A stretch of DNA of 37,618 nt from the IMG/VR virus record IMGVR_UViG_3300045988_076875, positions 1 through 37,618 of that record. One strand, written 5' to 3'. Position numbers and translations under genes: made by a program. Positions 1-37,618 of the stretch are shown piece after piece (within the stretch, counting starts at the first letter, position 1; each line of letters opens with the position of its first letter). This DNA is from a virus. The notes beneath the pieces are model-generated. The model did not search any database, was not told the DNA's origin, and worked only from the letters and a program-made list of their open reading frames with translations.

Positions 1-55
1 CATATCACCTTCCTTAGTATATATGTGCAACGTCGCACAAAAATGGGTATAAAAA
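1..55. repeat. Terminal exact direct repeat, copy 1, identical to 37564..37618; circular-closure overlap
   Basis: Read directly: nt 1-55 (catatcaccttccttagtatatatgtgcaacgtcgcacaaaaatgggtataaaaa) equal nt 37564-37618. Confidence 0.9.
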
Positions 56-96
56 TAACAGCTAGCAAAGAACGGATGTTCCGCTTGCGATAGCTG
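48..96 (-). terminator. Intrinsic terminator on the minus strand, facing the integrase promoter
   Basis: Stem cagcta/gcaa (59-68) pairs with ttgc/tagctg (85-96) around an inner cgga/tccg hairpin. On the minus strand it is followed by TTATTTTTAT (58-48). Confidence 0.5.
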
Positions 97-105
97 TCCG
101 AAGAT

Positions 106-137
106 GATACACTAATTATTGAACGTACTGGTGTATC
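106..137. other. Candidate attP core for the serine integrase (imperfect dyad)
   Basis: gatacac (106-112) and gtgtatc (131-137) are exact inverted repeats around an 18-nt centre. The dyad lies between two opposed terminators next to int. Positional inference only. Confidence 0.25.
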
Positions 138-160
138 CTTCGGGGCATTAGTCTTTGAGC

Positions 161-192
161 CGTCCTTGCGCCAACAGGGGCGGTTTTTATTT
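161..192 (+). terminator. Intrinsic terminator on the plus strand
   Basis: GC-rich stem ccgtcc(161-166)/ggggcgg(177-183), followed by TTTTTATTTAT. Confidence 0.5.
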
Positions 193-197
193 ATAAA

Positions 198-1142
198 TTA
201 ATGTTTATATAAAGTCTTTTTTGTACCATTATTAGTAGTTTCTACAGACTTTATGTCAAGTTCGTTTTGAATAATGCTTAAGTTAACAACACATAAATAC
301 GAGTGAATCCAACATACTAGATGAGCCTTTCCAATAGAACCATTTTGCATATAGTATATTTCTCCATGATACTTATTATCAGCGTTTATGCTATAGGCAT
401 TACTGGTTGCAAAATGCAAAACTAATGGGAATTTTGCATCTTTCCCGGTGGGGGTATACGGTGTGCATTCAAAAAATGAATAATACTGTGTATAGGTTTC
501 ATTTGCTATATCCAACACTTCCTTGGAAAAAGAAATATTTTCAACAGGAATTTTATAAGGAAGTTTTAAGTTTGCCAATGTAACTGCTCTTTCGATGAAA
601 GAATTCATAAATTCGATATCTTTTAGTACGGTAGCCTGATTGATGGCGTTGATTAGCATGCGAGCCATTCTATAATCATAAAAAATGTCTTCAAATACAA
701 ATTGATCAATGTTGAATTTATTCATATCTATAGAAGATATTTTTTCTAATTTTTCTTTTTCTGTTGCTAAAATTTCAGCCTGTTTTAATCGATCGTATTT
801 CTCATCGGGAGATTCTGCAAAGTAGGGACTGTCGTTATATTGAGCAATTTTTTCGTAACAAGCAGCACGCGTTTTTTCTGGAAATTTATGATAAAAACGA
901 TTTACATGTGACCGTAAAATTCCATCAATACCCCATATTTCTCCATTAATAATAAATTCTGTTTTGCACAGTGGAATTTGCTTGATGCTTTCAGCAGTGT
1001 CTATATCGTATTTCTTTTGATTTATGTAATAAAATCTTGGAAAAGTAGAGTATTGAGAAAGTATTTCTTCAAAATGATTTGGAATCTTTTCTTCAATTTT
1101 TGATTTTTGATTAATATGTAATATCTTATTTAATAAATTCAT
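198..1142 (-). CDS. Hypothetical 314-aa accessory protein in the lysogeny module; candidate exclusion or defence gene
   Basis: Long ORF, visibly more AT-rich than the structural genes. It sits between int and the immA/cI-like genes and is co-oriented with the repressor. I recognise no motif. Confidence 0.7.
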   Translation of the reverse strand: MNLLNKILHINQKSKIEEKIPNHFEEILSQYSTFPRFYYINQKKYDIDTAESIKQIPLCKTEFIINGEIWGIDGILRSHVNRFYHKFPEKTRAACYEKIAQYNDSPYFAESPDEKYDRLKQAEILATEKEKLEKISSIDMNKFNIDQFVFEDIFYDYRMARMLINAINQATVLKDIEFMNSFIERAVTLANLKLPYKIPVENISFSKEVLDIANETYTQYYSFFECTPYTPTGKDAKFPLVLHFATSNAYSINADNKYHGEIYYMQNGSIGKAHLVCWIHSYLCVVNLSIIQNELDIKSVETTNNGTKKTLYKH

Positions 1143-1163
1143 AATACTCCTTTTTAGTCATTT

Positions 1164-1571
1164 TTATAAATCTTCACCATATAAATAACGGTGTTCTGCA
1201 AGCTTGAATAAATCACAATTATCCATAATAAATTCTACACGCTTTTTATCTTGCTCCATTTGACGTTTTATTTTTTGTCTATCTCGTTGGAGACGTTTTA
1301 TCCTGTCAAGGTATACTTGAGCGGGTTCTGGTTTAGGCAGTGAGGTGTGAGCAATGTATTCAATTTCTTGTACATCAGTTTTTTGAAAATCATCATTTTC
1401 AATATGCTTCATTGCGTGTTCGTATGCCTTTAGCTGAGACTCGCGATTAAGTCCAGCGTTTATAAAAATGGTGTAACTACCATCTTCATTGGGTACTACC
1501 ATTTCATGACCTCTTTTATTAGGGAAGTCCATAACAATGACATTAACATCCGCAGTCGTCAATATCACCAC
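1164..1571 (-). CDS. ImmA/IrrE-like protein with a degenerate metal-binding motif
   Basis: It lies directly downstream of the XRE repressor and overlaps it. 'IFINAGLNRESQLKAYEHAMKHIENDDF' resembles the M78 core, but reads HAMKH instead of HExxH. Start uncertain: GTG at 1571 or 1568. Confidence 0.45.
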   Translation of the reverse strand: MVILTTADVNVIVMDFPNKRGHEMVVPNEDGSYTIFINAGLNRESQLKAYEHAMKHIENDDFQKTDVQEIEYIAHTSLPKPEPAQVYLDRIKRLQRDRQKIKRQMEQDKKRVEFIMDNCDLFKLAEHRYLYGEDL

Positions 1572-1920
1572 GTTCCTTTCTTTTTAACGCAAGTGCCATA
1601 TTATGTAATGCTTTTAAATCATCTGGTTCCATATCACGCTGTACGTCAAATAATGCTTTGAGTTCTTTGTTTTCAAATATTTCTTGCGCTACCTGAGCGG
1701 TTTCGTTATTCAGATAGTACTTTTCACTATCCGATTCATTGCCAGTCATCAAGTAATCTACGGATACATTAAAGTAGTCAGCTATCTTTTTTATTTTTGT
1801 AGTATTAGGAGTACTGTTTCCTAGTTTGCTGATGTAACCTTTTCCGAATCCAAGAGTTTCTTCTAGCTTGTTCATTGATATTCCATATTCTTTGCACAAG
1901 CTTTTAATACGTTCTTTCAT
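1543..1920 (-). CDS. XRE-family HTH repressor (CI-like)
   Basis: Helix-turn-helix 'ISMNKLEETLGFGKGYISKLGNSTPNTTKIKKIADYFNVSVDYL'. ATG at 1920 follows gaaaggg. Divergent from the cro-like gene. Confidence 0.85.
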   Translation of the reverse strand: MKERIKSLCKEYGISMNKLEETLGFGKGYISKLGNSTPNTTKIKKIADYFNVSVDYLMTGNESDSEKYYLNNETAQVAQEIFENKELKALFDVQRDMEPDDLKALHNMALALKRKERGDIDDCGC

Positions 1921-1933
1921 AACTTTGGGCCCT

Positions 1934-1948
1934 TTCTGAAAAAATCGC
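1934..1948 (+). promoter_or_regulatory. Operator-like 15-mer TTCTGAAAAAATCGC
   Basis: One of five copies of TTCTGAA(A/T)A(A/T)ATC(G/A/C)C in the cI/cro intergenic region. The 17-mer is identical to the one at 1997-2013. Confidence 0.55.
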
Positions 1949-1957
1949 AAAAATCTC

Positions 1958-1985
1958 TTGACATTCTGAATATATCGCGTATAAT
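1958..1985 (+). promoter_or_regulatory. Early lytic promoter: -35 TTGACA, -10 TATAAT
   Basis: TTGACA at 1958-1963, a 16-nt spacer, TATAAT at 1980-1985. It reads toward the cro-like gene. The spacer carries the operator-like TTCTGAATATATCGC (1964-1978). Confidence 0.65.
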
Positions 1986-1996
1986 AAAATTACAAG

Positions 1997-2011
1997 TTCT
2001 GAAAAAATCGC
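1997..2011 (+). promoter_or_regulatory. Operator-like 15-mer TTCTGAAAAAATCGC
   Basis: Exact repeat of 1934-1948 (17/17 when extended). It lies in the region where the two transcripts overlap. Confidence 0.55.
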
Positions 2012-2062
2012 AATAAACATCAGAATGACAATGTGCTGTTTTATTTGTTTGTGGTAATTCAA

Positions 2063-2091
2063 ATTATAGGATATTTTCAGAAGATAGTCAA
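2063..2091 (-). promoter_or_regulatory. Repressor-side promoter on the minus strand: -35 TTGACT, -10 TATAAT
   Basis: On the minus strand: TTGACT (2091-2086), a 17-nt spacer, TATAAT (2068-2063). The spacer carries the operator-like TTCTGAAAATATCC (2082-2069). Confidence 0.6.
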
Positions 2092-2100
2092 TATATATTA

Positions 2101-2115
2101 GTGATTTTTTCAGAA
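2101..2115 (-). promoter_or_regulatory. Operator-like 15-mer in inverted orientation (TTCTGAAAAAATCAC)
   Basis: The reverse complement of gtgattttttcagaa matches the 1934 and 1997 copies at 14/15. Confidence 0.5.
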
Positions 2116-2138
2116 CTAATAATACAGGAGGTGAGATT

Positions 2139-2339
2139 TTGATTTACGATAACATCCGCAGGCGCGCAAAAGAGCGAGGCATTTCTATCAATAAGTTGGA
2201 GGAGGAAGCGAACGTTTCCACTGGCAGCATTTGTAAGTGGGGAAATGGAATAAGCCCAACAGTTAAAAATATCAAAAAAGTAGCTGATATTTTAGAGTGT
2301 ACAGTTGACGAACTAATCAGTGATGTGGGAGGTGAGTAA
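2139..2339 (+). CDS. XRE-family HTH protein (Cro-like)
   Basis: TTG start after acaggaggtga. HTH 'ISINKLEEEANVSTGSICKWGNGISPTVKNIKKVADILECTVDELI'. Confidence 0.8.
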   Translation: MIYDNIRRRAKERGISINKLEEEANVSTGSICKWGNGISPTVKNIKKVADILECTVDELISDVGGE

Positions 2340-2340
2340 G

Positions 2341-2565
2341 GTGAGATTGAGGAAGATAATTGGCTGGATACTTGTTTTTACACCAGTGATTCTTACAACT
2401 ATAGGGATATGTTGTTTGCCAGTAGAAATCAGTACTAGATTAATGCAGATACTGGCAGTGTTTGGCTTGCTGAGTATTAGCTTTACAGGAACATGTCTTG
2501 TGTCAAATGAGTTGCCAATAAAAATAATTATCGAAAAAGGTGATAGTGATGCGGGAGGTGAGTAA
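2341..2565 (+). CDS. Small membrane protein
   Basis: GTG after gggaggtgagtaag. Two hydrophobic spans: 'IIGWILVFTPVILTTIGICCL' and 'ILAVFGLLSISFTG'. Confidence 0.5.
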   Translation: MRLRKIIGWILVFTPVILTTIGICCLPVEISTRLMQILAVFGLLSISFTGTCLVSNELPIKIIIEKGDSDAGGE

Positions 2566-2566
2566 A

Positions 2567-2755
2567 GTGGCTGAAACAGTAGAAAGAAAACCATTTAAAT
2601 CCATTCATATTGATACAGAAAAAGGAATTTACTTATTGAATGGCGAGAAAGTGTCTATGGTAAGCCGTATTGATTTGGAATTTAATAATGGAAAGTGGTC
2701 GCTTCTTATCACAAGAGATGAACTATATGTGCAGGAAACGACCAAGGAGTCTTAA
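2567..2755 (+). CDS. Hypothetical small protein
   Basis: GTG after a near-identical gggaggtgagtaaa junction, which suggests translational coupling. Confidence 0.45.
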   Translation: MAETVERKPFKSIHIDTEKGIYLLNGEKVSMVSRIDLEFNNGKWSLLITRDELYVQETTKES

Positions 2756-3075
2756 GGCATAAATGACCTAATTTTACTGATTGTCTCTAAGAAGGAATCC
2801 ATTTTATTACTAAAGCGATTTTCCATGTAAACGATAGCTGAGTCATTTAGCAAAAAACCACAATCATAGTAAAGTTTTATTAATCCATTATTTGCTAATT
2901 CGGTCAGTGCATCAACAATATCGTCTTCATGAATTCCTTGAAGAAATTCCGTTTGTAGAACAGATGGGTGAGAAAAGCAAATAGCTTCTCTTTTGGACAT
3001 GCCAATTTTTCTACGATTTATGAATTCATTATAGATAAGGCATAGCATTCTATCAGTATCATTTGTTAATTGCAT
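2752..3075 (-). CDS. Hypothetical protein in reverse orientation within the early region
   Basis: ATG at 3075 preceded by caggaggacactgta. Its stop overlaps the stop of the convergent plus-strand gene (cTTAAg). Confidence 0.55.
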   Translation of the reverse strand: MQLTNDTDRMLCLIYNEFINRRKIGMSKREAICFSHPSVLQTEFLQGIHEDDIVDALTELANNGLIKLYYDCGFLLNDSAIVYMENRFSNKMDSFLETISKIRSFMP

Positions 3076-3126
3076 TACAGTGTCCTCCTGATTATGTAGT
3101 TCTTTCGTAGTTTCAGAAATAAGCTT

Positions 3127-3165
3127 TTGCTTAACGGTGGCAACGTTAAGCAAGTTACTTTTTAC
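3127..3165 (+). terminator. Perfect 10-bp inverted repeat followed by a T-run; possible terminator or operator
   Basis: ttgcttaacg (3127-3136) and cgttaagcaa (3144-3153) with a 7-nt spacer, followed by gttacttttta. Confidence 0.35.
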
Positions 3166-3275
3166 ATGAATTTTGATAATAGCAACTTCCTTTCATGATT
3201 ACTCGGCATGGCGGTGCCTGTATCTAAAGTATAGGAGAGATTGAGGAAAGATGCAACAGAAGAGAGGTGGACGAA

Positions 3276-3488
3276 ATGAAGCGGTTATGTCCAGTATGTT
3301 TTGCGGAATTACCCGCACAAGCAAATTACTGTCCGATATGCGGAAAATGCATGAGAGATACCGTGGAGCATATTAGTCAGTATATAGGATGTGTGCCAGT
3401 AACAACAGTAGTTGGAGTAAAGGATTGTGCAATTCACATTGGAGAAGAGAACGGATTAGATGCAACAAGTACAAACCGTACCACATAA
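3276..3488 (+). CDS. Zinc-ribbon protein
   Basis: 'CPVCFAELPAQANYCPICGKC' (CxxC..CxxC). RBS gagaggtgg. Confidence 0.6.
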   Translation: MKRLCPVCFAELPAQANYCPICGKCMRDTVEHISQYIGCVPVTTVVGVKDCAIHIGEENGLDATSTNRTT

Positions 3489-3509
3489 CTTATAGAAGAG
3501 GTGGTGTAA

Positions 3510-3653
3510 TTGAAACATTTTAACATTGTAGTTATTAATGGAGAAGAAAAAGAAATCTCTTCTCTTTCCAAGGAAGAACGACAAAGACTGGTAGACGAAT
3601 GGAACCGGCGAGCGCTGGAGCATCTTGGATATAGGCGAGAGAAAACCGCTTAG
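3510..3653 (+). CDS. Small hypothetical protein, 47 aa, not in the ORF track
   Basis: TTG after agaagaggtggtg. Open for 48 codons, giving 'LKHFNIVVINGEEKEISSLSKEERQRLVDEWNRRALEHLGYRREKTA'. Confidence 0.35.
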   Translation: MKHFNIVVINGEEKEISSLSKEERQRLVDEWNRRALEHLGYRREKTA

Positions 3654-3676
3654 GCGGTAGAAAGGAGGACAAGCCC

Positions 3677-3766
3677 ATGAAAGTTAGAGATTGGATAGTG
3701 GTAGGACTGATGATGATTGGACTGCCGATGGCTATGTTTCTTCATTGGCTGGTCATGGGATATTAG
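3677..3766 (+). CDS. Possible 29-aa membrane peptide
   Basis: ATG after gaaaggagg. Hydrophobic 'WIVVGLMMIGLPMAMFLHWLVMGY'. Confidence 0.25.
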   Translation: MKVRDWIVVGLMMIGLPMAMFLHWLVMGY

Positions 3767-3768
3767 AC

Positions 3769-3924
3769 ATGAAGAAAAGAAAGTGGACAATGAAGAGGAT
3801 TGTGGATACGTTATTCGTGCTGGTGATCCTGGGAGACATCGCGACGCTGATCATGTTCGTAGCGATTTCCGTTAAAATTCTGAAAATGCAGGAGGTGATC
3901 ACATGGCTGATACAGCAAGCTTAA
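3769..3924 (+). CDS. Possible small membrane protein, 51 aa
   Basis: Internal ATG of track ORF 3691..3924. Transmembrane span 'IVDTLFVLVILGDIATLIMFVAISV'. Confidence 0.35.
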   Translation: MKKRKWTMKRIVDTLFVLVILGDIATLIMFVAISVKILKMQEVITWLIQQA

Positions 3925-4100
3925 AAGAAATCTTATTCCGGCATAGTGCGGAGCAGTGCAAGGTGTGTGAAGCCATTCCATTTGACCAGATTGGACATCA
4001 AATCGAGTATGAAAAGTTCAAGATGCTCCATGAGGTTATTGAGGCAGCTGACCTGGAGGACGAGTACCAGGAATGGAGACGGGCTTACGGATATGTATAG
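3903..4100 (+). CDS. Hypothetical protein
   Basis: ATG after gcaggaggtgatcac. Same strand as the early operon. Confidence 0.55.
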   Translation: MADTASLKEILFRHSAEQCKVCEAIPFDQIGHQIEYEKFKMLHEVIEAADLEDEYQEWRRAYGYV

Positions 4101-4115
4101 GAAGGTGGTGAGGAT

Positions 4116-4310
4116 ATGAACGAGATCGCGACAGTGATGAACGAGGAAGAGTTCGGGTATTTTCTTAAGAGTTTTGAGAAGAAAGCTGATTTGAAAAGTC
4201 TGAGCATGATTTCCAGAAGATGCCAGGTCGTTGATACGTTGTGCGGACTGCAATCGGATACCGTACTGACAGTCGGGCAGATCAAGCAGTTGTTCGAACT
4301 GGCAAAATAA
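4116..4310 (+). CDS. Hypothetical protein
   Basis: ATG after ggaaggtggtgagga. Confidence 0.55.
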   Translation: MNEIATVMNEEEFGYFLKSFEKKADLKSLSMISRRCQVVDTLCGLQSDTVLTVGQIKQLFELAK

Positions 4311-4397
4311 AAATGAGCGCCTTATATGAGACGGCAATCTCAAGGCACTCAGACAATAACATTTGTTTCATTATAGCAGATACAGAGGAAGATGTAA

Positions 4398-4571
4398 ATG
4401 AAAAGTATTCCGAGATATGATGAATGGAAAACAACACCTCCAGAACAGGAACCGGCAACATATTGTGATTGTTGTGGCTGCGAACTATATGAAGGAGATT
4501 ATCTTTACACAATAGATGGCGAAAGCTTGTGTGAAGATTGCGTAAACGAAGAATACAGGAGGACGATATGA
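4398..4571 (+). CDS. Small Cys-rich protein, 57 aa, not in the ORF track
   Basis: ATG after cagaggaag. 'YCDCCGCELYEGDYLYTIDGESLCEDC'. Confidence 0.4.
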   Translation: MKSIPRYDEWKTTPPEQEPATYCDCCGCELYEGDYLYTIDGESLCEDCVNEEYRRTI

Positions 4572-4729
4572 ATAAGAGAGCTGAGATATGGATGGTATTT
4601 CCACCGGATCAGGAATATCGTTATGGCGAGTATCCGTTTAATACAACAGAGGAAAGAAACTGGGTAAATGAACTTGCCATGAAGATTGGCGAAGAAAGAA
4701 AATGCAAGACATTTGTGAAAGCGTTATAG
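4568..4729 (+). CDS. Hypothetical small protein
   Basis: ATG at 4568 after caggagga, overlapping the upstream stop (ATGA). Confidence 0.5.
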   Translation: MNKRAEIWMVFPPDQEYRYGEYPFNTTEERNWVNELAMKIGEERKCKTFVKAL

Positions 4730-4738
4730 GAGGACGGT

Positions 4739-5653
4739 ATGAATTTAGAGTTAAGCATGATTCCTAAGAGCGGAGTCATTTCTACAAATTTTGAAGAAAT
4801 CAAGGAAAAACTTGAGACAGAAATGTCTACATATAAGACGATGAGAGTAACTGTAGACAATAAAAAAGAAGCAAAAGAAGATATGGCAGATCTTCGTAAG
4901 CTCAAGAAAAAACTCAATAATCGCAAGAAGGAAGTTAAAGAAGAGTATATGAAACCATATCTTGAGATGGAGGATGGCGTAAAGCAACTTATCAGTATCA
5001 TTGATGGAGCAATTAACTTTTTGGATGGACAAGTTGCGGAGCTGGAAGAACAGCGTGTGCTTGAGAGAAAGGCAGAAATTACAAAAGTTTATGATGAACT
5101 TGTAGAAGAGGAACTTTTGGATTACATGCCAATGGAGCGAATCTGGAATAACAAATGGACTAATGCATCTACGACTATGAAATCAATCAGGGAAGACATT
5201 ACCGGATATGCTACAAAGGTTAGAACGGACATTGCAACTATCAAGGCTATGCAGTCAGACAAGACGGAACAGGCATTGAACTACTATATGGAGACGAATG
5301 ACCTTGCATCTTCTATACAAATGATTACTCGCTATGAGCAGGAAAAGGCGAACATCTTAAAGAAAAAAGAACAGGAAGAGAAGAAGAGACGCGAAAAGGA
5401 ACTTGAGAAAGAGCGAGAGCGCGTAAGAGAAGAGGAAAGAAGACGCATCCAGGAAGAGGAAGAAATTAAAGCAGAGGCAGCAAGAAAAGCTATCAGTCAG
5501 GTGAAAACGGTTGATGAAGAAAAGGCTGCGGAACTTGCCACGGAAGATTCTAAGACTGTAGTATTCACGGTTAAGGCAACTGATGAAGAACTGGAAGAGA
5601 TTGAAATGGCATTAACTTCCCTTGGGGTCTACTTTGAAAGGAAAGATGTGTAA
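4739..5653 (+). CDS. DUF1351-like phage protein, a common partner of ssDNA-annealing proteins
   Basis: The N-terminus 'ISTNFEEIKEKLETEMSTYKTMRVTVDNKKEAKEDMADLRKLKKKLNNRKKEVKEEYMKPY' and the charged coiled coil look like this family as I remember it. It sits directly upstream of the ERF-like gene. Confidence 0.6.
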   Translation: MNLELSMIPKSGVISTNFEEIKEKLETEMSTYKTMRVTVDNKKEAKEDMADLRKLKKKLNNRKKEVKEEYMKPYLEMEDGVKQLISIIDGAINFLDGQVAELEEQRVLERKAEITKVYDELVEEELLDYMPMERIWNNKWTNASTTMKSIREDITGYATKVRTDIATIKAMQSDKTEQALNYYMETNDLASSIQMITRYEQEKANILKKKEQEEKKRREKELEKERERVREEERRRIQEEEEIKAEAARKAISQVKTVDEEKAAELATEDSKTVVFTVKATDEELEEIEMALTSLGVYFERKDV

Positions 5654-6279
5654 TGAGCGAAAACGTTCACATTCAAGACAAGCTGGCAGATATTCAGCGA
5701 AAGATGAATGTTCCAAAATCCCAGTATAACAAATTTGGAAACTATAATTACAGAAATGCCGAGGATATTCTGTCGGAATTTAAGAAATATTCCTCTGAAT
5801 ATGGCTTGTGTTTAACTATCAATGACGAAGTCCTTGAAATCGGCGGACGTATATATGTGCGTGCTACGGCTACCTTGAAGAGTGGAGCGGAAAGCATTAG
5901 TATATCTGGTTATGCCAGAGAAGCCGAGAAACAAAAAGGAATGGATGAAGCCCAGATCACAGGAGCAGCATCTTCTTATGCAAGGAAATATGCATTGAAT
6001 GGAATGTTCCTCCTTGATGATGTAAAAGACCCGGATACAAATGAATTCGCTGATCAGCAAGGAAGAAAAAATGGAGATGGGCAGAAAAATACATCTGGAA
6101 ATACAAAGATTAATCAAAGTCATATCAATTCTTTACGGAGCATGTTTCAAAACAAGGGTATTGATGAGAGCAAGGTTCTGATTGCCTATAAAATTGAAAA
6201 AATAGAGGACTTGACAATATCTCAGTACAAAGGAATCTTTAACAACCAGAAAGAAATGAAAGAAAGGTACGGGGTATAA
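5653..6279 (+). CDS. ERF-family single-strand annealing protein
   Basis: 'KSQYNKFGNYNYRNAEDIL' and 'MDEAQITGAASSYARKYALNGMFLLDD' are typical ERF motifs. Confidence 0.7.
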   Translation: MSENVHIQDKLADIQRKMNVPKSQYNKFGNYNYRNAEDILSEFKKYSSEYGLCLTINDEVLEIGGRIYVRATATLKSGAESISISGYAREAEKQKGMDEAQITGAASSYARKYALNGMFLLDDVKDPDTNEFADQQGRKNGDGQKNTSGNTKINQSHINSLRSMFQNKGIDESKVLIAYKIEKIEDLTISQYKGIFNNQKEMKERYGV

Positions 6280-6858
6280 ATGGACTTTACTGGTACTTTT
6301 GATGGTTTGGGCATGGATTTTACCACTGGCAAGCAGAAAGCAACTCTGACGCTGAATGAAGATGCTAAACAGACATTTGAGAATCTTCATGACAAGAAAG
6401 TTGTGATAACAATCAAAGCATATCGGAAAAAGAGAAGTCTTGATGCCAATGCCTATTTTCATGTACTTGTTGGAAAGATTGCAGATGTGACAGGCAACAG
6501 TAAAGTATACATCAAAAACAAATTAATAGCAGAATATGGTCAATATGAGACTATTAATGGCGCATTAGTACCACTTCCGCTAGACGATGATATAGATGCA
6601 TACAATGTGGAATTTGTCCACTTGCAGCCGACATCTAGGACAACCACCAATTCCAAAGGGAAAGTATTTCGTGTCAATTTGGTGATGCGTGGGTCCCATA
6701 CCTATGACACTGATGAAATGTCCAAACTGATAGACGGTACAGTATCCGAAGCAAAAGACCTTGGCATTGAGACATTAACACCGAACCAAATCAGAGAGAT
6801 GAAAGAAAGGTGGGGTGTGAAAGTTGAAAAAGAAACTGTGGAGTGTGTTCACAAATGA
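6280..6858 (+). CDS. NinB/Orf-like recombination mediator
   Basis: 'VVITIKAYRKKRSLDANAYFHVLVGKIA' resembles lambda NinB '..IQERNRSLDQNRKLWACLGD'. It lies in a recombination-module context. Confidence 0.45.
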   Translation: MDFTGTFDGLGMDFTTGKQKATLTLNEDAKQTFENLHDKKVVITIKAYRKKRSLDANAYFHVLVGKIADVTGNSKVYIKNKLIAEYGQYETINGALVPLPLDDDIDAYNVEFVHLQPTSRTTTNSKGKVFRVNLVMRGSHTYDTDEMSKLIDGTVSEAKDLGIETLTPNQIREMKERWGVKVEKETVECVHK

Positions 6859-7120
6859 CATGGAGCATTGTTACTTTACCGGAACGCCATATTGCCATAG
6901 ACACCACATTTTCTATGGACCATACAGATCGAAATCCGAAGAATATGGTTTCGTAATTCCCATAGCATGCTATTTGCACGAGAACGAAGCAGACAGTGTT
7001 CACGGGAATCCCAATCAAGGGTTGGATCTTAAGCTTAAGCAGATGGCTCAGCAATATTTCGAGGAGCATTACGGGACCAGAGATGAGTTCATTCGGATTT
7101 TTGGAAAGAACAGATTGTAA
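6824..7120 (+). CDS. Cys/His-rich hypothetical protein, possibly nuclease-like
   Basis: 'HCYFTGTPYCHRHHIFYGPYRSKSEEYGFVIPIACYLHENEADSVHGNP'. TTG start after gaaaggtgggg. Family not identified with certainty. Confidence 0.45.
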   Translation: MKKKLWSVFTNDMEHCYFTGTPYCHRHHIFYGPYRSKSEEYGFVIPIACYLHENEADSVHGNPNQGLDLKLKQMAQQYFEEHYGTRDEFIRIFGKNRL

Positions 7121-7230
7121 CTCATTCACATAGTTTCATGCGGCAAATGTAACTGAAGGTAAAATGTTCGGTTTTGCAAATATTGTGTCACGATGCCGGA
7201 GATGCCGCACTCCGGCAGAAAGGAGAAAAT

Positions 7231-7548
7231 ATGACATCGAGAGAAAAAGCAGAAGATTATTTTCATCGGATATGCGATGGACACAGAAATGCAATACAGC
7301 GCCCAGCGGATCCGAGTGTAGATAGAATATTTCGTAATATGGTAGAAAAAGCGAATTGTAACGGTGATTGCATTATCAATGTCGGGAAAGGTGTATTTCG
7401 ACCGATACCGAGTGATCCGGTAGATGAAGCAGCGTTTCACGAATATATAGCCAAAGACTTACATAGGGCGAGAGCGATACAGCTTAAACGATTATGCATG
7501 AAGCAGACTTACGATAGTTGGAGCAGATGCTCAGAGGTATCAAAATGA
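7231..7548 (+). CDS. Hypothetical protein
   Basis: ATG after gaaaggagaaaat. Confidence 0.55.
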   Translation: MTSREKAEDYFHRICDGHRNAIQRPADPSVDRIFRNMVEKANCNGDCIINVGKGVFRPIPSDPVDEAAFHEYIAKDLHRARAIQLKRLCMKQTYDSWSRCSEVSK

Positions 7549-7865
7549 ATTCTAACAATAAGGGAAAGAATGGTGAGCGCGAGCTTGCCACAATATTAAG
7601 AGAATATGGGTATGACAGCCGGAGGGGGCAACAATATTGTGGATCAAACGGAGATGCTGATGTAGTAGGCCTTCCAGGAGTCCACATCGAATGTAAGAGG
7701 GTGGAAAGGCTTAATATCTATGATGCTATCGAGCAATCGAAGAATGATGCTAGAGATGGCGAAAATCCAGTTGTTATGCATCGAAGAAATAGAAAAGAGT
7801 GGCTTGTTACAATGCCGCTAGATGATTGGATGAAAATGTATGGGAAGGCATTGCATGATAATTAG
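7545..7865 (+). CDS. Putative Holliday-junction resolvase (PD-(D/E)xK-like)
   Basis: 'GERELATILREYGYDSRRGQQYCGSNGDADVVGLPGVHIECKRVE' has a D...ExK arrangement. ATGA overlap with the upstream gene. Confidence 0.5.
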   Translation: MNSNNKGKNGERELATILREYGYDSRRGQQYCGSNGDADVVGLPGVHIECKRVERLNIYDAIEQSKNDARDGENPVVMHRRNRKEWLVTMPLDDWMKMYGKALHDN

Positions 7866-7880
7866 AAGAGGTGAAAAGTA

Positions 7881-8528
7881 ATGAGAGACAGCTTTGTATT
7901 TTACCGATCATTTGCAGATGCTATCGCAGGACTTCCGCCCGAAGAGTATAAGAAGGTTATGCAAGCCATCATAGGTTACGCATTAGACGGTACTGAACCT
8001 ACTGCAGGAGGAATTGAGTATACAGTATTTTGCCTGGTGAAACCTCAGATTGATGCAAATAATAAGCGTTACGAGAACGGGAAAAAAGGTGGTAGACCAA
8101 TAACCAAACAAGAACCAAGCGATAACCAAGATGTAACCAAGAAAAAACCAAACAATAACCAAGATGTAACCAACCCACAACCTAATGTATATGTAAATGT
8201 AAATGATAATGATATTAAAAAGAAAGACACTAACGTGTCTAAAGAAAAAGCGTCCCGCTTTAAACCACCCACAATAACAGAAGTTGAAAATTACTGCAGG
8301 GAAAAGGAATATCGCATTGATTGTGAGCGATTTGTTGACTTTTACCAGTCTAAGGACTGGATGGTCGGCAAAAACAAAATGAAAGACTGGCGTGCCGCAG
8401 TGAGAAACTGGGCGAGAGGGAATCAGCTGGAATTGACCGCGAAACCCGCGCAAGGAACAAAATTTAATAATTTTACTGGGCGTGGGTATGACATGTATGA
8501 CCTAGAAAAACGATTTGTTGAAAAGTAG
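7881..8528 (+). CDS. Replisome-organiser/DnaD-like phage replication protein (DUF6291-like N-terminus)
   Basis: 'FVFYRSFADAIAGLPPEEYKKVMQAIIGYALDG', 'NGKKGGRP', and C-terminal 'FVDFYQSKDWMVGKNKMKDWRAAVRNWAR'. Confidence 0.55.
   Translation: MRDSFVFYRSFADAIAGLPPEEYKKVMQAIIGYALDGTEPTAGGIEYTVFCLVKPQIDANNKRYENGKKGGRPITKQEPSDNQDVTKKKPNNNQDVTNPQPNVYVNVNDNDIKKKDTNVSKEKASRFKPPTITEVENYCREKEYRIDCERFVDFYQSKDWMVGKNKMKDWRAAVRNWARGNQLELTAKPAQGTKFNNFTGRGYDMYDLEKRFVEK
8122..8173 (+). repeat. Two exact 19-nt direct repeats (iteron-like) inside the replication gene
   Basis: ataaccaagatgtaaccaa occurs at 8122-8140 and 8155-8173, among many AACCAA units. An AT-rich tract follows at 8181-8225 (atgtaaatgtaaatgataatgatatt). 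Confidence 0.7.
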
Positions 8529-8541
8529 GAGGAGGTAGAAG

Positions 8542-9657
8542 ATGAACAAAAAAGAGGTATTGGAAATTCGTAAGCAGTTCACGCCGGAGAATTGTGCGAT
8601 TACGAGAATTGCAGGTTGCTATGTTAATCATGATAAAGAAAAGAAGATAGAGAAAACGGAGGCTTTTCTATCCCTCCCGGAAGAGCAGGCTTTTAAGTAT
8701 TTTGACATTTTTAAGAAGACATTATCAGGGAACATCGGAAAGAATCTCTTGAATCTTGAATATGCAATAGATGCCGCAAGAAATGGAGATCCTGATGGAG
8801 AAGCACACTGGATGTTAATGGATCTTCGGAAAAGCAAGTTAACCGATAGCAATTTGCTTGATGCATTTTATGACAAAATCATTGAATCATATGATTGTGC
8901 TGAAAATTATTACATTGTGCTTATTCATGCAGCTTATGACGTGCCAGGGAAGACATCAGACGGAGTGGAGATGGAAGATGCATCAGATGAGGTATATGAT
9001 TATATCCTTTGCAGTATCTGCCCGGTAAAACTTTCGAAAGCTGGACTTTCGTTCAATGGCGAGAGTGTTGAGGAAAGAACTCGTGACTGGGTGGTGGATA
9101 TGCCTGATAAAGGATTTCTGTTCCCGGCATTTAATGACAGATCAACAGATATACATAGCTTGCTATATTATACAAAAAAGAGTGCAGAAGTACAGGAACA
9201 TCTTGTAAGAGATGTGCTTGGGATTGATGTAGTTGCATCAGCAGACGAGCAGAAAGATGTTTTTGCGAGATTTCTGAAAGATACACTTGGCGAAAATCCT
9301 GATTTCGATACGGTAAAAGACATCTATGACGGCATCAACGTAGCGATGATTGAACATGAGTATGATGTGGAACCGTACAAAATAGATAAGAACAGCCTGA
9401 GAAAGATTCTGGAAAATTGCGGTGCTGTGGAAGGTGATACATTCGATGAAGCTTACAGAGAGAATATAGGTAATATGGAAATCATGGCATCCAATATTTG
9501 TGACAGTAAAAATATTTCAATTCAGCTTGCAGACGGGAAAATGACTATTGCCACAGAGAGTATCGGTGATGTGACAACGACAGAAATTAACGGAAGAAAG
9601 TATATTGCTGTTCCGGCAGAATATGTGGAAGTTAACGGGATAATGGCGAAAGTGTAG
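8542..9657 (+). CDS. DUF4317-like protein
   Basis: The N-terminus 'MNKKEVLEIRKQFTPENCAITRIAGCYVNHDKEKK...FKKTLSGNIGKNLLNLEY' matches my memory of the Clostridial DUF4317 family. Confidence 0.5.
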   Translation: MNKKEVLEIRKQFTPENCAITRIAGCYVNHDKEKKIEKTEAFLSLPEEQAFKYFDIFKKTLSGNIGKNLLNLEYAIDAARNGDPDGEAHWMLMDLRKSKLTDSNLLDAFYDKIIESYDCAENYYIVLIHAAYDVPGKTSDGVEMEDASDEVYDYILCSICPVKLSKAGLSFNGESVEERTRDWVVDMPDKGFLFPAFNDRSTDIHSLLYYTKKSAEVQEHLVRDVLGIDVVASADEQKDVFARFLKDTLGENPDFDTVKDIYDGINVAMIEHEYDVEPYKIDKNSLRKILENCGAVEGDTFDEAYRENIGNMEIMASNICDSKNISIQLADGKMTIATESIGDVTTTEINGRKYIAVPAEYVEVNGIMAKV

Positions 9658-9660
9658 GTA

Positions 9661-9945
9661 ATGTATATGAATAGTAAACAAGCAGCAAAGATTTTAAAAG
9701 AAGAAAAGGCGTGGGAAAGCAGTGAGAGGAAGAGAGAAGCATTTGCTCTTGGGATAGACGCGCTTGAGTCAGTGGAAGCGTTGAAAAATAAATTTATAGA
9801 TGGAATGGATGTCCACTATGAAGGCGATGATGCGGACGATGAAATTGAGTGTCCGTTCTGTGGCTGCGGAGTTGCAAGAAATGATGATTATAGTGAAACC
9901 AAACCGAAGCACTGCCCGGAATGTGGAACAAAATTAATATATTAA
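9661..9945 (+). CDS. Hypothetical protein with a C-terminal zinc ribbon
   Basis: 'CPFCGCGVARNDDYSETKPKHCPECG'. Confidence 0.55.
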   Translation: MYMNSKQAAKILKEEKAWESSERKREAFALGIDALESVEALKNKFIDGMDVHYEGDDADDEIECPFCGCGVARNDDYSETKPKHCPECGTKLIY

Positions 9946-9955
9946 TTCAAGTTTT

Positions 9956-10657
9956 GTGAAATGGATATGTAAATTACAGAAAGGAGACGGAACTCCGGCC
10001 GGGCAAAGATATATCGGCTCCTTTAGAGAAATGAACATTAACAATTATGAATGTGATGGGCAGATGTCCATAGAAGATTTTCTTGTAAGCAACAATCAGG
10101 AAGTAAAACGTCTACTGCATTCAGGAGAGGTTGTATTCGAAGCAATCAAAGGTGATGTTGAAAGACATGTAGTAACCGATGAACATTGGTACATAGAACA
10201 TCTGAAAACATACGGAAATCGTACAAGGGTTCATGGAGCGTATGGTGTGGTGCTGGATTCTAATATTGGCAATAGAGTATTCTTTGAAAAAGAGAAAGCA
10301 GAGAAAATTGCAGAAATATATTTGCAGAACCATGATGTGATACGGGCATCAGAAATCAATCCGATAGAAACGGTTGCGTATAGTTATAAAACAATAACAA
10401 CTGGGAAAAAGATGATAGCATTTTATAGTGTCCTGGATAACGGGATGGTTTATGTAAAAGGATTTACGACTTTCGAGCATTTGATGTTAAAAGAGCATGC
10501 GAAGAAAGAAATTAAGAAATTTATAGAACAGCAGGAATTTAAGTATAGCAATCCCAAAAAGATTGAGTATATACCAAAATTCAAGAATATGTACCGGATA
10601 AAAATGAAATATGACTGGGATTATGCAGAAGTCAGGCATAGTTATGCGGTAGGATAA
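9956..10657 (+). CDS. Hypothetical protein, start uncertain
   Basis: Long ORF co-oriented with the operon. GTG at 9956 or ATG at 10031. Confidence 0.5.
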   Translation: MKWICKLQKGDGTPAGQRYIGSFREMNINNYECDGQMSIEDFLVSNNQEVKRLLHSGEVVFEAIKGDVERHVVTDEHWYIEHLKTYGNRTRVHGAYGVVLDSNIGNRVFFEKEKAEKIAEIYLQNHDVIRASEINPIETVAYSYKTITTGKKMIAFYSVLDNGMVYVKGFTTFEHLMLKEHAKKEIKKFIEQQEFKYSNPKKIEYIPKFKNMYRIKMKYDWDYAEVRHSYAVG

Positions 10658-10698
10658 TGATACGCGAAAACAATTGAGAATTGCACAGGAGGTGAATT

Positions 10699-10854
10699 AT
10701 GGGATGTAGAAATATCTGCCCGTTTGGGCAGGATAAATGTTGCTTAGAGTGCCCCGATCAGGAGGAGTGCCAGATACAATGCGATGATCTGGACGCCTAT
10801 GAGTTTGTAGAGAATTGTCCGGATTATGTAAAGGAGAATGAAGATGACGTCTGA
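10699..10854 (+). CDS. Small Cys-rich protein, 51 aa, not in the ORF track
   Basis: ATG after caggaggtgaatt. 'CRNICPFGQDKCCLECPDQEECQIQC'. Confidence 0.4.
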   Translation: MGCRNICPFGQDKCCLECPDQEECQIQCDDLDAYEFVENCPDYVKENEDDV

Positions 10855-11104
10855 AGACTTCATAAGAGAGCTTAAAGAAGCCATGTTAAAAATAGAGCTA
10901 TCAAATAAACGCATTTTGTTTATGCATCCGGAAGATATTGCAATACTTGATCTGGACAAGGTGAGCAGTAGTTTATATCTTGTTGAAGAAAGAAGATTGG
11001 AACATTGTAAAGCGATAGCTATTACAGATGAAAAATTAAAAAGAACTGTATGGGATGCAATTAAAAACAATAAAGTGAAGTATCACAGAGGAAGAGGAAA
11101 ATGA
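10838..11104 (+). CDS. Hypothetical protein
   Basis: ATG after aaaggaga. Confidence 0.5.
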   Translation: MKMTSEDFIRELKEAMLKIELSNKRILFMHPEDIAILDLDKVSSSLYLVEERRLEHCKAIAITDEKLKRTVWDAIKNNKVKYHRGRGK

Positions 11105-11283
11105 GAAAAGAATCACTGATTCATAAAATCCTGAGGAAACTCGGATTTATCAAAGACATTGAGGACGATAGGAAAATAAAAATGGAGATGTGCAAAAGAG
11201 CGATAAAGGCAAATGTATGCCCTGAGGATTGCGACATTTGCGCATGGGATGTGAAAGGCGGAGTTAGTTATGAGAATCATTAG
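11101..11283 (+). CDS. Hypothetical small Cys-containing protein
   Basis: ATGA overlap with the upstream gene. 'CKRAIKANVCPEDCDICAW'. Confidence 0.45.
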   Translation: MRKESLIHKILRKLGFIKDIEDDRKIKMEMCKRAIKANVCPEDCDICAWDVKGGVSYENH

Positions 11284-11590
11284 TCAGAGCGGATTACTGG
11301 ATGTGCCTTATGAATTGATTGCAATTTCCCCGTATTCAGGGAATATGGCAACAATCATTGGAACGTTTCCGGGGAATGACCTCGGCAAAGGAGATAGAAT
11401 TTATATTTTAGGCGAATATTCCACCGAAGAAAAAGCGATTAAGGCTATGGAGATGTGCAGAGAAAAGTATCTTTCAAGAATGGAGCTTGATGGTGGCTAT
11501 GACACTGTAAATGGTTGCTACGTGCAACCTAATTACTGGGTATTGCCTAAGGTATTCCGGTTTCCGAAAGATGAGGAGGTGCAAATATGA
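11270..11590 (+). CDS. Hypothetical protein
   Basis: ORF co-oriented with the operon, overlapping both neighbours by a few nt. Confidence 0.5.
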   Translation: MRIISQSGLLDVPYELIAISPYSGNMATIIGTFPGNDLGKGDRIYILGEYSTEEKAIKAMEMCREKYLSRMELDGGYDTVNGCYVQPNYWVLPKVFRFPKDEEVQI

Positions 11591-12021
11591 TTATTTTATT
11601 ATTTTTCGTTTTTTTAGGTTTGACGGTTTTGGCTATGTTAGCAGATGGAGAAGAATTAGCATTCATTCCGCTTCTTGGAGCATTTGTGTGTTTGATTGCA
11701 GCTATTGTTTTATGTGTAGGTGTAAAAGATGGGGCGGTTATAGATGAAAAGATAGCAATGTACCAAAAAGAAAATACTAAAATAGAAAACCAAATGGACG
11801 TACTTGTATCGCAGTATATGAAATTTGAGACGGATACATACGGAGAATTGAAAAATGAAAGTTCTATCACACTCGTATCGCTGTATCCTGATCTAAAATC
11901 AGACGAGTTGGTAAAGAAGCAAATTGAGGTATACGAATCAAATAATAAAGAAATAAGGGAAATGAAAGAAAAGAAGATAGATTTAAAAGTGTTGAAATGG
12001 TGGTTATATTTCGGAAAGTAG
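11587..12021 (+). CDS. Membrane-anchored coiled-coil protein
   Basis: Two N-terminal hydrophobic spans, then a charged helical region. Confidence 0.5.
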   Translation: MIILLFFVFLGLTVLAMLADGEELAFIPLLGAFVCLIAAIVLCVGVKDGAVIDEKIAMYQKENTKIENQMDVLVSQYMKFETDTYGELKNESSITLVSLYPDLKSDELVKKQIEVYESNNKEIREMKEKKIDLKVLKWWLYFGK

Positions 12022-12030
12022 GTATGGCAA

Positions 12031-12330
12031 ATGAGATATACAGAATATCATGCTGGAAAAGCAGTGATCAAGGACAGGAGCTTGCTGTCAGAAGCTATGG
12101 AGAAGTTGGCAAAATATGAAGATGCTGAGGAAAAGGACAGGCTTGGTCAGTGGATTCTATGCAGTAAGCGGTTGCCGGAGGATAACACGGATGTAATTGT
12201 ATGCTTTTACAGCGGAACAGTAACAGAGATGAGATATTGGGGAAATGGAATCTTTCAAGGAATCTATGAACATACGACAAAAGTAATTGTTGCCTAGATG
12301 CCATTGCCGGAACCGTATAAGGAGGAGTGA
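12031..12330 (+). pseudogene. DUF551-like gene interrupted by an in-frame TAG 11 codons before its natural end
   Basis: 'WILCSKRLPEDNTDVIVCF' is the DUF551 core. TAG at 12295-12297 is followed in frame by ATG CCA TTG CCG GAA CCG (MPLPEP), which is the family's usual W-x-PLPEP C-terminus. Confidence 0.45.
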
Positions 12331-12336
12331 AAATAG

Positions 12337-12612
12337 ATGCTAAAACCAAAAGTAAAAGCCAGAGAATTTGAGAGGTTCGGATTCAAAAGATGTAAAGGGA
12401 TTCCAAAAGAATCAGAGTGCTATTATCTATGCATTGCAAGAGGATGTAAGATGCTGTTTGTCAGTGATTCATATTTTGGTGTAAATGATTGGGATAAAGA
12501 TGATCCAAGAATACATAAGGATGCGAACTGCCGATATAAGGACAATAGAACAGCATTGGATATAATCTATGAACTGATTAAGGCAGATATGTTAGAAAGC
12601 AGGTTGTCATAA
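12337..12612 (+). CDS. Hypothetical protein
   Basis: ATG after aaggaggagtgaaaatag. Confidence 0.55.
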   Translation: MLKPKVKAREFERFGFKRCKGIPKESECYYLCIARGCKMLFVSDSYFGVNDWDKDDPRIHKDANCRYKDNRTALDIIYELIKADMLESRLS

Positions 12613-12846
12613 ATGAATAATACAGAGCTTATAGAGCGTTTGGTGGAACTGGAACGCTCAATGGTTGAAAAAAGAGATGCTGATATAGAAGCATTTAAAG
12701 AAAAGCAGAAGCAGGAGCTTACAGGCTATGAGACTAAGAAAATATGGGAATCAAACGGATATAGTCAGGCATTAGTAGATGTCACAGATATTTTGAGAGG
12801 AGAATCACAAAACGACGAAGGAGTTGAGGACGATGAGACTAATTGA
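12613..12846 (+). CDS. Hypothetical acidic protein
   Basis: The ATG abuts the upstream stop. Confidence 0.5.
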   Translation: MNNTELIERLVELERSMVEKRDADIEAFKEKQKQELTGYETKKIWESNGYSQALVDVTDILRGESQNDEGVEDDETN

Positions 12847-13150
12847 TGCGGATTTGTTAATGAGAAAATGCGAGAAATGGTTAAAACCGAAAGCACCAGA
12901 CGAAGATGAAATGGTTTCGGTGGCAGATATTGCGGTATCCACGCTTATGGAAATAGAAGAACAGCCGACAGCGTTTGATGTGGAGAAAGTTGTTAAGCTA
13001 CTTGAAGAAGAATTAAAATTAGCAGACGATGAAAAAGCCAGATGTATAAAAGAGAATCCAATACAATTTGATTCTGCAAAGGGTTATGCACATGGTATTG
13101 CAGTAGCAATTGAAATTGTTAAGCGAGGTGGAAGAGATGAGCGACAGTAA
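12833..13150 (+). CDS. Hypothetical protein
   Basis: Starts MRLIDADLL. Overlaps the upstream gene. Confidence 0.5.
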   Translation: MRLIDADLLMRKCEKWLKPKAPDEDEMVSVADIAVSTLMEIEEQPTAFDVEKVVKLLEEELKLADDEKARCIKENPIQFDSAKGYAHGIAVAIEIVKRGGRDERQ

Positions 13151-13361
13151 ATGCCAGCGCCTCGATGCCATATCAGACCGTGACCAGATGGCTGAGCGTG
13201 AACCTTGTGAGCACGCGAAGAGATTTATGAAACGGCCAGCGTATTATGGAGTGCTGGGATATCTGAGGCACAAGAATATTAATACAGGGGAGGAGATAGG
13301 ACGTGGAGCAGGAAGTGAAAACAGAGAACGAACAGAAGAAGGAATACCTCCGGAGCTATAA
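13137..13361 (+). CDS. Possible small protein
   Basis: ATG after ggtggaagag. It overlaps the next gene by 59 nt, so its coding status is uncertain. Confidence 0.3.
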   Translation: MSDSKCQRLDAISDRDQMAEREPCEHAKRFMKRPAYYGVLGYLRHKNINTGEEIGRGAGSENRERTEEGIPPEL

Positions 13362-13758
13362 GGATCATGTGAGAAGGGTCAACCGGATCTCGGAAGAAAT
13401 CAAGGAGCTACGTGAAATGATGATGTCCACGAAGGCGATTAATTATGACGGCATGCCTCATGGATCTGGAGGGCAGGGAGATCTGTCCGGAGAGGTGGCA
13501 CGTATCCAGGGATTGATTGATGAACTCAAGAGAGAACGTGGACTGAGGATTATGACGTATCAGGACATTGCAAGGAGAATCAAGAAGCTTAAATCAAGGA
13601 ATGAGGATGATGTATTGTTCTACCGGTATATCAAGGGTATGGAGTGGTATGAGATTGCAGAACAGATGCACTATTCTGAAAGATGGGTGTTGAAGCTTCA
13701 TGGAAAAGCATTGGCGCATTTGGAGCTTCCGGAAAAAGAGTTCATAGAAGTTCAGTAG
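13303..13758 (+). CDS. Late-gene transcriptional activator (sigma-70 region-4-like; DUF1492/ArpU-like)
   Basis: 'DGMPHGSG', 'VLFYRYIKGMEWYEIAEQMHYSERWVLKLHGKALAHL'. It is the last gene before the packaging module. Confidence 0.6.
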   Translation: MEQEVKTENEQKKEYLRSYKDHVRRVNRISEEIKELREMMMSTKAINYDGMPHGSGGQGDLSGEVARIQGLIDELKRERGLRIMTYQDIARRIKKLKSRNEDDVLFYRYIKGMEWYEIAEQMHYSERWVLKLHGKALAHLELPEKEFIEVQ

Positions 13759-13840
13759 TACATGTGATATTATGATATCGTCGAAAGACGAACGGAAAGA
13801 CAGAATTACTACGTTTTTCATTTTTGATTTCTCCTCAAGA

Positions 13841-13880
13841 AGACACGATTAAGGCACTTGGCACCATCAGGTGTCTTTTT
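13841..13880 (+). terminator. Probable intrinsic terminator
   Basis: agacac(13841-46)...gtgtct(13871-76) followed by TTTTTCG. The loop is long. Confidence 0.4.
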
Positions 13881-13949
13881 CGTTGCAGAACTTGAAAGAA
13901 TGAAGTATCATTAAGTTAGATTTTCGTTTTTTGAGAGGGGGAAAGCAAT

Positions 13950-14411
13950 ATGGATTTTGAAAGTATGAATTATGTCGTAAAAGTCACAAGGGAATTGGGA
14001 GTGGGAATACCTCGCATTATACTAGATACATCAGGTGAGCATAAGGATTCAGAATACTGTCCACAAACTGATGAACTTATCTACACGAAACTTGGAGCTG
14101 ATGGTTATTTTCAGCTCGCACATGAACTCAGGCATAAATGGCAATGGGTAAATCACCAAGAAGAATATTTTGCTAATTATCAAGAGCTGGATACGATTGA
14201 TTTGAATGCATACGGAAAACAAATTGCTGAAGTAGATGCAAATGCTTTTGCAGCGATTATGGCGATGAAATATTTGGATTCTATACTGAGTTTTCCAAAG
14301 CGTTCGAGAAAAGAAAAAAGAAAGATATACGACAGAGCTAAAATATTATCAAAAGAATATGGTGTAAATAGAGAGGATTGGAAAACCATATATAAAAGCA
14401 TGGGAATATAG
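13950..14411 (+). CDS. M78 (ImmA/IrrE)-like zinc metallopeptidase with an intact HExxH
   Basis: 'LAHELRHKWQW' (HExxH) plus downstream 'EVDANAFAAIMAM', resembling the E..AN.FA element. A stand-alone unit between two terminators. Confidence 0.55.
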   Translation: MDFESMNYVVKVTRELGVGIPRIILDTSGEHKDSEYCPQTDELIYTKLGADGYFQLAHELRHKWQWVNHQEEYFANYQELDTIDLNAYGKQIAEVDANAFAAIMAMKYLDSILSFPKRSRKEKRKIYDRAKILSKEYGVNREDWKTIYKSMGI

Positions 14412-14427
14412 CGCAAAGGATATGATG

Positions 14428-14450
14428 GCACCCTTCGGGGTGCTTTTCTG
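14428..14450 (+). terminator. Intrinsic terminator
   Basis: gcaccc-ttcg-gggtgc followed by TTTTCT. Confidence 0.7.
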
Positions 14451-14483
14451 ATGCAAAAATAAACCAGAATTGAAGGTGGTGAA

Positions 14484-14951
14484 GTGGCGAATGAACAAAA
14501 CTTAATCCCATATGGGAAAGGCAATCGAAGTGAGAGCGAAGAAAGAGAAATGCGCTCAAGGGGTGGAAAAAGAAGTGGTGAGACCAGGCGCAGAAAAGCA
14601 GCTCTCAGGGATACGATGAACAGACTCTTGACGATGCAGGTGGAAGTTGATGGCTTATCAGATATATTACGGTCAGATGGTGGTGAAAGCACCTACGAGG
14701 AAGTTATAGCAATGGCTATGATACAACAGGCGTCACTGGGAGATGTAAAAGCTTATCAAGCTATCATGAAGACCGTTGGACAGACGGATAAATCCGAGGC
14801 TGATCTGGAAGAACAGAGGTCAAAAGTAGAGTTAAATAAAGCAAGAAAAGAAGACATCACGGGTGAGAACGAGAACGATGAGGCGCTTGACCGTCTGGAT
14901 CAGATATTGAAAGAGGTGCGGGACAATGCAGTTAAGCAAGAAACAGAATGA
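14484..14951 (+). CDS. Terminase small subunit
   Basis: GTG after aaggtggtgaa. Basic N-terminus 'GNRSESEEREMRSRGGKRSGETRRRK'. Directly upstream of TerL and overlapping it. Confidence 0.6.
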   Translation: MANEQNLIPYGKGNRSESEEREMRSRGGKRSGETRRRKAALRDTMNRLLTMQVEVDGLSDILRSDGGESTYEEVIAMAMIQQASLGDVKAYQAIMKTVGQTDKSEADLEEQRSKVELNKARKEDITGENENDEALDRLDQILKEVRDNAVKQETE

Positions 14952-16245
14952 GTATATTGTGAACGCAACTCATAGATGGAATATCAAGTCTGGGGCAGTT
15001 CGTTCCGGAAAGTCTTATGTGGATACCGCTTTTGTAGTTCCATTCCGAATCAGGGAGAGAACGGGTAAGCCGGGACTCAATGTTGTTTTGGGAGTATCCA
15101 AGAGTTCCATTGAGCGAAATGTGCTGCAACCGATGCGGGAAATATATACAGATAAGCTGATTGGACAAATCAACAGTCAGAATGTTGCGCGAATTTGTGG
15201 CGAGGAAGTGTATTGCCTGGGCGCTGAAAAGGTCAGTCAGGTAGCGAAGATTCAGGGAGCCAGCATTAAGTATTGTTATGGTGATGAGGTTGCTAAATGG
15301 AACAAGGAAGTGTTCCAGATGCTGAAATCACGACTTGATAAGCCGTATTCGTGCTTTGATGGATCCTGCAACCCAGAACATCCGACGCACTGGCTGAAAG
15401 AGTTCTTGGACAATGATGAGCTAGATATCTACCTGCAGAGGTATACAATTTTTGACAATCCATTTCTTCCAGTAGAGTTTGTGGAACAGCTCTGCAAGGA
15501 ATATGAGGGTACGATTTATTATGATCGCCTGATCCTTGGACTCTGGAAGAGAGCGGAAGGAGCGATTTATAAACGATTTGCAGACGATCCGGAAAAGTTC
15601 CGGTGTGAAGTACTGGAAGAGCCGGCGAACAATTCAGAGTATAAGCAATTTAAAAAATCAGATATTGTATCGATAGAGATCGGACTCGACTTCGGAGGGA
15701 ACCAGTCCGGTCATGCTTTTGTGGCAAGAGGGTACACGGACGATTACAGAGACGCAATTGGAATCATGTCCAAGCGAGTCATGGCGAAAGATGCGGATGA
15801 GGATATTGATAGTAATATGCTGGATCAGTTGTTCTGTGATTTCGTTCAAGAAGTCATTGACCGATATGGTGTAATCGTCAAGCATGGAGATTATGTAGAA
15901 TATTGTAATGTCGAGTCTGTGTATTATGACAACGCGGAGACAGTACTTGGTAATTCTATTCGGAATGAAGTAGAAAAGAAGTTCCCTTGGATTGTTGTTC
16001 GTAAGGCGAAGAAAGCATCTATTATTGACCGGATACGTTGCACAGTCCGATTGATGGGAGCTGGTAGATTCTGGATCACAGAGGATTGCAAATCCCTGCA
16101 GACAGCACTTTCGGATGCAGTGTGGAACAAAGACGTGAAAGATAAAGATGAACGTCTAGATGATGGCAGCACCGATATTGATAGTCTGGACGCATTTGAA
16201 TATACGATCGAGCGAGATATGCGCGACCTGATAGAAGAGGTGTGA
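14926..16245 (+). CDS. Terminase large subunit (PBSX-like)
   Basis: Walker A-like 'SGAVRSGKS'. Size and position ahead of the portal gene fit. Confidence 0.85.
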   Translation: MQLSKKQNEYIVNATHRWNIKSGAVRSGKSYVDTAFVVPFRIRERTGKPGLNVVLGVSKSSIERNVLQPMREIYTDKLIGQINSQNVARICGEEVYCLGAEKVSQVAKIQGASIKYCYGDEVAKWNKEVFQMLKSRLDKPYSCFDGSCNPEHPTHWLKEFLDNDELDIYLQRYTIFDNPFLPVEFVEQLCKEYEGTIYYDRLILGLWKRAEGAIYKRFADDPEKFRCEVLEEPANNSEYKQFKKSDIVSIEIGLDFGGNQSGHAFVARGYTDDYRDAIGIMSKRVMAKDADEDIDSNMLDQLFCDFVQEVIDRYGVIVKHGDYVEYCNVESVYYDNAETVLGNSIRNEVEKKFPWIVVRKAKKASIIDRIRCTVRLMGAGRFWITEDCKSLQTALSDAVWNKDVKDKDERLDDGSTDIDSLDAFEYTIERDMRDLIEEV

Positions 16246-16246
16246 G

Positions 16247-17596
16247 ATGTTTGATGGATTAAAAAGACTATGGGGAAGGATAGTGAATATGTTTAATTAC
16301 ACGACATTAAAAAGTATAGTTGGCAAAGACGTGGCACTGTCACAGACCATGATCGATGCCATCAACAAATGGAAGAATATGCTGGCCGGTAAGGCGGACT
16401 GGTGTGATGATACCGTAGAGTCCTTGAAGCTGGAGGAAGGCATCTGCCGTGAGTTTGCAGATTCGGTACTGGTGGAGATGGAAGCCAAGATACTGAACAA
16501 CGACAGCATGGACAAGGTTCTGCAGAAGAGTCTGTCTGACATAAATGAGAAACTGCAAACAGGTCTCGCGCTTGGAGCAATGGTTCTTAGACCGTTGGGA
16601 CCAGACAAGGCAGAGTATGTTGCTGCTGATAAATTTATCCCGATCAGTTTTGATGATTCTGGTTCTCCGAATGACATTGCATTCCTGGTTGTGAAATGTA
16701 TTGGGGAGAATAGTTATTTCACCAGGGTGGAAAGACATTATTTCACGAACGGAAATTTGACCATCGAAAACAAATGCTATCACTCAGAGAGCTTAAATGA
16801 TATCGGGCAGAGCTGCAGTCTGGATGCGGTACCAGAGTGGGCAAACATTCTACCTGGTCCGATCATCTATCGAGGTATGACGGAAATGGATTTCGGGTAT
16901 TACCGGAATCCAGTCGATAACAAGGTGGACGGTTCTTCGTGCGGCGTATCGGTGTATGAATCAGCGGAAACATTGATCAGAAAAGCAGATATACAGGGCG
17001 CGCGTTTGGATTGGGAGTATGATTCCGGAGAGCGTGCAATTCATGTAGATGAGAGAGCACTCAAGAGTAAAGGCGGGAAGACTTATCTTCCAAGATTAAA
17101 AAAGCGTCTGTACAAGGGACTGAATCTCGAAGATGGCAAGGATAAAGAACTGTATAAAGAGTATTCGCCAGCAATGCGGGATGAAGCGTTCCGCAGAGGC
17201 TTGGAGGAATACAAGCGGGAGATTGAGTTTAATGTTGGACTTGCCTATGGAGATCTGTCAGATGCGCAGGAAGTGGATAAGACAGCTACAGAGGTGCTTG
17301 TTTCCAAGACAAGGAAATACAACCGAGTCACGGCGATTCAGAGCAAACTGGAAGAGTGCCTGAATGGATTCGTGAATGCGTTGGCGTTCTACAACGGCTC
17401 TTATATGTCTGGGGTAGAATTCACCTGTGAGTTTAATGACTCTATTTTGGCTGATGAAGAATCAGAAAGACAGCAGGACAGGCAAGACGTCAGTATGGGT
17501 GTCATGAGCCTGCTTGAGTACCGAATGAAGTGGTACAACGAGGACGAAGAAACTGCAAAATCTAAGATTCCGGAGCAAAATCAGGTGATGGAGTAA
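16247..17596 (+). CDS. Portal protein
   Basis: 449 aa, directly after TerL and before the MuF-like gene. Confidence 0.8.
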   Translation: MFDGLKRLWGRIVNMFNYTTLKSIVGKDVALSQTMIDAINKWKNMLAGKADWCDDTVESLKLEEGICREFADSVLVEMEAKILNNDSMDKVLQKSLSDINEKLQTGLALGAMVLRPLGPDKAEYVAADKFIPISFDDSGSPNDIAFLVVKCIGENSYFTRVERHYFTNGNLTIENKCYHSESLNDIGQSCSLDAVPEWANILPGPIIYRGMTEMDFGYYRNPVDNKVDGSSCGVSVYESAETLIRKADIQGARLDWEYDSGERAIHVDERALKSKGGKTYLPRLKKRLYKGLNLEDGKDKELYKEYSPAMRDEAFRRGLEEYKREIEFNVGLAYGDLSDAQEVDKTATEVLVSKTRKYNRVTAIQSKLEECLNGFVNALAFYNGSYMSGVEFTCEFNDSILADEESERQQDRQDVSMGVMSLLEYRMKWYNEDEETAKSKIPEQNQVME

Positions 17597-17597
17597 T

Positions 17598-19268
17598 ATG
17601 AGAGATAATTACAAGAATAAGCTTGCAAGTAAGATCGCTGCGAGGTATCAGGATTTGGAAGAGCGTATCATGCAGGATATCGTCCGGGGGATTGTGAAAG
17701 CTGGTGAGATAACCAGTACTGCAGATTGGCAGATTAACCGGTTACGGATTTTAGGATATTCTTCGGAGGATATTGAACAGGAGATAAAGAAGACGCTCAA
17801 TGCTTCTTATCCAGAGATGTTCGAACTATATGACAAGGTGATCAATTGGGAATATGTTCGGAATAAAGATATATATGAGCAGATTAACGCCGAGTACATA
17901 CCATTCGAAGAGAATGGACAGCTCAAGCAGATTACAGAAGCAATCATTGATCAGAGTTTTGATGATTTGGAGAATGTGACTAATTCGCTCGGCTTCTACC
18001 TGGACTACGGCAATGGTAAGAAGGTATTGACGCCACTTTCTCAAGTGTATACTAAATACCTTGATGCAGCGTGTTATGATATCGTGACCGGAGCATTTGA
18101 TTATAACAGTGTGTTGCGTAGAGTTGTGACACAACTTACCAACAGCGGACTTCGGCAGATTGATTATTCTTCCGGGAGAGCTAACCGGGTTGATGTGGCT
18201 GCAAGGAGAGCGGTCATGACTGCAGTCAGTCAGATTGCCGGAAAGATATCTGAGTACAACGCACAGAAGCTTGGCACCGAGTATTTTGAGGTTGAGTGGC
18301 ACGCCGGAGCACGTCCGACTCATGCAGTATGGCAGGGGCGTGTCTGGTCGAAAGAGCAGTTGTATTCAGTCTGTGGGCTAGGTACCGTGACCGGACTTCT
18401 GGGAGTTAACTGCTACCATACTTATCATTTGTTCTTTCCAGGATTATCCGAACGTAACTGGACGGATGATTGGTTGGAAGAGCAGAACCGAAAAGAAAAT
18501 GAACCAAGAGAGTTCCTAGGTAAAGAATATACTTTGTATGAAGCCAAGCAGAGACAGCGTCAGATGGAGACAGCCATGAGGGCACAGCGTGAAAAAGTCA
18601 AATTATTGCAGGCTGGTGGTGCTGATCAGGACGAAGTCATTCTGCACAAAGCGAAATATCAAGGGCAGCTTAACGAGTATTCCCGGTTCTGCAGGAAGAT
18701 GAGTCTCACGGAAGAGCGTGAGCGTATCTATTATGACATGCGCGGAATGGTTGCGACGAACAATAAGACGCAGAACGCCATGTTTCATCCGGAAATGATT
18801 AAAAATGCAACCAAAGACATAGCTCAGTACAAGAGATACAAAGAAGTTCTTGGAGATTCTGTTGGTTCACTTGCTAAGTTCGGGCGGGTGAAATATAATG
18901 ATAGTGAACAGTGGGAAAAGCTTCAAAATAGATTTTCCACATATCTTGAGATTGACAAGAAAGATTGGACCGAAGAATTCAAGAACGCGTCCAAACAGGC
19001 ATATGATAGATTCACAAAAGAGAATATTACAATGTCCGTACACGCACTTAGTCGGCTCCCTCGATTAAATAAGCCTGGATTGCCGGAAGTGTCAGAAGAA
19101 ATGCTGATAAAAATAATTAGAGGTGAGCCTAATTATGCAGAGGGAGAAGATAGGCAAATCTATTTTATTCAAGAATTACAGTTGTTAATTGTGAGAAATA
19201 AAGGAACTGGAGATATTGTATCTGTTGTGAGAAGAAACAATCCGAAGGAGGTATGGAAAAATGTTTGA
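17598..19268 (+). CDS. MuF/SPP1 gp7-like head morphogenesis protein with a C-terminal toxin-like extension
   Basis: 'EVEWHAGARPTHAVWQGRVW' is the MuF signature. The last ~90 aa, 'MSVHALSRLPRLNKPGLPEVSEEMLIKIIRGEP...LLIVRNKGTGDIVSVVRR', look RelE/DUF4258-like. Confidence 0.75.
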   Translation: MRDNYKNKLASKIAARYQDLEERIMQDIVRGIVKAGEITSTADWQINRLRILGYSSEDIEQEIKKTLNASYPEMFELYDKVINWEYVRNKDIYEQINAEYIPFEENGQLKQITEAIIDQSFDDLENVTNSLGFYLDYGNGKKVLTPLSQVYTKYLDAACYDIVTGAFDYNSVLRRVVTQLTNSGLRQIDYSSGRANRVDVAARRAVMTAVSQIAGKISEYNAQKLGTEYFEVEWHAGARPTHAVWQGRVWSKEQLYSVCGLGTVTGLLGVNCYHTYHLFFPGLSERNWTDDWLEEQNRKENEPREFLGKEYTLYEAKQRQRQMETAMRAQREKVKLLQAGGADQDEVILHKAKYQGQLNEYSRFCRKMSLTEERERIYYDMRGMVATNNKTQNAMFHPEMIKNATKDIAQYKRYKEVLGDSVGSLAKFGRVKYNDSEQWEKLQNRFSTYLEIDKKDWTEEFKNASKQAYDRFTKENITMSVHALSRLPRLNKPGLPEVSEEMLIKIIRGEPNYAEGEDRQIYFIQELQLLIVRNKGTGDIVSVVRRNNPKEVWKNV

Positions 19269-19527
19269 GAAAATAATGAATTATATTAAAGATTTTTTGG
19301 AAAATACTCCAGAGGATATCTATGATTTTTCTTGTGAACTGGAAGGAATGTTAATTATTCATTATGACGAAATGTATAAGGAACAGCCAAGGGCTACAAG
19401 AATATTGAATGAAGAAGCGCCTGATATTTGCGCATCCGGAGAACCGGGAATGAAACCAGAAGAGATTGAAAAATTTAAACGTGAGTTGGAAATTGAATAC
19501 AACAAAGCGTTAAAAGCAGTTGTGTAG
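19261..19527 (+). CDS. Small acidic protein; candidate immunity partner of the MuF C-terminal domain
   Basis: It overlaps the MuF stop by 8 nt and is followed by a terminator. It has no place in the canonical head module. Confidence 0.45.
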   Translation: MFEKIMNYIKDFLENTPEDIYDFSCELEGMLIIHYDEMYKEQPRATRILNEEAPDICASGEPGMKPEEIEKFKRELEIEYNKALKAVV

Positions 19528-19528
19528 T

Positions 19529-19562
19529 TACCACCAGTTGATAAGACCGGTGGTATTTTTAT
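19529..19562 (+). terminator. Intrinsic terminator
   Basis: taccacc(19529-35)/ggtggta(19549-55) followed by TTTTTAT. Confidence 0.6.
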
Positions 19563-19592
19563 ACTCATTTTTAAGGCGAGGAGGTGAGAAAG

Positions 19593-19892
19593 GTGAAAAA
19601 ATTATTTATTAGTCAGCCTATGAGAGGTAAGTCAGATGAAGAAATTCTGGCAGAACGCAAGAAAGCAATTGAGCTTGCGCAAGAAATGATCGGTGAACCG
19701 GTAGAAGTGATTGATTCCTTCTTCCAGGAAGCACCCGCAGATGCAAAACCACTGTGGTTCCTTGGAAAATCCCTGGAACTTCTGTCAGGAGCAGATGTGG
19801 CGTATTTTGCGCAAGGGTGGGAAGATGCAAGAGGTTGTGTGATTGAGCATGACAGCGCATTAGCTTATGGAATCAAGAGTATTGTTGCCTAG
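19593..19892 (+). CDS. DUF4406 / nucleoside 2-deoxyribosyltransferase-like protein
   Basis: 'LFISQPMRGKSDEEI' and 'LLSGADVAYFAQGWEDARGCVIEHDSALAYGI'. GTG after gaggaggtgagaaag; an alternative GTG is at 19584. Confidence 0.55.
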   Translation: MKKLFISQPMRGKSDEEILAERKKAIELAQEMIGEPVEVIDSFFQEAPADAKPLWFLGKSLELLSGADVAYFAQGWEDARGCVIEHDSALAYGIKSIVA

Positions 19893-19921
19893 GAAGGCGG
19901 TGATCCAGATATCTCCCTTTG

Positions 19922-19950
19922 AGACGCATGGTTATGCGTCTTATTTTTAT
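19922..19950 (+). terminator. Intrinsic terminator
   Basis: agacgcat-ggtt-atgcgtct followed by TATTTTTAT. Confidence 0.7.
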
Positions 19951-20060
19951 GCCCTGCCACATGGCTATAAAACTGGACAACTACCCGGCCGGAGGTTCAG
20001 ATGGCTATCCCCATACCGCTGAAAGAGCGGTTAATAAATAATTTTAGGAGGAATGTAACT

Positions 20061-20627
20061 ATGAAAAATATTTATGAGATTTTAAAGGAGTATGGATTGG
20101 AAGTCCCGGAAGATAAGAAAGCAGATTTTGACAAGGCTTGGAAAGATAATTACCGAACCATAAGTGACTATGACAAGGTAGTTTCCCAGAGAGACAACTA
20201 CAAAACATCTTTAGACGATGTGAGCGCTCAATTGGAAGAATTCAAAGATGTCGATGTAAAAGACCTGCAGGGACAGATTACAAAGCTTCAGGGCGACCTG
20301 AAAGCGAAAGATGATGAATATGCAGCTAAGGAAGCAGACCGTATGTTTATGGATTCCGTCAAGGAGGCGGTTAAGACTGCAGGTGGAAGAAATGAAAAGG
20401 CTGTTATCGCAATGCTGGATATCGACGCTCTTAAAAAATCTAAAAATCAGTCCGATGATATCAAGACTGCACTGGAAAATGTGAAGAAGTCTGACGGGTA
20501 TCTGTTTGGAGTGGATGAACCAATTAATAATCCAGTAGGTGGTACTGGCGGTAATGGTGGTGCTGACATCGGTGGAGATGATGTAGCAGCGCTTCGAGCC
20601 GCTATGGGACTGCCGGAAAAGAAATAG
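20061..20627 (+). CDS. Scaffolding protein (GP20-like)
   Basis: ATG after ttaggaggaatgtaact. Coiled-coil, acidic, directly upstream of the capsid gene. Confidence 0.7.
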   Translation: MKNIYEILKEYGLEVPEDKKADFDKAWKDNYRTISDYDKVVSQRDNYKTSLDDVSAQLEEFKDVDVKDLQGQITKLQGDLKAKDDEYAAKEADRMFMDSVKEAVKTAGGRNEKAVIAMLDIDALKKSKNQSDDIKTALENVKKSDGYLFGVDEPINNPVGGTGGNGGADIGGDDVAALRAAMGLPEKK

Positions 20628-20644
20628 GAAAGAGGTAGAGAAGA

Positions 20645-21508
20645 ATGGCAAACACAATTGCTTTAAGAAAACAGTATTCCACACTTTTGGATGAGGTGTA
20701 TAAATTATCATCCTTGACATCTGTCCTTGACGGACCAAACGAACTGGTCAGAGAGGGCGCAAACGCGAATGAGATTCTGATTCCAAAGATGGATATGGAT
20801 GGCTTGGCAGATTATGCCAAAGGGACAGGCTATGAAGCGGGAGATGTAACTTTGGATTACGAGACAAAAAAATGCGCTTACGACAGAGGCCGTATGTTTA
20901 CTGTGGATGCAATGGATAACATTGAGTCTGCAGGTATTGCATTTGGACGTCTTGCAGGAGAATTTTTGAGAACCAAGGTTGTTCCGGAAATTGATGCGTA
21001 TAGACTTTCAGCTTATGCTCAGATTCCCGAAGTAACTACAGTACAGAGTGATCTTGCAGATGGAAAAGCAGCACTTGCAGCAATTCGTGCGGCGAGAGGC
21101 GAGATCGAAAATTCAGAGGCGAACCTTGCAACATGCTATCTGTTCATTAACCCTACTCTCGCAGGAATGATTGATGATCTGGACACAACCGCTTCTAAGA
21201 AAGCGATGGAAGGTTTTGCAGGTATCGTGAAAGTGCCACAGGGAAGATTTTATAATAAAATTACTCTGACTGCAAAACAGAAGGGCGGATTTACCAAAGC
21301 ATCAGGAGCATTAAACATGAACTTCTTGATCGTGGATAAGAATTCCGCAATCCAGTTTCAGAAGCACACTGTATCCAAGATTATTTCTCCGGATCAGAAT
21401 CAGGCTGCGGATGCATGGAAATTTGGCTATCGTACGGTCGGTATTGCTGAGTGCAAAGACAATAAGAAGGCTGGTATTTACGTACACACAGTTAAGACTG
21501 CCGTATAA
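20645..21508 (+). CDS. Major capsid protein
   Basis: 287 aa after the scaffold gene. Sequence style typical of Firmicutes siphovirus capsids. Confidence 0.8.
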   Translation: MANTIALRKQYSTLLDEVYKLSSLTSVLDGPNELVREGANANEILIPKMDMDGLADYAKGTGYEAGDVTLDYETKKCAYDRGRMFTVDAMDNIESAGIAFGRLAGEFLRTKVVPEIDAYRLSAYAQIPEVTTVQSDLADGKAALAAIRAARGEIENSEANLATCYLFINPTLAGMIDDLDTTASKKAMEGFAGIVKVPQGRFYNKITLTAKQKGGFTKASGALNMNFLIVDKNSAIQFQKHTVSKIISPDQNQAADAWKFGYRTVGIAECKDNKKAGIYVHTVKTAV

Positions 21509-21519
21509 GGAGTGATTGC

Positions 21520-21888
21520 ATGAATGTATCATATGAGTATTACAAGGATTCTTTTGGCGGTTCTTTGATTCAAGAGAGCCGCTGGAATTCCTTGGAAATC
21601 AAAATGAGTGCTAGATTGAATAGATATACGTTTGATCGAATGACAGAGGGAGCCTGGTCTGCAAAAGCGAAGGCCGCGCTCTGTGAGATGTGCGATTGTG
21701 CATATAAGTATGATCAGCGTGACGGGAAAACGTCAGAGAATAATGATGGTTATTCCGTATCGTATGATACAGGCAAGTCATTAGACTCAATGCTGTATGA
21801 AATTGCAGAGGTATATCTGGTCAACACAGGACTTATGAGTTGGGTGGTGGACGATGATGACGACCAATGCGACGATTACAATCTATAA
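21520..21888 (+). CDS. Head-tail connector/adaptor protein
   Basis: Position after the capsid gene; size. Confidence 0.5.
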   Translation: MNVSYEYYKDSFGGSLIQESRWNSLEIKMSARLNRYTFDRMTEGAWSAKAKAALCEMCDCAYKYDQRDGKTSENNDGYSVSYDTGKSLDSMLYEIAEVYLVNTGLMSWVVDDDDDQCDDYNL

Positions 21889-22261
21889 CCGGAAAACCGG
21901 CAGTAAAACCACCTTTGACACCTGGAATCGAACGGTAATCCGGGGCGTGCATGTGTATGTGGACCATAAAGTATCTGCAGGTGATTCCGGACTGAACAGC
22001 GCAGAAGTGTACAAGATTCGTATTCCTACAGATGTGGAGAATGCAGATCAGTATCTTCCACCAGAGGAATATGTGAAGAAAGATAATCCGGGAGATTGCT
22101 GGACGATTCAGCTTGATGATCATATTGTTCTGGGAGAATGTGACAAGGAGATTGAAAAGCCAGCAGATCTCACCGATGTACGATTGAGACACTGTAAAGT
22201 GTTGTCCTGGTCAGACAACCGCTTCGGAGGGCTCCCGCATTGGAGAATAGGAGGCGCTTAA
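21854..22261 (+). CDS. Head closure / head-tail joining protein
   Basis: Position in the connector gene series. Confidence 0.45.
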   Translation: MMTTNATITIYNRKTGSKTTFDTWNRTVIRGVHVYVDHKVSAGDSGLNSAEVYKIRIPTDVENADQYLPPEEYVKKDNPGDCWTIQLDDHIVLGECDKEIEKPADLTDVRLRHCKVLSWSDNRFGGLPHWRIGGA

Positions 22262-22262
22262 G

Positions 22263-22646
22263 ATGGCATCAAAGAAAAATTTCAGCATTACGACTCCAAG
22301 AGGAAGCGTATTCACAGAGATAACGGCGAACGGTTCTGTCCAAGCGAGGCTTGAATGGAATCCGTCATTTGCCCGGACAAAAGCAGAGAATTTTTCGAAA
22401 GCTCAAGAGTTTGTCGATTCCGAATGCCTGAGATACATGAATCCATTAACACCGAGAAGAACATGTATGATGATTAAGTCAGCAACACTTGGAACTGTGA
22501 TAGGTTCTGGATCCATTGAGTACTTGACACCTTACGCCCGCCGGCAGTATTACGAGCATAAGTCTAAAGCGAGATGGTTCGAAAAGATGAAGGCAAGCAA
22601 CAAGGAGGCTATTCTGAAAGGAGCAGAGCAGATTGCAGGACGGTAA
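22263..22646 (+). CDS. Neck/tail-completion protein (gp10-like)
   Basis: Position in the connector gene series. Confidence 0.45.
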   Translation: MASKKNFSITTPRGSVFTEITANGSVQARLEWNPSFARTKAENFSKAQEFVDSECLRYMNPLTPRRTCMMIKSATLGTVIGSGSIEYLTPYARRQYYEHKSKARWFEKMKASNKEAILKGAEQIAGR

Positions 22647-23052
22647 GAAACCGATTATCCAGAGTATCCGGGATTATGTTATGACGTACCCGGATATTGA
22701 TGACCGGAAAATTAATATTGATTATCTTGGCAATGGAATGGAATATTCTATAGACCCAATTGGGGCAGATCCTATTTATAAAAGATATGTAGATGGGAGC
22801 TGCCTGAAACAATTCCAGTTCGCATTCACTTCGAAAGAAGCTTATGATGGTGACGCCAGAACAGGCATTGCCAACAGTGGTTTTTATCAGGATTTTGCGG
22901 AATGGACAGAACAGAACAATTTAGACGATATCCTCCCGGAGCTGGACGGTCACGATGCTATACGGGTAGACGTGTTGCAGTCCGGCTATTTATTTAGCAC
23001 AGAGGAAGATCTGGGGCGGTATCAGATGATTTGCAGATTGATTTATAAGTAG
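22633..23052 (+). CDS. Tail-completion protein
   Basis: Position directly upstream of the major tail protein. Confidence 0.45.
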   Translation: MQDGKKPIIQSIRDYVMTYPDIDDRKINIDYLGNGMEYSIDPIGADPIYKRYVDGSCLKQFQFAFTSKEAYDGDARTGIANSGFYQDFAEWTEQNNLDDILPELDGHDAIRVDVLQSGYLFSTEEDLGRYQMICRLIYK

Positions 23053-23062
23053 GAGGTACAAA

Positions 23063-23572
23063 ATGTCAGGAGCAGATACAAAAAAGAAATTAGTCGGAAG
23101 ACACAAGAGAGTGGCATTTATGGACGTTGCCGGTGATGGAAAGACATATACCAGAATGACAGGATTCACGTCCATGTCTGAGAGCAAGAACGCTTCCGAG
23201 TACAGCCGCCATTATGTGGACGAAGAAAGTGAGAGAACAGATGTTGTGGGATATGCCCCATCAAACGATTATGAATTTGACCGCTATACCAATGATCCGG
23301 TACAGCAGAAAATCGCAGAGGTCACAGATGATGAGCTTCTCGGCTCTGATGCACAGGTAAGCATCGTTGTGGTAGATCTTTTTGATATTAAGGCAGATAC
23401 ACCGAATACATGTGTTGCTAGACAGCGTGATTGGAGCGTTGTTCCAGACAATTCAGGAGATGGAACTGATGCATTGATCTACAAAGGTAGCCTGAAAGCC
23501 AATGGTGAGAAAATCAAGGGTACCGCCACAACAACAGACAACTGGCAGACATGTACGTTTGCAGCAGATTAA
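23063..23572 (+). CDS. Major tail protein
   Basis: 169 aa, before the chaperone genes and tape measure. No sheath gene is present, so the tail is siphovirus-type. Confidence 0.65.
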   Translation: MSGADTKKKLVGRHKRVAFMDVAGDGKTYTRMTGFTSMSESKNASEYSRHYVDEESERTDVVGYAPSNDYEFDRYTNDPVQQKIAEVTDDELLGSDAQVSIVVVDLFDIKADTPNTCVARQRDWSVVPDNSGDGTDALIYKGSLKANGEKIKGTATTTDNWQTCTFAAD

Positions 23573-23591
23573 GAGACAAAGGAGTGAGCCG

Positions 23592-24008
23592 ATGAGCCTT
23601 TTTAAATACGGAAATCTCGAAGTTGAGATTGATTTTACAGATGTTGATTTTTTAGAAAATCTGGACGAAGCAAAGAAATTAATGGTTGATGAAGCAGCAC
23701 AAGTACCGAAAACCGGAAAGACAGCGGATATTATTCGCGCGCAGTGTCAGTGTTATTTTAACTTTTTCGACCGGGTGATCGGAGAGGGAGCACACGAGGA
23801 GATGTTCCAGGGTAGAACCAGCCTTAAATCATGTCTCGATGCCACAGATGCACTTCTTAAGTTCGAAAATGATGAGGCGCTTAAACTGAATGAGAAATAT
23901 AGTGATTATATGGTTCAGCAGCATGGAAACCGCCAGCGGAAAAGAAATTATAATAAGCAACAGGGAAAGAAAACGAATCAGAATTTTAATGCAGTTCGTA
24001 ACAGGTAG
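23592..24008 (+). CDS. Tail assembly chaperone
   Basis: ATG after caaaggagtgagccg. Position; basic C-terminal tail. Confidence 0.5.
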   Translation: MSLFKYGNLEVEIDFTDVDFLENLDEAKKLMVDEAAQVPKTGKTADIIRAQCQCYFNFFDRVIGEGAHEEMFQGRTSLKSCLDATDALLKFENDEALKLNEKYSDYMVQQHGNRQRKRNYNKQQGKKTNQNFNAVRNR

Positions 24009-24014
24009 CATGCT

Positions 24015-24581
24015 ATGAATATTTTGATTGATAAATTTCCGGAAGCGGTAAAGGTAAATGGAAAAGTTTATCCGGTGGAGACGGACTTCCGGGAATGGAT
24101 CCGTTTTACAAAGTTGGTGGAAGATGAGGACGTGCCCTGGCAGATTAAGTGCCATCTGCTTATGCAATGGTATATAAAGGATATCCCGGATGACTTAGAG
24201 GGTGCGATAAACGCGCTGGGTGATTTCCTTGCGATGAAGCAGGAAGATGATGAGCAAGAGAGTGACGCACCTGCAAAGCCTCCGAAACAGGTCTATTCTT
24301 TTGATGAGGATATGGTTTGGATCTACAGTGCATTCCGGGAAGTGTATGGAATTAACCTGCAGACGGTTCCGTATATGCATTGGTGGGAGTTCCAGACGTT
24401 ATTTATCGGACTTCCGGATAGTACAGAGATTAAGCAGCGCATCATGTACCGGAACACAGACCTTAATACAATTCCGGACAAGAATGAGAGAAAGCGGATT
24501 AAGAAAATCCAAGATGCAGTTGCGCTGAAAAAGAAGCGCAGAAAAATGACAGATTATGAGATTGGAGATATGTTTGCGTGA
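24015..24581 (+). CDS. Gp15-family tail protein
   Basis: 'VYPVETDFREWIRFTKLVED' is typical of the phage Gp15 family. Upstream of the tape measure. Confidence 0.6.
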   Translation: MNILIDKFPEAVKVNGKVYPVETDFREWIRFTKLVEDEDVPWQIKCHLLMQWYIKDIPDDLEGAINALGDFLAMKQEDDEQESDAPAKPPKQVYSFDEDMVWIYSAFREVYGINLQTVPYMHWWEFQTLFIGLPDSTEIKQRIMYRNTDLNTIPDKNERKRIKKIQDAVALKKKRRKMTDYEIGDMFA

Positions 24582-24733
24582 TGAAAAATGTGATCAGAAT
24601 CCCGACAGAGCGCAAATGGTATAAATGTCCGTATTGTGGCAAGAAATTGCTGATATACGAAGATACAGCCAAGTGTGACGGTGTATATCTGAATTGTCGG
24701 GAGTGTAAAATAGAGATAAAGATTAAGATTTAA
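24581..24733 (+). CDS. Cys-rich KTR-type zinc-ribbon peptide, 50 aa, not in the ORF track
   Basis: 'WYKCPYCGKKLLIYEDTAKCDGVYLNCRECK'. The ATG abuts the upstream stop (gtgATG). Confidence 0.5.
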   Translation: MKNVIRIPTERKWYKCPYCGKKLLIYEDTAKCDGVYLNCRECKIEIKIKI

Positions 24734-24777
24734 GCACATGTGAGCCGTTGAGCCGTGCTATCAGAAAGGATGATAGT

Positions 24778-27567
24778 ATGGCAGACGGTTATTTGAATTT
24801 TGATACCAAGATAAATGAAAAAGGTTTTAATGAGGGCGTTAGTAAGATCAGCAAGATTGCCACCACAGGTTTAGGTGTAGCGGTTGGCAATGCGATGACC
24901 AAGGTAACTGGAAAAGTCGGTGGGATTGGTACCGCGGCCATTAAAGTCGGAATGACATTTGAAGCAGAAATGTCGAAAGTGTCTGCCATATCTGGAGCGA
25001 CGGGTGATGAGTTGTCATCTCTGACAGATAAGGCAAAAGAGATGGGAGCCAAGACTAAGTTCTCAGCCACAGAATCAGCGCAGGCTATGGAATACATGGC
25101 TATGGCAGGCTGGAAAACCGCGGACATGCTCAATGGTATTGAGGGTATCATGAACTTGGCGGCTGCTTCCGGAGAGAATCTTGCGACAACTTCTGATATC
25201 GTAACTGATGCGTTAACGGCATTTGGATTGTCGGCGCAGGATTCTACGCATTTTGCCGATGTTCTGGCGGCAGCATCATCTAATGCAAATACGAATGTTT
25301 CCATGATGGGAGAGACATTCAAGTATGTTGCACCTGTGGCTGGAGCGTTAGGATTCAGTGTTGAAGATTGTGGCGTGGCCATTGGATTGATGGCGAATTC
25401 CGGAATCAAGGCAGGACAGGCAGGTACTTCTCTGAGACAGATGTTGAGTAGACTGACGAAGCCTACAAAAGAAGTACAGACCGCAATGAATACGTTAGGC
25501 CTGTCGTTAACGGATTCAGTAGGAAATGTGAAATCCCTGGATACCGTTATGTCAGATCTTCGTAGTGGATTCAGTGGTCTGTCAAAGGCAGAACAGACAC
25601 AGATAGCAACGTCTCTTGCGGGACAGGAGGCAATGTCTGGACTCCTTGCTATTGTCAATGCATCAGATGAAGACTTCAACAAGTTAAAGGATTCCATCTA
25701 CAATGCAGATGGCGCTGCAGCTGAAATGGCTACAACAATGCAGGATAACCTTGCTGGCCAGATTACAATTTTAAAATCTGGGCTGGAAGGACTCGGAATT
25801 TCAATCTATGAATCTGTTGAGGTCCCATTAAAAAATCTTGCTTCTGTTGGCGTTAAGGCTATATCTGACTTAAATGAAGCATATGCATCAGGAGGCTTTG
25901 CTGGATTCATCAATGAAATTGGAAATAAAGTTCCGATGCTTAAAAGCTTTACAGATGCAATTGCCGGTTTTGTCGAAAAAACAAAAGGAATGTCCACAGA
26001 TGAGCTAATGAATCTTGGTAAATCGACCGGGGTATTGGTCGGTGCAGTCCCAGCATTTTCGCTGATTGGCAAGAGTGCCGGAACATTTTCTGATATTCTT
26101 GGTGGACTTGGAGATGTCACAGGAGGAGCGATTACTGCAATCGGTAAGTTTCCGGACGGATTAAAAAATGCCAAGATAGCAATTACTGGATTTGGTGGAA
26201 GTCTAAAGAATTTAGGCAGTTCAATTGTTGGTCCATTTCAAGTATTAACGCCGAAGCTTAACAGTGTTATCGGAAAGACGTTCTCTTTTTTGCCAACTAA
26301 GATTTCCGGATACGTTGGGAAGATTGGTCCTGCAGTAGCCGGAAAATTTCCTAAAATTACATCCGCATTTCAAGATTTTGGTGGGTACATCGGAGCCTGG
26401 GGAGGACAGATAGGAACGGCATTCCAGGGAGTCCTTGGAAAAGTAGCCGGATTCATGCCCGCATTTGCAAATCTTATGGGATTTGGGGCTGTACTCGGAG
26501 TTGTAGCCGTGGGGCTTGGCTTATTATACAGCCAGTTCGGTACACAGATAGACCAGATCCTGCTTATGATGCAGACTAAGGGACCGGAGGTTATCACCAA
26601 TTTCTGTAATGGAATTGTAGCAGCGTTGCCAAATCTAATCGCACAGGGTGCATCCATGCTAAATAGCCTTATGCTTGCAATTACGGCAAACTTGCCAGCA
26701 ATCATTCAGGGCGGTATTGCAATTGTGTCCACCTTGATTACCGGAATTGCACAACAATTACCAACATTGATTCCGACAGCACTTATGATGATCGTGACGC
26801 TGGTTGGTTCGTTGCTGTCTAACGTCGGTCAGTTGGTAGATGCAGGTATTAATCTATTGGTGGGACTGGCTCAGGGAGTGGTGAATGCACTTCCACAGCT
26901 AATTAATAAGGCGCCGACGATTATCGGGCAGTTAGCAACAGCAATTATTTCTAATCTGCCGAAGATTTTGCTTGCCGGAATTAAGATCATAACAATTCTA
27001 GGAACCGGACTTATCCAGGCAGTGCCACAGCTTATTAGTAAGATTCCATCGATTATCAGCCAAGTAAAGAACGCATTTACAAGTGTTGACTGGGGTGGTG
27101 TTGGAAGGAACATTATCAGTGGAATCGCAAACGGCCTCAAGGGTGCCGCAGGAGCAATTGTAGAAGCTGCCAAAGGTGCAGCGGAAAGCGCACTGAATGC
27201 GGCCAAGAATTTCCTTGGTATCCATTCCCCGTCACGTGTATTCCGTGATCAGGTTGGAAAGATGATGGCTCTTGGAATGGGAATCGGATTTGAGCGGAAT
27301 ATTCCAGTCAAGTCCATGAGTACCGGAGTTCAGAGGGCAGTAGCTGGATTACAGAAATCCGTAGACATTGCACTGTCTGCAAGAACTTCTGATAAGACTG
27401 TAGGAGGTGTGAAGAGTATGCCGGGATTCGATAATAATGATATTGATTATGACAGGCTGGAAAAAATTCAAATGAAAGCAGCGGATAAGCTTGCGAAACG
27501 TCCGATATTCCTTGATACGAAACGGATAGACACACCATTACCGGAAGGAGCGGTACCTGTATGGTAA
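24778..27567 (+). CDS. Tape measure protein
   Basis: About 930 aa, Gly/Ala/Ile-rich with helical repeats. ATG after gaaaggatgatagt. Confidence 0.9.
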   Translation: MADGYLNFDTKINEKGFNEGVSKISKIATTGLGVAVGNAMTKVTGKVGGIGTAAIKVGMTFEAEMSKVSAISGATGDELSSLTDKAKEMGAKTKFSATESAQAMEYMAMAGWKTADMLNGIEGIMNLAAASGENLATTSDIVTDALTAFGLSAQDSTHFADVLAAASSNANTNVSMMGETFKYVAPVAGALGFSVEDCGVAIGLMANSGIKAGQAGTSLRQMLSRLTKPTKEVQTAMNTLGLSLTDSVGNVKSLDTVMSDLRSGFSGLSKAEQTQIATSLAGQEAMSGLLAIVNASDEDFNKLKDSIYNADGAAAEMATTMQDNLAGQITILKSGLEGLGISIYESVEVPLKNLASVGVKAISDLNEAYASGGFAGFINEIGNKVPMLKSFTDAIAGFVEKTKGMSTDELMNLGKSTGVLVGAVPAFSLIGKSAGTFSDILGGLGDVTGGAITAIGKFPDGLKNAKIAITGFGGSLKNLGSSIVGPFQVLTPKLNSVIGKTFSFLPTKISGYVGKIGPAVAGKFPKITSAFQDFGGYIGAWGGQIGTAFQGVLGKVAGFMPAFANLMGFGAVLGVVAVGLGLLYSQFGTQIDQILLMMQTKGPEVITNFCNGIVAALPNLIAQGASMLNSLMLAITANLPAIIQGGIAIVSTLITGIAQQLPTLIPTALMMIVTLVGSLLSNVGQLVDAGINLLVGLAQGVVNALPQLINKAPTIIGQLATAIISNLPKILLAGIKIITILGTGLIQAVPQLISKIPSIISQVKNAFTSVDWGGVGRNIISGIANGLKGAAGAIVEAAKGAAESALNAAKNFLGIHSPSRVFRDQVGKMMALGMGIGFERNIPVKSMSTGVQRAVAGLQKSVDIALSARTSDKTVGGVKSMPGFDNNDIDYDRLEKIQMKAADKLAKRPIFLDTKRIDTPLPEGAVPVW

Positions 27568-28346
27568 AAGCATATTATAAAAATAGTAAAGGAGAGGTGC
27601 TTTGGTTGACCAGGGCGCCTTTTCGTACAATCGATGCAGACTGGTTTGACAGTACGTGGAAAGAGAGCGACAGCGGATATGAGAAAACTGTGACACTGGA
27701 TGTATTTGGAAAGAGAGAAGAGTTCATACAGAACATGGAGATACTGTATAAAATCATTTCTGTTGATGCTGAAACGGGCAATTACGGACGTTTGTATGTC
27801 AATGATACATTTCTTCCGTGTCAGATTTATACAACCAAGAAAACAGGATGGAAAGGGTATGTGTATACCGAAGTAGAGCTTACCTTCCTTGCTCCGGAAT
27901 TGTCCTGGATCACAATCCTGGATAAAAGATTTTATCCACAGATTAAGCCAGCGCCAGACAGTGGGTTGGATTTTTCAGCAGACATTCCATTTGATTTTAC
28001 AAATGAGAAACGCGGATCCAGTTCATTTGAAATCAATCATATTATTCCGTCGGATTTTGAGATGATTGTTTACGGTCCATGCATCAATCCGAAGGTGCTT
28101 ATTAATGGATATCCATATGAAATCTTAACCACGTTAGAAAGTAATGAATATCTGATTCTTAATACCGCAGAACAGACGATTACGAAGTATCTGTCTAATG
28201 GCACGACAGATAACCTGTTTAACGTAAGAGGATATGATTATTCAGTTTTTGAAAAGATTCCACCGGGGCTTATAAATGTGAACTGGAGCGGAGACTTTGG
28301 AATAGATCTATATGTTTTTCTGAAGCGGAAGGAGGCAGCATGGTAA
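27561..28346 (+). CDS. Distal tail protein (Dit)
   Basis: It follows the tape measure with a small overlap; size is typical. Confidence 0.65.
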   Translation: MVKAYYKNSKGEVLWLTRAPFRTIDADWFDSTWKESDSGYEKTVTLDVFGKREEFIQNMEILYKIISVDAETGNYGRLYVNDTFLPCQIYTTKKTGWKGYVYTEVELTFLAPELSWITILDKRFYPQIKPAPDSGLDFSADIPFDFTNEKRGSSSFEINHIIPSDFEMIVYGPCINPKVLINGYPYEILTTLESNEYLILNTAEQTITKYLSNGTTDNLFNVRGYDYSVFEKIPPGLINVNWSGDFGIDLYVFLKRKEAAW

Positions 28347-29341
28347 TACTGGCTACCAAAGAGCGGGAGCTCGGGACAGCACCGCTGAAAAAAGCAAATT
28401 GTTCCTTTGATGTGAATGGAAATAAGATATTTTCGGTAAAGATTGCCAGGTGTTATTTGACAGACGAAATGACATTCGGGAATATGGTATATATTCCAGA
28501 TACAGAGTTTGGTGGAATTATTGGAAAGGTTCTTACCAGCACGACATTGGATTATGTAGAACTGAAAGGGTATACGTGGCGGGGAAGATTGGAGCAAAAG
28601 ATCATATCTCCGCCAGCTGGAAGTGATTACAAGATTGTGTCTGGAGAATTAAATGCAGTGCTTAAGTCGCTTATTGAACCGGAATATGACGGACTTTTTA
28701 TTGTGTCAAGCAAGGATACGGGAATATCGGTCAATAATTATCAATTCGACAGATACTGTACTCTGCTAGATGGCGTCACAAAGATGCTGAAAAGTAAAGG
28801 TTGCAGGCTTGATATCCAACACAGGAGAGAACAAGGCGTTCCAGGATATGTGCTTATCAGAGCAGTTCCAATTGAAGATTATTCTGATCAAATCGAACTG
28901 TCCAAGGATTGTGGGTTGAATTACACAATGGAAGACATCCGGGATGGAGTGAATCATTTGATTGTAACCGGCAAGGGAGAATTGAAAGACAGAAATGTTT
29001 TCCACTTGTATGTCTGGCCAGATGGAACTATCAAGAAGATGCAATATTATAAAGGGCTGGACGAGATATCTCAAGTGTACGAAAATACATCAACTGAGAC
29101 AGATCAACTGGAAGAACAATCAGTTAAGAAATTGCAGGAGATTATGAACAAAAAAATATTTAGTATGGATGTTGAGAAACTTGGAATTGATGTGCATATT
29201 GGAGATGTAGTAGGCGGCCGTGATTATCTGACCGGTATGTACGGAGCAAAGCCAGTTGAAAATATCATTTGCAGTATTACGGCCGGAGTTGTGTCAAAAG
29301 AATATGAATTGGAAGGAGAAAATGATAATGGAAATAGTTAG
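28340..29341 (+). CDS. Tail-associated baseplate protein (Tal/Gp37-like)
   Basis: Position after Dit; 333 aa. Confidence 0.5.
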   Translation: MVILATKERELGTAPLKKANCSFDVNGNKIFSVKIARCYLTDEMTFGNMVYIPDTEFGGIIGKVLTSTTLDYVELKGYTWRGRLEQKIISPPAGSDYKIVSGELNAVLKSLIEPEYDGLFIVSSKDTGISVNNYQFDRYCTLLDGVTKMLKSKGCRLDIQHRREQGVPGYVLIRAVPIEDYSDQIELSKDCGLNYTMEDIRDGVNHLIVTGKGELKDRNVFHLYVWPDGTIKKMQYYKGLDEISQVYENTSTETDQLEEQSVKKLQEIMNKKIFSMDVEKLGIDVHIGDVVGGRDYLTGMYGAKPVENIICSITAGVVSKEYELEGENDNGNS

Positions 29342-30152
29342 CGGAAGAATCGGAAAACCTCATGTGACGAGTCAACAGTTTCGCCAACTCATAGAGGGGA
29401 CCGTGGGACAAGAGAGCTGCATATTGACATCTGGAGAAAATTTAGAACCAGAGCTTGCATCTAATAATTCCTTGAAAATACGTAGCGGAATGTTAGCTCA
29501 TCATGGAAACATTTCCAGCGTGAAGATTGGAACATATGACGCGGTGAACCTTAGCAATGGCAGCCAGGGAATGAAGCGTATCGACCTTGTTGTGTGCCGA
29601 TACACCAGAAATGCTGAAACAGAAGTTGAAAGCTGCAATTGGGTTGTGATTATGGGAACACCTGTTTCGTCAAATCCTGTAGCGCCAACGTATACAGTTG
29701 GAAATTTACAGGAGGGCGACCTTGTAGATGACTGCCCGATATTCGAGGTGCATTACGATGGAATTAATGTGACAGAAGTCAAGAAATTAGTGTCTGTTGT
29801 GTCCAACCTTACTGAATTAAATAGCAAAATAATAACTACTGATACCGGAACGTGCATTAAACACGCAAATGGGATTATGGAACAATATCTAAAAGCCAAA
29901 GTTATGACAAAAGTTTTTTCTGCATGGGGAAGTTGTTATTACGCAAGCGTACCGGCAATACCATACATCGAACCATTCAAAACGGTTGTTGATGCTGATG
30001 CACGGATAGACGCAGAGGGGCAGGCATGGACTATGGGTATTGACAATGGAACACTTAAGCAATCGCCGAGCGCATATGCAATGCGCCCTAGTTCACCAGG
30101 AGGTGCACTATTGGTTACAGTGCGTATACGTGCTATCGGAACATGGAAATAA
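29322..30152 (+). CDS. Tail fibre / receptor-binding protein: constant N-terminal part plus the currently expressed C-terminal cassette c0
   Basis: ATG at 29322 or 29328 after ggaaggag. The C-terminus 'CIKHANGIMEQY...VRIRAIGTWK' looks like a tail-fibre tip. Recombination site A lies at 29812-29832. Confidence 0.7.
   Translation: MIMEIVSGRIGKPHVTSQQFRQLIEGTVGQESCILTSGENLEPELASNNSLKIRSGMLAHHGNISSVKIGTYDAVNLSNGSQGMKRIDLVVCRYTRNAETEVESCNWVVIMGTPVSSNPVAPTYTVGNLQEGDLVDDCPIFEVHYDGINVTEVKKLVSVVSNLTELNSKIITTDTGTCIKHANGIMEQYLKAKVMTKVFSAWGSCYYASVPAIPYIEPFKTVVDADARIDAEGQAWTMGIDNGTLKQSPSAYAMRPSSPGGALLVTVRIRAIGTWK
29812..29832 (+). repeat. Inversion site A (ctgaattaaatagcaaaataa) inside the tail-fibre gene
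   Basis: It matches the 16-nt left part of sites B, C and D at 14/16, and matches site C at AAATAGCAAAATAA. The AAT AGC codons (Asn-Ser, 29820-29825) are in the gene's frame. Confidence 0.7.
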
Positions 30153-30175
30153 TTGCTTATGTGATTGGATACTAA

Positions 30176-30520
30176 TTATTTCCACGTACCAAATGCATGC
30201 CAAGATACCCATATATCTATGTTTTTTGATGTGCTAGAAGAATAAATCCATACTTGGAATAGCTCTGTACCAAGCCCGTTTTCCGGTACGGTCGCCCACG
30301 GTGCACATACACCTCTTGCTGTTACAATTGGAGTCACGGCACTCAATGATTTCGCGGGCAAAGCGATATTAAATTTACCATCATAATAATTCCAATTATC
30401 TGGAGATGATATATTAATTTTGCCGATATATGTGTCATTCCACATTTCCAGCGTACCATCTCCGTATTTGCGCCAGTATCCATTGGCATTATGGCCAGAG
30501 TCCACAATGTTATTGCTATT
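30176..30520 (-). other. Silent tail-fibre C-terminal cassette c1 (no start codon, TAA TAA immediately upstream)
   Basis: Open from AAT AGC (30520-30515) to the stop. 'NANGYWRKYGDGTLEMW...WHAFGTWK' ends in GTWK like c0. Confidence 0.75.
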
Positions 30521-30528
30521 TTATTAAG
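30510..30528 (-). repeat. Inversion site B (cttaataaaatagcaataa on the minus strand)
   Basis: Identical 19-mer to site D; inverted relative to sites A and C. Confidence 0.75.
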
Positions 30529-30590
30529 CAACGAATTGTTGCATCATATGAATTTCCTACATGCTACCATAAAGCAAAAAGGAGATCGAT

Positions 30591-31580
30591 ATGGAGCAAC
30601 GAATCATGGAAGTGTTAAGGAGAATGCAACCAGTCTTGGAGGACGAGGAACTCCGGGAGCTTAAGAATGTGCTGCACATGGTATTCGCTGGGTGCGACGT
30701 CGCACAAAAGACAGAGGTACAATGTGTGGATGATTCCTGGAGGATTGACCTGGAAGATTACTTAATGTCTAAGGCATTGGAGGGCAAGAGTGCTGATACG
30801 GTTAATCGGTATCGATATGAGCTGACAAGATTGTTATCTTACATCCATAAGCCGGTAGCAGAGATTACAGACGGGGACATATCAAGTTACATGAGAGCCT
30901 ACAAGAATATCCGGGAAGTCAAGAATAGCACACTCAAGGGAGTACGTGCAGTGTACAGTAGCTTTTTCGTGTGGCTCAGAGACAGAGATCGGGTAAGGCG
31001 AAATCCGATGGTACTGGTGGAATCAATCAAGGTGGAAAAGCGCGTCAAGCGCCCGTTCACAGACACAGAACGTGAGCAATTACTTCGGAGTTGCGCCACT
31101 ATCAGGGACAAGGCTATGATGGAATTTTTATATTCCACGGCGGTCAGAGTGTCGGAGCTTGCAAGTCTTAATAGAGGCGATATCCGTTGGAGCAGTAAGG
31201 ATCTTATCGTATATGGAAAAGGCGGAAAAGAAAGGACGGTGTACCTAAATGAACGCACGAACATGTATTTGCAGGAATACCTGCAGAGCAGAACCGATAA
31301 CAATCCAGCATTATTTGTAGGACTTAAGAGTCCACACAATCGGTTATCGAAGGCTGGAATAGAAGATATGATAAGACGTACCGGAGAACGTGCAGGAGTC
31401 GAAAAGGCTCATCCACACAGATTTCGAGGTACGTCCATTACTAATGCCATTAACAGAGGCATGCCGTTACAGGAAGCTTCTATCATGGCAGGACACGCTA
31501 AAACTGAGACGACAATGCTGTACTGCAACGTTGATCAGGAATCGGTGAAATATCACCACAAGAAATATTTAAGCGCATAG
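30591..31580 (+). CDS. XerC/D-like tyrosine recombinase (putative shufflon invertase)
   Basis: Catalytic pattern R ('TAVRVSEL'), K ('GKGGKER'), HxxR ('HPHRFRGT'), H ('AGHAKTETT'), Y ('MLYCNV'). It sits between sites B and C. Confidence 0.85.
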   Translation: MEQRIMEVLRRMQPVLEDEELRELKNVLHMVFAGCDVAQKTEVQCVDDSWRIDLEDYLMSKALEGKSADTVNRYRYELTRLLSYIHKPVAEITDGDISSYMRAYKNIREVKNSTLKGVRAVYSSFFVWLRDRDRVRRNPMVLVESIKVEKRVKRPFTDTEREQLLRSCATIRDKAMMEFLYSTAVRVSELASLNRGDIRWSSKDLIVYGKGGKERTVYLNERTNMYLQEYLQSRTDNNPALFVGLKSPHNRLSKAGIEDMIRRTGERAGVEKAHPHRFRGTSITNAINRGMPLQEASIMAGHAKTETTMLYCNVDQESVKYHHKKYLSA

Positions 31581-31608
31581 CTTTTTTACCACAATTCACA
31601 CTCACTCA

Positions 31609-31636
31609 CACTCGGCAATGGTCGGGTGCTTTTGTT
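31609..31636 (+). terminator. Probable terminator after the recombinase gene
   Basis: cactcgg/gtcgggtg stem containing G-U pairs, followed by CTTTTGTT. Confidence 0.4.
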
Positions 31637-31683
31637 ATGTGCTTTTATATAGTAACCCGAAAACAAGATTGAAAGGAGGAGTA

Positions 31684-31704
31684 CTTAATAAAATAGCAAA
31701 ATAA
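31684..31704 (+). repeat. Inversion site C (cttaataaaatagcaaaataa)
   Basis: Same orientation as site A. Its extended left arm 31674-31699 is a 25/26 inverted match to 32285-32260. Confidence 0.75.
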
Positions 31705-31985
31705 CAATTCTAAACAAGCCAAATGGAAATGGCAGCGCGCTCAGAGTCTTCGATGCGACTGAAAATCTCATATATGGGTGCTGGCAGAATGGATTATACC
31801 GGTACGGTGGCTACTACGGCAATGGCGCACCGTCTGACTGGGCTGGTATCATGCTGGTGTCTCCAATCTTTCTTAACGGAGAAGTCAGCGGCTATCTTAA
31901 GGTCGCATGGGATATGGGCATGTCGCAGTACATCATGAAAAATAACAAAGATGGCTCCGTATCTCAGGCGTGGACAAAAATGTAA
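31692..31985 (+). other. Silent tail-fibre C-terminal cassette c3 (start-less, 97 codons, absent from the ORF track)
   Basis: Hand translation from AAT AGC gives 'NSKITILNKPNGNGSALRVFDATENLIYGCWQNGLYRYGGYYGNGAPSDWAGIMLVSPIFLNGEVSGYLKVAWDMGMSQYIMKNNKDGSVSQAWTKM*'. TAA TAA lies immediately upstream. Confidence 0.7.
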
Positions 31986-32267
31986 TTACACATATATCAC
32001 CAGTAGATTGAGCGTAGTTGTTCCACCCAATCCAGAATAATAATTACTATTGCACCTAACGTACACTTCTGACCAGTCTGGCAATGCTTGGATAGCAACT
32101 TTTCCGTAGACTAAGCCATTGTTAGAATTAGTTGTTGATCCAGGGATAGCAGAGATTATTTTTCCACCGTTTTTTATTATTTGATTTACTTCTGAGGAAA
32201 AGTCAACAAGTAAATTCGTATCGGTCGCTACAGTTTTGCTGAAGCATTCCACTTTTTTATTGCTATT
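31986..32267 (-). other. Silent tail-fibre C-terminal cassette c2 (no start codon, TAA TAA upstream)
   Basis: Open from AAT AGC (32267-32262): 'NSNKKVECFSKTVATDTNLLVDF...TLNLLVIYV*'. Its stop abuts the c3 stop (TAATTA). Confidence 0.7.
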
Positions 32268-32275
32268 TTATTAAG
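32257..32275 (-). repeat. Inversion site D (cttaataaaatagcaataa on the minus strand)
   Basis: Identical 19-mer to site B. Confidence 0.75.
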
Positions 32276-32300
32276 TATTCCTCCTGGAAAGGAGTAACAA

Positions 32301-32672
32301 TTGAAGATTATTTTCAATGACGCAACGGAACTGGTTGTCCAGTCTGCAACAATTCGCGGAGACGGAGGACTACTAATCAAAACGATTTCTGATACAGAAG
32401 CGAATTTGAAAAACATGTTCCAGGATCAGACAAAAACCAAGAAGATGACCGTGACAGAACGGGAGTCCACATTGGGGGAGTATGAGAATTACACCAATAT
32501 GGACGCTATCGTGAAGTATACGGCTGGAATTATCGGTGTGATTCTCTACAAAGTTGGCGAGACACCAGCAGAAAAAATGGAGGCTTTAGCATCAGAGAAT
32601 GCTGGACTGAAAAAGACTGTTGATATGCTCCAGGAATGCATTCTTGAAATGTCAGAGTTGGTATATCAATAA
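32301..32672 (+). CDS. Hypothetical tail-module protein
   Basis: TTG after ggaaaggagtaaca. It lies directly downstream of site D. Confidence 0.5.
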   Translation: MKIIFNDATELVVQSATIRGDGGLLIKTISDTEANLKNMFQDQTKTKKMTVTERESTLGEYENYTNMDAIVKYTAGIIGVILYKVGETPAEKMEALASENAGLKKTVDMLQECILEMSELVYQ

Positions 32673-32728
32673 TGGTAACTCTATTAACAAACTTATTCAT
32701 ATTATTACAAAACAATGGAGGTAAAGAA

Positions 32729-32869
32729 ATGATGGCAATGTTATGGGCACAGCAGATTATGTTAGGAAAGAAAACTTATAAGCAGGTACCGAGACTTTTA
32801 AAGGATAAGGTAAAAGAGATTCTGGAAGATTCTGGAATGGGTGAACTTGTTACAGAAGCGACAGAGTAG
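32729..32869 (+). CDS. XkdX-like small protein
   Basis: 'WAQQIMLGKKTYKQVPRLLKDKVKEIL'. ATG after atggaggtaaagaa. Confidence 0.4.
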   Translation: MMAMLWAQQIMLGKKTYKQVPRLLKDKVKEILEDSGMGELVTEATE

Positions 32870-32882
32870 GAGGGCAACGTAG

Positions 32883-33773
32883 ATGGCAGTAAAAACAGTA
32901 CAATATATAATTGATGGTCAGACATATAATCTGACATTTGATGCATCTACAGGGGAGTATAAAGCAACAGTCCCGGCGCCTAGCAAATCCAGTTACTCAC
33001 AAGATGGTCATAAATATGGGGGCTCTGTAATAGCTACAGATGATGCCGGAAACTCAACTACAATAAATCAAAGTGATGCTACTTTAGGAGCAAATCTGTT
33101 ACTTCGCGTCCTTGAAAAAGTCGCACCAACACTTGCTTTCACATACCCGACCGCTGGCGCGTATATTACAAACGCAACTCCAGCTATTAGGTTTAAGGTG
33201 ACAGATAATGACTCTGGGGTAAATCCAGATACAATCGTTATCAAAGTTGATGGCGCAAAGGTAACAACCTCATTTACAAAAACAGCAGTCACAGGTGGTT
33301 ACGAGTGTTCCTACACTCCAGGAACAGCATTGGCGGATGGTGCGCATACTATTTCAATCGAAGCATCTGATTTTGATGGAAACGCTGCAACAGCTAAGAC
33401 AGTCACATTTACAATTGATACAATTCCACCGACACTTACACTTACAGCTCCAGCAGATGGGCTTATCACAAATAAATCCACTCTGGTTGTATCTGGTAAA
33501 ACAGACGATGTTACATCTAAACCTGTAACAGTTACAGTCAATGGAACGGCGGTTGCAGTTAACTCGGATGGTACATTCTCAAAAGAGATTACGCTTGTCA
33601 ATGGTTCTAACACAATTACCGTTGTTGCAAAAGACAAAGCCGGAAAGACTACAACTGTAACACGTAAGGTAACACTTGATACCGGTGCACCTGTATTCAA
33701 GGGTATTACTCTTACACCGAATCCGATTGACTGCGGTAAGACATTCATTATCTCTGTTAAGGTGACAGACTAA
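32883..33773 (+). CDS. Ig-like-domain repeat protein (tail decoration or adhesin)
   Basis: Repeated beta-rich modules 'TFTIDTIPPTLTLTAPADG...VVSGKTDD...VTVNGTAVAVNSDGTFSKEITLVNGSNTITVVAKDKAGK'. Confidence 0.6.
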   Translation: MAVKTVQYIIDGQTYNLTFDASTGEYKATVPAPSKSSYSQDGHKYGGSVIATDDAGNSTTINQSDATLGANLLLRVLEKVAPTLAFTYPTAGAYITNATPAIRFKVTDNDSGVNPDTIVIKVDGAKVTTSFTKTAVTGGYECSYTPGTALADGAHTISIEASDFDGNAATAKTVTFTIDTIPPTLTLTAPADGLITNKSTLVVSGKTDDVTSKPVTVTVNGTAVAVNSDGTFSKEITLVNGSNTITVVAKDKAGKTTTVTRKVTLDTGAPVFKGITLTPNPIDCGKTFIISVKVTD

Positions 33774-33784
33774 GGAGGTACCGT

Positions 33785-34111
33785 ATGATTACGAAAGTAA
33801 TCGGTAAGGTCGATGGAAAAGAAGTTGTCTTTGAGCGTGCAGAGGGGGACTTGTGGAATACCACAGTCCCTCTTGATTTAGATGGAATGTATGTGGTTGA
33901 AGTCACAGCTTATGACGATGCGGAAAACGTAGCGTTTTGTACAAAGATGCTGTTGATTGTGGATCCAGCTACGCTATGCGCTCAGCTTGTCGCGTTTGAT
34001 TATTTTGCCGAAGTCGTTCCGGAAGAGTATGATGCCATCATACAAAATGATGATTTTCAAGTAGAAGCAGTGTATCCGTGTCATCATGGAAGGGGGTGTT
34101 GCTGTGAATAA
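33785..34111 (+). CDS. Hypothetical protein, Ig-like in style
   Basis: 'WNTTVPLDLDGMYVVEVTAYDDAENV'. Confidence 0.5.
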   Translation: MITKVIGKVDGKEVVFERAEGDLWNTTVPLDLDGMYVVEVTAYDDAENVAFCTKMLLIVDPATLCAQLVAFDYFAEVVPEEYDAIIQNDDFQVEAVYPCHHGRGCCCE

Positions 34112-34370
34112 GGTAAAATTCATTCTAGGAGAAGATAAGCATGTAAAACTTCTGATCAGAAGTCCCAACGATGAACCATTCACGATATTAAGCGCCCATT
34201 ACAGTCTACTCAGGTACGGGGAAGCGGAAACGAGCGGAGAGTGCGAGATAGATGGTCATTATCTTGACGTGAAAATCTCGCCACAGAACAAGGCATGCTA
34301 TGTGTTGGAGATCACATACGTGGTTGGTGATTCGACGAGAAAGGCAAGGATAGAAGTGGGGGTAATCTGA
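34104..34370 (+). CDS. Hypothetical protein
   Basis: GTG after gaaggggg. Overlaps the upstream gene. Confidence 0.45.
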   Translation: MNKVKFILGEDKHVKLLIRSPNDEPFTILSAHYSLLRYGEAETSGECEIDGHYLDVKISPQNKACYVLEITYVVGDSTRKARIEVGVI

Positions 34371-34528
34371 TGCTTGAAATTACAAATGTGAAGTTAAGCA
34401 AGAACACGGTGAATACTGGAGAAAAATATGTTATTTCCGTGGATATTAATGAGATAATAGATTATCCTTACGACTATCCTTATGACTTTCCTGTATCGTG
34501 CACAAGAAAAGCAGAGCCTAAAAAATAG
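34370..34528 (+). CDS. Small protein, 52 aa, not in the ORF track
   Basis: ATGA overlap with the upstream gene. 'ITNVKLSKNTVNTGEKYVISVDI', then DYPYDYPYDFP. Confidence 0.35.
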   Translation: MLEITNVKLSKNTVNTGEKYVISVDINEIIDYPYDYPYDFPVSCTRKAEPKK

Positions 34529-34550
34529 GTGAACGCATGGAAATCAGAGC

Positions 34551-34574
34551 AAGACCGTAAGGTCTTATTTTTAT
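34551..34574 (+). terminator. Intrinsic terminator
   Basis: aagacc-gtaa-ggtctt followed by ATTTTTAT. Confidence 0.7.
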
Positions 34575-34599
34575 ACATTAAAATAAGGAAAAGTTGCAC

Positions 34600-34899
34600 A
34601 TGATTAAGTTTTTATCAGAAAATTGGGCATTATTATCGTTCGTGATATCAGCAATTGCATACATATATTATCAGGTGATTGCTATGCGTAAAGGAATACG
34701 TGCACTACTTAGGGCGGATTTGATACGCCTCTATAACAAGTATCACGACGATTATGGCTATTGTCCTTTGTATGTTAAGCAGTCACTGGAAGACGAATAT
34801 AAACAATATCACACATTAAAAGGGAATGGTGTAGGCACGCAAATATATCATGCGCTTATGGAGCTGCCTACAGAGCCACCCCATGAAGGAGAGGATTAA
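34600..34899 (+). CDS. Membrane protein of the lysis cassette
   Basis: N-terminal transmembrane span 'WALLSFVISAIAYIYYQVIAM'. Directly upstream of the holin. Confidence 0.5.
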   Translation: MIKFLSENWALLSFVISAIAYIYYQVIAMRKGIRALLRADLIRLYNKYHDDYGYCPLYVKQSLEDEYKQYHTLKGNGVGTQIYHALMELPTEPPHEGED

Positions 34900-35129
34900 T
34901 GATGTTTAAAAATTGTGTATTTAAAGTATCGGTAGATACAAAGAAGTGGATCAAAAAAGCTGGAATCAGAGCAGTGAAGACGGTAGCGCAGACATTTATT
35001 GCTACGATCGGAACAGCATCCTACTTAGGAGCTGTCGATTGGAAGCTGGTTGTGTCAGCATCCGTATTAGCAGGTGTGCTTTCGGTGGCAACATCTGTAG
35101 CAGGATTACCAGAGGTTGAGGGCGAGTAA
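34899..35129 (+). CDS. Holin
   Basis: 'RAVKTVAQTFIATIGTASYLGAVDWKLVVSASVLAGVLSVATSVAGLPE'. Upstream of the endolysin. Confidence 0.65.
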   Translation: MMFKNCVFKVSVDTKKWIKKAGIRAVKTVAQTFIATIGTASYLGAVDWKLVVSASVLAGVLSVATSVAGLPEVEGE

Positions 35130-35157
35130 TCGTCCTCTTATTGATAGGAGTGATATT

Positions 35158-35955
35158 ATGGCAGTAAGAATTGGAAGCGCACGTATTAATGAGAAGGGCA
35201 CCACCACCGGGGGAAAAGCCGGAGATCAGACCGGTGGAGAAGTGTCTATACAGAATTACTATCTGCACAGAAAAGGTTGGTACGTAGCAAGACCGAAAGA
35301 CCCAACTGTAGCAGAGAAGATTGCACAGGCAATGGAAGCAGCGTGCTACAATAATCACATCGGTTATTGCCAGGCACACAGAGACAGCCTTAGAAAGATT
35401 GCGGTTAAGTATAACTATAATCTCAGCAAGGTCAATGTTGATGTGGAGGTAGATTGCTCTGCACTGGTCAGAGTATGCTGCTTATATGCCGGAATACAGG
35501 TTGGAGATTTCAACACAGCGTCAGAGCTAGAAACCTTGCGAAAGACAGGAGCGTTCGAAATCCTGAAAGATGATAAGCGTTGCAAGGAAAGTACATATCT
35601 GAAACGAGGGGATATTCTTGTTACACGCACAAAGGGACATACAGTTGTAGCCCTGGACAATGGATCTGGAGTGACTTCCGCTTCAAAGAGCACCAGAGCT
35701 TATGTCGTCGGACAAGTCTATGCAACACAGGTGGACGACCTGAGCGTCCGAACCGGTCCGGGAACCAATAATCCGGAAAAATCTTATGCGGAGTTATCCA
35801 GTAATGCACAGCAACACGCGCACGATAACGGGAGACTCAAGAAAGGCACTCGCGTAACCTGCAAGGACGTCCGCAAGAACGGTAGTGACATCTGGATCAA
35901 GATTCCAAGCGGCTGGATTGCTGCATATTATGGTGGAAAGAAGTATGTAGGATAG
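35158..35955 (+). CDS. Endolysin: Cys/His peptidase-like N-terminal domain plus a C-terminal SH3b-like domain
   Basis: 'DCSALVRVCC...GDILVTRTKGHTV' gives a Cys...His arrangement. The C-terminus 'VRTGPGTNN...GTRVTCKDVRKNGSDIWIKIPSGWIAAYY' is SH3-like. Confidence 0.7.
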   Translation: MAVRIGSARINEKGTTTGGKAGDQTGGEVSIQNYYLHRKGWYVARPKDPTVAEKIAQAMEAACYNNHIGYCQAHRDSLRKIAVKYNYNLSKVNVDVEVDCSALVRVCCLYAGIQVGDFNTASELETLRKTGAFEILKDDKRCKESTYLKRGDILVTRTKGHTVVALDNGSGVTSASKSTRAYVVGQVYATQVDDLSVRTGPGTNNPEKSYAELSSNAQQHAHDNGRLKKGTRVTCKDVRKNGSDIWIKIPSGWIAAYYGGKKYVG

Positions 35956-36040
35956 TGTATAATCTGACATATATAATAGGTAGAAACTTCTTTATACGTC
36001 CTTACAAAATGGTCAACCTTTTTGCTACAACGTATAAAGA

Positions 36041-36075
36041 ACCCGCAAACCCTTATTTTACAGTGGTTTGCGGGT
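36041..36075. terminator. Bidirectional terminator between the endolysin and integrase genes
   Basis: 11-bp stem acccgcaaacc/ggtttgcgggt with T-rich flanks on both strands. Confidence 0.75.
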
Positions 36076-36078
36076 ATT

Positions 36079-37566
36079 TTACTGATATAAGAAATAATAG
36101 ATTTTCAGAGAATCTTGTTCTCGGTTGTAGACAATTTTGTCCACGATCTGTTTTAATGCTTCGTTCTTTTGGGCTGCAGTAAAAGAATCTGAGACTAGGA
36201 TATCATAGACACCCTGCACTCTTAACAGCATGTTGGCAGCAGGATCCGGCGTATCTTTTGGAGCATTGTCTTCCAGTTCTTTTAATTGTTCTTCCAAGTG
36301 TATGCGTTCTTTCTGAAGCAGTGCTTTATTCGCTTTATATTCCTCAAGAGTATCAATTCCCTCACGGTAAGAAGCTTTGATTCGTTCTTCTTTTCCGGAA
36401 AGACTTTCCAGACGACTGGTTAATATATTTTTCTCATTAGAGACTTCTATCGGCTGACGTTCTTTTAAGGTGTAAGAAATGTTGCCGGAGCTTAGAGATT
36501 CCTTGACGCAGGCAAGGACCTCTTTCTCCAGGACAAGGGAACTGATTCCATGTGGTTTCTCACATTTTCCTTTATGATATCCATAACAAGAGAAGTAGGA
36601 GTATTTCTCACCGTTCGCACGTTTCATGGTGGCAGCAGTCAATGTGCGTCCACATGCAGGACATTTCAGTAATCCGGAGAGCCAGTGTTTATATGTAGAA
36701 GAGGGACGTTTTCCGGAAGGTCTGTAGGTTGCTTCGAATCGTTTTTGTGCTGCCTCAAATAATTCCTTTGTAATAATTGCCGGCTGTTGTCCTTCTGTGA
36801 CGATCCATTCATCTTTATCCTTGATTCTGTTCGTACTGTTTTCTGTCCGGTTCCACCGAATCATACCGCAGTAGGAAGGATTCTGAATGATGTACTCAAT
36901 AGATCTCCGCTCAAATGGTTTGCCCTGTGAGGTCTTAAGCCCAAGATTGTTCAAGCGTCTTGCAATATCAAAAAATCCGATGCCTTCATTCGCATACCAG
37001 TTAAATATCATGCGTATAATTTCAGCTTCTTCAGGAACAATCATCGGAGGCTTGCCATGCTCCATGACCTTGTATCCGAGTGGCGGACGTGCCTGGTATG
37101 CTCCACGGGTCGCATTTTCTTTCATGCCCCGGAATACCTCACCGGAAAGACGGATAGAGTAGTATTCGTCCATCCACTCAATAATACGCTCAATCAGAGA
37201 GCCGAAAGGATTATCTGAAAGAGGTTCGGAGATGCTCACGACTTCTACGTTGTGTTGCTTCTTGAGAAGAGACTTGTAGACAATGGATTCTTCCTGGTTC
37301 CTGGCAAATCGTGAGAACTTCCATACCAGGATCAGATCTACCGGGTGATCAGAACCCTTTGCAAGTCCGACCATCTCCTGGAAGCCTGGACGCTTTTCAG
37401 CTTTCCGGCCGGAGATTCCAAGGTCAGAGAAAATCTTAAGGATTACAATATTGTTCCTGGTAGCATACTCCCGGAGAAGATTCTCCTGAGAATCCGGAGA
37501 GATTTCTTCCTGATCGTGCGTGGATACACGGATATAGCCATAGGCATATCTTAATTCACTCATCAT
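36079..37566 (-). CDS. Large serine recombinase (phage integrase)
   Basis: 'YGYIRVSTHDQEE' is the catalytic-Ser resolvase motif. It also has a recombinase domain, a zinc ribbon 'CPACGRTL...CYGYHKGKC', and a C-terminal coiled coil. ATG ATG follows aaggaaggtgat. Confidence 0.9.
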   Translation of the reverse strand: MMSELRYAYGYIRVSTHDQEEISPDSQENLLREYATRNNIVILKIFSDLGISGRKAEKRPGFQEMVGLAKGSDHPVDLILVWKFSRFARNQEESIVYKSLLKKQHNVEVVSISEPLSDNPFGSLIERIIEWMDEYYSIRLSGEVFRGMKENATRGAYQARPPLGYKVMEHGKPPMIVPEEAEIIRMIFNWYANEGIGFFDIARRLNNLGLKTSQGKPFERRSIEYIIQNPSYCGMIRWNRTENSTNRIKDKDEWIVTEGQQPAIITKELFEAAQKRFEATYRPSGKRPSSTYKHWLSGLLKCPACGRTLTAATMKRANGEKYSYFSCYGYHKGKCEKPHGISSLVLEKEVLACVKESLSSGNISYTLKERQPIEVSNEKNILTSRLESLSGKEERIKASYREGIDTLEEYKANKALLQKERIHLEEQLKELEDNAPKDTPDPAANMLLRVQGVYDILVSDSFTAAQKNEALKQIVDKIVYNREQDSLKIYYFLYQ

Positions 37567-37618
37567 ATCACCTTCCTTAGTATATATGTGCAACGTCGCA
37601 CAAAAATGGGTATAAAAA
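37564..37618. repeat. Terminal exact direct repeat, copy 2
   Basis: Same 55-mer as nt 1-55. It contains the integrase start codon (complement of cat at 37564-37566, equal to nt 1-3). Confidence 0.9.

Follow-up and report, generated by a model that had tools for sequence, protein, structure and literature searches.

A putative tyrosine-recombinase shufflon behind the tail receptor-binding gene of a Lachnospiraceae siphovirus

Does a tyrosine recombinase gene that lies among coding segments without start codons, directly behind the tail-fibre gene of a phage, serve to exchange the end of the fibre protein? The question is raised by IMG/VR record IMGVR_UViG_3300045988_076875, the source of the 37,618-nt stretch of DNA that was analysed as a whole and is referred to as the window; all coordinates below are those of the window. 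The phage is a temperate siphovirus, and its host clade is Lachnospiraceae, Dorea/Mediterraneibacter-like. Its tail module lies upstream of the putative switch, with tape measure, Dit-like and Tal-like genes preceding the fibre gene, as follows:

24748..27567, + strand: tape measure protein (PF10145 PhageMin_Tail, E 2.4e-59)
27561..28346, + strand: distal tail protein, Dit-like (phrog_33 'distal tail protein Dit', E 3e-10)
28340..29341, + strand: minor tail protein, Tal-like (phrog_538 'minor tail protein', E 1e-69), immediately upstream of the fibre gene
29328..30152, + strand: tail-fibre / receptor-binding gene, 274 aa, made up of a constant region and cassette c0
29328-29819, + strand: constant region, residues 1-164, ending ...LTEL

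The fibre protein is matched by phrog_9994, phrog_25635 and phrog_13141 over residues 1-185/198 and has 4063 homologues, many of which carry an N-terminus at least 95% identical together with unrelated C-termini. At least 12 unrelated tip families were found on constant regions of at least 95% identity. Over residues 3-164 the constant region can also be aligned to a receptor-binding protein of Rin type from Bifidobacterium phage PMBT6 (23% identity, E 9e-12). A receptor-binding role is predicted from the position of the gene, from this homology, and from the match of cassette c1, described below, to the tail fibre C-terminus family phrog_2712 (E 2.4e-10). AlphaFold modelled the N-terminal part of the protein poorly, and Foldseek matches were uninformative.

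The region behind the constant part contains four copies of one short site and four C-terminal cassettes, and is closed by a conserved gene:

29812-29832, + strand: site A, ctgaattaaatagcaaaataa, within the expressed fibre gene; core 29819-29827
29820-30152, + strand: cassette c0, expressed; residues 165-274 of the fibre protein
30176-30520, - strand: cassette c1, silent; 114 aa; frame read from the sequence
30528-30510, - strand: site B, cttaataaaatagcaataa; core 30513-30521 (+ strand numbering)
31684-31704, + strand: site C; core 31691-31699
31692-31985, + strand: cassette c3, silent; 97 aa
31986-32267, - strand: cassette c2, silent; 93 aa
32275-32257, - strand: site D; core 32260-32268 (+ strand numbering)
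32301..32672, + strand: g123, a conserved 123-aa gene (phrog_12931)

All four sites share the 9-bp core AAATAGCAA, which sits inside the 16-mer CTTAATAAAATAGCAA. The original prediction had placed four copies of the site at these positions, with a 16-nt left part identical in B, C and D and agreeing at 14 of 16 positions in A, and both points hold; the two mismatches in site A change TAA TAA to GAA TTA (Glu-Leu). The left half of site A, TGAATT, supplies the Glu-Leu codons and keeps to the constant region in all relatives, regardless of the cassette behind it. Sites C and D have a 31-nt inverted repeat in common (90% complementary), and inspection of the sequence revealed no clear second, inverted binding arm at the four sites. 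The chance occurrence of the site was assessed with a 15-mer search, allowing up to three mismatches, of the whole window and of 100 shuffles. The window contains 10 matches, compared with 3.2 +/- 1.9 in the shuffles, none of which (0/100) reached 10. Three exact matches and one with two mismatches all fall in the switch region, and the remaining matches in the window have three mismatches.

Each of the four cassettes (93-114 codons) is open from AAT AGC through to its stop codon, in frame with the site. Cassettes c1, c2 and c3 lack a start codon at the site and have an in-frame TAA TAA upstream; because the left half of their site reads TAA TAA, they cannot be translated in place. The common AAT AGC register, the open cassettes and the stops ahead of c1-c3 had likewise been predicted and can be read directly from the sequence. 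Open runs of at least 93 codons occur at 5-11% of random start positions in the window, and three open cassettes would therefore arise by chance alone with a probability of about 1e-4; the comparative evidence presented below is much stronger than this figure. The cassettes are mutually dissimilar (18-25% global identity), with no significant BLAST match between any of them. Across assemblies, synonymous codon changes equal or exceed non-synonymous changes in silent and expressed cassettes alike and, as judged from these sequences, the cassettes evolve as coding sequence, with the silent copies under purifying selection.

Of the two recombinase genes listed here, only the first, with a hairpin behind it, lies within the switch:

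30591..31580, + strand: Xer-like tyrosine recombinase, 329 aa, a predicted invertase with the inverted sites B and C on either side
31609..31638, + strand: terminator-like hairpin 3' of the recombinase gene, weak; such hairpins are no commoner than chance
36079..37593, - strand: large serine recombinase, 504 aa (PF00239, PF07508, PF13408)

The domains of the tyrosine recombinase consist only of PF00589 (E 1.7e-33) and SAM-like core-binding domains; no arm-binding domain was found in the domain search. Alignment to XerD indicates that the catalytic Arg, Lys, His-x-x-Arg, His and Tyr are all present, in agreement with the earlier description of an embedded XerC/D-like enzyme. The nearest NCBIfam models are XerA (207.5 bits, cut-off 220), XerC (151.8 bits, cut-off 335) and XerD (143 bits, cut-off 330). 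Identity as a XerC, XerD or XerA equivalog is rejected because each score falls below the curated cut-off, while the fold and organisation are Xer-like. The best NCBIfam matches of the serine recombinase are CcrB- and XisF-type large serine recombinases, and this protein is likely to be the phage integrase, as predicted from its sequence. Its presence shows that the phage can integrate without help from the tyrosine recombinase, which is not the integrase.

Comparison with public assemblies strongly supports the interpretation of the locus as a site-specific inversion system (shufflon) that would exchange 93-114 residues at the C-terminus of the tail receptor-binding protein, a reading to which a probability of about 85% is assigned. 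In the proposed mechanism, the Xer-like tyrosine recombinase would recombine inverted site pairs inside the 9-bp core. Inversion between A and B would place c1 behind the constant region; inversion between A and D would place c2 there and flip the recombinase gene as well; and inversion between C and D, followed by A and D, would deliver c3. The arithmetic of this scheme, which was set out in the original prediction, is correct, and each product would be an in-frame fusion of the form ...LTEL-NS-cassette. Inversion between B and C would flip the recombinase gene alone. The encoded Xer-like recombinase is probably the enzyme responsible for these inversions, and switching is presumably frequent within the population. 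The four tips may bind different host receptors, and hence host range would change.

The expectation that related phages may carry the constant region joined to c1, c2 or c3 proved well founded. Among the proteins (P numbers) and loci (L numbers) compared, P0100 joins the constant region to c2 (100% identity, 257 aa, encoded in L001), P0108 joins it to c3 (92% identity, 261 aa, encoded in L002-L007), and c1-family tips follow it in 21 proteins and also in L020; the exact c1 allele of the window was found in silent form only. All of the database fusions with c1-family, c2 or c3 tips join at residue 165. None of the outcomes listed in the original prediction as contrary to it was encountered. 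Independent expression of c1-c3 from their own starts finds no support, as the window lacks a start codon for them at the site and places in-frame stops ahead of them, and the relatives show fusions of the constant region to the same families or close alleles. The cassettes of the window recur in public assemblies at 78-100% amino acid identity.

The arrangements of these cassettes are known from comparison between assemblies, some of which are metagenomic and can be chimeric at repeats. A junction table covering 56 sites in 25 close loci places c2 behind left flanks A, B, C and D, c0 behind A, C and D, and both c1 and c3 behind A, B and C. Flank-specific bases stop just before AAATAGCAA and cassette-specific bases begin just after it; exchange is therefore limited to 9 bp. 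Locus L002, which is 98% identical upstream of the switch, carries [c3> <c2] to the left of the recombinase and [c1-like> <x] to the right, an arrangement that can be reached from the window in three inversions. A clean C-D inversion sets locus L114 apart from the window; the segment is 96% identical, and the collinear flanks are 94% and 99.7% identical. The recombinase segment is inverted in L020 and L127, and a single contig, L005, contains both B|c2 and C|c2 junctions. Overall, segments of 96-100% identity are present in both orientations with near-identical flanks. Two loci have an odd appearance, L018 with two sites 66 nt apart and L131 with g123 on both sides of the switch, and L007 and L019 may be path artefacts.

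Relatives of the recombinase (54-98% identity) were found at 47 IMG/VR loci on viral contigs, most of which share the four-site layout const-A[S]B-rec-C[S]D-g123. In nearly all relatives the g123 gene delimits the switch on the right, and it directly follows the last site in most loci whose sequence runs on beyond the switch. The cores of all four sites in a locus track the lineage of its recombinase, reading AAATAGCAA, AAATGGCAA or AAATAGGAA. Recombinase-less A[S]D forms were found at L001, L007, L019 and L031-L033, and those at L001, L019 and L031-L033 have the same core as the window.

The alternative that survives best, although it is unlikely, is that the cassettes were exchanged in the past and the locus is now effectively static, such that the recombinase rarely or never acts and the arrangements in databases are fixed lineage differences. 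The isomers all come from different samples or assemblies, and the recombinase-less forms also fit this explanation. Furthermore, in about 36 loci the recombinase gene points the same way as the fibre gene, and it is inverted in only one to three, so that some inversions are rare. A static locus is difficult to reconcile with an intact recombinase frame with complete catalytic residues, with four identical cores that covary with the recombinase lineage, and with silent cassettes that are still open and appear to be under purifying selection. The two c2 junctions on the L005 contig and the near-identical segments found in both orientations also argue against it.

Less probable still is an origin without any dedicated recombinase, either by homologous recombination between co-infecting relatives or through chimeric assembly at short repeats. 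Assembly of metagenomes can produce wrong joins at repeats, and the odd loci L018 and L131, along with the possible path artefacts L007 and L019, are in keeping with this. However, efficient RecA-type exchange needs more shared sequence than the 9-16 bp available here, and the breakpoints lie within the same 9 bp at 56 of 56 sites. Arrangements also differ among L021, L023, L025 and L114, whose IMG/VR identifiers resemble those of isolate-genome records, and the recombinase is conserved within the locus. Least probable of all is that the tyrosine recombinase has another job (integration or genome multimer resolution) and merely adjoins the fibre cassettes: among characterised proteins it lies closest to XerA, XerC and XerD, and its PHROGs family is labelled 'integrase', but the phage carries a separate large serine integrase at its genome end, the enzyme has no arm-binding domain, and in most of the 47 loci it lies between two cassette pairs, bracketed by sites.

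The shufflon reading invites comparison with known systems. The Rin shufflon of Bifidobacterium breve/longum prophages, described in 2018, is a phage-encoded tyrosine-recombinase shufflon acting on a receptor-binding protein, for which isomers were seen at the read level (Mavrich et al., PMC6109161), and it was later found in Eggerthella lenta prophages (PMC8778435). Bifidobacterium phage PMBT6 has a Rin-like locus. Both systems combine a phage tyrosine recombinase that lacks an arm-binding domain and adjoins a receptor-binding gene, a constant N-terminus (about 165 aa here, precisely 164, and 168 in Rin), unrelated tips (93-114 aa here and 95-100 in Rin), and a short asymmetric site at the start of each cassette. 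The constant regions are homologous, and the PMBT6 protein also matches phrog_9994, phrog_13141 and phrog_25635. Crossover occurs at the same protein position, with the rix-like TTCCGTAACCC repeats of PMBT6 beginning at codon 167. Alternative arrangements with breakpoints at the sites are seen in both, here between assemblies. In contrast, the core is AAATAGCAA here and rix is TTCCCTAACCC, and the recombinase is central and invertible between head-to-head cassette pairs here but located at one end in Rin. The hosts are Lachnospiraceae (Bacillota) rather than Actinobacteria. The recombinase is not a Rin orthologue as judged against the Rin-like recombinase of PMBT6, which was used in place of the published Bb423phi1 Rin and gave a BLASTP match of E 0.018 over 37 residues near the catalytic motif.

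Similar logic is found in the R64 / IncI shufflon (Rci, sfx, pilV), in which a tyrosine recombinase, several invertible segments and a constant N-terminus with alternative C-termini are combined. R64 Rci acts on 19-bp sfx sites in pilV, and these sites are asymmetric and conserved on one side only, as here. The locus is nevertheless not a member of this group: its target is a phage receptor-binding protein rather than a conjugative pilus adhesin, its site is unrelated to sfx, and its recombinase gene lies inside the invertible region. The NCBIfam matches of the recombinase include only Xer and integron-integrase models and none for Rci, and the Rci protein is set apart on these models. Inversion by Mu Gin, P1 Cin and p15B Min also exchanges the C-terminal part of a phage tail fibre, and p15B Min has multiple crossover sites. 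These enzymes are small serine invertases that act with an enhancer and Fis, and their chemistry and site type are unlike those of the window. Membership in this group is rejected, as no resolvase/invertase-type gene was found in or near 29.3-32.7 kb and the 36079-37593 integrase is the only serine recombinase of the window.

More recently, BV01-like phages of Phocaeicola vulgatus were reported to carry a multi-cassette, recombinase-flanked shufflon over the distal end of a tail fibre gene, with all configurations present in reads (PMC13596623, 2026 preprint). This is again a phage-encoded multi-cassette tail-fibre shufflon with a recombinase; it is set apart by its description, which gives a Bacteroidota host, a 10-bp motif TGGGAGAACT, three cassettes, and variants that vary by stop codon placement. 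The original prediction was right that the R64 and Gin/Cin logic is shared, and missed Rin, the closest precedent. Consequently, given the Rin (2018), Eggerthella and BV01-like precedents, a tyrosine recombinase in place of a serine invertase is not new in itself. The kind of system is already known, while the recombinase sequence, the site, and the layout with the recombinase inside the shufflon differ from Rin. No paper on such a shufflon in Lachnospiraceae phages was found in the literature.

Because B and C bracket the recombinase gene, the enzyme would flip its own gene. A tentative extension of the shufflon reading, possible but rather doubtful, is that this turns the gene relative to late tail transcription, making the switch self-limiting, and that the enzyme acts in trans on the many related prophages in which a two-cassette invertible fibre segment has a similar core but no recombinase gene is present. 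Rare isomers with an inverted recombinase gene occur (L127, L020 and L116), as do recombinase-less loci with the same or similar cores. Loci L010, L071 and L074 have no recombinase and a core, TAAATGGCAA, that resembles the sites of the L132-type recombinase, and L038-L043 show a clean inversion, yet have no recombinase within 5 kb. If this extension is correct, co-resident Lachnospiraceae prophages would draw on a single tip-switching service and hold at least 12 tip families in common.

These findings bear on annotation, as 'integrase' is the wrong label for such recombinases and 'hypothetical proteins' is wrong for the silent cassettes. The 9-bp core and 329-aa recombinase are together compact, and are a candidate tool with which tip swapping could be programmed in engineered phages. 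Across two bacterial phyla, one receptor-binding scaffold has come to be paired, at the same residue, with tyrosine recombinases that are unrelated to each other. Host-range switching has here clearly evolved in a convergent or modular way. Lachnospiraceae such as Dorea and Mediterraneibacter live as abundant commensals in the human gut, and how their phages find hosts is poorly understood. The switch appears widespread, with 4063 fibre homologues, 47 recombinase contigs and at least 12 tip families, and therefore probably shapes both the host range of these phages and the difficulty of assembling such prophages.

The window appears to be the complete genome of a temperate siphovirus. Genes for a terminase and a minor capsid protein are present, and the annotation also includes the following features:

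24748–27567, tape measure
27561–28346, Dit-like protein
28340–29341, Tal-like minor tail protein
29328–30152, switchable fiber gene, next after the Tal-like gene
30591–31580, tyrosine recombinase (329 aa), between sites B and C
35116–35955, endolysin
36079–37593 (−), large serine recombinase (504 aa) with Resolvase, Recombinase, and zinc-ribbon domains, at the genome end past the endolysin

The large serine recombinase is likely the phage integrase, and its presence rules out that role for the tyrosine recombinase. Consequently, there is one recombinase per chemistry, each with its own job. The tyrosine recombinase contains a catalytic domain and a SAM-like core-binding domain and lacks an arm-binding domain. 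Its nearest models are XerA, XerC, and XerD, with every score under the curated cut-off, and the alignment with XerD fills the Arg, Lys, His-x-x-Arg, His, and Tyr positions, in agreement with the XerC/D-like type originally predicted. A promoter and terminator scan of the locus gave counts that were not above those of shuffles, except for one hairpin 3′ of the recombinase gene. Constant regions (fiber residues 1–164) related to that of the window at 59–88% identity are found in genomes of Dorea species, [Ruminococcus] torques, Candidatus Mediterraneibacter, Lachnoclostridium, and Clostridium sp. Marseille-P3244, which suggests that the phage host is most likely among the human-gut Lachnospiraceae.

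The four sites predicted at the fiber gene, A(+), B(−), C(+), and D(−) between 29812 and 32275, were confirmed by a direct sequence check. Sites B, C, and D have the 16-mer CTTAATAAAATAGCAA in common; site A is CTGAATTAAATAGCAA, and its two differences from the 16-mer convert the in-frame TAA TAA to GAA TTA (Glu-Leu). A 15-mer search of the window allowing up to three mismatches returned three exact copies and one copy with two mismatches, all within 29.8–32.3 kb. The remaining matches have three mismatches each, and the observed count was reached in 0 of 100 shuffles. As anticipated, reading the four frames in the sequence revealed that every copy leads from the AAT AGC codons into an open frame, namely the expressed C-terminal tip of the fiber (c0) or one of the cassettes c1–c3, arranged A[c0> <c1]B–recombinase–C[c3> <c2]D:

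29820–30152 (+), c0, open frame from AAT AGC, 110 aa
30520–30176 (−), c1, open frame from AAT AGC, 114 aa
31692–31985 (+), c3, open frame from AAT AGC, 97 aa
32267–31986 (−), c2, open frame from AAT AGC, 93 aa

The silent cassettes c1, c2, and c3 indeed lack a start codon at the site. By sequence, the four tips are mutually unrelated (18–25% global identity, with no significant BLAST match among them), and c1 aligns with the C-terminus of a PHROG that is annotated as a tail fiber protein. Searches of the fiber and cassettes against Pfam and NCBIfam gave no match, and a profile search of the fiber against PDB sequences gave nothing significant. The AlphaFold2 model of the native fiber, built on a 30-sequence alignment, has a mean pLDDT of 54, with the constant region below 50 and the c0 domain alone at 70–88 as a beta-sandwich. 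A Foldseek search of this model against the PDB was uninformative, with TM-scores of only 0.1–0.2 to cupins and Vip3/Cry toxins.

Several further features of the locus were recorded. At the tail-to-tail junction of c0 and c1 there is a 24-nt imperfect inverted repeat (30131–30197) with 79% complementarity and a 19-nt spacing between its arms; it exists because both tips finish in ...GTWK plus a stop, and it could also form a two-way hairpin between the cassettes. The left flanks of C and D contain AGGAGGA(G/A)TAC (31674–31683 and 32276–32285), which resembles a ribosome-binding site and is followed by no usable start codon. Consequently, C and D have a conserved left arm that exceeds that of A and B by 11 nt, and this extension may belong to the site bound by the recombinase. 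Downstream of the switch, a 296-aa protein (32883–33773, +) contains several Ig-like domains (Big_13, Big_7, Glucodextran_B) and aligns with a central part (positions 2202–2489 of 3825) of a very long PHROG profile. This product is a candidate for a second tail protein with an adhesion or decoration role.

Natural isomers of the switch are found among relatives. The fiber protein as query recovered 4063 homologues, and tips were compared among the best 120, many of which have an N-terminus that is 95–98% identical and a C-terminus that is unrelated. In P0100 the constant region is joined to c2 (c2 part 100% identical), in P0108 it is joined to c3 (92% identity), and tips of the c1 family are present on 21 proteins of the best 120. 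No fusion of the constant region to the exact c1 allele was observed, and a search with c1 only yielded just short ORF calls of silent copies. All of these fusions join at residue 165, the Asn of ...LTELNS, and at least 12 tip families occur on one constant region.

Rearrangements are also evident at the level of whole loci. In L002, which shares 98% identity with the window upstream of the switch, the recombinase is flanked on its left by [c3> <c2] and on its right by [c1-like> <another cassette], a swap that three inversions (A × D, B × C, then A × B) would yield. In L114 the C–D segment is cleanly inverted relative to the window; this segment is 96% identical, and the collinear flanks show identities of 94% and 99.7%. 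In L020 the recombinase segment has its C-side flank on the opposite strand, right after the first cassette pair, and the recombinase of L127 is oriented opposite to the fiber gene, indicating that inversions taking in the recombinase occur too.

The boundaries of exchange were defined with a junction table of 56 sites from 25 close loci. In this table c2 follows each of the left flanks A, B, C, and D, c3 and c1 are each found behind A, B, and C, and c0 is found behind A, C, and D. The flank-specific bases (TGAATT at A; TTAATA at B, C, and D) stay put and never travel with a cassette, and cassette-specific bases start immediately past ...GCAA; consequently, exchange occurs only within AAATAGCAA, whose 9-bp length is compatible with a tyrosine recombinase overlap region and a few additional bases. 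When cassettes are compared between loci, their codons show at least as many synonymous as non-synonymous changes, whether a cassette is silent or expressed in the given assembly, and the cassettes are maintained as coding sequence. The only within-contig hint of frequent switching comes from L005, where B–c2 and C–c2 junctions occur on one contig. Contig ends near the switch were dropped as a sign of heterogeneity, as the prophage ends a few kb downstream and switch-less relatives break there too. Two odd structures, a pair of sites 66 nt apart with different left flanks (L018, 6320–6400) and a conserved 123-aa gene on both sides of the switch in opposite orientation (L131), are probably assembly artefacts from co-existing isomers.

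A scan of IMG/VR with the recombinase identified 47 loci (54–98% identity), and most that are sufficiently long have the layout constant region–site(+)–cassette pair–site(−)–recombinase–site(+)–cassette pair–site(−)–123-aa gene. The constant regions of these loci are 25% to 96% identical to that of the window, indicating that the switch module is either older than the fiber lineages or moves between them. The core tracks the recombinase lineage, and all four sites of a locus change together: AAATAGCAA accompanies recombinases at least 80% identical to that of the window, AAATGGCAA those at 72% (L132, L143), and AAATAGGAA one at 67% (L141). Such concerted change would be expected for sites obliged to match one another and their enzyme. 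The recombinase has the same direction as the fiber gene in about 36 loci and the opposite direction in one to three; adjacent-pair inversions (A × B, C × D) are probably the common events.

Other relatives carry reduced forms of the switch. Six loci (L001, L007, L019, L031–L033) have the form A[S]D, in which the fiber gene and one cassette pair (S) are followed by the 123-aa gene, and the recombinase and second pair are absent. Same-orientation pairs are formed by A and C and by B and D, and the A[S]D forms could be deletions between such direct sites (A × C or B × D) or assembler shortcuts through a mixed population. A simpler two-cassette switch (locus about 5480–6234) is found in the IMG/VR loci L038–L043 and L095, with constant regions 74% identical to that of the window. 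Here a 755-bp segment bounded by the inverted repeat AAATAAGGATTTGTCCAATAA is 100% identical and in opposite orientation in L038–L040 versus L041–L043, with flanks 96–99.8% identical. No recombinase homologue was found near this switch within locus DNA up to about 5 kb on either side, and therefore its enzyme must have a gene at another location or be provided in trans. Three further two-cassette loci without a recombinase (L010, L071, L074; constant regions 72–73% identical to that of the window) have inverted sites of ACTTACTAAATGGCAA. Their core, TAAATGGCAA, resembles CTGAATTAAATGGCAA of the L132/L143-type recombinase loci, a hint that they could be served in trans by the recombinase of a related prophage. 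A [c1> <c0-like] pair was also observed directly 3′ of an Amidase_3 endolysin in L145 (2150–2870) and L146 (ENA ERZ27295351, ERZ28640526), at the extreme prophage end adjoining host radical-SAM and MutS genes. The c1 of this pair is 98% identical to that of the window, the flanking sites are TTAAATAGCAA and CTAAATAGCAA, and the 2 kb upstream contain lysis-module genes and no tail-fiber gene.

The original prediction regarded a tyrosine-recombinase tail-fiber shufflon as an unusual principle; this principle has already been published (PMC6109161, PMC8778435, PMC13596623). Mavrich et al. 2018 described the Rin shufflon of Bifidobacterium prophages, which comprises a tyrosine recombinase lacking an arm-binding domain, rix crossover sites of 11 bp (TTCCCTAACCC), a 168-residue constant receptor-binding N-terminus, and variable tips of 95–100 residues; isomers were seen in reads from the lysogen and induced virions, and Rin was termed the first phage-encoded tyrosine invertase (PMC6109161). 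The Rin system has also been reported for Eggerthella lenta prophages (PMC8778435), and a tail-fiber shufflon has been reported for BV01-like Bacteroides phages (PMC13596623). Tail fiber genes were enriched targets in a systematic survey of programmed inversions, which does not describe the present system (PMC9881135). Among GenBank phages, blastn found only one partial, unannotated fecal contig, and the literature searched contained no description of the system for phages of Lachnospiraceae or other Firmicutes, although most subscription journals were beyond coverage and absence is not proven. Clostridium phage phiCs5676-1 was rejected as a cultured model, as it has a constant-region homologue but no inverted repeat at the junction.

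Comparison with the Rin-like locus of Bifidobacterium phage PMBT6 clarifies this relationship. In that locus TTCCGTAACCC is present four times, three direct and one inverted, and a tyrosine recombinase is located terminally. The PMBT6 receptor-binding protein aligns to residues 3–164 of the window constant region (E 9e-12), the alignment ends at the crossover site, the PMBT6 site starts at codon 167, and both proteins match the same three PHROG families. In contrast, similarity between the recombinases is limited to 37 residues around the catalytic motif (E 0.018). Thus, the scaffold and cut point are homologous, whereas the enzyme and layout differ and the sites are unrelated, the window recombinase being located inside the shufflon and itself invertible. 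Relative to R64, the window sites have one conserved arm only, reminiscent of the R64 site sfx.

Core-confined natural isomers, a conserved layout, and site–enzyme co-variation indicate that the shufflon interpretation was right in substance. The embedded recombinase would catalyze inversion between inverted sites to generate in-frame fusions, and confidence in this catalyst and these products is high; confidence that switching is frequent enough for mixed populations is moderate. Precedent and gene position suggest that receptor specificity differs among the tips and that they determine host range. The system is the Lachnospiraceae-phage counterpart of the Rin shufflon on a homologous receptor-binding scaffold, with a tyrosine recombinase, core, and recombinase-in-the-middle layout that differ from those of Rin, and the switch is widespread in gut metagenomes. 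For the specialist it is a solid, useful addition rather than a surprise, and the aspects of greatest further interest are the self-inversion of the recombinase and the possibility that it acts in trans on relatives lacking a recombinase.
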